DNA of 64,000 nt from an uncultured delta proteobacterium (lineage in GTDB: Bacteria > Myxococcota_A > Polyangia > Polyangiales > Polyangiaceae), in assembly GCA_963696385.1 (NCBI GenBank), contig CAVOKF010000006.1, positions 320,001-384,000 of the forward strand, read 5' to 3'. How positions within the stretch are numbered: position 1 is the stretch's first letter; every line of letters begins with the position of its first letter. Made by a program: the position numbers and the translations under genes. The notes below the pieces were generated by a model. That model saw only the letters and a program-made list of their open reading frames with translations. It searched no databases and had not been told where the DNA came from. Below, piece after piece: positions 1-64,000 of this stretch.

Positions 1-353
1 CCCACGGGGTGCCCCAGCCGCGCGTAGGAGCTGCTCGAGGAACCGGCGGGATAGTGGACGCGAAGGACCGTGCCGAACCGGGCATCGGGGATGACCTCGA
101 CGTTGCTTTCGCCGAAGGCGAACCGCGCGCGAGGATCCCAGGTCGCGAGCCAGTTTGGATTGTCGAATCGGCCTCTCCAGATCATCGCCCGATCCGGGGG
201 GCATTCGACCGAAGTCGGCCGTACCCGATCGGGTGGGTTCGAAAGCAGGGCCGCGCTCGGCTTGCCCCCTCCGGGCGTGCAGCCGGCGAGGGCTGCAGCC
301 ATGCTGCCGGCGAGGGTCCGCCCCGTCGATCGTGGGCTGCCGAAGCACGTCAC
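1..353 (-). CDS. Lipoprotein with probable polysaccharide lyase (PL14-like) domain; partial, runs off the left edge
   Basis: Not in the ORF track (no stop in window). Manual translation from GTG at 353: ...MAAALAGC (lipobox)...FGTVLRVHYPAGSSSS; LRVxYPxGS is typical of PL14-like lyases. Starts just after the kinase stop at 366. Confidence 0.55.
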   Translation of the reverse strand, partial: MTCFGSPRSTGRTLAGSMAAALAGCTPGGGKPSAALLSNPPDRVRPTSVECPPDRAMIWRGRFDNPNWLATWDPRARFAFGESNVEVIPDARFGTVLRVHYPAGSSSSSYARLGHPV

Positions 354-365
354 GGCGGCTGCCGG

Positions 366-2105
366 TTACGGCGCGGCGTACGGGTCCTTCGCCTCGATCG
401 GTCGCAACGGCGCGTGGCCGCCGCTCAGAGCGACATCCGGCTCGCTGAGCGCGCTGGCGATGGGCCTTATCGCCTTCTCCGGCGGCGGCGCAGGCGCAGG
501 CGCAGCCGCAGGCGCTTCGGGCGCTGCGACCGGTGGGGTCGGCCGCGGCGGCGGCGGAGCCGCCGGAGGGCTTGGGGGCGCCGCGGGCCAGATATGGCGA
601 TCGAGCTCGAGGTCGACCATCGTGTCGGCCGTGAGGGTCACCTCTTTGGTCTTGGGCTCGTAGCCCCACGCGCGTGCGACGATCCGGTGCGTGCTTCGGT
701 CCTTGGGGTAGGAAGCGACAAACGGATTGTCCACGACCTTGTCGTCGATGGCGATTCGCGCGGTCGAGGGCGACACTCGGACGACGAGCTCGACCCGCTC
801 GGGTCCGGTCGGCGCAGGGGCGAGAGTGACAGCGGCAGGGGCATCGTTATGCGCCGTCACGGGGGGCGGCGCGATCTCCGGTGCAACGAGGGCCGTACTG
901 TCGTGTCCGTTGCGCTTTCCCACGGTAGCCAGGGTGGTCAGGGCGACTACGGCCGCGACCGCGACGGCGGCGGCGCTCGCGATCGAAAGCCATCGGCGCG
1001 TCGTGGCCGGCGATTTCGGTGTGTCCATCTTTGCACCCTCGGTGTCGTCGCCCTGACTGCCCAAAGCCAGGGACGTGAGCAGCTGGCTGCCCACTTCGGG
1101 CGTGTCTGCGGCAGAACTCGGCGGTGGAGCGGAGGGCGGTGCGCTGAGAGATGGCGGCCTTTCGCTCAGGCCCATGCGAAACGCCGGCGTCATCGACGCC
1201 GCCCGCTCGGCGACGATCCGCGCCCGCGGTGTCGCGAAAGGCAACAAGGCCGTCGCGAGCTCTCCCGCGCTCGAGAAGCGCTCTTCCCGATCCTTGGCCA
1301 GACAGCGATCGACCACCTGGTCGAGCTCCGCCGGCACGTCCGATCGAACGTCCCGAACCCGCGGCGCCGGCTTGTCGAGGATGGCCGTGATGAGCTCCGG
1401 CAGGCTCTGCGACGCGTCGAACGCCGCGTGTCCGACCAGCAGCTCGTAGAGCGTTGCGCCGAGTGACCACAGGTCGGTCCGCTGATCGACCGTTGCGGTC
1501 GCGCGCAGCTGCTCCGGCGACATGTAACAGGGTGACCCGATGATCACGCCGGTCGCGACGTTGCCCCCATCGGCAAAAGCGACTTTCGAGATTCCGAAAT
1601 CAAGAATCTTGATGGCATTCCAGCCGGGCGCGCGCTCGACCAAGAATAGATTATACGGCTTGATATCGCGATGAACGATTCTGCGCGAGTGAGCCTCTGC
1701 AAGACCCTCGCACGCCTGTATCGCGTACTCGACGGCGCTTGCCACGTCCAAGCGGCCGAGCGTTTGCAGCGTGCGCGCGAGGCTCTGGCCCTCGAGGTAC
1801 TCCATGGCCATGTAAGGCGTGCCGTCCTCGGTGGCGCCAGCATCGATCACGCGCGCGACGTACTCGCTCCGAAGCTGAGCCGCGGCCTTGGCTTCGCGCG
1901 TGAAGCGCGCGAGGGCGTCGAGCTGCATGTTGACCCCGCCGCGCAGGAATTTCAGCGCAACGGACTGTTCGAGATGCAGGTGCGTCGCCGCCACGACGAC
2001 GCCCATTCCACCTTCCGCCAGGATGCGGTCGATACGGTATTTGCCTGCGACGATACTTCCGATTTCGACAGCAAGCCGCGAACTAGCGTTAGCCATACGA
2101 TTCAC
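366..2105 (-). CDS. Hanks-type Ser/Thr protein kinase with TM helix and C-terminal PEGA-like domain
   Basis: EGGMGVV, VALK, HRDIKPYN, DFG, YMSPEQ and DLWSLG motifs; hydrophobic segment; ELVVRVSPSTARIAIDD PEGA-like region; Pro-rich tail. Confidence 0.95.
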   Translation of the reverse strand: MNRMANASSRLAVEIGSIVAGKYRIDRILAEGGMGVVVAATHLHLEQSVALKFLRGGVNMQLDALARFTREAKAAAQLRSEYVARVIDAGATEDGTPYMAMEYLEGQSLARTLQTLGRLDVASAVEYAIQACEGLAEAHSRRIVHRDIKPYNLFLVERAPGWNAIKILDFGISKVAFADGGNVATGVIIGSPCYMSPEQLRATATVDQRTDLWSLGATLYELLVGHAAFDASQSLPELITAILDKPAPRVRDVRSDVPAELDQVVDRCLAKDREERFSSAGELATALLPFATPRARIVAERAASMTPAFRMGLSERPPSLSAPPSAPPPSSAADTPEVGSQLLTSLALGSQGDDTEGAKMDTPKSPATTRRWLSIASAAAVAVAAVVALTTLATVGKRNGHDSTALVAPEIAPPPVTAHNDAPAAVTLAPAPTGPERVELVVRVSPSTARIAIDDKVVDNPFVASYPKDRSTHRIVARAWGYEPKTKEVTLTADTMVDLELDRHIWPAAPPSPPAAPPPPRPTPPVAAPEAPAAAPAPAPPPEKAIRPIASALSEPDVALSGGHAPLRPIEAKDPYAAP

Positions 2106-2144
2106 CGTTGCCGCGATTCACCGTTGCGCGATTAACCGTTGCGC
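2099..2144. repeat. Three tandem 15-16 bp copies of GATT(C/A)ACCGTTGC(C)GC overlapping the kinase start
   Basis: gattcaccgttgccgc gattcaccgttgcgc gattaaccgttgcgc read directly. Confidence 0.85.
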
Positions 2145-2173
2145 GGATCGGCCGCCACGCCCCGCCAACGATG

Positions 2174-2203
2174 GCTATACATCGATAGGTAGGGCGCTTG
2201 CAA
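2174..2203 (-). promoter_or_regulatory. Putative sigma70-type promoter TTGCAA-N18-TATAGC for kinase 366..2105
   Basis: Both boxes are conserved in the homologous region 13978..14006 while the spacers diverge. Confidence 0.5.
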
Positions 2204-2303
2204 GCATCGGTGACCCGTCGTCAGGCCCGATTCGCATTCGCCGAATTGGTGGGCCGACCGGCGGGGGTGTCGACATCTCGGCGGATGTGCTACTGATCCA
2301 CTC

Positions 2304-3884
2304 ATGGAGCAGGCAGGGTCACCGTCTCCTGCCGTCGTGGGCCAGATCATCGCGGGCAAATTCCGCATCGACCGCGTTTTGGCGGAAGGCGGCATGGGGC
2401 TCGTCGTTGCCGCCGTCCACCTTCATCTCGACCAAGTCGTCGCCATCAAGCTACCTCGTCGGGACATCTGCAGCGACGAAGAAGCGCTCGGTCGCTTCAC
2501 GCGCGAAGCGAAAGCGGCCGCGCAATTGAGGAGCGAGCACGTGGCGCGCGTGCTCGACGCCGGCGTCACCGAGGACGGAGGCCCCTATCTGGTCATGGAG
2601 TACCTCGAGGGCCAGAGCCTTGCCCGGCTGCTCGAGATGCACGGGCCCTTGGACGTGCCGACCGCCACCGAATACGCGATTCAGGTGTGCGAGGGTCTGG
2701 CCGAGGCCCACGCGCGCGGCATCGTGCATCGTGACGTCAAGCCCGGCAATCTCTTCCTCGTCGAGCGGGCTCCTGGATGGCATACGGTCAAGCTGCTCGA
2801 TTTCGGAATTTCGAAAGCTTCGTGGGTCGGGAAAGGCAATCTCGAGACGAGCATCATCATGGGCTCTCCCTGTTACATGTCTCCGGAGCAGCTGCGGTCG
2901 ACGGCTACGGTCGATCAACGCACCGATCTGTGGTCGCTCGGGGTCACGCTGTACGAGCTTCTGGCGGGGCGAAGCCCGTTCGACGGTGCCCAGCCGCTGG
3001 CCGATCTGTTCGTGACGATTCTCGAGCGGCCCGCGCCGAACCTCCGCGAGGTCCGTCCCGATGTCCCCGAAGCCCTCGCGGCGATCGTCGCGCGTTGCCT
3101 CGAGAGGGACCTCGACCAGCGCTTTCAAACCGCTGCCGAAGTCGCGAAGGCACTCGTCACGTTTGCGCCGGCGCGCGCCCGACACATCGCGTCGCGCGCC
3201 GAGTCGATGCCGGCCATCCTGCGCGGCCGCCACGCCGCCGCCGAACGCTCGGCACGCGCGCCGGGCGACGGGCCGGGCTCGGACCGCGACCGTCGGCCGG
3301 TGCCCGTCCCCGAGCCTCGCGGCAAGGAGCCGAGCGCCGTGAGCATCGTGCCCCCGGTGAGCTTTCGCATCACGGCCAAGGCGTGGCAGTCGACGTTGCT
3401 CGGTCCGCGGGCGGCCGCGATCGCGGCCTCGGGTGCCTTGATCCTTCTGGCCGTCGCGATCGTTGCGCGGCCCCGCACGAAACGCGAAAATCCGCACGCC
3501 GCGCTGGCGATGATTGCGGCAGCGCCCCCGTCCTCGGGTTCGGCTGCCGCTCCGGAAGCACGCCCGCTCCAGACGCCGCCATCCAACGAGCCGGTGGTCG
3601 CGCCGTCTGCGTCGCCGACGGTCCCGCTCGACAGCCCCGCCGTCGTGGGCGGCCCTGTTCGCGCGAGCGCCCCGACGATCGCCCTTCACGTCGCGGCGCC
3701 GCCGCCGCCCCCGCCACCGCCACGACGAGCGCCCCCTTCCGGTTTGGCGCCGACGCCGGTGACGGGTCGGGCCATAGCCGTACCGGCCCTCAAAACTCCG
3801 GTCGCTTCGCCGGAGATCGATCCCCGAGGTGGGCACGCGGTCCGGCGGCCCATCGAATCGAACAATCCTTACGCGACTCCGTAG
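2304..3884 (+). CDS. Hanks-type Ser/Thr protein kinase with TM helix; divergent paralog of 366..2105
   Basis: HRDVKPGN, DFG and GSPCYMSPEQLR motifs; shares LRATATVDQRTDLWSLG-like segment and C-terminal GGHAxxRPIExxxPY with the paralog. Confidence 0.95.
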   Translation: MEQAGSPSPAVVGQIIAGKFRIDRVLAEGGMGLVVAAVHLHLDQVVAIKLPRRDICSDEEALGRFTREAKAAAQLRSEHVARVLDAGVTEDGGPYLVMEYLEGQSLARLLEMHGPLDVPTATEYAIQVCEGLAEAHARGIVHRDVKPGNLFLVERAPGWHTVKLLDFGISKASWVGKGNLETSIIMGSPCYMSPEQLRSTATVDQRTDLWSLGVTLYELLAGRSPFDGAQPLADLFVTILERPAPNLREVRPDVPEALAAIVARCLERDLDQRFQTAAEVAKALVTFAPARARHIASRAESMPAILRGRHAAAERSARAPGDGPGSDRDRRPVPVPEPRGKEPSAVSIVPPVSFRITAKAWQSTLLGPRAAAIAASGALILLAVAIVARPRTKRENPHAALAMIAAAPPSSGSAAAPEARPLQTPPSNEPVVAPSASPTVPLDSPAVVGGPVRASAPTIALHVAAPPPPPPPPRRAPPSGLAPTPVTGRAIAVPALKTPVASPEIDPRGGHAVRRPIESNNPYATP

Positions 3885-3967
3885 ACGTCGCAATATGCTC
3901 TAACTTCGTACGATGTAGGAGGCGATCGAGCGTCGCTTGTCTGCCTTATCGATCGTAGCTTGTCGAG

Positions 3968-6022
3968 ATGGGTGGGCCACTCGATCGAGTGAAGTCGTTC
4001 GTCGCGCGGGCCATGGCCGTTCCCGCGATGAGCGATCCCGCGGATGCCATCTCGGCGTCGCTCGTGGCGCGCACGATCGATGTTCTTCTGGTCGGCGTGA
4101 TCGTGTTTTGGGCCGTGGCGGCTCTGGCCGGCAGGCTGCTCGACCTGAGCGTCGTCACGCTCTTGGCCGGGTTTGTCATGCTGATCGTGCTGCGGTGGCT
4201 TCTCGGTCGCGGTCACGTTCGGAGCGTTGGGTACGTCCTCTGCAGCCTGGGATGGCTGCTGGTGGGCACCGATCTGCAGCAGCACGGACCCGACACGATT
4301 GCCGTGGGCGGCTACGTCGTTCTGATTGTGGTCGGCGGGTTGACGCTCGGATTGCGCGGTGCCGTGGCGCTGACGGCAGCCACAGTGGCGCTGCTCGCTC
4401 CGTTTTTGCTCGGGGCCGTTCGGGGCGGGTTTGTCGTACCCACGGGTCGAGACCGACTCATCCATTACACGACCCAGCTCGTGCTGGCTGGAACGCTCGC
4501 CGGTTGGTGGGCCAGCCGGACTCGCCGCCTGATGACCGATCTGCGGCGATCGGAGATGCGCCGCGCGCTTCTCCTCGATGAATCGCCCGACTCGATCGTC
4601 AGCGCCGACGCCACCGGCGTGATGACGTTTCAGAACCGTGCGACCGTCCGCATGCTCGGCTATCCCGCCAGTGAGATCGTGGGTCGCCCCTGGTTCGAGC
4701 TGCCGCCGCTGCGTGGCATCGACGCGGGCGACCTCGCTTGCCAGTTCAGCCGGTGGGCGAAAAACGGCAACCTGCCGACCGAAGAGATCACGCTCTTGCA
4801 CAGGGACGGGCACCCGGTCGTCGTCGACGTGAAGGGCATGCCGCTCTACGAAGACGGCAAGATGGTCGGTTCCGTAGCGATTCTCCGCGACATCACGGCG
4901 CGCAAGAAGGCGGAGGCGGAGCGAGCGTCGCTCCAGCGACAGCTCGCAAGCGCGCAGCGGCTGGAAGCCGTGGGGCGGGTGGCGGGCGGCGTCGCGCACG
5001 ACTTCAACAATCTGCTCACCATCATCCTCGCGGCCGCGGACACGGGAGACTCCGCCGCGATGGATGACATCCGCGAAGCGGCTCGGCGTGGCGTTACGCT
5101 CACGCGCCAGTTGCTCACGTTCGGCGGGCGAAAGTCGAATGATCCGCGCCCGGTCGACATCCATCAGGCGATGCTCTCGCTCCGTCCGATGCTCGCGCGG
5201 GTTCTCGGCGCGGATGTGACACTCGATCTGCGCTTCGCGAAGGCGGTTGCCGCCGTCGTCATCGACCCGGGTCAGCTGGACCAGGTGCTCGTCAACCTGG
5301 CGGCCAATGCGCGCGATGCGATGCCGAGCGGAGGGACGCTCACGTTCGCGACCGAGTTGAAGGGCGATTGCGTCGAGCTGCAGGTCGCCGATACGGGGTC
5401 GGGGATGGACGCGACGACGTTGGCCTCGGCCTTCGAGCCCTTCTTCACGACCAAGGGAGATCGGGGCACGGGTCTCGGGCTCGCCGTCGTGCACAACATC
5501 GTCGAGCAGGCGCGCGGCACGATCGGCTGCACGAGCGAACCCGGTCGCGGTACGACCTTCACGCTCCGGTTGCCCATGAGCGACGCAGTCCCCCCGACAC
5601 CCGTGGCTCCGCCACGAAGCCTCGGTGCCCGCCCACAGCGCATCGTCTTGGTGGACGACGATGCGCTCGTGCGTCACGTCGTCGTTCGCGCCCTCAAGCG
5701 CGCGGGTTTCCAGGTGGACGCGTTCGATGGCGGCCAGGACGTTTCGGCGATCGAAGCGCGTCTCGACGGGGCGGATGCCTTGGTGACCGATCTGGTCATG
5801 CCGGGTACGTCGGGAGTCGATCTGGCCTTGGAGCTCCGCAGGCGGCACTGCCAGGTCCCCATCCTCATCGTGTCGGGGTACGCGGAGCACGCCCTGATCC
5901 GTCGCGTACGCGAGGTGCCGGGAGCGAGTTTTCTCGAGAAGCCATTCACCGCGCAAGACGTGGTCGACCGGGTCCTCGAGATCCGGCGCATGCGTGGCGC
6001 GATCGAGGTACGCCCAGGGTAG
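3968..6022 (+). CDS. Membrane-bound hybrid sensor histidine kinase (TM-PAS-HisKA-HATPase-REC)
   Basis: Several TM segments; PAS region; AGGVAHDFNNLL H-box; NARDAM, DTGSGM, FFTTK and GTGLGL boxes; receiver LVDDD...TDLVMP...KPF. Confidence 0.95.
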   Translation: MGGPLDRVKSFVARAMAVPAMSDPADAISASLVARTIDVLLVGVIVFWAVAALAGRLLDLSVVTLLAGFVMLIVLRWLLGRGHVRSVGYVLCSLGWLLVGTDLQQHGPDTIAVGGYVVLIVVGGLTLGLRGAVALTAATVALLAPFLLGAVRGGFVVPTGRDRLIHYTTQLVLAGTLAGWWASRTRRLMTDLRRSEMRRALLLDESPDSIVSADATGVMTFQNRATVRMLGYPASEIVGRPWFELPPLRGIDAGDLACQFSRWAKNGNLPTEEITLLHRDGHPVVVDVKGMPLYEDGKMVGSVAILRDITARKKAEAERASLQRQLASAQRLEAVGRVAGGVAHDFNNLLTIILAAADTGDSAAMDDIREAARRGVTLTRQLLTFGGRKSNDPRPVDIHQAMLSLRPMLARVLGADVTLDLRFAKAVAAVVIDPGQLDQVLVNLAANARDAMPSGGTLTFATELKGDCVELQVADTGSGMDATTLASAFEPFFTTKGDRGTGLGLAVVHNIVEQARGTIGCTSEPGRGTTFTLRLPMSDAVPPTPVAPPRSLGARPQRIVLVDDDALVRHVVVRALKRAGFQVDAFDGGQDVSAIEARLDGADALVTDLVMPGTSGVDLALELRRRHCQVPILIVSGYAEHALIRRVREVPGASFLEKPFTAQDVVDRVLEIRRMRGAIEVRPG

Positions 6023-6075
6023 ATCTCTATGGGCACGACACGCGCCACGCGGACGCGTATCGTGCGCGCACCCCC

Positions 6076-7221
6076 ATGACAGAGGACGTGATCGTCGTCG
6101 GCGCCGGCCCGGCCGGAGCGGCCGCCTCCATCGAACTTGCCCGGTCGGGAGCCTCCGTCGTCTTGCTCGAGGCGGATTCATTTCCGCGCGACAAGACGTG
6201 CGGCTCGGGACTGTCGCCGAACGCCATCGCTTTGGCGGATCGGTTCGGCATCGGCGAAGATCTGCGGCGTCGCGCGTATCCGATCGAGCAAGTCAAAATT
6301 GTCACGCCTGGCGGCCGCTCGATGGTGCTCGCTTCCAAGGCGGCCGCCGTCGTGTTGCTGCGACGCGACTTCGACGAGCTGCTCGTGCGGCGCGCTCAGG
6401 CTCTTGGAGCGAAGTTCCGCGACAACGTGCGCGCCGTGGCGCTCGTCTGCGAGGGCGATCGGGTCGTCGGCGTGCGCACGCGAGCGCACGAGGAGATCCG
6501 GGCGCGCTACGTCGTCTGCGCGGACGGGTCCCACTCGATCTTCTCCATCGATCCTCGGCCCAAGCGGAGCATCAGCACGCTCATGGGATGGTGGGAGGAC
6601 GCCGACTTCACGCCCGGCCAGCTCGAGATGGTCTTCGACTCCGAGCTCATGCCCCTTTACGGATGGCTATTTCCCGAGACCGAGCGGCGCGTCAACATCG
6701 GCATCTGCATGGAGGGGCAGGGCCCCGACGGCCGCAAGACGCCCCTCAACGTACGGCATGTCTTCGATCGGTTCATCGCGAGGCACTACGAAGGCCGTCT
6801 GCGCGGCGCTCGTCCGGTCGGCCGACTCAAGGGTCACCCGATCGTCTACACGCGTTGGGTCGACCGCTGTACCACGCCGGGAGCCCTTTACATCGGAGAG
6901 GCGGCGCGTCTGACGAACTACGCGACCGGCGAAGGAATCTCGCAGGCCATGCAGAGCGGTGTGTACGCCGCCGAGGCCCTGTCGCAAGCGCTCGGGGCAG
7001 AGCGCGACGAGCCGCGGGCGATGCGCGCGTACGTGCGCCGTTTGCGGACGCGCTTTGCGATCGAGCACGCCATCGCCGCGGGGGTCCGGGCGGCCGTCTC
7101 GTCGAGGCTCATCGACGGCGTCGCAGCGCTCTATGGGCACCCCACAGTCCGCCGTGCGGTCGTCCAGGTGCTCGGCTCCGCGCTCGCCGGTTCGTCGGTC
7201 CGTGCCTCGAACGACGGCTAG
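6076..7221 (+). CDS. FAD-dependent oxidoreductase, geranylgeranyl reductase family
   Basis: Start reassigned to ATG 6076 (MTEDVIVVGAGPAG). FPRDKTCGSG, ADG, YGWLFP and GEAA...GEGISQAM motifs. Confidence 0.88.
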   Translation: MTEDVIVVGAGPAGAAASIELARSGASVVLLEADSFPRDKTCGSGLSPNAIALADRFGIGEDLRRRAYPIEQVKIVTPGGRSMVLASKAAAVVLLRRDFDELLVRRAQALGAKFRDNVRAVALVCEGDRVVGVRTRAHEEIRARYVVCADGSHSIFSIDPRPKRSISTLMGWWEDADFTPGQLEMVFDSELMPLYGWLFPETERRVNIGICMEGQGPDGRKTPLNVRHVFDRFIARHYEGRLRGARPVGRLKGHPIVYTRWVDRCTTPGALYIGEAARLTNYATGEGISQAMQSGVYAAEALSQALGAERDEPRAMRAYVRRLRTRFAIEHAIAAGVRAAVSSRLIDGVAALYGHPTVRRAVVQVLGSALAGSSVRASNDG

Positions 7222-7260
7222 ACTTGGTCGCGCGAACGCGGCAAGCTGCCGGGCACCGAC

Positions 7261-8298
7261 ATGACCGTGATGCTGACCGGCGCCACGGGACACGTGGGCG
7301 CGAACCTCCTCCATTGCTTGCTGGGTCGGGGTGAGCGTGTACGCGTCTTGGTTCGGCCGGGGTCGCCTCGCGAGGCGATTCGCGGCGTGGACGTCGAAGT
7401 CGTCGAAGGCGATCTGCGCGACGTGTCGGCGCTCGGCCCAGCCCTGGTCGGATGCGATCGGGTCTACCATTGCGCCGCGAAGGTGCAGACCGTCCAGGGC
7501 GGCGAGGCCGAGCTCTTCGCGATCAACGTTCTTGGAACGCGCAATCTGCTGACCGCGGCCAAAAACGCGCATGCGCGACGGGTGGTCGTCACGAGTTCGC
7601 TCGGGGCGGTGGGCCATCCCGAGGCACGCCCGTGCAACGAGCAGGACCCGTTCAATCCCTTCGACCCTCACCTGCCCTACGAGGAATCGAAGGCGTGGGT
7701 CGAGCACGAGTGCCTGCGGGCGACGTGCGACGGCCTCGACGTGGTGATGGCGGTCTCCACCGCGGTGCTCGGGCCACACGACCATGGGCCTTCGCGCATG
7801 GGTCGCGTCATCGCCGACTTCGCGAACGGCGATCTGCGCGCAACCATCCCCGGCGGCTTCGAGTTCGTCTCCGCCGACGACCTCGCTCAGGGCCATGTGT
7901 TGTGCATGGACAAGGGCCGTCCGGGGCAGCGATACATCTTCAGCACGGAGTTTCTGACGATCGACACTCTCATGGAAATGCTCGAGCGCATCACGGGCCG
8001 ACGCCGCCCGGTTCGCCTTCCGCCCGCGCTGATGATGGGGATCGCACGGGTCTCGACGTGGGTCGTCGGGCGGCTGGCTCCCGATCGCCCGCTGCGATTC
8101 ACGCCCGATGCGGTGCGGCTGTTGCAAATGCAGCGGCGTGCAGACATCACTCGCGCCAAGACCGAGCTCGGATACGTTCCCACCTCCATCGAGAGCGCGG
8201 TGCGAAGGGCGTACGAATGGTTCGTGGCCAGCGGGCGCATCCGGAGCGCATCGGCACCGAAAATGTTGCCCCGTGAGGGCGAGAAGGAATCGTCATGA
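7261..8298 (+). CDS. NAD-dependent epimerase/dehydratase (extended SDR; 3-beta-HSD/HpnA-like)
   Basis: TGATGHVG nucleotide-binding motif, TSS and YEESK (YxxxK). Confidence 0.9.
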   Translation: MTVMLTGATGHVGANLLHCLLGRGERVRVLVRPGSPREAIRGVDVEVVEGDLRDVSALGPALVGCDRVYHCAAKVQTVQGGEAELFAINVLGTRNLLTAAKNAHARRVVVTSSLGAVGHPEARPCNEQDPFNPFDPHLPYEESKAWVEHECLRATCDGLDVVMAVSTAVLGPHDHGPSRMGRVIADFANGDLRATIPGGFEFVSADDLAQGHVLCMDKGRPGQRYIFSTEFLTIDTLMEMLERITGRRRPVRLPPALMMGIARVSTWVVGRLAPDRPLRFTPDAVRLLQMQRRADITRAKTELGYVPTSIESAVRRAYEWFVASGRIRSASAPKMLPREGEKESS

Positions 8299-9449
8299 CG
8301 CTCGTGCAGCTCTCGCGAAGGCCCGCGCCCGACTACGACCGCGCGACGACTCGTCGCCAAAAACAGCGGGCCGCGGGACTCCACCCCGACTATTGGTATC
8401 CGGCGTTGTGGGATCGCGAACTGGCGATCGGCGCCGTCTCGGAAGTCGTGTTTTGGAAGCACTCGATCGTCGTCTACCGCGGACAGGATGGCAAGGTACG
8501 GGCGCTCGAGAACCGCTGCGCGCATCGGCAGCTCAAGCTCTCGAAGGGCAACGTCGAGGAATGCCGGCTGACGTGCTCGTACCACGGCTGGAGCTACGAC
8601 GAGACGGGCAAGTGCGTGAGCATTTCGCATTCGCTTTTCGGACACAAGTTGCCGAATGTGCAGATCCGCTCGTATCCGGTGATGGTGCGCTACGGCATCA
8701 TCTTCGTGTTCCCGGGCGACGCCGATCGGGCACGTTCGACCGACATTCCCGACATCCCCGAGTGGGACGCGCGCAGTGGTTGGGGCAAGATCGCGATCGA
8801 CTTCACGTGGCGGGCGCACCACTCGATCATCATCGACAACACGTGCGACTTCACTCATGCGTACCTGCACCGCAATCGGCGGCCGTTCACCTATGCCGAG
8901 CTACGCCATCTCGAGACGGTCGGGGATGCGGTCGACCTCGAATACGAAACGCAGGTGGGCCAGGGGCGATTCTCGAAGTTCTTCGTGAACCGAAAGAAGA
9001 CGGACACCGATTCGATGAAGCTCGGCTACCGGTATCCGTACCAGTGGTCCTCGACCGGCGACAAGATCAAGCATTGGTGCTTCGTTCTGCCGATCGACGA
9101 GCGGACGACGCGTGTTTTCTTCCTGTTTTATTTCCATCCGGACACCGTCAAGATCCCTCTCGTGCCGCTGCGCGTCCCCGCGTGGTGCCTGCCGCCGATC
9201 ATGGGACTGGTCAAGGAGCTCATCGTGCGGCCGCTTCTCGAGGAAGATCGCGTCGCGGTCGAAGCCGAGCAAGAGGGGTATGAGGCGCACTTCGAGAGAC
9301 CGGTGCCGGATCTGAATCCCGTCGTGCACGCGTTCCAAGCGCTGACCATCAAAAAGTGGGAAGCTCATTTGGCCGCGCAGCCCGGCGGGCGGATGACCCC
9401 GCCGGCAGACGAGCAATCGGCCGTCTCGGAGACTGCGGCGCCCTGTTGA
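8295..9449 (+). CDS. Rieske non-heme iron oxygenase alpha subunit
   Basis: CAH...CSYHGW Rieske motif; NTCDFTHAYLH mononuclear iron motif; EED distal Asp; ATGA overlap with the SDR gene. Confidence 0.92.
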   Translation: MTLVQLSRRPAPDYDRATTRRQKQRAAGLHPDYWYPALWDRELAIGAVSEVVFWKHSIVVYRGQDGKVRALENRCAHRQLKLSKGNVEECRLTCSYHGWSYDETGKCVSISHSLFGHKLPNVQIRSYPVMVRYGIIFVFPGDADRARSTDIPDIPEWDARSGWGKIAIDFTWRAHHSIIIDNTCDFTHAYLHRNRRPFTYAELRHLETVGDAVDLEYETQVGQGRFSKFFVNRKKTDTDSMKLGYRYPYQWSSTGDKIKHWCFVLPIDERTTRVFFLFYFHPDTVKIPLVPLRVPAWCLPPIMGLVKELIVRPLLEEDRVAVEAEQEGYEAHFERPVPDLNPVVHAFQALTIKKWEAHLAAQPGGRMTPPADEQSAVSETAAPC

Positions 9450-9482
9450 ACGGTACCCCGCTACGCTGGGTACGCCTGCGTT
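9447..9482. repeat. Dispersed palindromic REP-like element, family A copy 1
   Basis: Reverse complement aacgcaggcgtacccagcgtagcggggtaccg matches 39008..39039 at 29/32 positions. Confidence 0.75.
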
Positions 9483-9498
9483 GCAGGCTGGCGCTGTA

Positions 9499-10050
9499 CT
9501 AAAGAGCGATCCGCGAGGCTCGGGTCAGAGTGAGGGCCCTTCCGTGATCCTGGCCGATGGTGCGCACGATCGCCTCGGCGATGGGTTCGATGTCCGAGCG
9601 ACGCTCGCGGAGCGCAGGCACATGTATGCCGAGGACGTTCAGGCGGTAGTAGAGGTCGTCACGCAGGCGCTTCCCTTGGACGAGTTCGCGGCGTCGATTT
9701 TACCTTCAATTCGCCGGACGGCGGTGCTGTGCGCGCCCTTTTCGGCACCGAACAGCTCGCTCTCGACGAGCGTCTCCGGTATCGCGCCGCAATTCACGTC
9801 CACGAAAGGGTGTTTGGCGCGAGGCGAGCTCTCGTGCAGCGCGCGTGCGAATGCCGATTTGCCGGTGCCGCTCTCCCCTGTGAAGAGCACCGGAAGCGGC
9901 ACCTTTTTGGCGACTGTGAGGAGCCGGAAGACCTCCACGAGCGCGCGGCTTCGCCCCGCGATCCGCCCCACCTCGAGGCGTGCTCGCAGAGCGCCCGTAT
10001 AGTCCGACTCCGCGGAGGCATCTTCTCGCGCCAGGAGCGAGGCATCAAGT
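9499..10050 (-). pseudogene. Decayed sigma54-dependent enhancer-binding protein (AAA+ remnant)
   Basis: Frame 1: TGESGTGKS...VNCGAIPETLVESELFGAEKGAHSTA...GKIDAA. It jumps to another frame, ELVQGKRLRDDLYYRLNVLGIHVPALRERRSDI, and stops at 9499. Walker B region and HTH are missing; 5' limit approximate. Confidence 0.85.
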
Positions 10051-10232
10051 GACGAGCAAAGAGCTCCGCGTAGGCCACGTCGTCTTTCGAGAAGGGGCCC
10101 GCTTGCGGGCGATCGGTCAGGTAAAGAACGCCGATCGCGGGATCGCCGACGGGGGCGCAGAGAACCGCGCAAGAACAAAAGACGTGGAGACACGCATGAC
10201 CGTGCGGCCCTTAGGCGATGCCTCGGACTTGG

Positions 10233-10556
10233 TTACCGGCGGTCGGCCCAGTAGCCGGGCCGACGCTTGGCGTGAGCGACGGCAAGCACGATCGCGATCC
10301 CCGCTCGGATGTAGAAGAATACGACAAATGGGTACGTTCTCGGAAGGACAGCGCGACGGACCACGTAGAAAATCGGGCGCCCATTCTGCACGGCGAGCAA
10401 GCCGTGCTCGGGGAACTGCTCGGGCGCTGAGCGAATGCGCGCGAAGATGTCTCGCAGCATTCGGTCAAAACGAACGGAGGCCCCCAAGTTAGCCATCCGA
10501 CGAATCACACGCCGACGCTCGTCCAGCGCCTCGGGATGAACGCGGAGGGGGATCAC
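10233..10556 (-). CDS. Type II TA toxin, RelE/ParE family
   Basis: 107 aa, basic; YPFVVFF...VLAVAHAKRRPGYW tail; GTGA overlap with the antitoxin. Confidence 0.8.
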   Translation of the reverse strand: MIPLRVHPEALDERRRVIRRMANLGASVRFDRMLRDIFARIRSAPEQFPEHGLLAVQNGRPIFYVVRRAVLPRTYPFVVFFYIRAGIAIVLAVAHAKRRPGYWADRR

Positions 10557-10768
10557 TCGTCGTCGTTCGCGAAGAACTCTTCTTCCGTGAGGAGCGTGAC
10601 TTCGCCGCGTTCGATTTGGCTCATGCGGCCCGCGAGCTCGTCATTCCACGCAGCGGTCCATTCGGGCTCGCCAAGCTCAGCGGAGCCGAGCTCTGCGCGC
10701 AACTCCGCGCGCTCTTGCTCGCTCATTTCCGAGACCAGCTCAAGAACAGCTCGGACGCGCGGTGACAT
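10553..10768 (-). CDS. Addiction-module antitoxin
   Basis: 71 aa, acidic, from ATG 10768; SEQERAEL...AAWNDELAGR...IERGEV pattern; directly upstream of the toxin. Confidence 0.78.
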   Translation of the reverse strand: MSPRVRAVLELVSEMSEQERAELRAELGSAELGEPEWTAAWNDELAGRMSQIERGEVTLLTEEEFFANDDE

Positions 10769-11082
10769 GCGCACAGCCTGACCCCGGCGGGCTGGCGCGT
10801 CTAGTGCTCGTGCACAAATCGGGTTCGCCGGTCGGGTAGGCGAGAGGCGCGGGTGGTTTAGGTCGTCGCTTGGCCGTATCCGATGCGCACGCCTCGCGAA
10901 GTCTTCGAGTAGATTGGCCGGCCTCACTTTTTCCCGTACGGCAACATGTGCCGACCGCCGTTGGGCCGAGCACAAATGGAAGGATCTCCCCGAATCAGGC
11001 ACGACGGTCGAGACCGGCTAAGACCGTTCCCTTGGGGGCTTCGCCCCAAACGCCCAAACGCCCAATCGCCTTCCGGCGATTG

Positions 11083-11128
11083 AAGTACACCGCCCGGCTG
11101 ATCCCTTTGTTCTGGGCGGCGTACTTAG
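11083..11128. repeat. Dispersed hairpin/MITE-end-like element, family B copy 1
   Basis: AAGTACACCGCCCGG...CTGGGCGGCGTACTT stem; core TGATCCCTTTGyTCTGGGC...GTACTTAGC recurs at 22706..22750. Confidence 0.7.
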
Positions 11129-11132
11129 CGCC

Positions 11133-12785
11133 TCAATTCTTTCCCGGCACTTCGCAATATCCAAGAAAGCAGGTGGTACGACCCGTCTCAGGGCATTGAC
11201 CGTTTGAACTGCACTCCAAGCATTCCGGTGGCAGCGAAGAAGGCGGTGAGAGTACTTTTTGGAGAAAATGACAATCGCACGACTGCACCGTGGATGGCTC
11301 CAACGGACCTAGTTCTTCGCCCACTTGTTGTGGTACCTGTTGAACGTTCATCGCGCATGCCGGGATAAGGTTGGCACTGATAAAGGCATCGATGAGCGAC
11401 TCGGCGATGGTGGCACCACCGAAATAGTTGACGAATGCGGTCGCCGCCGTCAAATTTGAATTCAAATTTGAATTCAAATAGAAGAAGTGAAGCGGTCCCC
11501 AAATCGGGTAGTGACCGTCGCGCACGTTTTGTTTGTCGTACGACGCGGCGGTGGAATCGGGCAAATAAGCAGCGCGCTGCCCCGCTGCCTGGTAGGCAAG
11601 CGTCTGCATGTTGTTCAAGTTGAGTGTGGGGTTGCTGCGGTCACTGTCGTAGACGGAGAGAGAGAGAATGCCGATCGCTTCGTCCGCGTTGGCACCGGAC
11701 GCCTGAGCGATAAGAAAGTTGACCACTTCACTTGCGGAGCCCTGATCAATTCCCCAGAACTGGTCCGCCGGAACACCGATTGCCTTGCCAATCATCTGTT
11801 GGGTTCCGGTGTTCTTGTTCCGAATGGCGTAGAAAGTGGGATCGATCCAGGGGACGTATGTCGGGTTCCAGGAACTCATAACGCCGTTCATGCCGCCCGT
11901 GCCGAAGACTTCGCGGGCGGCCTCCTGGCTGATCGAGGTTGCGTGCGAAGTCTTCGGCACGACGAACGCCATCGCCTGGATAGGACCGTGGATGTCCGGC
12001 ACCTGCATCTGGTTCGTGTACGAGGAATACGCGGGGCACGTCGATGCGTAGACGTCCGACTCTCCAACGTCCACGGGCACTCCTCCGTCACCCACCAAGC
12101 AAGCGGTTGTTTTGCCGTCCGGCCCGTAATATTGTGCGTAAGCGGACGCGGGTGAGCCGGCGTCTGGGTCCTGCATCATGTACGGGGTGCCGGTGCTGTT
12201 CGGGCCATAGACCGACTGAACCCCCGTGCACGAGTTGCTCGTTTGCCAGACCACGGAGGGCCCTGCCGCTCCGCTGTCGCCAAGGCCCGTTGCCAAAAGG
12301 GGTGCCACGACGGCCAGTAGCGTGGGGAAGTTACTGGAACCCGTGGCATACACGACGTTGGGCCCCGCTAAAGACTGACAGCTCTGCGTAACCGTCGGAG
12401 GCGGGGTGTTACTCGTTGCGGCGGGGGGGTTCATCGGACCGACGAGCGCCGGTCCCCCATCGGGATCGCAAACGCCGAGAGCCGTGCAATTGTCGAAGAC
12501 CACGTAATCGCCGTTCGCGTTATCCGCACCGGTGGTGCACGCATTCTCGTACTCGGGGCTCGAGTCCGGTGCGCCGAGAAAACAGGGAACTTTCGTGTTC
12601 ACGCAGGCGCCGTCTACGCAGGACGGCAGAACACCCAAGCTCAAGCAGTCGGCGTTGGTGTGGCATTCCGTCGTGCTGCGGTTGAGGAGCACACTGCACG
12701 CCGCGGAAGCCAGGAGGCCTACGACGGCGATCGCAGCCGCGATTCGGTGCGGACGGCGTACTTCGATCGAAAGTAAAGATCGCAT
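11133..12785 (-). CDS. Cys-rich lipoprotein with PstS-like (PBP type 2) substrate-binding domain, copy 1
   Basis: Start ATG 12785; SAAC lipobox; TGSSNF, RNKNTGTQQMI and NVRDGHYPIWGP motifs; Cys-rich N- and C-terminal modules; paralog at 61192..62718. Confidence 0.75.
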   Translation of the reverse strand: MRSLLSIEVRRPHRIAAAIAVVGLLASAACSVLLNRSTTECHTNADCLSLGVLPSCVDGACVNTKVPCFLGAPDSSPEYENACTTGADNANGDYVVFDNCTALGVCDPDGGPALVGPMNPPAATSNTPPPTVTQSCQSLAGPNVVYATGSSNFPTLLAVVAPLLATGLGDSGAAGPSVVWQTSNSCTGVQSVYGPNSTGTPYMMQDPDAGSPASAYAQYYGPDGKTTACLVGDGGVPVDVGESDVYASTCPAYSSYTNQMQVPDIHGPIQAMAFVVPKTSHATSISQEAAREVFGTGGMNGVMSSWNPTYVPWIDPTFYAIRNKNTGTQQMIGKAIGVPADQFWGIDQGSASEVVNFLIAQASGANADEAIGILSLSVYDSDRSNPTLNLNNMQTLAYQAAGQRAAYLPDSTAASYDKQNVRDGHYPIWGPLHFFYLNSNLNSNLTAATAFVNYFGGATIAESLIDAFISANLIPACAMNVQQVPQQVGEELGPLEPSTVQSCDCHFLQKVLSPPSSLPPECLECSSNGQCPETGRTTCFLGYCEVPGKN

Positions 12786-12817
12786 GACAGGCAAGTCCCG
12801 ATTCAGCAAGCTCCGAC

Positions 12818-13813
12818 TCAGAAGGTCATTTCGAAACGCGCCGAGGTCGGCCCTATCGCCACGTGGGCGGCGGGCCCCGCGCCGACCGGCTGCCCGTCGG
12901 GTGCAGCCGATAGGGTCCAGACCAGCGAAATCGCACCCGCGACGATGGCGGCGGCCCCGAGGGAGTCGGCGACGACCGCGTAGCTGCCGGTCAGGTTCGC
13001 ATCGTGGGTGAGCGTCGCGCTCGTGGTCAGCCCGCTGCGGGCGCGGCTCAGCACGCCGGCCTCGTGGATGGCCAGGATTCCAAGGGTCGCCCCTCCGGCG
13101 GCGAGCGCCGCGGTCGTGATCCAGCCCGCCCACCGGACCGTCGGCGAGACGTGCGTGTGCCACGTCGCCGCGCCCGCGACCTTCGGTTCCGGCGTCGACG
13201 GCGAAATGGGGGCCTCGACCGCGGTGGGCAACGCGATGGCCATCGCGACCTCTTCGCCCGCGGCCACGTCGATGAAGCGGGTCACCGGCGGGATTCCGGC
13301 CATCGATGCGACCACTTTGCGGTGTCCCACGCTGACCAGAAGCGACGCGCCGAGCGGGGTTTTTCCCACCGGTTCATCGTCGATCGTGATGTCGGCGCCG
13401 CCCGGAATCGTCGTCACGTTCAGGTGGCCGACGCGCGCTGCGAGCAGCGCAACGCTCGCCTCGACCTCGGCGCGATGGGTTTCGCCGGGCCCGAATTCCG
13501 AGAGAAACCGTCGGAACGTTTGAAGGGCGCCCGCGTAGTCTTGTAGCTGGAATTGCGCTTCGCCGAGGTCGTAGAGAGCCGCAGAGCTCGGGACGAGCGC
13601 GTAGGCCCGTTTGAACTCCACCAAGGCGCCCGCGTAGTTCGCTTCGCCGTAGAGTTCGACGCCTCGCCGAAAGTGCGCCCCCGCGCGAGACACGTTCGGG
13701 GACTCGATCCCTTGCGCGGTTTGCGCAGCGACATCGCCCGCGTGTGCGACTGCGGTGAGGACCAAGGCCAAGGCCACCGCGCCGACTCGCCCGGCGAGGC
13801 GTTCGAATTTCAT
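12818..13813 (-). CDS. Secreted TPR + PEGA domain protein with C-terminal membrane segments
   Basis: Signal peptide from ATG 13813; TPR (HFRRGVELY...ALVEFKRAY...LYDLG); PEGA (LNVTTIPGGADITIDDEPVGKTPL). Confidence 0.88.
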   Translation of the reverse strand: MKFERLAGRVGAVALALVLTAVAHAGDVAAQTAQGIESPNVSRAGAHFRRGVELYGEANYAGALVEFKRAYALVPSSAALYDLGEAQFQLQDYAGALQTFRRFLSEFGPGETHRAEVEASVALLAARVGHLNVTTIPGGADITIDDEPVGKTPLGASLLVSVGHRKVVASMAGIPPVTRFIDVAAGEEVAMAIALPTAVEAPISPSTPEPKVAGAATWHTHVSPTVRWAGWITTAALAAGGATLGILAIHEAGVLSRARSGLTTSATLTHDANLTGSYAVVADSLGAAAIVAGAISLVWTLSAAPDGQPVGAGPAAHVAIGPTSARFEMTF

Positions 13814-13938
13814 GGCGTGCCGCACGGATCCTTCGCTTTTGCCCCTTCGGTCCGAGTTCGATCGATTCGATACTTCCATGTGACCGCACTTCCGATTTCG
13901 AAAGCCAGCCACGCGATACCGTCACCCATACGATTCAC
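13810..13938 (-). pseudogene. 42-aa 5' remnant of a Ser/Thr kinase gene acting as a leader ORF
   Basis: MNRMGDGIAWLAFEIGSAVTWKYRIDRTRTEG matches the N-terminus of kinase 366..2105 at 19/32 ungapped positions; its TGA overlaps the PEGA gene ATG. Confidence 0.8.
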
Positions 13939-13977
13939 CGCCAGTGCGCGAACGCCTGCTCGTGCCCGCCGACTTCG

Positions 13978-14006
13978 CCTATACCCGGGGAGGGGACGGC
14001 TTGCAA
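13978..14006 (-). promoter_or_regulatory. Putative sigma70-type promoter TTGCAA-N17-TATAGG
   Basis: Homologous to 2174..2203, with GCTTGCAAGC and CTATAC conserved. Confidence 0.5.
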
Positions 14007-14052
14007 GCCTCGCTCGCTTACACGCGATAACAGACCGCGAGTCTCCCCCTTC

Positions 14053-15031
14053 TTACCCCTGACGCGCCTGACCGAGTCCTGCCTGCCGCGATCCTCCGCC
14101 GGCCTCCTGGGCTGCGAACTTCGCGTCGACTGTGCTGACCGGGGCCGCGCCGTTTCCCGCCGCGGTGTCGGCGAGCCCCTCGCTGCCGCGACGCCGAAGG
14201 TAGCCGCCCTCGACGAAGGACTGGAAGTCGCGAAAATTGATGGAACTGGTTCGAGATGGAATTCAAATCGCCTGTATCGCTGAGCAACGTCATCGCCTGA
14301 AGCAACGCGCTGGCCGCCGCGTACAAGGCGGGCGTCGAATAGAGCACGATCGTGAAACCCAGGTCGTGCAGCTCGCGCGACTTGAGGAGCGGCGTCTTGC
14401 CGCCGAAAATCAGGTTGATCACCTTGTGACCGGGAACCTCGTCGGCGACTCGTTTGAGCGCGTCGAGCGACGGCAGGCCGTCGATCAAGACCAGGTCGGC
14501 GCCCGCGGCATGAAATTGTTTGGCGCGCAGGATCCCTTCGTCGAGCGACATCGCGTCGGTCCGCGCGACGATGCACATCGGAGTCTGTCGTGCTCGGAGC
14601 GCGCAATCGAGTTTTCGCATGTATTGATCGAGCGGAATGACCTGTTTGCCTCCGGCATGTCCGCAACGTTTCGGAAATACCTGGTCCTCCAGAATCATCG
14701 CCGCCGAGCCGGCACGTTCGAGCTCGTTCACCGTGCGGACGACATTGTTTTCGTTGCCGTATCCGTTGTCCGCATCCACGACCAACGGAATATGCAACGC
14801 ACTGGCAACATTTCTCGTCACCGACGCGGTCTCGACCAGGCTCGTCAGCCCGATGTCCGGGCTACCCAGGAAGCTCGCCGCGACTCCGTACCCGCTCATG
14901 AAGACGGCTTTGAACCCTGCTTTCTCGAGGATCATCGCGCTCAAAACGTCGTAACACCCCGGAACCGCGAGCCCTTCCCGGCTCGCGATGAACGTGCGCA
15001 ACTTTTCAGCCATTCCGTTGATCGATTGCAT
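14053..15031 (-). CDS. Isocitrate lyase/PEP mutase superfamily enzyme (PrpB-like KRCGH group), copy 1; +1 frameshift at 14244-14245
   Basis: DADNGYG, EDQVFPKRCGH and ARTDA motifs. Removing one base restores SINFRDFQSFVEGGYLRRRG, matching copy 2, with a stop at 14053. Confidence 0.9.
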
Positions 15032-15442
15032 GAACCATTACCTCGAGGGGATCGAAACGCTGCGTGGCGAAGATCTATCGCGACTTCGGGCGTTCTCTCT
15101 GAAAACGAAATACCTTATATCGAGAATCGACCGACACCCACGAAGGGATCCGTCGGACGCAAAGTTGGGATATACATGCCTTTTTCGCCATTCGCAAGGC
15201 GTCCGGCTGGCTCGGTCGGTCGCCGGTCCGGCCGCTCCGGCGTCTCCTGGCGTGCCCGGCGACGTCCGAGCAAGTACCGCGCCAGGCCTCGGAGTGTGCC
15301 TACCGCACCGACTTGTCGTGGTCACGCGGCCGACACCTTTTTGCCATCGGTCGGCGGTCCGGCCCAGACGCCACGGCCGCGACGCGTCGCGCAGGGCGCG
15401 AGACGCGGGGCGCTGAGGGACGGTCCGTCGCGGGACGGCAAC

Positions 15443-15976
15443 TCAAAGAGACGCTGCTGGCGGCGGCGACGCACTCGAGGCCGCATCGGCCCCCGTAGCT
15501 TGGGCGAGGATCTCGGCAGCCGTCTGAAACGCTTGCCTCACCGCGCTCGACTGCGTCCCCGTCCCGTCGTCGTCCGGTCGGTACGATCGAGGGGCGATGC
15601 TGGCTCCGCTCGGACCCGTGCTTTGGATCCCCGCGCGTGGCGAGCCCGGGGCGCGGGATCCGGTGGCCCGGAGCGGTTGAAGACGGCCACTTTGCGCAGC
15701 GAGGGTGAACTGGGAGGCGAGGTGCGTCAGATTCTGCGCGTCGACGCCGCCGGCCTGGCTAGCCGCTTGCGTAAAGCTCGCAGCTACCTGTTGAGCCACG
15801 GTGTTGAAGCGAGTTGGTTCCTGCTGCGAGAGTTGCTGCATCTCGTTCAGGAATTGCGCGGGCTGCGAGATCGACGTGGTGATGGCGGGCGCCTTGGGAG
15901 GCGGCGGCAAGGTCTTCGGAGCGGGGAGTCCGGACGGCTCCCACACCTTCTTCTGTTCAATGCTGTTGACGCTCAT
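15443..15976 (-). CDS. Uncharacterised Gln/Ala/Ser-rich helical protein, paralog 1
   Basis: AGGAG RBS; core 42/67 identical to 24279..24824; no Cys and no Sec signal. Confidence 0.8.
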   Translation of the reverse strand: MSVNSIEQKKVWEPSGLPAPKTLPPPPKAPAITTSISQPAQFLNEMQQLSQQEPTRFNTVAQQVAASFTQAASQAGGVDAQNLTHLASQFTLAAQSGRLQPLRATGSRAPGSPRAGIQSTGPSGASIAPRSYRPDDDGTGTQSSAVRQAFQTAAEILAQATGADAASSASPPPAASL

Positions 15977-16036
15977 CGAGATGGCTCCTGGTTCGGCTTC
16001 GAGCCATGGCGCGAAGTGCGCCCCAGATCGCTGGGA

Positions 16037-16063
16037 TCAACGGCGGAATCGTGAGAACCTTCA
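16037..16063 (-). promoter_or_regulatory. sigma28 (FliA)-like promoter TGAAG-N14-GCCGTTGA
   Basis: Fits the T(A/C)AAG-N14-GCCGATA pattern; the same architecture precedes the paralog at 24877..24903. Confidence 0.6.
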
Positions 16064-16275
16064 GCGATTCCGTTCTACCGTCGCTTCGCGAATGCGCGTC
16101 CCGCGAATTCGGCCGGATTGTTTGTTGAGCCGATTGTGCCGCGTCGGCCCACGCGCCAGAAGCGCGGGGGTAGGCGCGCTTCCGCGATTCCGTTCGCGAG
16201 CATGCGAGGGACCGTTCGCGGGCCTGCGAGAAATCGTTCACAACGTTCGATAGGGTGCAATGGCGTGGCCGGTCC

Positions 16276-16369
16276 GTGCGACGGCCTTGCCGGTCAGGTG
16301 CGACGGCCTTGCCGGTCAGGTGCGACGGCCTTGCCGGTCAGGTGCGACGGCCTTGCCGGTCAGGTGCGA
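16276..16369. repeat. Tandem repeat, 4 perfect copies of 22 bp GTGCGACGGCCTTGCCGGTCAG plus partial copies
   Basis: Read directly; no spacers. Confidence 0.95.
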
Positions 16370-16642
16370 TGGTTGGCGGTAGGGTGAAATGTCGCTTTTC
16401 GGGTGAAACCGAAGATCTCGCGCAGGGCAATCAAAGCCAATCGTTCGCAACCGGCGATTGGAGGGTCAAAAGATATTGAGCCGATCGTCCTCGCGGGCGC
16501 GCGTTTCGCGTTTCACTTTCCCAGTTTCCTCTTGTCCGCCCATTGCCGTTCCCGTACCCTGTCGTTCCTGCCGCGTCGAAAGCGGCCATGGGGCACTTTT
16601 GGCGGGGGCGCGACAACGGCACGCGCCCTGGAGGGCTTAGGC

Positions 16643-18961
16643 ATGCGTTCATTCACTTCCTGGCAGGGCTGGTTGACCGCGAGCACCCTGGTGGGCTGCA
16701 CGCTCGGCGCGAACGTCGCCGGATGCGGCGGCAATTCGGAGGGCTCGGGCCCGGCGGAAGACTCCGGCTCCACGAGTTCTTCGTCGTCCACGAGTTCCTC
16801 GTCGTCCACGAGTTCCTCGTCGTCCACGAGTTCTTCGTCGTCCACGAGTTCCTCGTCGTCCACCAGTTCCTCGTCGTCCACGAGTTCCTCGTCGAGCTCC
16901 AGCAGCGGTTCCAACGGGGACTCCGGCGCGGACACCGGCTCGACGGCGGACGCCGGAGTCGATTCGGCGGCCGACGGCAGCGTGGGGGAGGCCGATTCGG
17001 GGCCCGACTCGACGGTGGGCGATTCGGGGCCCGACTCCACGGTGGGCACCGGAGGCGATTCGGGGCCCGACTCGAGCGCAGACGCCGCGGGGAGGGACGC
17101 GGGGCCCGACTCGAGCGCGGACGCCGGCGACGGTGCCGTACCCTGCACCAACGGAAGTGCTTGCTCGATCAACAACCTCAACGGTGTCTGCGTCGCCGGT
17201 GCTTGCGCGCCGTGCGACAGCGCCGACGGTGGCGCGACGAGCCTCGGCTCCGACACGGCCTGTACCACGGCCTACGGGGGCGCCACGCGACCCTACGTGT
17301 GCATCGCTGGTTCGTGTGCGGAGGGCAACTGCACGGCGGACTCGGCCTGTGCCGCTCCGACGCCCACGTGCGGCTTCGCGACTCCGAACTTCTGCGGTGG
17401 GTGCACGAGCGACGGGCAGTGCTCAAGCTCACAGATTTGCGTCACGGCCACCGGGTCCACGCAAGGCTCCTGTGTCTTGGCGAGTGCCGGGGGCTGCACC
17501 ACCAACCAGAGCAATGCGGTCTGTCCGGACAACGCCGCCGACGAATGCTGCGCCGGAACGTGCAGCCCCGGCAACTGCTGCATCGCCGCGGGCGTCCCCA
17601 CGGGGTGCACGGGCCAGGCAAGCGTGACCTGCAAGCCGGACGCACCCAGTGAGCAGAACGGCGGCGGCATCTGCACCGCGTGTGCTGCCGTGACCGGCGC
17701 GGCCCCGGTCTACTACGTCGATCCCGTTCATGGCAGCGACGTGCAGGGCACGGGCAACAATTCCGTATCCGAGGCCTGCGCCTTCCAGACCGTGACGCGA
17801 GCGCTCCAGGTCATCGGAACGACTCCGCTGGCGAACACGACGATTGACATCGTCGGCGGAACGACGGACGCGGGCGTCGTCACGGTCACAGGCGTCGCGG
17901 CCGGAACACCCGGCCCGGGGCAGGAGCTCTTCCCGCTCACTCTTCGCGCGAGCATCACCGTCACGAACTCGGCAGGCCCGGTCACCATCGAGGTCCCGGC
18001 GAGAGCGGGCGGAGGTCCAACGACCGGCTTCGTGCTCACAGGCGCTTCGTCGGCCATCGTCGGTGGTTCGGCCGGCGCACTGGTCGTCGATGGACAGGCG
18101 CAGGCGGCCTCGGTCGGGGTCCTCGTTCAGACCCCGGGAGCTTCCTTGACCGACGTGACCGTCCAGAACTTCGCCACCGTGGACGTCGAAGTGAATGGAG
18201 CCGCAACGGCAAGCGCCCTCGCGGTGGGCTCCGGCGTTCAGTGCCTGGGCGCCGGGGACGGCTTGCTCGTCACGGGCCCCGGCGCGAGCGCCACGGTCAC
18301 TCCCGGGGCAGGCGGTCATCCCATCCTCTTCAACGGGAACACGGCGCACGGGATCCGCGTCATCGGCGGCGGCATTTTGACCGTGACCGGTACCGTGGGC
18401 GCCACTCCGCCGTCGTCCAGTACGGTCGTTGCCAATGGCAACGGAATCGCGGGCATCTGGATCCAGACGGCATCGGCCACGCAGAGCGTGATCAGCGGCG
18501 TCGTTTCGACGGGAAGCACGGCGGGCAACGGCATCCGGATCATCCCGGGATCGAACGTGCAAGTTCGAAACAGTTGGCTGCTCGGCAACTCGCATGGCAA
18601 CGGCATCGACATCGAGAACAACGGTGGGGGGGTCGGGACGGTCAACACCATCGACCTCGGGACCGGAACCACGGGGGCCGCCGCCGGGGGCAACGTGCTT
18701 CAGTCCGTGTCGGGAGCCAACCCCAACGCCGGCGCCGGAATCTGCTTGACGCTTCCGGGTGCCGACACACCGGTCACCTTGATGGCGGAGGGCAACATCT
18801 TCCAAAATGAGGTGAACTGCGGAACGACGGCGGCTGCGCTGGTCACGAGGCCTGGCCTCGGATGCGCGGGCGGGGCCGATGTCGGCGGGACGATCGTGGC
18901 TACCGCAGCCGCCGCGGGCACGGGGGATAAAATCGACGTGACGATGTGCACGGTGCCCTAG
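16643..18961 (+). CDS. Large lipoprotein: Ser-rich linker, Cys-rich region and right-handed beta-helix (pectin lyase-fold) domain
   Basis: GGAGG RBS before ATG 16643; VAGC lipobox; YYVDPVHGSD...AFQTVTRAL; repeated GNxxxGIxI rungs. Confidence 0.8.
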   Translation: MRSFTSWQGWLTASTLVGCTLGANVAGCGGNSEGSGPAEDSGSTSSSSSTSSSSSTSSSSSTSSSSSTSSSSSTSSSSSTSSSSSSSSGSNGDSGADTGSTADAGVDSAADGSVGEADSGPDSTVGDSGPDSTVGTGGDSGPDSSADAAGRDAGPDSSADAGDGAVPCTNGSACSINNLNGVCVAGACAPCDSADGGATSLGSDTACTTAYGGATRPYVCIAGSCAEGNCTADSACAAPTPTCGFATPNFCGGCTSDGQCSSSQICVTATGSTQGSCVLASAGGCTTNQSNAVCPDNAADECCAGTCSPGNCCIAAGVPTGCTGQASVTCKPDAPSEQNGGGICTACAAVTGAAPVYYVDPVHGSDVQGTGNNSVSEACAFQTVTRALQVIGTTPLANTTIDIVGGTTDAGVVTVTGVAAGTPGPGQELFPLTLRASITVTNSAGPVTIEVPARAGGGPTTGFVLTGASSAIVGGSAGALVVDGQAQAASVGVLVQTPGASLTDVTVQNFATVDVEVNGAATASALAVGSGVQCLGAGDGLLVTGPGASATVTPGAGGHPILFNGNTAHGIRVIGGGILTVTGTVGATPPSSSTVVANGNGIAGIWIQTASATQSVISGVVSTGSTAGNGIRIIPGSNVQVRNSWLLGNSHGNGIDIENNGGGVGTVNTIDLGTGTTGAAAGGNVLQSVSGANPNAGAGICLTLPGADTPVTLMAEGNIFQNEVNCGTTAAALVTRPGLGCAGGADVGGTIVATAAAAGTGDKIDVTMCTVP
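16769..16894 (+). repeat. Intragenic 18 bp x7 repeat encoding STSSSS
   Basis: tccacgagttc(c/t)tcgtcg x7. Confidence 0.95.
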
Positions 18962-19129
18962 TCTGAAGTTCAGCCTAGTGGGTGAGGTCCGTCCCGCGGA
19001 TCCATCCGCGCTGCCCGCGCATCGCGAACCGAGCACTCGGGGCCCATTGCGCAAGAACCATTGTACTTATGGATTCGCGCGACCTGCGGAATGGACCCTA
19101 GACGCCGGCGGAGCTGCCGCGCCGCTTCG

Positions 19130-20629
19130 TCACGGCGCGGCCGGGTTCCAGTATCCGCCGTTCATCATGATGAGCGAAAGAGCCGTCCACGACTCGGTAT
19201 AGTAGGTGGTGCCGTCGAGTTCGGTCAGCGTCGCGACGCCCTTGTACGCGGCGTCGCGAAGGACCGAGAACGAGGCGTCGCTCATGGCGCCGACGCCCGC
19301 GGGGCCGACGAATGCCGCCGACTGATGGACGGTAGGGTCTGTGGGGTCGGGCGTGCCGTCGAGTGCGTATCCGTCCACGATGTTCGACGCCCCGACCTGC
19401 TGATAGAAGGCGCTGATCTTCGCGAGATACGATTTGGCGCGTGGTTCGCCGTTCCAGCATAGGTCCTGGCCGATTCGAAACGGCGTTCGGCAGGAATCGA
19501 GTTGGTAGTTGGTCGGCAGGCTCGCGTTGGGCGCCTGGGGAACTCCCGCGGGAGTGGACCACGCGGGGACGAGACCGTTCGTTGCATTCCCGTTTGCGGC
19601 ATTGAGCGACGCGGCCAATATCGTGTACGAGCTCTCGACGACTTCGTTCCAGTTGGCTTGCTGTCCTGTTGCCTGACCGAACAGGCGATAGTATGCGGGC
19701 GCAAAATACGAGATGTTGATGACCGAGGCGCCGCCGAATTGATCCCCGGGCGCGAGCGCGTACGCTCGCGTGGAATCGACCTCGAATTGCCAAATGGCGT
19801 TGATTTGCGTGACCGCGATGTCGTGGTACGTGCTCGCGAGCGACCCTTGGCCGCCCCAGCGATGGTCGGCCCACAGCAGCGCGAAGGCCATGTCCTCGTC
19901 CGCGTCCGTCGCGGCTCCGGTCCCACCCGCCGTCGGCCCGCTGCCCGTCGGATTGATCTGCCAGTTCATCAGGCCGTTGCCGTCGAGAAAGAGCTGTTCG
20001 TAGCCCCAGAGGGCGTCGAACGTCGGCTGATCGTTCATCGCGACGGCGAGGATCATTCCGTAGGCGGTGCCTTCGGAGTTCGAGGTGTCGACGGCGTTGG
20101 GGGAGTTCGGCCGGAGCACGCGAAGAAACCCGTGCGCGCCGTCCGACGTCAGCAAATCGGATTTCCACTTGGCGTAGGCCGCCTGGGCGTCGGACCACGA
20201 TGCCCCCGCGGGTGCGGTGCAATTGCCGAGGGCCTGCGCCGGATCCGCGGGCGCTGGCGCGGCGCCATCGTCTGCGGTCGCGTCGGGGGGCGTTGCCGCG
20301 GCGTCGCTGCCGCCGCCGCGTGGGGACCCGTCGGGAGCCGAGCCCTTGGGGATCGATTCGCTCGAGGTCGGAGCTGTCGACATGCCGGGGGTCGTGCCCG
20401 CGTCGATCGTCGCTCCGGCGGGCGATGTCGCCCCGCCGCTTGGGATCGCGCCCTGGGTCCCGCCGGCATCCGTGCCGGCAGGGTCATCGAGGGAAGGGGA
20501 TCCGGTGGGCGATGCCGTGCTGACACGACAGCCGGTGGCGGCGCACGGGGTCAGCGCGAATGAAAGGGACACCACGAGTACAGGGTGAAGTTCGCGCAGG
20601 TCCCCTCCAAGGCCGTGCCTCATGGCCAA
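19130..20629 (-). CDS. Glycoside hydrolase family 8 (endoglucanase/chitosanase-like), probably lipid-anchored
   Basis: SEGTAYGM catalytic Glu motif, ATDADEDMAFALL, NISYFAP and C-terminal YY; Pro/Ala/Asp linker. Confidence 0.92.
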   Translation of the reverse strand: MAMRHGLGGDLRELHPVLVVSLSFALTPCAATGCRVSTASPTGSPSLDDPAGTDAGGTQGAIPSGGATSPAGATIDAGTTPGMSTAPTSSESIPKGSAPDGSPRGGGSDAAATPPDATADDGAAPAPADPAQALGNCTAPAGASWSDAQAAYAKWKSDLLTSDGAHGFLRVLRPNSPNAVDTSNSEGTAYGMILAVAMNDQPTFDALWGYEQLFLDGNGLMNWQINPTGSGPTAGGTGAATDADEDMAFALLWADHRWGGQGSLASTYHDIAVTQINAIWQFEVDSTRAYALAPGDQFGGASVINISYFAPAYYRLFGQATGQQANWNEVVESSYTILAASLNAANGNATNGLVPAWSTPAGVPQAPNASLPTNYQLDSCRTPFRIGQDLCWNGEPRAKSYLAKISAFYQQVGASNIVDGYALDGTPDPTDPTVHQSAAFVGPAGVGAMSDASFSVLRDAAYKGVATLTELDGTTYYTESWTALSLIMMNGGYWNPAAP

Positions 20630-20960
20630 AACGCTAGCGCGTTCGGCCCCCGTGTCTTGCTTCTCTTCTCGCTTATCGGTTGTGCCGCAAGGCTAGGAAC
20701 GGAGCTCGCCCAGCTTCACCTACGTTTTGCGAGTGGAAACGTTACTCGTGGCTGTAATCCGAGTGAATTGCCGTTCAGCGAACCGATTGCGTCACGAACG
20801 ATTGAAGCGATTGCGGTTCACTTTTCGATCCCGCCGCGGCCGGAACGCGACCCGAGCGACCGTGCCGATTGCGCCGTACGCTCGGCCTTCGGGTGTGCGG
20901 GTGGGTGACCCGTCGGCGCCGGCTCTTTCGTGCCGACCGAAGCGGGGCTAGATCAGCGGC

Positions 20961-22721
20961 ATGACCGACGCGAAGCAGGATATCCTGGACATGCTTCGCG
21001 ATCTGGCCAAGCTCACGTTGCTCGATGAGGGGGATCCGCAGTCGTTTCGTGTGCGCGCGTACGAGAGTGCGGCGCAGGCCATCGAGGGCCAATCGGTCCG
21101 ACTCGAGAAACTGAGCGCGAAGGATCTCCAGTCGATCGACGGCATCGGCAAGAGCACCGCCGACAAGATTCGCGAACTTCTCGAGACGGGACGGGTCGAA
21201 AAGCTCGACGCCTTGCGGGCGAAGTATCCGCCGAGCGTCGTCGCCCTGCTGGACATTCAGGGGCTCGGGCCGAAGGCGGTCAAGCGGATGCGCGCCGAGC
21301 TCGGGGTGCAATCGGTCGACGATCTGCGCAACGCGGTGGCCGGTCGAAAGCTCCGCGAGCTCAAGGGATTCGGCCAAAAGTCCGAGGACAAGATCGCGCA
21401 CGCGCTCGATCGGCTCGCCGAACAGGGTTCGGTGGGCAGGACGCCCATCTCGGTCGCGCTGCCTTTGGCGACGCGGGTCGTGTCGCGTCTGCTCGAAGTT
21501 CCGGGCGTCACCCACGCGTCGTTCTGCGGATCGCTGCGTCGCTTCGCGGAGACCGTCGGCGACGTCGACATCGTCGTCGCAACGACGGACGCCGAGGCCG
21601 CGATCGAGGCCCTCGTGGGCATGAACCTCGTCGACCACGTACGGGTCCGAGGAGAAGCCAAGACGAGCGTCGTCACCCATCGAGGAACGCAGATTGACGT
21701 TCGTGTCGTCGCGCAACGGCAGCTCGGCGCCGCGCAGCTCTACTTCACGGGTTCGAAAGGGCACAACATCAAGCTACGCCAACGCGCGATGGCCCGCGGA
21801 TGGACGCTCAACGAATACGCGCTCTCCGATTCGGAAAGTGGCCGTCCGATCGCCGGCGAAACGGAGGAGCAGATCTACGCCGCTCTCGGCGTCGCGTGGA
21901 TTCCGCCGGTCCTCAGGGAAGACGCCGGCGAGATCGAGGCCGCGGAGACGGGGGCGCTCCCCCTTCCGATCGGCGAGGTCCACGGCGACTTCCACTTGCA
22001 CACCTCGCTTTCCGGCGATGCCCGGTCGAGCCTCGAGGAAATGGTCGCTGCCGCGAAGGCGCGCGGATATCGCGTGCTGGCGGTGACGGACCACGCCGAG
22101 GGGACGGTCGCCGGCGTCGGCCGCGAAGCGTTTCTCGATCAACGCGCGAAGGTTCGAGCGCTGCAGGAACAGCTCGGCGACTCGCTTCGGCTCCTGCACG
22201 GCGTCGAGCTCAACATCGGTCCCGAGGGACAGCTCGATTACGACCCGGACTTTCGGCGGGGGTTCGACTGGTGCCTGGCGTCCGTCCACGATCACTTCGA
22301 CCTCGATCGGTCCGCCCAAACGAAGCGCATCGTGATGGCGATGCAGGATCCGGCGGTGCGGATGATCGGTCACTTGTCGGCGCGGATGATTGGCGGTCGT
22401 CCGCCGATCGATTTGGATCTCGACGCCATCTTCACGGCCGCAGAGGCCACGGGCACGGCGCTCGAAGTCAATGGCGCCCTTCCGCGGCTCGACCTGTCGG
22501 TCGACGCCCTGCGCCGCGCTCGCGAACGGCGGGTCGTGCTCGTTCTGACGAGCGACGCCCATGAGGCCGTCGAGCTCGGCCGCGTGCGCTTCGCCGCGCT
22601 GAACGCCGAGCGAGCCTGGATGGCGCCGGATCGCTTTGCGAATGCTTGGCCTGCAGAACGGCTGCTCGCGTGGGTGGCCGACAAGGCACCCTTGGCCGCC
22701 GCTTCGTACAGCGCCCCGTGA
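20961..22721 (+). CDS. polX: DNA polymerase X with PHP 3'-5' exonuclease domain
   Basis: HhH motifs GIGK and GLGPK; GSLRR...GDVD; YFTGSK; PHP HLHT, TDH, GVE and SDAH motifs. Confidence 0.95.
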   Translation: MTDAKQDILDMLRDLAKLTLLDEGDPQSFRVRAYESAAQAIEGQSVRLEKLSAKDLQSIDGIGKSTADKIRELLETGRVEKLDALRAKYPPSVVALLDIQGLGPKAVKRMRAELGVQSVDDLRNAVAGRKLRELKGFGQKSEDKIAHALDRLAEQGSVGRTPISVALPLATRVVSRLLEVPGVTHASFCGSLRRFAETVGDVDIVVATTDAEAAIEALVGMNLVDHVRVRGEAKTSVVTHRGTQIDVRVVAQRQLGAAQLYFTGSKGHNIKLRQRAMARGWTLNEYALSDSESGRPIAGETEEQIYAALGVAWIPPVLREDAGEIEAAETGALPLPIGEVHGDFHLHTSLSGDARSSLEEMVAAAKARGYRVLAVTDHAEGTVAGVGREAFLDQRAKVRALQEQLGDSLRLLHGVELNIGPEGQLDYDPDFRRGFDWCLASVHDHFDLDRSAQTKRIVMAMQDPAVRMIGHLSARMIGGRPPIDLDLDAIFTAAEATGTALEVNGALPRLDLSVDALRRARERRVVLVLTSDAHEAVELGRVRFAALNAERAWMAPDRFANAWPAERLLAWVADKAPLAAASYSAP

Positions 22722-22750
22722 TCCCTTTGCTCTGGGCCGGTGTACTTAGC
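22706..22750. repeat. Dispersed hairpin/MITE-end-like element, family B copy 2
   Basis: Homologous to 11083..11128; contains the stop codons of both convergent genes. Confidence 0.7.
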
Positions 22751-23633
22751 CATCGCCCATTCGAAAGCGGGTCGGTCGGTCGCGCAAGTCCGGCGCCGCG
22801 ACCCGCACGCACCACGCCTCGAACGGCCCCCGTGGTACGCCCGTCCACGCGAGATCCTCGAATCGCTCGGGCAGCGGTACATCGTCCATCAGCGTCGCGA
22901 GCTTGCGGTAAAGAAGCGCCTGGGGCATCTGCTCGCGCAGGATCGCAACGAGCCGGTCGGCCTGCCGGATGGGGGTCGGCCACCTCTTCGGGTCGAGCGG
23001 AATGCCCTCCAGGTGGCCGAATGCGCGCAGCAGCGTTGCGGCGGTCTTGTCGCCGAATCCGGCGAGACCCGGAATGCCGTCTGCCGAGTCTCCCACGAGA
23101 GCGAGCCAGTCCGGGACGCTGTCGGGACGGATGCCGCGCTTCTGCCAAAGGGCCGCCTCGTCGATGACGAGTCCACGAATTCGGTCCACCATGACGACTC
23201 GCTCGCCCCGAATGGCCTGCCCGAGGTCCTTGTCGGGCGTCAGCAGCCGGACTTGCGCGACGCGCCCGGACCATCGTGCCGCGGCCGTCGCCATGGCGTC
23301 GTCGGCTTCGTACCGGTCCATCGACCAGACGACCATTCCGAGCGATCGCGCGGCGTCCTCGACGAGGTCGAACTGTTCGAGCAGCTCCGAGGGCACGCCC
23401 TCGTCCGTCTTGTAGCCGTCGAACCAGTCGTTGCGAACCGACCGGATCGGGTTGTCGAACGCGACGGCGATGTGCGACACGGCTTCGTCCTCGGCCTGCA
23501 GAAGGTCGAGCATCGAGCGTGCGAACCCCACGGTCGCCTTGAGGTCACGGCCTTCGTGAACGTGGCTGGGCCTGCGAGAGAAGTGCGCGCGAAAGAGCTC
23601 GAACGTCCCGTCCACCACGTGAAGTCTCGGCAT
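22746..23633 (-). CDS. Stand-alone 5'-3' exonuclease/flap endonuclease
   Basis: VVDG, YEADD, DKDL and LVGDSADGIPGLAGFGDKTA (H3TH) motifs. Confidence 0.93.
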   Translation of the reverse strand: MPRLHVVDGTFELFRAHFSRRPSHVHEGRDLKATVGFARSMLDLLQAEDEAVSHIAVAFDNPIRSVRNDWFDGYKTDEGVPSELLEQFDLVEDAARSLGMVVWSMDRYEADDAMATAAARWSGRVAQVRLLTPDKDLGQAIRGERVVMVDRIRGLVIDEAALWQKRGIRPDSVPDWLALVGDSADGIPGLAGFGDKTAATLLRAFGHLEGIPLDPKRWPTPIRQADRLVAILREQMPQALLYRKLATLMDDVPLPERFEDLAWTGVPRGPFEAWCVRVAAPDLRDRPTRFRMGDG

Positions 23634-23654
23634 GCGTCGGGGCAGAGCGTCGCA

Positions 23655-24122
23655 TCATCCTTCGCGACCGGCCAGGCGGACTCTCAGCTCGCGGACCCAG
23701 TGATCGATGCGGTTCATCGCCACCTCGGGGGGCCACAGGGCGACGTCTTCCACGTCCCAATATTCGACGCGGTCGGTCCAGATCGGAAAGTGCTCGAGGA
23801 GCATCGGCCGATGCTCCTGCCGGCTCATGGCCACGATGTGCGCCGCCCCCGTAAGGTCGGCGGGCTCGACGAGGCGCGGCAATCGCAGGGGCTCGTCGAG
23901 GTCGATTCCGCGCGCTTGCAGGCCGCCTCGAGCGTGCGGCGAAATGGGTCCGACATTGCCTCGACTGTGGACCCATGAGATCCCGCGCGACTGCGCGCGC
24001 CAGCCGGTCGGCTGTCGCGTCTCGAGGTGCTGCCAAAGCTCCTCGGCGAAGCGACTCCGGTAGTAGTTGCCGGTGCACAGAAAAAGAAGATGCCGTTCGG
24101 GGGCTGCTTGGACGGGCGGCAT
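23655..24122 (-). CDS. Low-molecular-weight phosphatase/ArsC-fold protein
   Basis: LFLCTGNYYRS P-loop (CX5R). Confidence 0.85.
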   Translation of the reverse strand: MPPVQAAPERHLLFLCTGNYYRSRFAEELWQHLETRQPTGWRAQSRGISWVHSRGNVGPISPHARGGLQARGIDLDEPLRLPRLVEPADLTGAAHIVAMSRQEHRPMLLEHFPIWTDRVEYWDVEDVALWPPEVAMNRIDHWVRELRVRLAGREG

Positions 24123-24278
24123 CGAAGATCGCCTCCACGATTACATCGCAAGAGCCGTTCCCGCGAAGGGAGATTGTGCCGCGCCCGGGGTGGCGTTCGC
24201 CCGAACTTCGAAGCGGCCCATTTCGGGCGAGCGCGTGCCGCCATCGCGGCGGTTCGGGTTAGGTGGGCGACGAGGAAG

Positions 24279-24824
24279 TCAGGTCGAGGTGCCCTGTGTC
24301 GCTTGATGGAGAATGTCCAGGGCGTTCGCGAACGCCTGCTGCACCTGGCTGGACTGCGCGCTCGATCCGCCGCCGTGGCCGTGGTGATGGTGGTGATGGG
24401 CTCCGCTGCTTGCGCCGGCCTGACCCGCGGCTTGCACCCCTTGAGCACCCAGAGCGGCTTGGACCGTCTGGGACGCCTGGGCCGATTGGGCCGATTGGGC
24501 AGGCTGAAGACTGCCGGTTTGCGCCGCCTGGTTGAACGTGTTGGCGAGGGCGGTCAGAAACTGCGCTTGAGTGCCGCTCGCCTGGTCCGCGGCATTCTGG
24601 AAGCTGGTCGCGACCTGGGCTGCAACCGCCTTGAATTCCGTCGGGTTCGTTTGCGACAGCTGCTGCATCTGGCTGAGAAACGAGGCCGGCGTCGAGATCG
24701 ACGCGGTTGCCGCGGATTGGGTGGAGGGCGGGACGACGCTCGGCGTCGTGTTGGATGAGCTGAGCCCGTCGATGCTGGTGGTGGGCGCGTACGCGAGGCT
24801 ACCGCTAAGACTGTTGATATTCAT
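24279..24824 (-). CDS. Uncharacterised Gln/Ala/Ser-rich helical protein with His6 tract, paralog 2
   Basis: AGGAG RBS before ATG 24824 (MNINSLSGS); HHHHHHGH tract; paralog of 15443..15976. Confidence 0.82.
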   Translation of the reverse strand: MNINSLSGSLAYAPTTSIDGLSSSNTTPSVVPPSTQSAATASISTPASFLSQMQQLSQTNPTEFKAVAAQVATSFQNAADQASGTQAQFLTALANTFNQAAQTGSLQPAQSAQSAQASQTVQAALGAQGVQAAGQAGASSGAHHHHHHGHGGGSSAQSSQVQQAFANALDILHQATQGTST

Positions 24825-24876
24825 TTCGCTGCTCCTGGGGGGCGCCATCACTCCACGCTTGGGTCACCCGATAGGA

Positions 24877-24903
24877 CCAACGGCGTAGACCCCCGTCTCT
24901 TGA
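24877..24903 (-). promoter_or_regulatory. sigma28 (FliA)-like promoter TCAAG-N14-GCCGTTGG
   Basis: Boxes and 14-nt spacing shared with 16037..16063, with an unrelated spacer sequence. Confidence 0.62.
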
Positions 24904-25284
24904 ATGGGCGGACCGCGTGCCGGTCCGGCCCCATGAGCGATCTGTTGACCCGAAGCCGAGCGATCTCCATGCGTTGGAGGCGGCGAGAGGAGCCTTGCGG
25001 CGAGGGCGCCGGGTGCGACGGTTTCCGACGAACCGTCGGCCATCCTCGACCGGTCGCGCAGCGATGGGCGGAGTCCCATGGGGGGGCCAACGTCGGGGGT
25101 TGGAATGCGAGTCGGGTCGAATCCGACAAGGGGCTGGGCGACGGTGCCGAACGGCGGGGACAGCCGGCGGAGCGAATCCGACGGGCGCATCGAACGCCCC
25201 TGCAGGCGGGGGGGGCGGTCCGGCGCGGACCGACGATCACCGAGTGTCCCGCGGCCACGGCGAGCTGATAAGGGTGGAGCGCAC

Positions 25285-26724
25285 ATGCGGTGGCTCCTCG
25301 TGGTTTCGTCGTTGGCTTGCGTGGGTTGTTCTCAAGACTCCGGGACCATCCAGCTCGTCACGGGTTTGGAGACCGATACGTTTACGCAAGCCCCGGTTCC
25401 CACGTCGCTCACGGTCTACGCCGTCGAGACCGCGGCGGACGGCGGCGTCATGAGCCCCACGGCCCTGGCGAAGGCCGTATGGCCCGCCACGACGATCGAC
25501 TTGGGCAAGCAGAACGAAAGCACGAACGCCCGGCTCACCGTGTCCGGGATCGCCGCGAACGGCGCCCCGGTCGTGTACGGAGCCTCGATGCCCCTCAACT
25601 TCGGAGCTCTTGCCGGCACGACGATCCCCATTTTCGTGCAGCGCACCGGCGAGTTCGCGCGCTTGCCGGACCCCCCCTCCGACATGCGCACGGCGCCGAC
25701 CCTCGTCGTGTTCGACAGCGAATACCTGTTGGTCGCCGGGGGCCAAGACGCGGACGCCGATACGACGCAAATCTACGACTTCTTGCAGTTGGCGCCGGCC
25801 GGCTCGCCGCCCGTGCTTCCTCAGGTCCCCGAGTCGATCGCGTTCGACGGGACGGTGAGCTGGCTCATCGACGGCGACGCGGGCACCTACTTCGACTTCT
25901 CCGACAGCGACTCGGGGACCATCTCGCTTCCCACCCTGCCCAATGGGTCGGCCGGACAATTCAGCGACATCGCAGGGGGTGCCACGATCGTCGACGACAC
26001 GGGAGCGCAATACATCGTCGGCGCCACGCGCACGAGCGGTGCGCCGTCGGCGAGGGTGCTCAAGATCGATCCCAATGCCGCGACCGCGACCTATCCCAAC
26101 GGCAACGCGACCTGGCTCACGTTGAGCTCTGCGCGCCTGGGCGCCGCCGCCGCATGGGTCAGTGGAACCGGGCTGGTGGTGGCGGGGGGCAGCGCGACTG
26201 CATCCGGCGTCGAAGTGATGGGCGGCTCGACGTCCACGACGTCGACGATCGGCGTACCCTTGCCGTATCCCCCCGACGCGAGCTCTGGAGCCGGCGCCAT
26301 CGCGCTCGATGGGCAGCACGTTCTGCTCGCCGGAGGCATCGTGTCCGGCGCCGACGCCGGGGTGCGCGTGGTCGATCTCGGCTGCAACGCCCCGCCCGAC
26401 GCGGGCGCTTCGCCCGACGCAGGGATGACGCTGGCGGTGCCTTGCACTCCGACAGTCTGGTCGAGCCTGCCGGTTCCGCTCGCGTTTACCCAGGTGTTTA
26501 CGACCAACGGCCAGAGCGTCTTGATCGTGGGCAGTGAGGCGTCGGGCCCGACTCACGCATTCAAGGCGCTCGGACCGATGACGGACGACATCGCGGACGC
26601 AAGCCCCGGGGTTACGGAAATCCCGACAAAAGTGCCTCACACGAACGCGCGCGCCGTCGTCTCGCCGACCGGAACGGTGGTACTTTTCGGCGGCGCGACG
26701 CAGATCGAGTCGTTCACTCCGTAA
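25285..26724 (+). CDS. Lipoprotein with Kelch-like beta-propeller features
   Basis: MRWLLVVSSLACVGC lipobox; recurring LLVAGG, VVAGG, VLLAGG and VLFGG blades. Confidence 0.7.
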   Translation: MRWLLVVSSLACVGCSQDSGTIQLVTGLETDTFTQAPVPTSLTVYAVETAADGGVMSPTALAKAVWPATTIDLGKQNESTNARLTVSGIAANGAPVVYGASMPLNFGALAGTTIPIFVQRTGEFARLPDPPSDMRTAPTLVVFDSEYLLVAGGQDADADTTQIYDFLQLAPAGSPPVLPQVPESIAFDGTVSWLIDGDAGTYFDFSDSDSGTISLPTLPNGSAGQFSDIAGGATIVDDTGAQYIVGATRTSGAPSARVLKIDPNAATATYPNGNATWLTLSSARLGAAAAWVSGTGLVVAGGSATASGVEVMGGSTSTTSTIGVPLPYPPDASSGAGAIALDGQHVLLAGGIVSGADAGVRVVDLGCNAPPDAGASPDAGMTLAVPCTPTVWSSLPVPLAFTQVFTTNGQSVLIVGSEASGPTHAFKALGPMTDDIADASPGVTEIPTKVPHTNARAVVSPTGTVVLFGGATQIESFTP

Positions 26725-26826
26725 TCCGAGGGGACTCGGTCTTCGTCGAAACCGATGCGGGCGCGGGCCCGAATCGGGCGGTGAGCGCGGCCCGCCGATG
26801 GGCCCGAGTCGCCGAGGCGGGTTCGG

Positions 26827-27708
26827 TCAATTGAACGGCGGCATGGCATACGGCGTCGTCGGCGAGATACCGTCGTTTCGGTGCAGTTGCGTGACGAGCG
26901 GCTCGTCGAGCCAGGCCTGCAAGGTGGCCATCTGGCAAGCGGTGAGCGCCGTCCGTCCGTCGAGAGGCATCTGATCGCATTTGGAGCAAGTCGGGGGATC
27001 GGCCTCTTGCATGACCGCCATCACGATTTGAAAGCGAAACGGCGTCGGCGTCTCGGGGCAAGACGAGGAGTGAGCCGTGCCGGTAATCCAATCGTAGGCG
27101 TGGTCTTTGCCACCACTGGCCACGGTCGACGTCGCATCGAGCACATGGCAGCCTCCATCGCCGGCATTCGCCGCGCCCGACTTGCCGCAGGAGGCGTTCA
27201 GGAAGGGCTGCACATCGGTCGTGAAACTCACCGTGGCAGGCAGGGTGCATCCGGCGGGCGCCACCACACTGCTGCCGCTCGCGGATCCGTCGGTCGCGGT
27301 GAGGCTCGCGTCTGGTCCGCCGTTCGGGGGAGGTCCTGCTTGCCCGCTCGATCCGCCCGACGATCCCGCACCGCCGTTGCTGGATCCGGCACTCGAGCCC
27401 CCGCCCGTGGAGTTGCCGGTGCTGGAGCTGGCCTGGGATGCGCCGCCAGGGTTGGGCGAACTTGAACTGCTGCCCGTCGATCCTGTGTTGCTCGACGGGG
27501 GGTTATCGATCTGGGAGTTGCCGGATCCCCCGGCGTCCTCCGTCGACGGATTGACCGTCGATCCGGAGACCGTTGACGAAGCGTTTCCCGACGCCAACGG
27601 GTTCGTCGAGTTACCCCCTAGGTCGCCCCCTCCACTGCAAGCGCCCAAAATCCCCACACCGAGAACGGCGAGCAGACGAACATGGCGCGAACGGACAGCT
27701 AGTTTCAT
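26827..27708 (-). CDS. Lipoprotein with Ser/Gly linker and C-terminal cytochrome c-like domain
   Basis: LGAC lipobox; VSFTTDVQPFLNASC-x12-CH...MP...LTACQMATLQAWL. Confidence 0.65.
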   Translation of the reverse strand: MKLAVRSRHVRLLAVLGVGILGACSGGGDLGGNSTNPLASGNASSTVSGSTVNPSTEDAGGSGNSQIDNPPSSNTGSTGSSSSSPNPGGASQASSSTGNSTGGGSSAGSSNGGAGSSGGSSGQAGPPPNGGPDASLTATDGSASGSSVVAPAGCTLPATVSFTTDVQPFLNASCGKSGAANAGDGGCHVLDATSTVASGGKDHAYDWITGTAHSSSCPETPTPFRFQIVMAVMQEADPPTCSKCDQMPLDGRTALTACQMATLQAWLDEPLVTQLHRNDGISPTTPYAMPPFN

Positions 27709-27927
27709 TGGGCAGTCTCTTTGACGATAAAAGGAAAAATGGGCAAGCGTCGTCGGCACACGACACGTGCCTGCCAATCAGCGGATCACACAATCGTAAG
27801 CTCGTAAACGATCTCGAGCAAGGAAGGGAACGCCGACATCCGGCTCAACTCCTGCGACGGTGAAAAAGAACATCCTCACCACCGACCGTCGTCCCACCAC
27901 CGAGCAAAGAGCCCTTGCGCCTCTGGC

Positions 27928-28196
27928 CGACCCGCGACCGCGACCCGCGACCCGCGACCCCGACCCGCGACCACGACTACGACTGCGACCACGACCACGA
28001 CTGCGACTCCGACCGCGACCCGCGACACGACCCCGACCCCGACCGCGACCCGCGACACGACCCCGACCCCGACCGCGACCCGCGACACGACCCCGACCCG
28101 CGACCACGACTACGACCACGACCCCGACTGCGACTGCGACTGCGACTGCGACCGGCGACCTCGGCTCTGACCCGCGACTCCGACGCCGACCCCCCG
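27928..28196. repeat. Degenerate CGAC(N1-3) array containing a 30 bp x3 repeat (28010..28099)
   Basis: Dozens of CGAC units in a divergent intergenic region. Confidence 0.9.
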
Positions 28197-28262
28197 ACAT
28201 GACCGACGAGGTCTGTTTCCCGGATTGACGCCGCCGTTCACGTCGATTCTGGTTGGGCCCCC

Positions 28263-28958
28263 GTGAGTCATATTCATTTCGTTGGCGGTGAAAAAGGTGG
28301 CGTCGGCAAGAGCCTGGTCGCGCGGCTGCTGTGCCAGTGGTTCATCGATCGCTCCGCGCCGTTCGCGGCCGTCGACGCGGACGTCTCGCATGCCACTCTC
28401 CGTCGCGCCTACGGAAGTTACGCCCAGGCGGCCGACCTCGACGACTTCGCCAGCGCCGACGAGATCATCGACCGCGCGTTCGCAGCCGACCGCGCGGTCG
28501 TCGTCGATCTCCCGGCGCAAAGCAAGCGATCCCTTGACCGCTGGCTCGAAAGCGCCGACGTCCTTCGGTTCGCCCGCGAAGCAGGCATACGCTTGACGCT
28601 TTGGCACGTCAGCGACGGGACGGTCGACTCCGTCCATGACCTCGAGCGTACGTTGGAACGTTACGGAGACGCGCTCGCTTACATCGCCGTCAAAAACCAC
28701 GGTCGCGGCAAGGACTTCGCCCTTTTCGAGGAGAGCGACGCGCGCCGGCGGTTGCAGGAGCGCGGCGGCCGCGTCATCGACCTCCCGGAGCTCGACGCGG
28801 TGACGATGACACGCATCGATCGAACGGGCGTGAGCCTCTGGGCTGCGGCAAACAACACGGAAGGCGATCCGACGCTGGCCCCGCTTCAGAGGCAGCGGGC
28901 CCGCATGTGGCTGGAACGCTGTTATGCGGCCTTGGGCTCTCTCGGCGACGCGCTGTGA
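28263..28958 (+). CDS. ParA/MinD-superfamily P-loop NTPase (MobD-like)
   Basis: GGEKGGVGKS deviant Walker A; VDAD; VVVDLPA. Confidence 0.8.
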   Translation: MSHIHFVGGEKGGVGKSLVARLLCQWFIDRSAPFAAVDADVSHATLRRAYGSYAQAADLDDFASADEIIDRAFAADRAVVVDLPAQSKRSLDRWLESADVLRFAREAGIRLTLWHVSDGTVDSVHDLERTLERYGDALAYIAVKNHGRGKDFALFEESDARRRLQERGGRVIDLPELDAVTMTRIDRTGVSLWAAANNTEGDPTLAPLQRQRARMWLERCYAALGSLGDAL

Positions 28959-29135
28959 GCGCTCACTCGACCTCGTAGCGGGGCATGCCGTGGCCAAGTC
29001 GCCCTTTTCGGGCGGAGAAGATCGCGATATCCCATGCGATGGCCAGGCCCCGGCGAACTCGTCACCGTTTTGAAACGAGATCGTCGTCTTGCTGGGGGGC
29101 AACGAGACCTAGAGTCGTTCGAAGAGGCCGACGAA

Positions 29136-29594
29136 ATGCTCCAGCCCAAAGTCGTTTTTGCCCCGATCGATTTCAGCGATCCAGCACGCGACGCGGCGGA
29201 TACCGCAGCGGATCTCGCCTCCCGATATAGCGCCGCTCTCGTGATCGCTCACGTCGTGCCCGCCTTGCCGAAGCTGCCTGCGGGCGTCTCGGTCTTCAAG
29301 GAGGGGGAATACGAACGCCGCCTTCACGAGGACGCCGTGAAGCGAATCGCCGAGGTGGCCGACAAGTACGCTCAGAGCGGAATTTCCGTGCGATCGGAAG
29401 TCGGGGTAGCGAACGATGTGGGGATGGAAATTGTGCGGATCGCCGAGCGCCACAAAGCGGATCTCATCGTCATCGCCAGCCACGGTCTCACAGGTTGGAA
29501 CAAAGTCCTCTTTGGCTCGGTGGCCGAGAAGATCGTGCGCTTGGCCGAGTGCTCCGTGTTGCTGCTGAAGGCTGCACCGACGAACAAGCGCTGA
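29136..29594 (+). CDS. Universal stress protein
   Basis: PIDFS; ADLIVIASHG...FGSVAEKIVRLAECSVL. Confidence 0.93.
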   Translation: MLQPKVVFAPIDFSDPARDAADTAADLASRYSAALVIAHVVPALPKLPAGVSVFKEGEYERRLHEDAVKRIAEVADKYAQSGISVRSEVGVANDVGMEIVRIAERHKADLIVIASHGLTGWNKVLFGSVAEKIVRLAECSVLLLKAAPTNKR

Positions 29595-29693
29595 AGGCTG
29601 CACCGACGAACAAGCGCTGAAGGCTGCCCGACCGACGAACAAGCGCTGAAAGCCCCGCCGACGAACAAACGCAGGGTGCACCGACGAACTCGC
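29564..29693. repeat. About 5 decaying copies of a 26 bp unit GCTGAAGGCTGCACCGACGAACAAGC
   Basis: Two perfect copies followed by progressively diverged ones; the first copy is the 3' end of the USP gene. Confidence 0.9.
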
Positions 29694-29782
29694 GCTCAGT
29701 CCGGCTCCGTGATGAAGCGGGCCGCGGACGTCGCCGACCGCGGCGGCGCGGCCCACGGGATGGTCTCGGTGTAATCTAAGCC

Positions 29783-30472
29783 ATGCGGCTGGTTTCTGCG
29801 GGTGCCACCGTCGCTGCGTGGGCGTGCGTTGCGTGCAGCGCCGGGATCAACCAAAGCAATGGTTCGAAGCTCGGCGAGGCGCTCGCCTTCGCGGCTGTTG
29901 CGGGTGCCGCGCAACTGGGGTTGTCGGCGGCGGAGCAACAAGCGCGCAACAACGCCCCCGTGACTCACGCGTCGAGGGGGCTGGGTGTCGCACCCGGATG
30001 CGACAACGACGACGGGTACGCCTGCATGACCGTACGGGCCGAGTCGTCCGCCCGCAGCATTCCCGAGCCGGAGATGGACGAGGACGAAGCGCGCGCTTAC
30101 GTGCTCGGTTACGTCAACGGGGTTCGCAGGCTCAACGGCGTCGGTCCTCTGATCCGGGACGAATCGCTCGATGCATTCGCTCAAGCGGGCAGCGACGAAC
30201 TCGCGCTGGACCCTCGCCCGAACCGTCCCATGTCCGAGCAGGCCGGGGACCTCCACGCCGTGAGCGGCGAGGTCGAAGGCTCGCCGGACGGATCGCGTGC
30301 TGCCCTTCTGCAGGATCGGATCGCCGAAATTCTCCTCCGCTGGATGAACGAGGGACCCGGCGGAGCCGACCACGACACCCTGCTGCGACCCGGGTGGCGT
30401 AACGTCGGAGTCGGCATTGCGAAACGCGACGGTCGTTTGTTCTTTTCCGTCGATTTCTCGGCCGCCCATTAG
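29783..30472 (+). CDS. CAP/SCP domain lipoprotein
   Basis: VNGVRRLNGVGPL; WMNEGPGG.H..LL; VGVGIA...SVDF. Confidence 0.8.
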   Translation: MRLVSAGATVAAWACVACSAGINQSNGSKLGEALAFAAVAGAAQLGLSAAEQQARNNAPVTHASRGLGVAPGCDNDDGYACMTVRAESSARSIPEPEMDEDEARAYVLGYVNGVRRLNGVGPLIRDESLDAFAQAGSDELALDPRPNRPMSEQAGDLHAVSGEVEGSPDGSRAALLQDRIAEILLRWMNEGPGGADHDTLLRPGWRNVGVGIAKRDGRLFFSVDFSAAH

Positions 30473-30490
30473 ATGGGTCGCTCGGCGGCG

Positions 30491-31120
30491 TCAGGCCGGG
30501 CCGGAGGGCGGAATGTCGCCCGCGGCCGGTGTGTCCTCGAGCGAGGGATAACGGTCGACCAGCGAAAGGTGGTAGGCGAGCAGGCGAAGCTGATAGCGCT
30601 GCATCGTCGCCAGCCCATCGGCGATGGCCGCCGGGATGCGCCCGCTCACGAGGATCACGGCCGCACCCACCAGCCACGCCAACCCCGAGGCCGTCGTCAA
30701 AACGGCCCACAGCAGCAGTGCCGGAAAGCTGTACACGAGACGCAGCAGCGCTGAACTCGCGGTCGGTGAGCCGCCCACCTCGATTTCGACCTCCACCGCG
30801 GACTCCGGATCATGGTTCGGCCACTGGTCGGTGAGGAGCCACACGTAGGCGCTTGCCGCAGCGAACCAGCGAAGCGAGCGGCCGATGCGCGGCGCGTCTT
30901 CGGCGAGGTATCGCTCCGGCCCGTGCTGAGAAATGAGTAGCGCGGCGACGGCAGGGAGCACCAGATAGAGGAGCCCATAGACCGACGAGCCACCGATCAT
31001 CCCGATGGCGCAAAGCAGCACCAGGCGGATGACGACCTGGATGCGATTCATGGGTCGCGACACTCGGACGCGCAAGCGCACGGGATGGGCCGCCGAATTC
31101 AAACTCGCGGGTGACGTCAT
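30491..31120 (-). CDS. DUF4389-like membrane protein
   Basis: Two internal repeats ending YVWLLTDQWP and YHLSLVDRYP; hydrophobic segments. Confidence 0.7.
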   Translation of the reverse strand: MTSPASLNSAAHPVRLRVRVSRPMNRIQVVIRLVLLCAIGMIGGSSVYGLLYLVLPAVAALLISQHGPERYLAEDAPRIGRSLRWFAAASAYVWLLTDQWPNHDPESAVEVEIEVGGSPTASSALLRLVYSFPALLLWAVLTTASGLAWLVGAAVILVSGRIPAAIADGLATMQRYQLRLLAYHLSLVDRYPSLEDTPAAGDIPPSGPA

Positions 31121-31316
31121 GGGGATGGCAGGCGGCGGCCTCAAGGGCTTCCGATGGGGCAGGTCGCGGCAGCGCGCCCGAAGTCTGGCCCACGGACGCT
31201 CCCACGGCCAGTGGCCGGTGAGCGTGGTGCTCGGCCGGCCCCATCCCGCGATGGCCTGGTTTCGGATTCGAATGAGACGCGGCAAGCCCGGACCGCGGGC
31301 GCTCGGTGGAGATCCC

Positions 31317-32051
31317 TCAGCGGTATTGAACGGAGTCGACGTACAGATGAAAGGGCGCGGTCCCCAATAGCTCGAAGCCCAGTCGGATCACCTGCGTCGG
31401 GTCGTAGTCGGGTTGGTTGTAAGCCGGCATCGAGACGTCGAGAGAGACACACGTCCACGTATGAGGGGTGAGAAACACGGTGCCGCCGTCGGCCCACGAA
31501 TAGTCGGCTCCAGTTTGGACGAACACCTTCAGATGGGGACTGGGGCCGCTGTCGAGCCAGACCCACGCCGACAAAGTGCGCTCCGCCAGATTGGCGGGCG
31601 ATGTCTCCTCGAGGACGAGCCACGCCCCGCTCAGCGCCGCCGCATCCGTCGGGGTCGGGGTCACGTCCACCTGCACGGCGCCCGCCGTCGGGTAGCCCGT
31701 ACTGCCGGTCCACGCGAGCGTTGCCGCGACGCCGGGATCGCTCAAGAGGACCCAGCCCTCGATACCGGTGTCGAACGTCCATTGCTCGACCGCGGGGATG
31801 CTGCTGGCGCATGGCGTGGAAGCCTCGAAGCTGGCATCGGCGGAGCCGTCCGACGCGTCGGTCGCTTCGAGGTCGCCGTCACCGGTGGGTGCGCCATCCG
31901 GGGATCCAAAACCAATCGTCTCGACATCGTTCGCTCCCACGCCATCGAGGGCCAGGGGGGCGATCGCGTCGAGGTTCACCCAGTCGCACGCCAAAAGCGC
32001 ACTCGCGACGGCGGCAGCCATCGCGGCCACTTCGGGCGCACCACGCCCCAT
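31317..32051 (-). CDS. Lipoprotein with CBM-like jelly-roll domain; 4th gene of ECF cassette A
   Basis: LLAC lipobox; WTFDTGIEGW...YVDSV; ATG overlaps the upstream TGA. Confidence 0.65.
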   Translation of the reverse strand: MGRGAPEVAAMAAAVASALLACDWVNLDAIAPLALDGVGANDVETIGFGSPDGAPTGDGDLEATDASDGSADASFEASTPCASSIPAVEQWTFDTGIEGWVLLSDPGVAATLAWTGSTGYPTAGAVQVDVTPTPTDAAALSGAWLVLEETSPANLAERTLSAWVWLDSGPSPHLKVFVQTGADYSWADGGTVFLTPHTWTCVSLDVSMPAYNQPDYDPTQVIRLGFELLGTAPFHLYVDSVQYR

Positions 32052-33085
32052 CAAATCCACCCCGCGACTGTGAACAAGACCAAAAGAGTCGGGCGGCCCA
32101 GGCTTGCCGCCACCCTGTCGATGAACCGGACCCTAATCCCCGGTTCGGTCACGAGGGCATGCGCGTCGAGCGACAACTGGACGTTCGATGTGACCGATGC
32201 GGCGACTCCGACGGCGCCGTCGAGCGCCAGAGCCAACGCACTCCCGCCGCGGCCTTGAAAGGACTGGGCGCCGGTCCCATTCACCGACACATCATAAGCT
32301 CCCGCTCCGATGGCGACGAGCGGCTGGAGCCACCGGGCATGGCCGAGCACCGCCGTGCCATCCACGACAACGACACCTTGTTGGATGGTTGCCGTCCCGC
32401 CCGCGCTGTGGACGGTGGGAGTCGACCCGAGCCCTGCCCCGATCAGGCGCACCTGGAACGTTCGATTGGCGGCGAGGCGCAGCCCCAAGGTCGGCACGAC
32501 GGCGGCCCCAACGCCCGCGAAGCCGCCTAGGACGCCGAGTCCGCCTTCGATGGCCCATCGAGCGAAGGTGGGTCGTTCGACGGGCTCGCGGTGCGGGGGG
32601 CTGGGCGCTGGGGTCGGCTCTGTCTGGGCTGCCGGCCGAAGAGATGCGATTGCGAAATCGAGGAGATTTGCGCGCATGACGTCGACCGCGCGGCGCGCCA
32701 CCACTTCCGGCCGCGCATCGGACGAGCTCTGCACGTCCAAGTGCCGCACGTCGCGCCGGTCCGATCGCGTGTCCAACAGATAGATGTCGACGCTGCTTGC
32801 GTCGTCGTCGACAAAAAAGCCTGCGGCGATCGGTTCACCCGCCGCACTCCCCGCTTGCCGAAGCGCGGACTCGCGGTCGGCTTCAGGCACCGGGGGCAGC
32901 GGCTGGACGCGAAAGCCGTCGGCGATCAACTCGCCCCGAACCCGGTTCACGATCTCGTTCTTCGCGGCGCTGCCTTTGCCGGGCTCGCCGAGCATCACGA
33001 GGACGGAGGCGGCTTGGCCGAGCCGCGACGATGCGACGACGACGAGTGCGATGAGCGCGGCGTGCCCGAAGCGGCGAGCGCTCAC
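32051..33085 (-). CDS. Secreted protein with conserved periplasmic domain, Pro linker and putative C-terminal beta-barrel (cassette A)
   Basis: Signal peptide; PEVVARRAVDVMRANL shared with 55210..56271; amphipathic strands ending in W-I. Confidence 0.75.
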   Translation of the reverse strand: MSARRFGHAALIALVVVASSRLGQAASVLVMLGEPGKGSAAKNEIVNRVRGELIADGFRVQPLPPVPEADRESALRQAGSAAGEPIAAGFFVDDDASSVDIYLLDTRSDRRDVRHLDVQSSSDARPEVVARRAVDVMRANLLDFAIASLRPAAQTEPTPAPSPPHREPVERPTFARWAIEGGLGVLGGFAGVGAAVVPTLGLRLAANRTFQVRLIGAGLGSTPTVHSAGGTATIQQGVVVVDGTAVLGHARWLQPLVAIGAGAYDVSVNGTGAQSFQGRGGSALALALDGAVGVAASVTSNVQLSLDAHALVTEPGIRVRFIDRVAASLGRPTLLVLFTVAGWI

Positions 33086-34359
33086 GGCACTCGGGTGAGT
33101 GCCCGCGCCTTCGCGCTGTAGGGGCCATCCGGAAAATGGCTCAAGTAGTCCGTCGCCGCAGCACGTGCCTGTGGCGCTCCGGCGACCTGTTCGATGAGCA
33201 TCATCTTCCGTCCCATCGCTTCGGAACCGTACGTGCCGCCCGGATTCTCGCGCACGTAGCGATCGTACCAGTCGATGCCGGCGGTCGGGTTCTTGAGCGT
33301 CTCTTCGAGCCGCCCGAGAAGAAAGGCTGCGTCGCGCGCCGCGGAAGAAGCTGGAAAGCGAGCCCGCTCTGCGAGCAGCGCCTGGCGGGCGATGTCATCG
33401 TGGCGGCTGTAGCGCGCGGCATCCGCGAGCGTGGCGATCTCGGAACTATTGGCCGTTGCGATGCAGTCGTCGATCCCACGGCGCTCGGCTTGTCGGACGA
33501 TGGCTTCGAACTCGCCGTTGGCCAACATCGCCGCCCAGTCCGGACTTGCCGCGCCCGTGTTCGTCGGAGGCCGAAGCGTCGCCCCGGCGCGCGCCAGGGC
33601 CGCGCCGCCCGTCACGGCTGGGGAGCTCGCGGACGGGGGGATCGGGGAAGGGGTCGGCATTTCCGCCGGCGGGTCCTGCCGGAGGCCGTCACGATCGCGG
33701 ATGAGCGTTTCTCGCTCGCGCACCCGCACGTCCAGTTGCTGGCCGGCGCGCAACGCGAGCTCCCCATCGGAAAGCGGGCCGCTGACCTCGACGGACCCGC
33801 GATCCATCCGCACCTCGAGCTCCTCCTGGGCTGCGTTCCAGCCGACGCGGAAGGCCGTTCCCGTCACCGCAATGGCGAACGGGCCCGCCTCGAACGACCA
33901 GCGCGCCCCCGGACGATGCGCGATGTCGACGTACACGTTGCCACCGGTCAAGGTCACCCGGGCTCCCAGCGCGTCCACCTGCCGCAAGGAAGCATGCGTT
34001 CCGGGCGACAGAGATACGTCGCTGCCGTCCGAAAAATGCAATGTCGCTGCGGCTCCGGGGTCGACCTCGATGAATCCGCCGCGCGCGATGTGCCCCCCTT
34101 CGACGGTGCAAGACAACGGGCGCGCCGGGCGATGGCGGAATTCGCGGACGCCTACGCCGGCGACGAGCGCGACCACGCCGACCGCGGCCGCGAGGGGCCA
34201 GGCGAACGGCAAGGGCCGCCTGCGCCTCAGCCGGTCCAGGATCAGGTCGGCTCCTTCGATGCGCTGGCGCGCGGACATCCGACCGCGCCGATCCTGGACG
34301 AGACCCGCGAAGGCCGCGACCGGATCGGCCGGCGCATCCGGCTGTTGCCGACGAATCAT
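33082..34359 (-). CDS. FecR-like anti-sigma factor with C-terminal TPR domain (cassette A)
   Basis: TM helix; FSDGS...AGPFAIAVTGTAF...GSVEV FecR core; TPR tail; ATGA overlap with the sigma gene. Confidence 0.85.
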   Translation of the reverse strand: MIRRQQPDAPADPVAAFAGLVQDRRGRMSARQRIEGADLILDRLRRRRPLPFAWPLAAAVGVVALVAGVGVREFRHRPARPLSCTVEGGHIARGGFIEVDPGAAATLHFSDGSDVSLSPGTHASLRQVDALGARVTLTGGNVYVDIAHRPGARWSFEAGPFAIAVTGTAFRVGWNAAQEELEVRMDRGSVEVSGPLSDGELALRAGQQLDVRVRERETLIRDRDGLRQDPPAEMPTPSPIPPSASSPAVTGGAALARAGATLRPPTNTGAASPDWAAMLANGEFEAIVRQAERRGIDDCIATANSSEIATLADAARYSRHDDIARQALLAERARFPASSAARDAAFLLGRLEETLKNPTAGIDWYDRYVRENPGGTYGSEAMGRKMMLIEQVAGAPQARAAATDYLSHFPDGPYSAKARALTRVP

Positions 34360-35021
34360 CGAGCCCCCCTCGACCGCACGATGTATTCGGCGAAATCGGG
34401 GTCTTGCTTGGCGAACCCTTCCACTTGTTCGGAGGCTCTGCGGATCCGTCGTTTGACGGTCGCCAGGGAGGCCCCCGTGGCCTGCGCTACGGCATCGAGG
34501 CTGAGCCCTTCGATCTGGCGCAACACGAACGCCGTCCTGTCGTCCGCACTGAGCGTGTCGAGCATCGAGTAGAAGCGGCGCAGAAGATCGCGTCCCTCGC
34601 CATCCGAAGCTTCGGAGACGCATTCGGGGACATCGCCCGAATCGGAGAGCGAGAAGAGGCGGCGGACGCGCTTGGTGCGCAAGTGTCCTCGCAACATCCG
34701 GATCGCCGTCGAATAAATGAAACTCCGCAGCGCACCCGGGTCACGCAGTCGCCCGATGGCGGCGAATATTCTCCAGAACACTTCCTGAGTGAGGTCCTCG
34801 CTCTCCACCGAGGATCCGAGTGCGCGGTCCAGCACGCCGTAGACGAAGGGCGCGTAGCGGTTCCACATGGCCCTCGCGGCCCATTCTTCGCGGCCGATCA
34901 GTCCCCGCACCAGTTCGGCGTCGTCGGCTTCGGCGGGATCGCGTCTCGCGAGGAGCCGCAACGGAGGGCGGTTCGACCGGCTCTCCCAAGGCCGCAGCGA
35001 ATTGCTCACGCGCACCCCCAA
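34356..35021 (-). CDS. ECF sigma factor (cassette A)
   Basis: EDLTQEVF region 2; SLATVKRRIRRA region 4. Confidence 0.92.
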   Translation of the reverse strand: MGVRVSNSLRPWESRSNRPPLRLLARRDPAEADDAELVRGLIGREEWAARAMWNRYAPFVYGVLDRALGSSVESEDLTQEVFWRIFAAIGRLRDPGALRSFIYSTAIRMLRGHLRTKRVRRLFSLSDSGDVPECVSEASDGEGRDLLRRFYSMLDTLSADDRTAFVLRQIEGLSLDAVAQATGASLATVKRRIRRASEQVEGFAKQDPDFAEYIVRSRGAR

Positions 35022-35127
35022 CGGCGACGACGGACTCGCCCGAGCGCTTGCGCAAATCCAAACATCGACCCCTATGCAAAACCTTGCCCAACTCCCTCGG
35101 GTCTGTCAACGCGTTTCAAGCCTTGTC

Positions 35128-35183
35128 CTCGGTCTCGGCTCTCGGTCTCGGCTCTCGGTCTCGGCTCTCGGTCTCGGCTCTCG
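35128..35183. repeat. 13 bp x4 tandem repeat CTCGGTCTCGGCT
   Basis: Read directly; lies in a divergent intergenic region. Confidence 0.95.
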
Positions 35184-35249
35184 ATGGACGTCGACCGCAG
35201 GGGCGCGAGTGCCCTCGCACCGACGCCGAACGTGCGCGTCTCTCCGCGC

Positions 35250-35948
35250 ATGGATCGTGCTTGTAGGTTCGCCGTGACGGTGCGTGGGTCGGTTGGTTGG
35301 GTGGTCGTGATCCTCGCCGCGTGCCCAGCCGCTTGTGGGGGCGGGCACTCCGCTCCCAAGGCTGGCTCTGCCGCGGAGGCTGGCGATAGCTCGGGGGCCG
35401 AAGATGCGGGCACCGAAGGGGGGGTGCAAGCCCCCGTCAACCACCGGCCCGCCGGCCCATCGTGCCCGATGCTGCGTGGGGCAAGCTGTCCCCAGGCGCC
35501 GCTCTGCCAACTCGCCGGCGGATGCGATGCGGATTCGGAATGCGATGCGGGGACGAATGGCCGCTGTACCGGCACGTTGCCTGCCCCCCTGTCGTGCACC
35601 TACGACCAGTGCTTCAACGATTCGGACTGTCCGCCCGCGACGCCGTGCGATTGTCGTTCCTCGTCGTCCGATACCGCCGCAAATATCTGCTTGGCCGGAA
35701 GCCACTGCGCCATCGACTCGGACTGTGGTCCGGGCGGCTTCTGCTCGCCGTCGCCTTCGGCCGACGATTGCAATCCCCTCTACTACTGCCACACAGCGGC
35801 GGACACGTGCGTGAACGATGGAGACTGCCCGGTGGCGGCTCGATGCGACTCCAGCGACGCCTCCGACTGTGGTCAACCCGAAACATGCAACTACGACGTC
35901 CAGACGCGGCATTGGGCCTGTGCGGTCCAGTGTTTGCGGGCTCTATGA
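35250..35948 (+). CDS. Cys-rich lipoprotein with CxxDxDC repeats
   Basis: PAAC lipobox; CDADSEC, CFNDSDC, CAIDSDC and CVNDGDC repeats. Confidence 0.75.
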   Translation: MDRACRFAVTVRGSVGWVVVILAACPAACGGGHSAPKAGSAAEAGDSSGAEDAGTEGGVQAPVNHRPAGPSCPMLRGASCPQAPLCQLAGGCDADSECDAGTNGRCTGTLPAPLSCTYDQCFNDSDCPPATPCDCRSSSSDTAANICLAGSHCAIDSDCGPGGFCSPSPSADDCNPLYYCHTAADTCVNDGDCPVAARCDSSDASDCGQPETCNYDVQTRHWACAVQCLRAL

Positions 35949-36094
35949 CGGCCGCTGTTGCAATTTTGCCGTCGGCCTGGACGTAATGCTCGCCGCGTCA
36001 AAAAAGGGCGTCGCGGATGGACCGTGTGTTGCGCTGGATTGGCCCGCGACGCGCGACTTCGTGATCGAACTGCCGACTTGGCGCATTTACGGAC

Positions 36095-36730
36095 GTGCTC
36101 TCGCTGATTCAGGAGACCCCACGGTCCACAAGCTGCGAGACGGACCCCGTGCGCGACGAACTCGCGGGACTCGCCGCCGCGGTGGGTCGTCGCGACGCGC
36201 GCGCCGTCCGCGCCTTTCTCGTCACGATCGCCGGAACCGTTCGCGGTGCCGTCCGGACGGTGCTCGGTCCACGGCACAGCGACATCGACGACGTGACGCA
36301 GGAAGCGACTCTCGGTTTGCTCGATGCCCTCGCCCGTTTCCGCGGCGAGTGCACCGTCGCGCAGTTCGCCGGTCGTGTCGCGGTCTTTACGGCAAGGGCG
36401 GCGCGGCGGCGTCAGCAGACCCAGGAGCGGTGGGTCGTCGCCGACGATGCCGTGGGCGAGGCCACGGCCTCCGACCCGGACTCGTCGCCCCTCGTTCAAG
36501 TGGAGGCATCGCGCCGGCGCGAAGAGGTGCGGAGGCTTCTCGACCACCTTTCTCCGGCCCTTGGCGAAGCCATGGTGCTCTATTTCGTATTGGGACACAC
36601 GGCCGAAGAGATTGCGGCCATGACGCACGTTCCCATCAATACCGTCTGGAGTCGGCTGCGACTCGGCAAGGCTCGCCTTCGCCGCAAGCTTGCGGGCGAC
36701 GCCTCGGCCCGCGAGATGCAGGACGGCTGA
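36095..36730 (+). CDS. ECF sigma factor with no adjacent anti-sigma
   Basis: DDVTQE; PINTVWSRLRLGKARL. Confidence 0.88.
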   Translation: MLSLIQETPRSTSCETDPVRDELAGLAAAVGRRDARAVRAFLVTIAGTVRGAVRTVLGPRHSDIDDVTQEATLGLLDALARFRGECTVAQFAGRVAVFTARAARRRQQTQERWVVADDAVGEATASDPDSSPLVQVEASRRREEVRRLLDHLSPALGEAMVLYFVLGHTAEEIAAMTHVPINTVWSRLRLGKARLRRKLAGDASAREMQDG

Positions 36731-36766
36731 AGGGCCTCAGGGCGAAGGGTCGCGGGTCGGCTGAAT

Positions 36767-37729
36767 CTAGGTCCGCGATCGCTCGACGACGCGGTTGCGG
36801 CCGCCGCGTTTGGCTTCATAGAGCGCCGCATCGGAGGCCGCGATCAGCTGGGCGGGCGTTTCGGCATCGAGATCGGGAAAGCCGGCCACGCCGAAGCTTG
36901 CCGTGACGACCACGTCGTGAGGGTCGTGCGCCGTGCGCATCGCGGCCACGGCCTGCCGCAGTCGCTCGGCGAGCCGGACCGCGTCGGGGACGGCGATCCC
37001 ACGGCAGATGATGGCAAACTCCTCTCCGCCATACCGCGCGAAAATGTCCTCCTTGCGCAGCATGTCGAGAGCCACTCGCGCCAAGTTGACGAGAACGGCG
37101 TCGCCGGCGGGATGACCAAACGTGTCGTTGACTCTCTTGAAATGGTCGATGTCCAACAGGATGGCCGACAGCGGGGCGCCGTGGCGCCGTGCGTACGCGA
37201 GCTCCTTGTCGAGCCGCTCCATGAGGTAATTCTTGTTGTAGGCCTTCGTCAGCCCGTCGCGCAGCGAAGCGTCGAACATCCGCCGCTGGAACGATTCGTC
37301 GAGATCATCGCTGTAGGTGAACTTCAGGATGGTGATCGATCCGAGCGTGATCTTGTCGCCGTCGACCAGGAGCCGTAGCGACGCGACCCGGTTGCCGTTA
37401 ACGAACGTCCCGTTGGCGCTGCCGAGATCTTCGATGTGCGCCTCGCCTCCGGCGTAGACAATCCGGGCATGCCGACGCGAAAGGCCGTCGTCGTCGAACC
37501 GGACGGTTGCATCGCGCCCTCGGCCGATGACCACCTCGCGCTGTCGGACCGCGAACATCTCACCCACGCTGCCGCCGCCGATCACGACCAAAAACGGACG
37601 ATCGCGTCGCATCGAGGCCAACGCCGGATCGGGCGCCGCTCGGACCTGGGTTCGCTCGGAGTCGTAGCCCTCGCTGACCTTCAGATCGGGCAACTTCACC
37701 TGGCGCTTGTCGGAAGGCTTATCCGGCAT
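36767..37729 (-). CDS. FHA-domain diguanylate cyclase
   Basis: IGRG, SRRHA and SANGT FHA motifs; DIDHFKRVND; RKED I-site; GGEEF. Confidence 0.95.
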   Translation of the reverse strand: MPDKPSDKRQVKLPDLKVSEGYDSERTQVRAAPDPALASMRRDRPFLVVIGGGSVGEMFAVRQREVVIGRGRDATVRFDDDGLSRRHARIVYAGGEAHIEDLGSANGTFVNGNRVASLRLLVDGDKITLGSITILKFTYSDDLDESFQRRMFDASLRDGLTKAYNKNYLMERLDKELAYARRHGAPLSAILLDIDHFKRVNDTFGHPAGDAVLVNLARVALDMLRKEDIFARYGGEEFAIICRGIAVPDAVRLAERLRQAVAAMRTAHDPHDVVVTASFGVAGFPDLDAETPAQLIAASDAALYEAKRGGRNRVVERSRT

Positions 37730-38218
37730 GAGTCCGTCCCCCCTCGCTCGTAGCGATCCGGTTGCCCCGGCGCCGCGATCGGCTGCGGCTCGAAACGGTC
37801 GAAATCGGCATCCACCGCATCCCCAGAGTGTGCGTCACCCGAGACCCGCGTGGAAGAGGGCACGCGCCGACGGGCCGGCCGGCAGAGCGGCGAAAGCCGC
37901 TGCGTGGATCCCCGTCGCTCCGTGCCGAAGAAATTGCCATCGGGCGCCCCCGATAACGATAGCTCGCGTTTGCGCGCGGCGGAGGGGGTGAAACGAGCCT
38001 TTTTTGGGCGGCGATCCGTGGCTGACAATGAAGGGCAGGCAGACGAAAGCTCGCACCATGCGGAAACGTCGCTATGATGGTCAGGCCAATTGCCGGCAGC
38101 CGCGCAAGCGAGGCTGCCCCGATCGGCCGTCGACGCGCTCATGCGCGCGAGCAGCGAGTCGAGAGGGATCGTTCGGAGTGCATCTGCGGAATTCGGTTTG
38201 ACGCGACGAGGGTGTTTG

Positions 38219-39001
38219 ATGCGGCGAGTCGGTTGGTCGGCCATCGTGGTGTTCTCGAGCCTCGGCCTCGCCGGGTGTCTTCAGATCTTGGGCGACTTTT
38301 CGATTGAGTCTGGACTGGACGACGACGCATCGATGAATGACGCGACCGTCGACACCGGCACCTCTTCCGAGTCCGGCGTCGATGCCGGCGGGACCCACGA
38401 CGCGACGGTCGAAGCCGGCGCCGGGGGCGGGGATGGTGCCGCGGACGCGGAGACGGGGGCGGACGCCGAGGTGGACGGGGACGCGCAAACGGTTGCGGAG
38501 GGCCAAGCGGATGCCGTCGGAGAGGCCGACGCGGAGGCCGAAGCCGACGCAGGCCTGGACGCCGAGGCCGACGTGGCCGTCTGCGACTCCGCCACCCATC
38601 TTGCCAACGCGTGCGGCGGATGCTCGACGTTGGCGCATGACGCGGGCAGCGCGTGCACCCTCACGGACGGAGGATGCCCCGGCACCTACGTTTGCGTGGC
38701 CGGCGACGCCGATGCCGTCCTGTGCAACGCGCCCAAGACGAACGCGTGCGGCGGGTGCACGACGTTGGCGGAGGAGGCGGGATCTCGGTGCGAGACCGCA
38801 TGCGATTCGGGGACCTGGGTTTGCCAAGACAAGACCGCCCTGATCTGCAGCGCGCACCCCGATCCCTGCGGTGGCTGCGCGGTACCGAGCGGGGGGTCCA
38901 CCGCGTGCGTTACGGATTTGGCGTGCTTGATTCCCCAGGGGTCGTGCAATTCGACTGGCACATGTTCGTACACCCAATTAGCGAATTGCGATGGGGGGTG
39001 A
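38219..39001 (+). CDS. Cys-rich lipoprotein with acidic linker
   Basis: LAGC lipobox; NACGGC repeats. Confidence 0.75.
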   Translation: MRRVGWSAIVVFSSLGLAGCLQILGDFSIESGLDDDASMNDATVDTGTSSESGVDAGGTHDATVEAGAGGGDGAADAETGADAEVDGDAQTVAEGQADAVGEADAEAEADAGLDAEADVAVCDSATHLANACGGCSTLAHDAGSACTLTDGGCPGTYVCVAGDADAVLCNAPKTNACGGCTTLAEEAGSRCETACDSGTWVCQDKTALICSAHPDPCGGCAVPSGGSTACVTDLACLIPQGSCNSTGTCSYTQLANCDGG

Positions 39002-39007
39002 ACGCCG

Positions 39008-39039
39008 AACGCAGGCGTACCCAGCGCGGCTGGGTACCG
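39008..39039. repeat. REP-like element, family A copy 2
   Basis: GTACCCAGC-GCG-GCTGGGTAC hairpin. Confidence 0.75.
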
Positions 39040-39075
39040 CTTCGCGGGGCGCTGTAGTAAGGGTCTTTCAAGCGC

Positions 39076-40212
39076 ATGTCCACGCTCCGAAAGGACCTCG
39101 GATCGAAGTGGATCCTGGCGCGCGCCGAGCTCGCTTCGCTCATCGCGGCGCTTTGGTCGGACGGCTACGAGGTCATCGGTCCGGTCGTGCAGGCCGGTGC
39201 CATCGTGCACGGTCCGGTGCGAACGGTCGACGACTTGCCCGTCGGTGTCACCGACGTCCAGTCGCCGGGAAGCTACCGCTTGACGCCGCGCGCCGACGCG
39301 GCCGTCTTCGGCTTTGCCGTCGGGCCGCACTCCCCCAAGGGCGGCTTCTTTCCTTCCGGGGTCTCGCTCGTGAAGCTTCGCCGGCGTGCCGATGACGTCG
39401 AGGTGATCGCGGGCGGCCCCGCGCCTCGCAAGCTTGCGCTCATCGGCACGCGCGCCTGCGAGATCGCGGCGGTCGGTGTGCAAGATCGTGTGCTTTTGCA
39501 AGGGCCGTATGCCGATGCGGACTACGACGCCAGGCGCCGCAATGCCTTCGTCGTGGCGCTGCAGTGCTCGACGGCGGGCGGCACGTGCTTCTGCGTGTCG
39601 ATGGGGACCGGTCCCAAGGCGACGCGGGGGTTCGACCTGGCGCTCACCGAAATTCTCGAACCATCGCATCGCTTCGTCGTCGAGATCGGATCGGAGGCGG
39701 GCGCGACGTTGGCGGACCGCCTTGCCCTCGATCCCGCATCGGAGGCCGACGTCGATCACGCCGACCGGGTGGTCGCGCGCACGGCCGCGCAGATGGGCCG
39801 AACGCTCGACACCCGCGGCATCAAGGAGCTCCTTTACGAGAACCGGGAGCATCCCCGGTGGGACGACGTCGCGTCGCGCTGCCTCGGCTGCGCCAACTGC
39901 ACGCTCGTGTGCCCCACGTGCTTCTGCACGACCATCGAGGACAAGACCGACGTGACGGGCGAGGAGGCCGAACGCATCCGGCACCTCGATTCGTGCTTCA
40001 GCGTTGCGTTTTCGCACGTGCACGGCGGCTCCGTGCGCGCGTCGCTTCGTGCCCGCTACAGACAGTGGCTCACCCACAAGCTGGCGAGTTGGATCGACCA
40101 GTTCGGGACCTCCGGCTGCGTGGGATGTGGCCGCTGCATCACCTGGTGTCCGGTGGGCATCGACATCACCGAGGAAGTCGCGGCCATTCGGGGTCCGGCT
40201 CCGCAGGGGTAG
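39076..40212 (+). CDS. hyhB: Group 3b [NiFe]-hydrogenase (sulfhydrogenase) beta subunit, 4Fe-4S
   Basis: [16 protein letters not shown] and [16 protein letters not shown] motifs. Confidence 0.9.
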
Positions 40213-40214
40213 GC

Positions 40215-40667
40215 GTGGAGTCGCTCGAACGAGTCCTGCGAGAGCATCCGTTCATGCGCGATCTGAGCGATGAGCACGTGCACATCCTGGTCGGCTGCGC
40301 ACAGAACGTTCGATTTGCGCCGGGCGAATTCATGGTGCACGAAGGAGACGAAGAATCGACCTTCTATCTGGTCCGCGAGGGTTCCATTTCGCTCGAGAGC
40401 CACATCCCGGGTCGTCGTCCCGCAACGGTCGAAACGCTCGGTCCGGGCGATGTCCTCGGCGTGTCGTGGATGTTCGCGCGAGCGCGCGCGCACGTCGACG
40501 CGCGCGCTCGAGAGAGTGTCCTCGCCTTCGCGCTCGACGGGTCGTGCCTTCGCGCGAGGATCGCCACCGACGATGCGCTCGGCCATGCGCTCGCGCGCCG
40601 ATTGCTCGAGCTCACCTATCGCCGGCTCGAACGCCTGCGATTGCAGAACCTCGACGTGTACCGGTGA
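40215..40667 (+). CDS. Stand-alone cyclic nucleotide-binding (Crp-like) domain protein
   Basis: GTG 40215; HPF...FAPGE..VHEGD...FYLVREG...LGPGDVLG. Confidence 0.82.
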
Positions 40668-40671
40668 GCGC

Positions 40672-41502
40672 GTGGCCGCTGCCGCCCCGATGATTCCCAC
40701 GATGATGGTCGTGTCGCGCGTCATCCGCGAGCTGCCCGACACCGTCAGTCTCCAACTCGACGCCTCGCCAGAGGGCGGGTTCTCGTTCGCGCCGGGTCAA
40801 TTCAACATGCTTTACGCCTTCGGCGTCGGCGAAGTCCCCATCTCGATCAGCGGCGATCCCGCGGATGCGACGAGGCTTCTGCACACGATCCGGGCGGTCG
40901 GCGCGGTGACGGGCCCACTGTGCGGCCTCCGCAAGGGAGCGAGCGTCGGCGTGCGGGGCCCGTTCGGCAGTGTCTGGCCGCTCGAGCAAGCGCGCGGCAA
41001 AGACGTCCTCTTCGTCGCGGGCGGTCTCGGACTCGCCCCTCTTCGACCTGCAATCACCCATGTGTTGACCCACCGCGCGGATTTCGGGCGCATCACGGTC
41101 CTTTATGGCGCTCGCACGCCGAGCGATATTCTGTTTCGTCGGGACCTCGAGTCCTGGCGTGGCCGGCTCGATTGCGACGTCGGGGTGACCGTCGACCACG
41201 CCGGCACCGAGTGGTACGGGCACGTCGGGGTGGTCCCGGCGCTCGTGGCCGGGGCGAAGTTCGACCCGGACCATGCCGTCGCGATGGTCTGCGGTCCCGA
41301 GGTCATGATGCGTTTTGCCGCGCGCGATCTGCAAAACGGCGGCTTGCCCAGCAAAGCCATCTGGATGTCGCTCGAGCGAAGCATGAAATGCGGGGTCGGG
41401 CTCTGCGGACATTGCCAGTTCGCTTCGGAGTTCGTGTGCAAGGATGGTCCGGTGATGCGTCTCGATCGGATCGCGCATTACCTCACCGTGCGGGAGGTTT
41501 GA
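40672..41502 (+). CDS. hyhG: Hydrogenase gamma subunit (FAD/NAD(P)-binding, 2Fe-2S)
   Basis: [21 protein letters not shown] and [11 protein letters not shown] motifs; start uncertain (40672 or 40690). Confidence 0.9.
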
Positions 41503-42276
41503 TGGCGCGCAAACTCAAGCTTGCCGTTTGGAAATTTGCCTCGTGCGACGGCTGTCAACTCAGTCTGCTCGACTGCGAAGACGAACTGCTTGCGGTGGCC
41601 GAGCGCCTCGACATCGCCCTATTTCGCGAGGCGACGAGCGCCGTCCGCAAAGGACCCTACGACCTGTCGCTCGTCGAGGGATTCGATCACTACGCCCGAC
41701 GATGCGCAACGAATCCAGCATGTCCGTCGGATCTCGAAGAAGGTCGTCACCATCGGAGCGTGCGCCACGGCCGGAGGGATCCAGGCGCTTCGAAATTTCG
41801 GCAAGTACCCCGAGATGCTGCGGGTCGTGTACGCCAGGCCCGAATTCATCGACGCGCTCGCGACCTCGACGGCGATCGCGGATCACGTCGCGGTCGACTT
41901 CGAGCTACGCGGCTGTCCCGTCAACAAGCAGCAGTTGCTCGATGTCCTCAAGGCTTTCATGCACGGCCGCACGCCGAGCCTGTCGGCCGATCCGGTCTGC
42001 ATCGAGTGCAAGCGACGCGGCAACGTCTGCGTGATGGTGGCTCACGGTACGCCTTGTCTCGGCCCCGTTACCCATGCGGGTTGCGGTGCACTCTGCCCGA
42101 CCTACGAGCGGGGGTGCTACGGCTGCTACGGCCCGAGCGACGCTCCGGAGACGGCACAGCTCGCGCGACGCTTTCTCGCCCAGGGTGTTCCGGCCCGCGA
42201 CGTTCGGCGCCTGTTTCTCACGTTCAATCCGGTCGCCGGCGCCTTTCGCACCGAAGGGATGGCGCATGAAGACTAG
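41502..42276 (+). CDS. hyhS: Hydrogenase small (delta) subunit; +1 frameshift at 41682-41683
   Basis: ASCDGC...VEG in one frame and SITT...GACATAGG...GCP...CIEC in the next; removing one T restores VEGSITT. Confidence 0.9.
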
Positions 42277-43555
42277 GACCATCCGAGTCGACTACATGGC
42301 CCGGGTGGAGGGCGAGGCGGCGCTCACGGTGCGCCTCAAAGGCGACGAAGTCGTGGGCGTCGAACTTCGCATCTTCGAGCCCCCACGCCTGTTCGAAGCG
42401 CTTTTACGGGGTCGATCGTGCTTCGAGGCGCCGGACATCACGGCGCGCATCTGCGGGATCTGCCCGGTGGCGTACCAGATGACGGCGTGTGCGGCGGTCG
42501 AGAGCGCCCTCGGCGTCGAGGTCCCTGCCGACATCCGCGCATTGAGGCGGCTGCTGTATTGCGGCGAGTGGATCGAGAGCCACCTGCTTCACATGATCAT
42601 GCTGCACGCGCCCGACTTTCTCGGCGTGCCCGACGCGATCGCGATGGCCAAGCTCCACCCCGAGCGCGTGCGTGCGGGGTTGCGGATGAAGAAAGCGGGC
42701 AACGCGATCGTAACGACGCTCGGCGGTCGCGAAGTCCACCCGGTGAATGTGCGGATTGGCGGCTTCTACAGGGCGCCGCCTACGAGCGACCTCGAGGCGC
42801 TTTTGCCCGAGCTCGGCTGGGCGCGCGATGCGGCGGCCGAGACCCTCGATTGGATGGGCGGGTTCGAATTCCCCGAGGTGGATCACCCCTACGACTTCGT
42901 GGCGCTCCGTCACCCCGAAGAGTACCCGTTGTGCGAAGGGCGTATCGTGTCGAAAAGCGGCGTCGATCTCGACGTGCACGACTACGATGCACGGTTTATC
43001 GAATCGCAGGTGGCGTACTCTCACGCGCTCCAAACGACTCTCGACGGCCAATCGATCTTCTGCGGCCCGCTCGCGCGGTTTCACCACAACTTCGAACGTC
43101 TTCCGGACGTGGCTCGCGTCGCCGCCGAACGGGTCGGCTTGCGACCGGCTTGCACCAACCCCTACAAAAGCATCCTCGTCCGCGGTGTGGAGGTGCTCTT
43201 CGCTCTGGACGAGGCGATCCGAATCATCGAAAATTTCGTGCCTCCGCGTGTGCCGTGCGCCCAGGCGCCGGGCCGTGCGGGGACGGGCTTCGGGTGCACG
43301 GAAGCGCCGCGCGGCATCCTGTACCACCGGTACACGATCGACGATAGGGCGACGATCGCCGACGCCAAGATCGTCCCGCCGACCTCGCAAAACCAGCGCT
43401 CGATCGAGGACGATCTGGCGCGCATCGGCAAGGCTCTGGCATCGCTTCCATTGGCCGAGGCGCGCGCGCGCGCCGAACGCGTCGTTCGCAACTACGATCC
43501 GTGCATTTCGTGCGCGACGCACTTTCTCGACTTGCGCTTCGAGACCGTCGCATGA
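42266..43555 (+). CDS. hyhL: [NiFe]-hydrogenase large subunit (group 3b)
   Basis: ARVEGE; L1 RICGIC; L2 DPCISCATH followed by a cleavable extension. Confidence 0.95.
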
Positions 43556-44025
43556 CGCTCATCGTGGGAATCGGCAATGCCTACGCGGGCGACGACTCGG
43601 TGGGGCTCGTCGTCGCCAAGCGGCTGTGCGCGGCGGGGTTCGATGCGGTGGCCGCTCCGGATGTTTCCGCCATCGTGACCTTGCTCGCGGCGTCCGATCG
43701 CGTGGTCGTGGTCGATGCCGTGGTCGGCAGAGGCCGTGCCGGAAGGGTCGTCGAGTTATCCGAGCACGATCTCATCGGCGAAAGCGATCCGCGCTCGGCG
43801 GACGGCACTCGCTCCACCGCCCGGCGAGTCTCGTCGCACGGCATGGGGATTGGCCAGGCCCTCGCGCTGGCGCGGGCTCTCGGCGGCAACACGTGTGCAC
43901 GAGACGTGCGCGTCGTCGGAATCACCATCGATCCGCCGCGGGCCGCCAGTGCTGCCTTGAGCGCTCCCGTCGCCCTGGCGGTCGAGCGGGCGGTTGCCGT
44001 AGCGCAAAGGCTCGCGAGGGACTGA
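43552..44025 (+). CDS. Hydrogenase maturation protease
   Basis: GIGN..AGDDSVG, VVDA and SSH motifs. Confidence 0.88.
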
Positions 44026-44029
44026 ACGC

Positions 44030-44374
44030 ATGCACGAAGCGCAGCTTGCCCGTGGCATTCTTCGCGAGGTCCTCGCGCGCGCCGCCACACTGGGCGCCGA
44101 GCGTGTCCTCGCCGTGCGAGGCTGGATCGCCGAGACCGAGGCGCTGTCTCGAGACAGCCTCGTCTTGTCGTTTACGGCCATGGCGCAGGGCACGCCGGCA
44201 GAAGGCGCCCGGCTCGATCTCTCGGTCGAGCACGTGGCGGCGCGCTGCCGTGGCTGCCATGCAGAATACCTGCCCTGTCACGGCATGCTCGTGTGTCCGT
44301 GCTGCGGCGGCAGCGAGGCCGAGGTGCTCGGGCGCACCGGGATCGCCATCGAAACGATGGACGTGGAGCCTTGA
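44030..44374 (+). CDS. hypA: Nickel chaperone HypA
   Basis: MHE N-terminus; two CxxC motifs. Confidence 0.92.
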   Translation: MHEAQLARGILREVLARAATLGAERVLAVRGWIAETEALSRDSLVLSFTAMAQGTPAEGARLDLSVEHVAARCRGCHAEYLPCHGMLVCPCCGGSEAEVLGRTGIAIETMDVEP

Positions 44375-46651
44375 TCCGGGTCGCGCTCACGGCGCGCGGC
44401 ATCTTGCAGGGCGTCGGTTTTCGCCCCTTCGTCGACCGGCTCGCGCGAAGCATGGGGCTTGGCGGCCACGTGCAGAACACGGCCGACGCGGTTCAGATTG
44501 AAGTCGAGGGTCCCCCAGACCGGATCGCGGCCTTCGTGCTTGCCGTGCGGATCGACTTGCCGACCGGCGCCCTGCTCGTCGATATGGCCACAGAGCGCAA
44601 GCCGACTCAGGGCACGCCCACGTTCTCGATCCGCGCGAGCGCGACGTCGCCGGGGGCACGCACGGCTTCGCCGGCCATCCCACCCGACATCGCGCCGTGC
44701 GGGCCTTGCCTCGAAGAGATCGCAACGCCGGGTGGACGCCGGCACGCGTATCCGTTCACCAGTTGCGCGTCGTGCGGCCCGCGCTTCACCATCGTGGTCG
44801 GCACCCCCTACGATCGCGATCGCACGAGCATGCACCCTTACCCGCTCTGTGCGGCGTGCGCTTCGGAGTACGACGACGCGGCGGACCGCCGGTATCACGC
44901 GCAGTCGATCGCGTGCCCCCGGTGCGGCCCCGCGCTGGTCGCCCGCGACGGCCGCGGATCCGTGGTCGCCCGCGGCCGGGCGGCGCTCGACGCCGCCGCC
45001 GAGGCGTTTCGCGCGGGAGCGATCTGCGCCGTCAAGGGGGTCGGCGGCTATCAGCTGATGGTCGACGCTTGCGCCGAGTCGGCGGTCGCCGAATTGCGCC
45101 GCCGGAAGCAGCGGGATGCGAAGCCGTTCGCGGTCCTCTTTGCCGATCTGGCCGCGGTCGAGCGGCGCTGCACGCTCGTCGCGGCCGAGCGCGAGGCGCT
45201 CTGCTCGCCGGCAGCGCCCATCGTGCTCGTCCTGACGCGGCCGGACGCGGATCTCGGCCCCTTCGGTGGCCTTCGGGTCCGTCCTGACGGGAGCGATGCT
45301 GCCGGCGTCGCCGCTGCATCATCTGCTCGCGCACGAATTCGGCGGTCCGCTCGTGTGCACGAGCGGCAACGTGTCGCGCCAGCCGCTCTGCACCGAGGAC
45401 GTCGACGCCATCGAGCGGCTCGGCCCGATCGCGCATCGCATCGTGTCGCACGATCGACGTATCGTGCGGCCCGCGGACGATTCCGTCGTCCGCGTCACGG
45501 CCTTCGGCACCACGGTGATCCGCCGGGCGCGCGGATTCGTGCCGCATCCGTTCGGCCGGACGCATGGCGGACCTCCGATCGTCGCGCTCGGGGGTCATCT
45601 CAAGTCGACCGTAGCGGTCGCGGCCGGAGACTCCATCGTGGCCAGCCAGCACTTGGGCGATCTCGACGACGAGCGCACGCGGCAACTGCTCGCCGTGACG
45701 GTGGACGACCTCACCCAATTTCTGGCCGTCCGGCCGGAAATCGTGGCTTGCGATCTCCACCCCGACTACGCGTCGACGCATCTCGCCGAGGATCTCGCGC
45801 GACGCTGGGGAGCGCGGCTCGAGCGGGTGCAACATCACGCCGCGCACGTCGGGGCCGTCATGGCCGAGCACCGCTTGCGCGGCCCGGTGCTCGGGCTCGC
45901 GTGGGATGGCGCGGGCTACGGCGACGACGGCACGCTCTGGGGCGGCGAGGCGCTTTCGTTCGACGGTGCGCACTGCAGGCGAATCGCCCATCTGCGAACG
46001 TTCGCTCTTGCCGGCGGAGAGCGCGCGACGCTCGAGCCGCGCAGAGCCGCGCTCGGGCTGCTCGAAGCCGTCGGCGAGGCCCACCGCGCTCCCGCGTTCG
46101 AGGAGCGGGAACGGGACCTGCTTTTGCGGATGGTCGCGCGAGGCGTGCAGGCGCCGCGGACGAGCAGCGTGGGTCGCCTCTTCGACGCCATCGCTGCGGT
46201 TGCGGGCGCCCGCGTGCGATGCGATTTCGAGGGCCAGGCCGCCGCGGAATTCGAACATGCGGCGCGCGGCGATCTCGTCGCTACGCCCTACCCGATGGAG
46301 ATCCGCGGCGATACACCCCCTTACGTGATCGATTGGGAGCCGCTTTTGCGCGCCGTCCTTCGCGATCGCGATCGCGGCCTGGCAGTGGCCGAGATCAGCC
46401 GATCCTTCCATGCCGCGCTGGCGGGTGCGGCGCTCGCGGTGGCCGAGCGCGCGGGCATGGGCAAGGTCGCGCTCGGGGGCGGATGCTTCCAAAACGCGCG
46501 GCTGCTCGCGGCCGTCAAGGTGCGGCTCGAGTCGCGCGGCTTCGACGTGTACGCGGCCACCCGCATTCCGCCCAATGACGGTGGTCTTTCGGTCGGACAG
46601 GTTCACGTGGTAGGGGCAAGGCTGCACGATGTGTCTGGCGATACCCGGTGA
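44371..46651 (+). CDS. hypF: Carbamoyltransferase HypF; +1 frameshift at 45256-45257
   Basis: QGVGFRPF, zinc fingers, KGVGG, QHHAAH and PPNDGG motifs; removing one G restores DLAPSVA...GAMLP. Confidence 0.92.
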
Positions 46652-46856
46652 AGTTCTCACGGTCGACCACGGCGATTTGCGCACCGGGCGCGTCTCGTTC
46701 GGCGGCGTGGTCAAAGTCATCTGTCTCGAGTACGTGCCCGAGGCGGGGCCCGGAGATTACGTGCTCGCGCACGCCGGTTTCGCCATCGCGCGCGTCAGCG
46801 AGGAGCATGCGCAGAGCGTGCACCGCTACCTCGCCGAGATCGAGACGACCGCGTGA
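46629..46856 (+). CDS. hypC: HypC chaperone
   Basis: [19 protein letters not shown]. Confidence 0.95.
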
Positions 46857-47941
46857 AATACGTCGACGAGTACCGCACCCGGCAGGGCGGCATCGCGTAC
46901 CGCGACGCCATCGCGCGGATCGTGACCCGACCGTGGACGATCATGGAAGTGTGCGGCGGGCAGACCCACACGATCGCGCGGTTCGGCATCGAGGACCTTT
47001 TGCCCGACACCGTGTCGCTCTTGCACGGCCCGGGCTGCCCCGTGTGCGTGACGCCGGTCGAGGCCATCGATCGAGCGGTGAGCATCGCCCGGCAGCCGGG
47101 CGTCGTCTTTTGTTCGTACGGCGACATGCTTCGGGTCCCCGGCTCCGAGCAGGACCTGCTTGCCGTCAAGGCCGCCGGGGGCGACGTGCGGGTCGTGTAC
47201 TCCCCGCTCGACGCGATCGAACTCGCCCGGAAGATTCCCGATCGACACGTGGTGTTTTTCGCGGTCGGCTTCGAGACCACCGCGCCCGGTCACGCGATGG
47301 CCGTACTCGAAGCGCACCGATGGGGGCTCACGAACTTCTCGGTCATCGTGTCCCACGTCCTGGTCCCGGCGGCACTCGAGCGGATCCTGAGCGCGCCACA
47401 ACGTCGCGTTCAGGGCTTTCTCGCCGCCGGTCACGTCTGCGCCATCATGGGTATCCGGCAGTACGAGCCCATCAGCCGGCGTCATCGGGTGCCCATCGTC
47501 GTGACGGGCTTCGAGCCCATCGACATTCTGCAGGGGGTTCACATGGCGATCACCCAGCTCGAGGCCGGGCGTGCGGAGGTCGAGAACCAGTACGGCCGCG
47601 CGGTTCGCGGCGAGGGCAATGTTCGCGCGCGCGCCGCGATCGACGAAGTCTTCGAGGTGGGCGCCCGGGCTTGGCGCGGCATCGGCACGATCCCCCATAG
47701 TGGCTTTCGCCTGCGAGCCAAGTACGCCGCATTCGACGCCGAGCAACGATTCGACGTGGCCCAGGTGCAAGGACGTGAATCGCCCGAGTGCATCGCCGGA
47801 CTCGTGCTGCAGGGGCTCAAAAAGCCGAGTGAGTGTCCGGCATTCGCGTCGCGCTGTACGCCCGACGCGCCGCTCGGTGCCACGATGGTCTCGGGCGAGG
47901 GCGCCTGCGCGGTCCATTTCCGTTATCGAAAGCAAGCATGA
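46853..47941 (+). CDS. hypD: HypD
   Basis: [22 protein letters not shown] and MVSGEGAC motifs. Confidence 0.96.
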
Positions 47942-48987
47942 ATGACGACGCGTTTCGCCTCGCTTGTCCTCTGCCGAACCCTTCGGGTGCGATCCAACTC
48001 GCCCACGGAGGAGGCGGACGCGCCATGCATCGCTTGCTCGACGACCTGCTTCTCAGCGTGGTGCACAGCCCGCCTTTAGCCGAGCGCCACGACAGCGCCG
48101 TCATCGACGTGGGTGAGCAGCGGATCGCGTTCACGACCGACGGGTACGTCGTCCACCCTCTGTTCTTTCCGGGCGGCGACATCGGAAGCTTGGCCGTGTT
48201 CGGCACGGTCAACGATCTGGCCATGGCCGGGGCGCGTCCTTTGGCGCTGTCTTTGGGGCTCATTCTCGAAGAAGGATTGCCCATCGAGACCGTCGGGCGC
48301 ATCGCGGCTTCGGTTCAGCGGGCGTGCGAAGCCGTCGGCGTGCGCGTCGTGACGGGAGACACCAAGGTCGTCGATCGGGGCAAAGGCGACGGCGTGTACG
48401 TGACGACCTCCGGGATCGGAGTCGTGCCGGCCGGCATTCGTGTTTCGCCCGGGCGCATCGCTTCAGGCGATGCCGTGATCGTCAATGGCGATCTGGGCCG
48501 CCATGGCGTCGCGATTCTCGCCACGCGCGAGCACCTCGCGTTCGAAACGACCATCCTCAGCGACTGCTCGCCGCTCGTCGAGCCGGTCCAGGCCTTGCTG
48601 GACGCCGGGGTGGACGTGCACTGCTTGCGTGACCTCACGCGCGGTGGCCTCTCGTCGGCTCTGAACGAACTGGCGCGCGCAGCCAACGTGACGATTACCC
48701 TGGACGAGCTCTGCGTGCCCGTGTCGAGCGAGGTGTCCGCGGCCTGCGAGATTCTCGGACTGGATCCGCTTTATGTGGCGTGCGAGGGGCGAATGGCGGT
48801 CTTCGTGCCGGAAGAACAGTCTGCGCGCGCGGTCGAGATCCTGCGCGCGTCCGGGGCATGTCCGAACGCCGCGCGCGTCGGGTCGGTCGAAGATCGCGGG
48901 GGTTCTCATGTCGTGATGCGCACCTGTCTCGGGGGTCGCCGCGTCGTCGATATGTTGAGCGGGGAGCAGTTGCCGCGAATCTGCTGA
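47938..48987 (+). CDS. hypE: HypE
   Basis: HGGGG, GTVNDL, GDTKV and C-terminal QLPRIC. Confidence 0.96.
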
Positions 48988-48996
48988 GGCCGAGGG

Positions 48997-49058
<62 letters not shown>

Positions 49059-49117
49059 TCGACCTCGGGCGCCGCGAGGTCTACCTCGCCCAGCAGGGCG
49101 AGAGTACGCTCCGCGAC

Positions 49118-49444
49118 GTGCGTGCGGTCGGCTTGGGCTTCGTCTTCGCGGTCCTCGGCGCCTGTTCCTCGGCGTCGGACTGTCCGACCTACGCGCCCGG
49201 CAACGGACAGGCCTGCACCGGCGACGGCACGTGCGGCTACGCGATTCTGTCGTGTGTCTGCGACCACGGGATCTGGCAGTGCGAACTGCCCTTTAGCCCC
49301 GAAGTCTCGGACGGCGACTCCGACGGACAGGACGACAACGACAGCGGCACCAACGCGGAAGACGCGAATGGGCAGGGCGTGAACGCGGAAGACGGCGGTG
49401 TCGAAAACGACGGCGGCCATGACGCGATCTACGGAACCGAATGA
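49118..49444 (+). CDS. Small Cys-rich lipoprotein with acidic tail
   Basis: LGAC lipobox; CP...C..C...CVC..G.W.C module. Confidence 0.6.
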   Translation: MRAVGLGFVFAVLGACSSASDCPTYAPGNGQACTGDGTCGYAILSCVCDHGIWQCELPFSPEVSDGDSDGQDDNDSGTNAEDANGQGVNAEDGGVENDGGHDAIYGTE

Positions 49445-49520
49445 CGACCGACGATCGGCGGCATGCAGAACTTGCGGGTCCGTGCACCGATCGCGCGGGA
49501 GATTCGACGCGGCAAGCTCT

Positions 49521-50336
49521 TCAACAGTGCAGATGCGCGCAGTCGGCAACCGGCGCGCAGAGCCCACAGCTTGGGTCGCAGCACACCGAACCGACGTTGC
49601 AGGTGCTCATCATTCCGCAGGCTTGACTGGATGGGTACGTGGGCCCGTCGTCGCACGCGACCTGACTGCACTCCACGCCCGGGGGAGCGCAGGTTCCACA
49701 GCTCGGATTGCAGCAGACCTCGCCGATCGCGCACGTGTTCGCGCCGCAGAACGCGTTGGTCGGGTACGAGGCCAATCCGCAATCTTGCCGAGTGCACGCT
49801 TCGCCCGGCGCGGCGCAGATTCCGCACGCGGCACTGCAGCAGACGTCGCCGGCCGCGCAGGTCGTGATCCCGCACGGAACGGGCGGCGGGGGTGGAGCCG
49901 GAGGGGGCGTGGATGGGGCCGCAACGGAGGCCGAGGGGGCAGCCCGATCGGCGGGGGCGGCGGAGGAAGCCACGAGATCGGCGGGCGGGGCCGAGGACGC
50001 AACGGCTGCGGCCGCGGCGCCGTCGAACGCGAACGGCTCGTCGGTCGATGCTCGGGCGACGACGGGTGCGAGGTCCTGCGGCAAGGCTGCGACGCGGACC
50101 GACCCGACCGGTAGAGCCGTTCCCTCGGCCCACGAACGCGTCTCTCCTTCCGTTGTGGCCGCAGCTGGGATCACGATGAATTCCCTCACCACGCGTGGGG
50201 ACGTCTCTGTCTCGGCCTTGGGTTTCGGGGAGGCCAGAAGCCGCGTCGCCCCGAACACCGCGAGCGGGGCGAGCACACCGAAGGCGAAAACGACGAACGG
50301 CGACACGCGCGCGCGGTTCCCCGAGTCCATGCCCCA
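49521..50336 (-). CDS. Membrane-anchored protein with three Cys-rich repeats
   Basis: N-terminal TM; CGxxTCxxGxVCCxxxCGxC x3. Confidence 0.7.
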   Translation of the reverse strand, partial: WGMDSGNRARVSPFVVFAFGVLAPLAVFGATRLLASPKPKAETETSPRVVREFIVIPAAATTEGETRSWAEGTALPVGSVRVAALPQDLAPVVARASTDEPFAFDGAAAAAVASSAPPADLVASSAAPADRAAPSASVAAPSTPPPAPPPPPVPCGITTCAAGDVCCSAACGICAAPGEACTRQDCGLASYPTNAFCGANTCAIGEVCCNPSCGTCAPPGVECSQVACDDGPTYPSSQACGMMSTCNVGSVCCDPSCGLCAPVADCAHLHC

Positions 50337-50520
50337 TTTCCGTGCAATCGTCAATCCAACGTTTGGGGATCCCCGATCGGGGGGCCTTTGACTCGTGGCG
50401 TGCTCATCCGTGAGATCGGACCCGACCCCGGAGGAAGTCGTCGTCAGGCCGATCGCGCTCGATGAATCGCTGCATTCTCACCGGGATCGTTCGACGCCGG
50501 GTGCCCGGACCTTGGGCGAG

Positions 50521-51648
50521 TCATTCGCGGGGCGGCTCCGCGAACGCGAGCGCGCCGGCCGGCCAGAGGAAGCGGAGCCAGTTGAGCAGCGCAATGCCCG
50601 TGTAGGTCACGGGGACGTAACGGAAGCCCCGCCGAATGAAAAACATCGCAATGGCCGCGGCGGTGGCCCCGGTCATGAGGCCTTTGCCCATCGGGGAGGT
50701 GTACGCCGACGGCACGATGTGTCGATAAACGATCGCGGCGTCGTGAAAGTAGCGGCGTGCGTGTTTGGCGAAGGCGCGCTTCGAACGAAGATACATTTCG
50801 AGATCCGGATTGCCCCAGGCCGGATGAGCCTCGATCTCCGAGCCGACGGCCCATACCTCGACGGGAAGCTGGCGGTCGCAACCGACGCGGCGAAAGCGCT
50901 CGATAATGGCGACGAACGATTCGCAATTGGCCTGCATGGCCTTTTCGACTTTGCTGCCGTGGCAGAGGACGAGGACGTCCGCATCGGCGAGCAGAGGGTC
51001 GAGCCGTTCGTAGTCGTCGTAGTCGTAGTCGCGACCGTACTTGAGAGGGGTGACCTGACCGCCGGCCGCCTCAATCATCCGAGCGAGCGGGCGCCCGAAC
51101 GCGCCGCTCGCGCCCGTCATGGCGAAGCGGCGGCCGCGAATCTGGCAGCCCTTGGCGAAGAGAATGTCGAACAACTTGGTCGTAGACCCCATGTAATTGT
51201 CTGGGAATACGTGATGCATCGCGTGGTACATGGGCCCCACCAGCCAGCCCGCGTTCGACGAGCGCAGCCGCGGCAGGTCCATGTGGTTCGAGTCGAGACC
51301 TCCTCGCCAGGTCGCGACTGCCGCCAAAATCGTTTCGAATGCCATGACGGCGCATACGACGCGGACCGGCAAGCACCAAAAGCCAACGGACGTGGCGAGT
51401 ACCAACGTGAAATATTCGGGGCCACGGTGGTAGATGAGATTTTGTATTCGGTATTCGCGATGAATGCGTAGATCAGGGCCGAGAAATCGGTGATGGGCTT
51501 GGTGGAGAGCTCCGATGCGAGCGAACGTCGGCGATCGCGCGCGTGCCATGGCGTGCAGGGCCCAGTGGACGACGTCGGCGACGAAGGTCGCGCCGCCGTA
51601 GAGCGCAACGCACATGAGCGCTTGTCCGCCGACATCGAGCCCGCGCAT
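50521..51648 (-). CDS. Bifunctional sterol desaturase/fatty acid hydroxylase-SDR fusion
   Basis: His boxes HWALH, HQAHH and HAMHH; TGASGAFG; YLRSK. Confidence 0.75.
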   Translation of the reverse strand: MRGLDVGGQALMCVALYGGATFVADVVHWALHAMARARSPTFARIGALHQAHHRFLGPDLRIHREYRIQNLIYHRGPEYFTLVLATSVGFWCLPVRVVCAVMAFETILAAVATWRGGLDSNHMDLPRLRSSNAGWLVGPMYHAMHHVFPDNYMGSTTKLFDILFAKGCQIRGRRFAMTGASGAFGRPLARMIEAAGGQVTPLKYGRDYDYDDYERLDPLLADADVLVLCHGSKVEKAMQANCESFVAIIERFRRVGCDRQLPVEVWAVGSEIEAHPAWGNPDLEMYLRSKRAFAKHARRYFHDAAIVYRHIVPSAYTSPMGKGLMTGATAAAIAMFFIRRGFRYVPVTYTGIALLNWLRFLWPAGALAFAEPPRE

Positions 51649-51868
51649 GGAGGTACGTGTGCCTACCGTAACGTACTTCCCTCCGCCACGCGCCGGCAGA
51701 CGAACGGGGTCGCGGCGGGAAATTCACCCCCTAGCGCTTCGGTGGCGGCCGGGGAAACAAGCTCTCCCGAGAGGCCCCCCCCAGACGCATCCGAGCGACC
51801 CGAGGTGGCCCGACCCGCGCACGCCGAGCGAGGCGGCCCGTAGCGGCGCGTAGGGCCAGGCCGACCCG

Positions 51869-51898
51869 GGCGTACCCGGCGCAGTTCGGTACCGTTCA
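51869..51898. repeat. REP-like element, family A copy 3 (diverged)
   Basis: ggcgtacccggcgcagttcggtaccgttca. Confidence 0.6.
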
Positions 51899-51912
51899 GC
51901 GGGACGCTGCAC

Positions 51913-53133
51913 TCAGGGCGTCCTCGCGCATCGGAAGCCGACGTTGCTGCCGCGGAGCGACGGGAGGTCTTCGAAGCGTTGCCATGGCTCCAAGTCCGAT
52001 GCGGGTTGGTGGAAGTCGCCGCCGCGGCGCACCCGGTCGGCGAGGGATGCCGACAGATTGGCGCAATCCACGCATGGGTTCACGTAATTGGCATACGAGT
52101 CGAGGTTCCAATCCGAGACGTCGCCCGCCAGATCCAGCTGGCCCCACAGGCCCGCGCCAAGCGCCGGCACCCCCACCGGTGCGATGTTCACGACGCTGAC
52201 GCACGTCCCCGTACGGCTTGGGTAGTAACACCCGTAGATGGCGTACTGGTTGTCGGTCCCGGGAGTCGCCGTGCCCCACGGGTACTCGCGTTGCTGGCTT
52301 CCCGCAGCCGCCGCGTACTCCCACTCGGCCTCGCTCGGGAGAAAGCCCCCGTCGAAAATGCAGAAGGCGTACGCTTCGTACCAGTTCATGCAGTTGATCG
52401 GCTTATTTTCGTTGCTTGCCGCCGCGTCGGTCCACGTCGGGTTCATCGTGCAGGTCAAGTTGGCGGTCGTAGGCGCAAGATTGGCGTCGTCGGAGGCCAC
52501 CCAGCCCGGTTCGTACGTCCCCGGGCTCGCCGCGTTGGCAAGGCCTTGGCCCGCGTTGAGATGGGTGTGCTTGCCCGACCCCGCCGGCGGTGCGTAGCCG
52601 CCGTTCCACGCGTTCACGAAGGAGCGAAAGCGTCCCACGGTGACGTTGTATTTATCCAATCGAAGCGCGCTCACGGTTGCAGGGTCCGCCAAGCCCGTCG
52701 CACCTCCATCCGCATTGACCGTATACGTGCGGTCGAACGTTCCGCCCGGCACCTCGAGGCTCGAGCAGCAGCACTCGGATCCGCTGGGCCCGCAGTTGCT
52801 CGTGCTCGTCGAACCCCCGGAGCAGCTCGGCGCTTGGACGCAGTTGTCCCCACCTAGGCCGCCCCCGTCGCCTACGCCGTTCCCGTCGCCGAGCGAGTCT
52901 GCTCCGGCGGAGTCGGCCCGCTGCAGATTGGGGATCGTGCCGAGAAGCGGAACGGTCAAGTCGGTGCAGGCGACGAGGCAAACCCCGAGAACCGCTCCAA
53001 GAAACGGTCGCAGCAGAAGGGCGGATGCGGCGACGGGAATTTCGCGTCTCGCGCCTTGGGCGGCCGCCGAATCGACGGCCCGGGCGTCCGACGAGTCCAC
53101 CGAAGCGCCCCAATTCATCGACTCGTGACTCAT
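51913..53133 (-). CDS. FGE-sulfatase (SUMF1/EgtB/PvdO) fold lipoprotein
   Basis: LVAC lipobox; LPSEAEWEYAA, YPWG, DLAGDVSDW, RGG and GFRCAR motifs; start uncertain. Confidence 0.85.
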   Translation of the reverse strand: MSHESMNWGASVDSSDARAVDSAAAQGARREIPVAASALLLRPFLGAVLGVCLVACTDLTVPLLGTIPNLQRADSAGADSLGDGNGVGDGGGLGGDNCVQAPSCSGGSTSTSNCGPSGSECCCSSLEVPGGTFDRTYTVNADGGATGLADPATVSALRLDKYNVTVGRFRSFVNAWNGGYAPPAGSGKHTHLNAGQGLANAASPGTYEPGWVASDDANLAPTTANLTCTMNPTWTDAAASNENKPINCMNWYEAYAFCIFDGGFLPSEAEWEYAAAAGSQQREYPWGTATPGTDNQYAIYGCYYPSRTGTCVSVVNIAPVGVPALGAGLWGQLDLAGDVSDWNLDSYANYVNPCVDCANLSASLADRVRRGGDFHQPASDLEPWQRFEDLPSLRGSNVGFRCARTP

Positions 53134-53267
53134 TGTACCGGTGCGAGGCGGTTTTTCGACGTGCGCATCGGAGCCTGCTGGTCCATCCTGCTGCCATCGC
53201 TCGGGTGTGTTTTTGCGAGGACGATGAGCCGTTCGCGGCATCCTCGGATACCGGTCCCGCGCAGAAT

Positions 53268-53936
53268 GTGACTGGATTTGCTTTGAGCGTTGCCATTCAT
53301 CGCAGGTCGAGCGACCCGGCGCGAACGGCTGCCGTGCGCTTGCTTGCCTCCACGATGACCGATGCCGATCTGGCCGAGGCGCTCAAGCGACGGGAGCCGG
53401 GCGCGTCGGAGCTGCTCTACGAGCGCTACGGGCCCTATGTGGAGCGGCTGGTGGTGCGCGCGATGGGTCTGGATCCCGAAGTTCCCGACCTCATCAACGA
53501 AGTATTCGCCCGCGCGCTCGAAGGCGTAAGGGGCTTGCGTCAATCGTCTGCGCTCAAAGGATGGATCGGCAGCGTCGCGCTCTTCACGGCTCGGAGATTT
53601 TTGCGAAGCCGGCGAACGCGCCGCCGCTGGGTCAGCGCATTTTCGCTCGATGAGGTTCCGGAGACGGCGGCCACCGTCGCGTCGCCCGAGGTGAGCCAGA
53701 CGCTGGTGCGCACGTACGCGGTGCTCGACGCTCTGCCCGCCGACGAGCGAATCGCGTTCGCGTTGCGCTTCGTCGACGGCATGGAGCTGCACGAAGTCGC
53801 GCAGGTCACCCGGGTCTCGCTGGCGACCGTGAAACGTAGGCTCGTCCGCGCCCAGCAGATCTTTTGGGATCGGGCGCGTCAGGATCCGATTCTGCGAGAG
53901 CATGCGCCATTGTCCGGGGAGGGGGAGCCAACGTGA
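53268..53936 (+). CDS. ECF sigma factor (cassette B)
   Basis: DLINEVF; SLATVKRRLVRA; start 53268 (GTG) or 53355 (ATG). Confidence 0.9.
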   Translation: MTGFALSVAIHRRSSDPARTAAVRLLASTMTDADLAEALKRREPGASELLYERYGPYVERLVVRAMGLDPEVPDLINEVFARALEGVRGLRQSSALKGWIGSVALFTARRFLRSRRTRRRWVSAFSLDEVPETAATVASPEVSQTLVRTYAVLDALPADERIAFALRFVDGMELHEVAQVTRVSLATVKRRLVRAQQIFWDRARQDPILREHAPLSGEGEPT

Positions 53937-55210
53937 GCCCGAACGAGCGTCTCTGGGAGGCCATTCGCGGCGAGCAGGATCGGGCCCGCGTGCGCGCTCG
54001 CTACTTGGCCGTTGCCAAGGCGCGCCGGGCGATGGCCAAACCCGCGACGCGCGTCCGTCGCGATCGCCGGCTTTGGTGGGCTGCCGTCGCCGTGTTGCCG
54101 GCGATAGCCGCGGCGGCGCTGTGGGTGGTGCGATGGCGGTCGTCCGCCCCGGATCTGACCTTCGTCGAGGCGGACGGTCAGATCGGCCGCGTGGGCGTGC
54201 CCATCGCGGCGCCGCCGACAGCTCCGTGGCCGTTGAAGTTTTCGGATGGTTCGCTCGTTTCGCTGTCCGCAGGAGCGCACGCGCGCGTCAGCGCCGTGAA
54301 CGCCAACGGTGCCCGCATCGTGGTCGATCGGGGCGGGGCGAGCGCGTCGGTCGTCCACCGGGGCCGCAGCCGGTGGGTCCTCGACGTCGGCCCGTTCGAG
54401 GTTCTCGTATCGGGCACGCGGTTCGACGTGAACTGGGATTCGAACGAAGAGGTGTTTCGGCTGGATCTGCAAGAGGGCTCGGTGCTCGTGTCGGGCCCGT
54501 GCATGCACGAGCCCAAGTCCGTCGCGCGAGGCGACCATCTGCGGGTGTCGTGCCGATCGAAGCGCGAAAGTGCGGGCGAAGCGCCCGCGCGCCCGGACGG
54601 ATCCGCTGAAAATGGATCGCCCCATCCGGATCCGGGAGCGACGAGAGCCGTGGGGGGCGGCGCGGACGCCGGCACCGCGGACACGACCGCGGTCCATGCG
54701 ATCGTGCGGGCCGCCGCGCGCGCCACGACGGCCACTGCGAGCGTGTTGGAAACGGACGCGTGGCGGGCCCTGGTGGACACCGGGCGCTATCGGCAGGCCC
54801 TTGATCTCGTCGAGCGGCGCGGTTTCGAGGAGCAGTGTCGTCTCGCCCCCGGCCCCGATTTGCTCGAACTCGGAGACGTCGCGCGGTTTGCCGGCGACGC
54901 CAACCGCGCTCGCCAGGCCTATGTCGCGGCGCGCGACAAGCTGCCCGCCGGGGGCCGGAGCGCGTACGGTCTAGGGTTGATCGCTTTCGATCAGGAAAGA
55001 GACTTTACCGGGGCCGCGCAATGGTTCGAGACCTATCTCGTCGAGCAGCCGGAGGGGGATCTTCGGCGCGAGGCCGCGGGCCGCGCGATGGAGGCGTGGC
55101 AGCTCGCCGGCGAGGGGGCCAAGGCGCGTGCCGCCGCCCAACGGTATCTTCGGCTGTACCCGAACGGGTTGCAGGCGCCGCTCGCTCGGCAGCTCGCGAC
55201 GGGTTTCTGA
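53933..55210 (+). CDS. FecR-like anti-sigma factor with TPR domain (cassette B)
   Basis: GTGA overlap with the sigma gene; TM; FSDGS...VGPFEVLVSGTRF; TPR tail. Confidence 0.87.
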   Translation: MSPNERLWEAIRGEQDRARVRARYLAVAKARRAMAKPATRVRRDRRLWWAAVAVLPAIAAAALWVVRWRSSAPDLTFVEADGQIGRVGVPIAAPPTAPWPLKFSDGSLVSLSAGAHARVSAVNANGARIVVDRGGASASVVHRGRSRWVLDVGPFEVLVSGTRFDVNWDSNEEVFRLDLQEGSVLVSGPCMHEPKSVARGDHLRVSCRSKRESAGEAPARPDGSAENGSPHPDPGATRAVGGGADAGTADTTAVHAIVRAAARATTATASVLETDAWRALVDTGRYRQALDLVERRGFEEQCRLAPGPDLLELGDVARFAGDANRARQAYVAARDKLPAGGRSAYGLGLIAFDQERDFTGAAQWFETYLVEQPEGDLRREAAGRAMEAWQLAGEGAKARAAAQRYLRLYPNGLQAPLARQLATGF

Positions 55211-56271
55211 TGCCCTCATGGGCGCGATGCCCTTTCCACATCGCTCGCATCGCCGCCCTGGGCGGCATTCTGCTCCGCCATGTGCCCGCTGCAGGCGCCG
55301 AGCCTTCGCCGCCCTCGCGTGCGACGATTCTCTTGATCGACGCCGGCGATGATGCGGCGGCGACGCGTGTGGCGGCCGAACTGCGAGCCTCGGGCCTGGC
55401 GGTAACGACCGTCCAAGACGATCCTGCGACACGCACCGATTTCGACATTCAGCTCCTATCGCGATCGGCGAATGCCGTTGCCGCGATCGACATCGACCCC
55501 GACGTCGGAGAGGTGCGGATATGGACCGTCACTCGATCGACCGGACAAATCGTTTTGCGCTCGCTCGTGCGCCTCGACGACGATCCCGAGGTCGTGGCGT
55601 TGCGCGCAGTCGAAGCGCTGCGTGCCTCGCTCAACGACCCGACATGGTCTGCGCCGCCTCCGATCGCGCCGGCCCCCGCCGTGCCCATGGCTGCACGCGC
55701 CGGGGTGCCCCCCGCCTTACCCGAAAGCCCTCGTGCGAGCGCGCCGGCGACCGCACGCCCGGCGTTCGGTGCCTCCCTGGGGCCCGCTTTGGCTTCGGGC
55801 GGCGGCCACTTCGGTGGCTCGTGGCAGGTGTTCGGCTCGCTCGACTGGTTTTGGGCGCCGCGTTGGGGCGTCGAGCTGATGGGAATGGCGCCGGTCACGA
55901 GCGCGCACCGGACGGAAAGTGCGGGAACGGCCACGCTGGTCTTCGCGCTCGTCGCCGCCGGTCTTCGCGCGCGGGCTCTGGCGGCGCGGTGGTGTGTTCT
56001 CGACTTCAGCGCCGGCATCGGCACGGCAGCCCTTTACACCCAAGGCTCGCCGAATCCAGGCTTTTACGGGACCGGGGGCACCACGTGGGTGGCCACGCCC
56101 TACGCGCGGATGGGATACGGCGTGGCGGTCCACCCGCACGTATGGCTTCGAGCGGACGTGACCGGACTTTACGCGACTCCGCGCCCGACCTTCGCGACGG
56201 CCCAGGATTTGGCCTCGTGGGGAGAGCCGCTCTTGCTCGCGTCGGTTGGCGTCGAAGTGGCCTTTCGCTGA
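55210..56271 (+). CDS. Secreted protein with putative C-terminal beta-barrel (cassette B)
   Basis: TGATG overlap; PEVVALRAVEALRASL; Pro linker; amphipathic strands ending VGVEVAFR. Confidence 0.78.
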   Translation: MPSWARCPFHIARIAALGGILLRHVPAAGAEPSPPSRATILLIDAGDDAAATRVAAELRASGLAVTTVQDDPATRTDFDIQLLSRSANAVAAIDIDPDVGEVRIWTVTRSTGQIVLRSLVRLDDDPEVVALRAVEALRASLNDPTWSAPPPIAPAPAVPMAARAGVPPALPESPRASAPATARPAFGASLGPALASGGGHFGGSWQVFGSLDWFWAPRWGVELMGMAPVTSAHRTESAGTATLVFALVAAGLRARALAARWCVLDFSAGIGTAALYTQGSPNPGFYGTGGTTWVATPYARMGYGVAVHPHVWLRADVTGLYATPRPTFATAQDLASWGEPLLLASVGVEVAFR

Positions 56272-56281
56272 TCATGGCCCG

Positions 56282-56587
56282 TCAGCTCGATCCCAACAAT
56301 CCGTCGTTGGGCCCCCCGTCGGGGACGGCGCTGTCCCATGTTTCGCTGCCGCTGTCGGCCTCTTCGGGTAAGGTCGCCTCGGAATCGCTCCGCGCATCGG
56401 CGTTGTTCCTGCCGCCGTCCGCAGGAGTGTCGGGGTTGTAGCGATTGATGACGTAGCTCGTACAGCCGAGTCCGAGTGACATCCACGTGGCCATCCCGGC
56501 GAGCTTGGCTCGGGCGCGCATCCCGGCTGCGGATACTGGTCGCGACCCGCTGCCAGCGCCATTGGAATTCGATTTGCCATGCAACAT
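56282..56587 (-). CDS. Small putative lipoprotein, possibly truncated
   Basis: GLGC lipobox-like motif followed only by an acidic DGG/DSG linker. Confidence 0.4.
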   Translation of the reverse strand: MLHGKSNSNGAGSGSRPVSAAGMRARAKLAGMATWMSLGLGCTSYVINRYNPDTPADGGRNNADARSDSEATLPEEADSGSETWDSAVPDGGPNDGLLGSS

Positions 56588-56601
56588 CGGTTACTTGGGC
56601 G

Positions 56602-56705
56602 CGACCCTCGACCTCCACCGATCGACCTCGACCAATCGACCTCGACCGATCGACCTCGACCCTCGACCCTCGACCTCGACCCTCGACCTCGACCTTACCT
56701 CGACC
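56602..56705. repeat. Degenerate TCGACC array
   Basis: More than a dozen CGACC units in a divergent intergenic region. Confidence 0.88.
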
Positions 56706-56949
56706 GGGTCTGACGAAGTCTCGTCGTCGTTCGACGGGGGTTCGTCGCGTTGGACGCAGGCCCTTTCGGTCGGCATCAATCCGCCAAAAGCGATGGGCGC
56801 GCGATGAAGGCCCAAAGTTGACGGTGCGGGCCCAACCGCAGTCTGCGCCGCGGCGGCCCGCCATTTGCTGTGGTGATGTCCGGTCGGGCGCGAACTCGGG
56901 GCATGGGCTCCCCTTCGGCCCGCGGGAGAGAAGCGAATTGCGCCGAGCA

Positions 56950-58401
56950 TTGGGTGGTCTCCATCGACAGCGCGTTGTTTCGCCGGTTTGCCGGTGGCTT
57001 GTGCTGGGCCTCGCCGCCTCGGTCGGCGGTTGTTTCTCGGATCCGACCACGCCTCCGACCACGCCTGCGGCACAGACGACGACCGGCGACGACGCCGCCG
57101 TCTCGAGCCAACCGACGGTGACCATCGTGCGCGGGCAGGGGTCTCCGATATCGCCGTTCGCCTTCGGTCAGAACTACTGGGATTGGGTGGATTATAGCAA
57201 TTCCGGTGTCACCGGATTGACCGGGACCGAACCCCTCGTGACCGCGCTGCAGCTCAACGTCATCCGGGCCGGCGGAAACAACAACGATACGAATTCTCCC
57301 TCGCCGTTCGACACGAACCAAATCGACAAGTTCGTTGCGTACTGCCGCACCGTAGGCGCAGAGCCGATCCTGCAGGTCCCGCTCGTGGCCGACGGCGACG
57401 GCGGAGCGGCGACCGCGCAAAACGCGGCCGATATGGTCACGTATGCCAATGGGACGATGGGCTACGGCATCAAGTACTGGGAAATCGGCAACGAACCGGA
57501 CCTCTACCCCACGGACCTCGACGCGGGCTTTCCCGTCCAGAACGCGGCGGACTACTGCACGCAATTTTCCGCCTACGCCACGGCGATGAGGGCGGCGAAC
57601 GCCGCTGCGTCCGACGGTGGCGTGGCCCTTGCGCTTCTCGGACCCGAACTCTCGTACAAATACGTCGCCGGCAACGATTGGCTCACCCCCTTCTTGGACG
57701 GCTGCAAGGACGACGTGGACATCGTCACCGTCCATCGATATCCGTTCAGCGGGCCGGAGACTTCCGTGCAAGGCGCCCTGACGGACGTCCGGTCGTTCCA
57801 ATCGACCGTGAATGCGGTGGCCGCGATCGTCAAGGGACACGCCCGGCCGGGCACACCGTTCGGGATCACCGAGGCGAACATCTCGTATGCGTACGCTCTC
57901 AGCTCCTTCACGGCGTCTTCTCTCATCGCGGCGCCGGGTACGTTTTACGCGGCGCTCTGGACGGCCGACGTCCTGGGAGCCGCACTCGAAAACAACCTCT
58001 GGACACTCGCTTTTTGGAACATCGGCGAGACGAGCGAGACCGCGTCGGTTTTGGGCTTCATCACGGCCGACCAGCCCGATCCCGCTTACTATGCGCAGTG
58101 GTTGGTGTCGTCGAACTTTCGGGGCCAAATCCTCGCGCCGACCGGCGTCCCGGCAGGATTTTCGGTCTATGCGAGTTACGACGCGACGGCCGGGTCGACC
58201 TCCGTCCTCGTTCTCAACAAGACGACGGCATCGAGTGGCCTCACGCTGGCGGTCGACACCCTTGCGCCCCAAGCGCTCGTCTTCCCCGCGCTCTCGATGT
58301 CCGTCGTGCACATTCCCGACTCCGCGGACGGCGGGACGCACGTCCTTCGCTACACGGCCGACCTGGCGGATGCCGGAACGGCTCCCCAGACGATTCAGTG
58401 A
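56950..58401 (+). CDS. Lipid-anchored clan GH-A glycoside hydrolase (GH44/GH51/GH79-like)
   Basis: VGGC lipobox; IRAGGNN; YWEIGNEPD acid/base; VHRY; ITEAN nucleophile; start approximate. Confidence 0.82.
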   Translation: MGGLHRQRVVSPVCRWLVLGLAASVGGCFSDPTTPPTTPAAQTTTGDDAAVSSQPTVTIVRGQGSPISPFAFGQNYWDWVDYSNSGVTGLTGTEPLVTALQLNVIRAGGNNNDTNSPSPFDTNQIDKFVAYCRTVGAEPILQVPLVADGDGGAATAQNAADMVTYANGTMGYGIKYWEIGNEPDLYPTDLDAGFPVQNAADYCTQFSAYATAMRAANAAASDGGVALALLGPELSYKYVAGNDWLTPFLDGCKDDVDIVTVHRYPFSGPETSVQGALTDVRSFQSTVNAVAAIVKGHARPGTPFGITEANISYAYALSSFTASSLIAAPGTFYAALWTADVLGAALENNLWTLAFWNIGETSETASVLGFITADQPDPAYYAQWLVSSNFRGQILAPTGVPAGFSVYASYDATAGSTSVLVLNKTTASSGLTLAVDTLAPQALVFPALSMSVVHIPDSADGGTHVLRYTADLADAGTAPQTIQ

Positions 58402-58537
58402 CGCGGCCCGCGCGTCAGCGCTCACTCCGAGCGTCGAAATCGCGCATAGCGGGCGCCGGACCGCGATGCGCACAGGCAGCGTCGATCGACGCGACCGAAC
58501 CCGCACCGATGGCGCCGGACGCGTCGTCGAGCACGCC

Positions 58538-59926
58538 TCAGAACGGCAGCCCACGTCGTCCGAGCCACGATCGTGCGGGGCTGACGTGGCGGGAATGCAC
58601 GGGACGTTCCCGATGCATGTGCGACATGGGCCTTCGGGCGCCGGTGCCAAGTGGGATGTGTGCGTCGACGGCGTCCGCAGGCGACATCACCGCGATCGGC
58701 CAGAAGTGACCCGCCAGCGGGCCCTCGGCGTTGCCGGAGAACGAAATGAGCGATCCGTCGGCCTCGCCCGTGTCGAGCGATCCGGGATCCTGAAGAAGCG
58801 TCACCGTCACCTGCACCGCTGAGCCGTCGTGCACTTGAATCAGCGGGCCTCCATCGCTACCTACCCCGCCGCCGATCGCGAAACTCAGAACCGGAGCCGC
58901 CGAATCGCTCCAGTCCTGCGCCGTCAGGGTCCAGTCGCCCATCGGCGCGGACGCGAACGCATCCACCTCGAAGGTCACGCTCTCGCCGACGGCGACGATG
59001 AAGAAGGCCTGCCTGGGCGCGGCGTTGAAATAGACATCGCCGGCGGCCGGCAGCGGGTTGCAGGGGTCCAGTCCGGAGGTCGCTTGGGAGTTCGACCAGA
59101 TGCGTTGAACCGTAAACACGGCGTCGCTCGTTTCATCCTGGTCCAAACCCAAAAAATCGACGCACATGTCGGCGGCTTCGCCCCCGCCGGTCACGTCGAT
59201 CCAGCCCCAATTGTTCGGATCGGTGTCGTCGATCGCAAAGGCGGTCGGGGGAACGGGGTCCGTCGAGGCCTCCACGATCTCGTGGCTCGCCGTCATCGTC
59301 GTGTTCTGAAGAGCCGTAAGCGTCGCAATATTTGGAAATGGCGAGGCGATCGGTTCGCACTCGATGGCGGCGACGTAGGGCACCTGTTGCGAGCCGAACA
59401 TCATCGAATTGTGATAGCCGCCGAAGCCGCCCTCGACGCAACTGTCGGCGCCGTCGAGGGAAATGGTCGTCGTACTGGGAAAATAAAGTACGTACAGCGT
59501 GTCGGATGTCGAATTCGAATCAGGCATGGGCAATACGCCGTTGGTGATCGCGCTCTTGAGCCATTCCTGAAGTGTCGAGGCGCCGTTCTGGTCCGAATCG
59601 GTGTACTGGGTCGCCGCCGGCGTCGGCACTTGCACCGTGATGCCCTGCGGTCCGTCGCCGACGCACGTCGCGCCACCGCTTGCGCAATAGCCCGACCGGA
59701 CCGCGTCCCACCAGGCCGAGGACGCCACCGTTTGACCGAACGCCTCGAGCTCGGCCGCCATCGGATCCCCCTCGAACGTGACGGTTACGACCAGGGGCGC
59801 CGTCAGCAGAGGTCCACCGCTATACACTTCGAGTGGCAACGAAGCGTGCCCGCCGCTCTGGCCGACGGGCGATCCGCAGGCGGCTACGGCCAAGACCCAT
59901 CCTGACGCGAAACGCGACGTGTGCAT
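58538..59926 (-). CDS. Lipoprotein with PHI-1/EXORDIUM-like domain
   Basis: VAAC lipobox; YSGGPLL, GGYH, SHEIVEASTDP, EAADMC and VQRIWSN motifs. Confidence 0.65.
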   Translation of the reverse strand: MHTSRFASGWVLAVAACGSPVGQSGGHASLPLEVYSGGPLLTAPLVVTVTFEGDPMAAELEAFGQTVASSAWWDAVRSGYCASGGATCVGDGPQGITVQVPTPAATQYTDSDQNGASTLQEWLKSAITNGVLPMPDSNSTSDTLYVLYFPSTTTISLDGADSCVEGGFGGYHNSMMFGSQQVPYVAAIECEPIASPFPNIATLTALQNTTMTASHEIVEASTDPVPPTAFAIDDTDPNNWGWIDVTGGGEAADMCVDFLGLDQDETSDAVFTVQRIWSNSQATSGLDPCNPLPAAGDVYFNAAPRQAFFIVAVGESVTFEVDAFASAPMGDWTLTAQDWSDSAAPVLSFAIGGGVGSDGGPLIQVHDGSAVQVTVTLLQDPGSLDTGEADGSLISFSGNAEGPLAGHFWPIAVMSPADAVDAHIPLGTGARRPMSHMHRERPVHSRHVSPARSWLGRRGLPF

Positions 59927-60139
59927 TCCCCTCGAAGGGTACTTGGGCATCCCGCGAGCGGCTACCGCTGCCCCGGGTGCCGATCCGCCTTCCGACGAGC
60001 GGACGCTGTCGGCCGACGAGTCGCGGGCCCGGGGCTTCACGGTGCGCGGCTGGGAACAGGGCCGTTGCCCGTCGCAAGGTACGTCCGGCGCGAGGTACGC
60101 GCACGGCACCCTACCCTGGCGCGGTTCCGAAGAGGACCG

Positions 60140-60168
60140 CTAGAGCGCCAACCCGTTCGGTGCTCTAG
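60140..60168 (-). terminator. CTAG-bounded hairpin at the stop of ICL-family copy 2
   Basis: CTAGAGCGCC-N9-GGTGCTCTAG; no U tract. Confidence 0.4.
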
Positions 60169-61142
60169 GCCTGCCCGACTTCGGCCACCCTCGGTTGCCG
60201 AGAACGCGATCCGTCTTCGGCAGCGAATTTCGTGTCGGCCGCCGGGCGGCCTTGATTGCCGCCATGGGCCGCCGCGACCTGCACGAGACCCTCGTGGCCG
60301 CGTCGGCGAAAGTACTCCGTCTCGATGAAGGACTGGAACTCGCGAAAGCTGACGGACTGACTCGAAATCGAATTGAGATCGCACGTTTCGTTGAGCAGCG
60401 TCATCGCGCGAAGCATCGTGCTCGCGGCCGTAAACAGCGCGGGCGTCGAGTAAAGAACGATCTTGAAGCCCAGTTCGTGCAGCTCGCGCGACGTGAGGAT
60501 AGGCGTCTTGCCTCCGAAGATCAGATTGATGACCTTGTGACCCGGGACCTCGACGCCGACTCGCTTCAAGGCGTCGAGCGACGGCAGGCCGTCGATCAGA
60601 ACGACGTCCGCGCCCGCAGCGTGAAACTGCTTGGCCCGAAGGATCCCCTCGTCGATCGACATCGCGTCGGTTCGTGCGACCACGCACATCGGAGTCTGTC
60701 GCGCCTTGAGGGCGCAATCGAGTTTTCGCATGTACTGGTCGAGCGGAATGATTTGTTTGCCCCCGGCGTGCCCGCAGCGCTTGGGAAACACCTGGTCTTC
60801 CAAGATCATGGCCGCCGATCCCGCGCGCTCGAGCTCGTTGACCGTGCGCACGACGTTGTCTTCGTTGCCGTATCCGTTGTCGGCATCGACGACCAACGGA
60901 ATGTGCAGGGCGCCGGCGACGCTTCTCGTCACGGCTGCGGTCTCGACAAGGCTGGTCAGGCCGATGTCCGGAGCCCCGAGCAAGCTCGCGGCGATCCCGT
61001 AGCCGCTCATGAAAACGGCTTTGAATCCCGCCTTTTCGAGAATCATGGCGCTCAGAACGTCGTAACAGCCGGGGATCTCGATTCCTCCGGGACTTGCGAG
61101 CAAGGTCCGTAAATGTTCGGCCATTCCATTGGTTGATTGCAT
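60165..61142 (-). CDS. ICL/PEP mutase superfamily enzyme (KRCGH group), copy 2
   Basis: GGAGG RBS; long stretches identical to copy 1. Confidence 0.93.
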   Translation of the reverse strand: MQSTNGMAEHLRTLLASPGGIEIPGCYDVLSAMILEKAGFKAVFMSGYGIAASLLGAPDIGLTSLVETAAVTRSVAGALHIPLVVDADNGYGNEDNVVRTVNELERAGSAAMILEDQVFPKRCGHAGGKQIIPLDQYMRKLDCALKARQTPMCVVARTDAMSIDEGILRAKQFHAAGADVVLIDGLPSLDALKRVGVEVPGHKVINLIFGGKTPILTSRELHELGFKIVLYSTPALFTAASTMLRAMTLLNETCDLNSISSQSVSFREFQSFIETEYFRRRGHEGLVQVAAAHGGNQGRPAADTKFAAEDGSRSRQPRVAEVGQA

Positions 61143-61191
61143 GAAAAAATACCTCCAATTGTGTCGAGGCCCCCTCGTCGCCAGGCGACGG

Positions 61192-62718
61192 TCATTGAGC
61201 TTCGCAATATCCGAGATTGCACGCCGGCCGCGCCGGATCGGTGCAATCGCTCGCGCCCGTGCACGGCAAACACGCCGAAGAAGGAGCCCCGCTGACGGTC
61301 GCCTCGAAGTAGCAGCCGCACTCGAATGGCGGAGTGTAGACCGACAGCGGTCCGAGCTCGGCGCTCCGCTGAACCTGCATCGCGCACGACGGCACGAGGC
61401 TCGACGCGATGAACGCGGTGATGAGCTCTTGGGCGAGGTTCGGCACGGACACGACCGAAACGAACGCGGCGGCACCGGGCGAGATCGGAAGGCCGTTCGA
61501 TACCGCGGTGAAAAAATGCACCGGCCCCCAGATCGGATAGTGACCGTCGCGCACGTTCTGCTTGTCCTTTTGGAACGGCGTGGAATCGGGCAAGTACGCG
61601 CAGTCCTGTCCGTCGGCCATGAAGGCCAGGGCATTGAGGTTCGCGCGGTCGCTGTCGTAGTAGTCGGTCGAGATGATCCCGATGGCCTGGTTGGCGATCG
61701 TCGGATCCGAAATGATGCGAAGGTCGGAATCGACGTTTGCGGCGCTGCCCCGATCGATGCCCCAAAATTGACCCGCAGGAACCCCGATGGCTTTGCCGAT
61801 CATTTGTTGGGTGCCGGTTCCCTGGTTGCGAACGAAGTAGAGGGCGGGGTTGGTCCACGGCACGGTCGCGCCGGCGCCACCCATCCCGAAGACGGCCCGT
61901 GCGGCTTCGGCGCTGATGGCGTGCTGCTGCGACGCGCCCGGAACGACGAACGCCATCGCCTGAATCGGTCCGAGATACTCTTGGACGCCGTCGGGCGGCG
62001 TTCCGTAGCCGCTGCACGTGGATGCGAAGATGTCCGATTCACCCACGTCGACCGGGGCCCCGCTCGGCCCGAGCGTGCACGGCACCGCGGTACCGTCCGA
62101 TTGATAATAGGTCGCGTATTTGCCCGTGGTGTTCGGGGCCGGATCGGTAATCACGTGAGTGGACGGGTCGGACCCGAGCACCGAAGCGACCCCTGTGCAC
62201 GAGTTGGTGACTTGATATATGGGAGTGTATTGCGCGTTGAGGATGAGCGGTGCGAGCTTGGCCAAGAGCGGCGGGAAGTTGCTGGATCCCGTGAGGACCA
62301 CCACCGACGCACGCCCGTTGTTGGGGTCGATGCAACTGGGCAAGGCGGGGCCTGCGTCGCCGCCATCGCCGTTGTCGACCGCGGCCGCCGCACCGGCCTC
62401 GGCCGGCGGAGGAGCGACGAGCGCGGCGTCGGTGTCGGCCGCGTTACCGCACAACCCGGCCGCGCAGTTGTCGAATGACAGGCACTGCGCCGTGCTGCAC
62501 TGATTGAGAAAATCGGTCGGTTGCTGCGGCGTTCCGTAGAAGCAGTCGGCCGGTGACAGCCCGGACGGCACGCAGACGCCGGCTTGGCAATAGGGATGGG
62601 TTCCGAAACGCGCACAGTCCGAATCGACCTCGCACTGCGTCGCGCTCCTGTCGATGAGCGCGGTACAGGCCGCAGAGGCCGCAAAGATCGCGATCGTGAT
62701 CGTCACCTTCAAGTCCAT
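61192..62718 (-). CDS. Cys-rich lipoprotein with PstS-like domain, copy 2
   Basis: SAAC lipobox; TGSSNF, RNQGTGTQQMIGKAIGVP and DKQNVRDGHYPIWGP. Confidence 0.8.
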   Translation of the reverse strand: MDLKVTITIAIFAASAACTALIDRSATQCEVDSDCARFGTHPYCQAGVCVPSGLSPADCFYGTPQQPTDFLNQCSTAQCLSFDNCAAGLCGNAADTDAALVAPPPAEAGAAAAVDNGDGGDAGPALPSCIDPNNGRASVVVLTGSSNFPPLLAKLAPLILNAQYTPIYQVTNSCTGVASVLGSDPSTHVITDPAPNTTGKYATYYQSDGTAVPCTLGPSGAPVDVGESDIFASTCSGYGTPPDGVQEYLGPIQAMAFVVPGASQQHAISAEAARAVFGMGGAGATVPWTNPALYFVRNQGTGTQQMIGKAIGVPAGQFWGIDRGSAANVDSDLRIISDPTIANQAIGIISTDYYDSDRANLNALAFMADGQDCAYLPDSTPFQKDKQNVRDGHYPIWGPVHFFTAVSNGLPISPGAAAFVSVVSVPNLAQELITAFIASSLVPSCAMQVQRSAELGPLSVYTPPFECGCYFEATVSGAPSSACLPCTGASDCTDPARPACNLGYCEAQ

Positions 62719-63151
62719 CCCACGGCCCGGGCGCATGCGACGCATCATCTCGATGCCGGCTCCAACGCACGATACGGGCCATCCTGCCGATTGCCTTGCA
62801 GCGAGCGTCTTGCCTGCGAAAAAAGGGCAGCGTCGTCGTCGGAATCCCTTCGGCGTGGTGCGGTCACCGGGCATCATTGAGGACGAACAGCAGCGACGAG
62901 GTAGGGGGGACCCTCGGCGAGAAGCGGCTCGCCCGTGTGCCGCTGTCGGCGGCTCTGCTCGGTTGGGCCGGCACAGTGGCGACGTCCGAGCGCTGCGACG
63001 ATGCCCGCCACCCAGGCGGAAAGCGCACTGGCCGTCGGCGGCGTGGAGTCCGGCCCGCCGACCCGCGCGGGGGGGTTGCGACACTTGACGACGCTGCGGC
63101 GAAGGGGCAGGGTCGCGTCGTCTCTACGGACGGTGAACTCGGACCTGCGAC

Positions 63152-64000
63152 GTGACGACGTCCAACGAAAGAACGGCCAGGGATGTCAGCGCCCGCGTGC
63201 TCGCGCGCGTCGAGTCGCGCGTTGGCACGACCTTGGGCCAAAAGTGGCACCTGGACGCGCTGCTCGGTGTGGGGGCCACGGCGGCCGTCTATTCCGCAAC
63301 GCACGGCAATGGCAGCCGCGCGGCCATCAAGATCCTGCACGCCGAATGGTCGGGTCCGCCCTCGACTCGGGGTCGCTTTCTAAGGGAGGGCCAGGTCGCC
63401 AACCGCGTCGGTCACGATGGCGCCGTCCGCGTGGTGGACGACGACGTCACCGAAGACGGCGCGCTCGTTCTCGTGACCGAGCTTCTCGACGGCGAGACCC
63501 TCGAAGATCGCCGCGTACGCTTGGGCGGGCGCTTGCCGGTCGACGAAGTGCTGTTCTTCGCGGATCAGGTCCTCGATGTGCTCGCGGCGGCGCATGCCGA
63601 AGGCATCACGCATCGCGATCTCAAACCGAGCAACTTATTTCTCACGCGCAGCGGAGCCGTCAAGGTGTTCGACTTCGGCATCGCGCGGTTTCGCGAGCTC
63701 ATGTCGGCCAGTCAGGCGATGAACGTCGGGGGCCTGTCCGTTACGCCGCGGTTCATGCCGCCGGAGCAAGTGCGTGGACTCACCGACGAAATCGACGCGC
63801 GCAGCGATTTGTGGGCGTGCGGAGCGACGATGTTCGAGCTGCTCTTGGGCCGCTCCGTCCACGAGGGGGAAACCGCCTATCAGATGATGATGAGCGCTGC
63901 GACGACCTCCGCACCCCGGTTTGCGTCGGTGGCGCCGGAATCGCGCCCAAGCCTCGCCGCGCTGATTGACCGCGCGCTCGAGTTCGACAAGAGCAAGCGT
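63152..64000 (+). CDS. Ser/Thr protein kinase; partial, runs off the right edge
   Basis: Manual translation from GTG 63152: LGVGATAAVY, AIKIL, HRDLKPSN, DFG and FMPPEQ. Confidence 0.92.
   Translation, partial: MTTSNERTARDVSARVLARVESRVGTTLGQKWHLDALLGVGATAAVYSATHGNGSRAAIKILHAEWSGPPSTRGRFLREGQVANRVGHDGAVRVVDDDVTEDGALVLVTELLDGETLEDRRVRLGGRLPVDEVLFFADQVLDVLAAAHAEGITHRDLKPSNLFLTRSGAVKVFDFGIARFRELMSASQAMNVGGLSVTPRFMPPEQVRGLTDEIDARSDLWACGATMFELLLGRSVHEGETAYQMMMSAATTSAPRFASVAPESRPSLAALIDRALEFDKSKR

Follow-up and report, generated by a model that had tools for sequence, protein, structure and literature searches.

The two genes A and B, which lie in the analysed window (64,000 nucleotides, the whole stretch of DNA considered here), are very likely members of the sigma-28 (FliA) regulon of their host, and it is well supported that their family, widespread and unnamed, belongs to the flagellar gene programme. 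Taken as a whole, the preferred reading is that A and B are late sigma-28 genes whose product would be a substrate of flagellar export that acts outside the cytoplasm, for which a rough probability of 0.45 is given. The positions of the two genes and of the elements ahead of them are listed in Table 1.

Table 1. Genes A and B with their ribosome-binding sites (RBS) and predicted promoters; positions are numbered from the first letter of the window.
Feature	Position	Strand	Description	Basis
Gene A	15443-15976	minus	177 aa	ORF; profile match E 1.4e-47
RBS of gene A	15985..15989	minus	AGGAG, 8 nt ahead of the ATG	sequence inspection
Predicted sigma-28-type promoter of gene A	16037..16063	minus	-35 TGAAG, N14, -10 GCCGTTGA	
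Gene B	24279-24824	minus	181 aa	ORF, ATG chosen by the conserved N-terminus of the family
RBS of gene B	24832..24836	minus	AGGAG, 7 nt ahead of the ATG	sequence inspection
Predicted sigma-28-type promoter of gene B	24877..24903	minus	-35 TCAAG, N14, -10 GCCGTTGG	

A and B are the only two copies of the family in the 6.94-Mb genome. A preliminary description of the window had presented them as paralogs, which was borne out by exactly 42 identities over a core of 67 aa and by 54 identities over 108 positions in BLASTP (E 2e-26). The other protein traits listed there were also recovered: the C-terminal helix with the pattern QSSxVxQAFxxAxxILxQAT was found in A, in B and in the family alignment, no cysteine occurs in either protein, and one paralog, gene B, carries HHHHHH. 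Gene A has no His tract and contains a Pro/Arg-rich linker in its place. The longest ORF at gene B opens with GTG at 24851.

The motif T(G/C)AAG-N14-GCCGTTG, previously reported at 52–60 nt ahead of both genes, is indeed present at both, at 16063..16038 (TGAAG form) and 24903..24878 (TCAAG form) on the minus strand, with the distances to the ATG corrected to 61 nt for gene A and 53 nt for gene B. Its presence ahead of the two genes exceeds chance, because the motif is rare genome-wide and its enrichment is confined to the N14 spacing. The strict form occurs 7 times in the whole genome on both strands, and the form T[CG]AAG-N14-G[CT]CGTT occurs 33 times, 6 of which fall in uncalled DNA at most 200 nt ahead of a gene on the same strand (fliC, flgM, A, B and two further genes). 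With spacers of 11, 12, 13, 15, 16 or 17, these half-sites gave only 0–1 such gene-proximal intergenic matches each. The -35 of gene B takes the longer form TTCAAG, the same as in the promoters of flgM (TTCAAG-N14-GCCGTTCC) and fliC (TTCAAG-N14-GTCGTTTC). With a scoring matrix trained on 22 flagellin promoters, and flagellin promoters only, from other genomes of the same order, site B scored 14.7 bits and ranked 9th among 3492 gene upstream regions, flgM of the same genome ranked 18th among the 3492, and the chance of reaching at least 14 bits in a 160-nt window is 0.45%. Site A reached 7.6 bits with this order-wide flagellin matrix, a score equalled or exceeded by 468 of the 3492 gene upstream regions, and the low value is due to the G in TGAAG; CTGAAG, the -35 type of site A, was observed in 8 of 42 homolog upstreams vs 3% of controls. 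Metatranscriptome contigs overlap both genes and cover 24524-24756 in gene B; being assembled contigs, they do not resolve starts, and the parts of the two loci that they leave uncovered are uninformative. One contig, from a relative of about 92% identity, extends from inside gene A across the predicted promoter as far as 16070, plus 16 letters more; if it is RNA, it is at odds with transcription starting near 16030, and it could represent DNA carry-over or read-through.

Homologs elsewhere keep the promoter, in several phyla. An upstream site of at least 10 bits by the flagellin-trained matrix was observed at 11 of 21 homolog loci and, in a partly overlapping set of 42 loci from named genomes, at 26 of 42, as compared with 113 of 2778 control windows from the same loci (a background rate of 4.1%); sites of at least 14 bits were observed at 11 of the 42 loci vs 12 of the 2778 control windows. 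The upstream score was unmatched by any other window of the locus at 16 of the 42 loci, and in 16 of the 42 homolog upstreams it remained below 10 bits. Because the compared genomes are kin, these counts overstate independence; the 42 loci collapse into 35 clusters at 70% identity, with the site in 20 of the 35. The flgM genes of the order served as positive control, 23 of 26 reaching at least 10 bits. An unbiased k-mer count recovered both half-sites, with CCGTT in 55% of homolog upstreams vs 9.9% of controls (p ~1e-12), and TCAAG, TAAAG, CCGAT, GCCGTT, CCGATA and CTGAAG were likewise enriched. Members with a sigma-28 promoter came, by record title, from Polyangiaceae/Myxococcales; Capsulimonadaceae/Chthonomonadaceae/Armatimonadales; Bryobacterales; Gemmataceae; and Pseudomonadota, and the family copies from Capsulimonadaceae and Armatimonadales records display GCCGATAA or GCCGATAT at the promoter. 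Short degenerate motifs are common, GCCGTTG alone being present 2266 times in the genome, and the order-wide matrix gives site A a low score, which would suit a chance motif or a remnant of paralogy devoid of promoter function; this explanation is nevertheless hardly credible, as the A and B promoters agree in their half-sites and in the distance between these but have unrelated spacers, the enrichment is specific to the spacing, and homologs with as little as about 30% protein identity, and those in other phyla, still have the motif upstream, far above the 4.1% background.

A start site of the ECF type, the alternative named in the preliminary description, is not supported: AAC-N16/17-CGT is absent from the 200 nt upstream of A and of B, GAAC-N16/17-CGT was found in 0 of 42 homolog upstreams, and neither a sigma-70-like nor an ECF-like motif was found. 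The same description held that the idea would fall if the genome had no sigma-28 or type III export apparatus, if homologs had no motif upstream, or if the start site were of the ECF type; none of the three was observed, because FliA and the export apparatus are present, the motif is kept and the ECF motif is absent. The sites gathered here yield a lineage-specific sigma-28 consensus, cTCAAG-N14/15-nCCG(A/T)T, which is usable in annotation. FliA promoters of E. coli, as listed in Table 2 of PMC4183435, are alike in form, for example flgKL with TCAAG-N14-GCCGATAA.

The genome scan for fliA, export genes and the motif, suggested earlier as a check, returned all three, with the motif at flgM and fliC. 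FliA scored 215.2 bits with TIGR02479, above the cut-off of 189.6, at C8:480181-480822, with the flhA region on one side of its gene and flgB on the other. The complete flagellar cluster with FliA comprises FlgM, FliC, FliD, FliS and FliW together with the export gate genes FlhA, FlhB, FliP, FliQ, FliR, FliO, FliH and FliI, all in one cluster. PF04316 (FlgM) gave a single match in the genome, outside A and B. The statement that the lineage is usually considered non-flagellated proved wrong for this organism and its kin, since flagellin was detected in 78 of 201 genomes sampled in the order and in 171 of 401 sampled in the phylum. The model myxobacteria are non-flagellated, and these counts are further evidence that many of their uncultured relatives encode flagella.

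The family comprises 1582 representative clusters at 50% identity and is without a Pfam or NCBIfam model. Pfam and NCBIfam gave nothing above cut-off for A and B, and Pfam searches of 50 distant or long relatives and, at E up to 10, of the 42 alignment members revealed no consistent known family, with a weak CTD11 match in 21 of the 42 alignment members. The Pfam matches in one relative of 1903 aa were discarded as repeat artefacts. A literature search, based on words and not on sequence, returned no paper on the family, which is weak evidence of its being undescribed; longer, fused forms of the family were not found either, which is weak evidence given the limits of the tool.

Carriers of the family nearly always possess flagellin. 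Within the order it was detected in 14 of 16 carriers vs 64 of 185 non-carriers and, at the level of the phylum, in 11 of 12 carriers vs 160 of 389 non-carriers; in other phyla, 5 of 5 carriers had it. Flagellin was not found in two carriers, G043 and G076. In G043 (93% complete) neither flagellin nor FlgM was found, and its FliA-like sigma scored 152.6 bits, below the cut-off, with 41% identity to FliA of the host genome; in G076, an incomplete genome, a FlgM gene was found. The family is absent from 64 of the 78 flagellin-bearing genomes sampled in the order, that is, from most of them, and is therefore accessory. As a tier of regulation the FliA regulon is textbook material, but little is known of the accessory members that it has outside model bacteria. 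An alternative sigma of FliA/group-3 type other than FliA might read the motif, which would make the link to flagella indirect. TIGR02479, the FliA_WhiG model, gave 13 matches in the genome, one above and 12 below the cut-off, and these 12 would be candidates for such a role, as would the FliA-like sigma of G043; the explanation is improbable, given that motif and spacing are common to fliC and flgM of the host, to 23 of 26 flgM genes and to the flagellin genes of the order, that copies from other phyla have the canonical GCCGATAA, and that flagellin accompanies the family in 14/16, 11/12 and 5/5 carriers, with FlgM in the incomplete G076.

The AlphaFold2 model of the gene B protein displays a disordered N-terminus (residues 1-42, pLDDT <50), helices at 45-59, 61-81 and 85-103, and a C-terminal helix at 157-180, with a pLDDT of about 88-92 in the core and below 50 in the ends and the linker. 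The linker is composed of Gln/Ala/Gly with HHHHHHGH, and a His-rich linker is present in most family members; a metal-binding role is plausible from this conserved His tract, which is its sole basis. Foldseek against PDB gave nothing at E up to 0.001, and the ESM Atlas returned unnamed clusters only. When PDB sequences were searched with the profile, the matches were mainly His-tagged chains, with no credible relative among them. The VIA-align wide comparison reached a best Z of 6.5 (apolipophorin), alongside ferritin-like bundles and others of a generic kind; the Z of 5.4 for a flagellar chaperone in the same comparison is within noise for helical bundles.

With FliA-type promoters at A and B, expression is expected once FliA comes free of its anti-sigma factor FlgM. 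RNA polymerase with FliA (sigma-28) would start at the T(C/G)AAG-N14-GCCGTTG promoters, the type common to flgM and fliC, and A and B would each be monocistronic late-class genes of the flagellar regulon, expressed after the release of FliA from FlgM. The product would be a small helical bundle devoid of Cys, with disorder over about 40 residues at the N-terminus and mostly with a His-rich linker. Like FlgM, it may be one of the late substrates of the flagellar type III export gate and work outside the cytoplasm, where metal binding would be a fitting role for the conserved His tract. Export of the A and B products through the flagellar apparatus is put forward tentatively, at a little under even odds, from the disordered, FlgM-like N-terminus. 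By eye, the start M-x-[IV]-[NDST] was counted at 35 of 43 family loci and in 19 of 26 FlgM proteins, vs 51 of 2253 crude ORF calls (2.3%), and inspection by eye of the multi-repeat relatives with a complete N-terminus revealed no hydrophobic signal-like stretch there. The lack of cysteine in both proteins also speaks for export.

Many proteins of the sigma-28 regulon are cytoplasmic, and it is quite possible that A and B are FliA-dependent late genes with a cytoplasmic product, such as a regulator, a chaperone or a metal-binding motility accessory. This reading accounts for the promoter and co-occurrence evidence just as well; a compact helical bundle is confidently predicted for the core; the 43 ORFs that neighbour 21 homolog loci include no flagellar gene, and an adjacent chaperone gene is likewise absent. 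In E. coli, flxA and modA depend on FliA and have no obvious role in flagellar synthesis, according to PMC4183435. The 40-residue disordered, Ser/Thr/Asn-rich N-terminus with its FlgM-like start, and the long multi-repeat relatives, whose Pro-rich linkers give them the appearance of extracellular fibres, argue against a cytoplasmic product and are not decisive. Under the export reading, the family might even form a new, widespread class of non-structural flagellar cargo, His-rich and helical, produced solely after completion of the hook-basal body and pumped through it under a FlgM-like N-terminal signal, in peat and soil bacteria of at least four phyla; this wider proposal is rather unlikely as it stands. 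Should it be true, an extracellular task would be expected, for example metal capture, sensing, or action as a second checkpoint regulator that is secreted. In either case an unannotated family gains a testable context in the late flagellar programme, possibly with export.

Among known systems, harpins (HrpZ, PF04877) and flagellins (PF00669/PF00700) resemble the family in being Cys-free, rich in Gln/Gly/Ser, helical and devoid of a Sec signal. Both leave through type III systems, and harpin genes have HrpL-type promoters, not sigma-28 ones. The kinship with filament proteins or harpins that had been proposed for A and B was not found with Pfam on the two proteins, and the flagellin model matches only FliC and FlgL in the genome; one repeat-type relative displayed a sub-threshold Harpin match (23.0 bits vs a cut-off of 25.1). 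Whole-genome searches with FlxA (PF14282) and YjfB (PF14070) at E up to 10 gave matches elsewhere and none to A or B, and hhalign of the family against E. coli FlxA gave a probability of 1.1%; FlxA is situated within a cryptic prophage of E. coli, whereas the A/B family is chromosomal and occurs in several phyla, and the two are not homologous.

FlgM (PF04316) is like the family in being small and Cys-free, in having a sigma-28-type promoter (at least 10 bits in 23 of the 26 flgM genes of the order), and in a disordered N-terminal part that is followed by helices, with the M-x-[IV]-[NDST] start common to both. FlgM leaves the cell through the flagellar apparatus. The family differs from FlgM in being about twice as long, in its four-helix arrangement, in its His tract and in the presence of a true FlgM in the same genome; PF04316 gave no match to the 42 family members at E up to 10, and hhalign of the family against FlgM of the host genome gave a probability of 0.85%. 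In Campylobacter jejuni, non-flagellar proteins exit via the flagellar type III system under the direction of their N-terminal sequence, as presented in PMC2764114. The likeness to the A/B family is one of concept and an analogy only, and the cargo of Campylobacter jejuni serves host invasion, whereas export of the A/B family is a candidate property. If the family is indeed a widespread class of such cargo, flagella would serve free-living environmental bacteria, and not pathogens alone, as a conserved means of secretion.

Genes A and B, the two small paralogous genes of the window, probably belong to a sigma-28 regulon (probability about 0.85), a reading well supported by comparative evidence. 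Their products align by BLASTP with 54 identities in 108 residues (E 2e-26), including exactly 42 in a 67-residue core, and both end in the helix QSSxVxQAFxxAxxILxQAT; neither contains cysteine, the gene B protein carries six consecutive histidines, and a whole-genome search returned these two copies of the family only. The ATG of each gene is preceded by AGGAG and, further upstream, by the motif T(G/C)AAG-N14-GCCGTTG (sites A and B, with unrelated spacers), so the paralogous pair and shared motif of the preliminary description were borne out. The ECF-type alternative named there, AAC-N16/17-CGT, was absent upstream of both genes, as was any sigma-70-like promoter. An intergenic 22-nt tandem repeat was also observed between the gene A promoter and a divergent large ORF, whose product looks like a secreted surface protein judging from an 18-nt repeat encoding a Ser/Thr-rich stretch, followed by Cys-rich and Gly/Thr/Val-rich repeats.

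Coordinates of the features in the window and on contigs (C numbers) of its own genome, G000
Feature	Location	Strand	Details
Gene A	window 15443-15976	minus	ORF, 177 aa
Gene B	window 24279-24824	minus	ORF, 181 aa
Site A, TGAAG-N14-GCCGTTG	window 16063..16038	minus	61 nt before gene A ATG
Site B, TCAAG-N14-GCCGTTG	window 24903..24878	minus	53 nt before gene B ATG
22-nt repeat, GGTGCGACGGCCTTGCCGGTCA	window 16254-16369		5.3 tandem copies
Divergent large ORF	window 16403-18961	+	852 aa
18-nt repeat in 852-aa ORF	window 16769-16894		7 tandem copies
Small CxxC protein, 85 aa	G000:C3:666496-666753	+	behind TCAAG-N14-GCCGTT(C/G)
Small CxxC protein, 115 aa	G000:C1:287026-287373	-	behind TCAAG-N14-GCCGTT(C/G)
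FliA	C8:480181-480822		FliA_WhiG model
Flagellar cluster, late and regulatory genes	C8:446-496 kb		FliW, FlgL, FlgK, FlgM (Pfam)
Flagellar cluster, rings and rod	C8:446-496 kb		FlgI, FlgH, FlgA, FlgG, FlgB/C-like rod proteins (Pfam)
Flagellar cluster, motor and switch	C8:446-496 kb		MotA, FlbD, FliE, FliF, FliG, FliL, FliM, FliN (Pfam)
Flagellar cluster, export	C8:446-496 kb		FliH, FliI, FliO, FliP, FliQ, FliR, FlhB, FlhA (Pfam)
Flagellar cluster, hook	C8:446-496 kb		FliK-like protein, FlgE (Pfam)
Flagellar cluster, filament	C8:446-496 kb		FlgJ-like glucosaminidase, FliC, FliD, FliS (Pfam)
Flagellar cluster, glycosylation	C8:446-496 kb		MptE-like (Maf-type) protein, sugar-nucleotide genes incl. 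NeuB (Pfam)
MptE-like and sugar genes	C8:485811-494386		downstream of fliC-fliD-fliS
Second FHIPEP (FlhA-like) gene	C8:111356-113422		outside flagellar cluster
Second FliP gene	C5:23952-24551		outside flagellar cluster

Counting both strands of the 6.94-Mb genome, the strict motif has only 7 occurrences. The wider pattern T[CG]AAG-N14-G[CT]CGTT has 33 matches genome-wide, six of them in uncalled DNA and no more than 200 nt upstream from an ORF on the same strand by crude, GC3-based calls covering 77% of the genome, namely fliC (TTCAAG-N14-GTCGTTTC), flgM (TTCAAG-N14-GCCGTTCC, 45 nt before the ATG), A, B, a small CxxC protein gene and one further ORF; spacers of 11, 12, 13, 15, 16 or 17 nt between the same half-sites gave 0-1 gene-proximal matches each. 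Small CxxC proteins form a second paralog pair behind a similar motif, with no Pfam family found for either, and are candidates for further members of the regulon.

A two-block matrix was built from 22 of 29 flagellin upstream regions of other genomes of the order, with sites located by a loose pattern; of the seven left out, L043, L054, L055 and L066 showed a doubtful site or none that was clear (L054 being also similar to L059), and L062, L069 and L072 were near-duplicates of kept rows. Its consensus is cTCAAG-N14/15-nCCG(A/T)T, and among 111,896 windows of 160 nt from the own genome 4.1%, 1.45% and 0.45% reach at least 10, 12 and 14 bits, respectively. Among 3492 gene upstream regions, site B ranks 9th with 14.7 bits and the flgM site 18th with 13.5 bits; site A reaches only 7.6 bits, which 468 of the 3492 equal or exceed, because none of the training sites has the G that TGAAG carries in its second position. 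The flgM genes of the order, which were not part of the training set, served as a positive control, and 23 of 26 attain 10 bits. Upstream of homologs from the whole-genome search, at least 10 bits were observed in 11 of 21 loci and at least 12 bits in nine, one start codon (L022) being mis-picked. For homologs in named genomes, a set that partly overlaps the first (L023 and L086 being one contig), 26 of 42 upstreams reach at least 10 bits versus 113 of 2778 control windows drawn from these loci, with 19 versus 33 at 12 bits and 11 versus 12 at 14 bits, and the upstream window is the best-scoring of the entire locus in 16 of 42. These sites begin 47-114 nt before the start codon, and copies in records titled Capsulimonadaceae and Armatimonadales read GCCGATAT, GCCGATAA or CCCGATAA. 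Counting every 5- and 6-mer between -130 and -20 in the 42 loci and in 4052 control windows agrees with this, with CCGTT on top (55% versus 9.9%, p about 1e-12), followed by CTAAA, TAAAG, TCAAG, CCGAT, GCCGTT, CCGATA and CTGAAG, the last being the variant found at gene A. Clustering at 70% identity reduced the 42 proteins to 35 clusters, 20 of which have a site, indicating that the motif is kept upstream of homologs.

The genome encodes both FliA (215.2 bits, cut-off 189.6) and flagellar export genes, the latter within a complete flagellar cluster revealed by Pfam searches of 46 ORFs of its region, and the premise of a lineage usually considered non-flagellated therefore fails for this organism. 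Flagellin was detected in 78 of the 201 order genomes sampled, 171 of the 401 phylum genomes and 22 of 39 sampled Polyangiaceae. Flagella thus seem to be common in the uncultured kin of the model myxobacteria, which themselves are non-flagellated; genes for flagellar assembly had already been noted in uncultured Myxococcota by a preprint of 2021 (10.1101/2021.07.06.451402). Downstream of fliC-fliD-fliS, the MptE-like gene and nonulosonic-acid-type sugar genes (Polysacc_synt_2, cytidylyltransferase, WbqC, NeuB) suggest a glycosylated flagellin. Flagellin leaders of related genomes (L044-L072) share CTCA(A/C)GGA(G/A)GAG at the ribosome-binding site, often preceded by a GGA-containing hairpin, which together with FliW in the cluster recalls the CsrA-FliW control of flagellin translation. 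The second FHIPEP gene lies among PP2C, TPR and D-Ala-D-Ala ligase genes with no obvious type III cluster around it.

The family is present in 16 of the 201 order genomes, with flagellin in 14 of 16 carriers versus 64 of 185 non-carriers, and in 12 of the 401 phylum genomes (11 of 12 versus 160 of 389); six carriers are common to both samples, and the counts overstate independence, the sampled genomes being kin. Carriers from other phyla have flagellin in five of five cases. The exceptions are G076 (89% complete, 830 contigs), which lacks a flagellin match and has FlgM, and G043 (93% complete), where searches found neither flagellin nor FlgM and a FliA-like sigma (152.6 bits) is 41% identical to the own-genome FliA. 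The family is accessory: of the 78 sampled order genomes with flagellin, 64 lack the family.

Pfam and NCBIfam searches of A, B, 50 relatives and 42 alignment members matched no model, and a profile search across 1.84 billion representative sequences gave 1582 members at E<=0.001 and 984 at E<=1e-10. The closest relatives of gene B (up to 86% identity) come from records with the title "MAG: Polyangiaceae bacterium". An alignment of 95 sequences keeps an N-terminal M-x-I, a core S-x-PG-x-L-x-S-x-LQQL-x-Q-x-DP-x-KFK-x-V with further helices, an HxHHHHG tract, absent from the atypical gene A, and a C-terminal amphipathic helix. The AlphaFold2 model (mean pLDDT 63.8, core about 88-92) predicts a bundle of helices 45-59, 61-81, 85-103 and 157-180, with residues 1-42 and 110-153 disordered, and fold searches returned generic helical bundles only. 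In some relatives, Pro-rich linkers join 3 to 5 copies of the unit, and a 1903-aa protein shows 17 matched stretches. Neighbourhoods of homolog genes vary, and no flagellar neighbours were found. The suggested filament- or harpin-like kinship did not hold, as model searches ruled out flagellin and harpin; hhalign likewise ruled out FlgM (probability 0.85%) and FlxA (1.1%), and the FlxA and YjfB models had no match in either gene. The family is new, and the regulon to which it probably belongs is of a known kind.

Metatranscriptome contigs, which overlap the genes and cannot show transcription starts, cover 24524-24756 of gene B from two runs (identity at least 99%) and gene A from a relative about 92% identical. 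One contig crosses the predicted gene A promoter to 16070 and beyond, which, if it is RNA, counts against a start near 16030.

Counted by eye, 35 of 43 family loci and 19 of 26 FlgM proteins of the order start with M-x-[IV]-[NDST], as do 51 of 2253 crude ATG-started ORF calls taken as background. The flagellar export gate takes FlgM as one of its late substrates. The FlgM-like start, disordered N-terminus, lack of cysteine, late-class promoter and fibre-like repeat relatives make export the likeliest fate, a plausible if tentative assignment. Among known systems, E. coli FliA promoters share the architecture of sites A and B, such as TCAAG-N14-GCCGATAA at flgKL (PMC4183435, Table 2), and the family behaves like late flagellar genes. 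Its proteins may share the export behaviour of FlgM, and non-flagellar proteins of Campylobacter, described as leaving via flagellar export (PMC2764114), offer a precedent for such a route.
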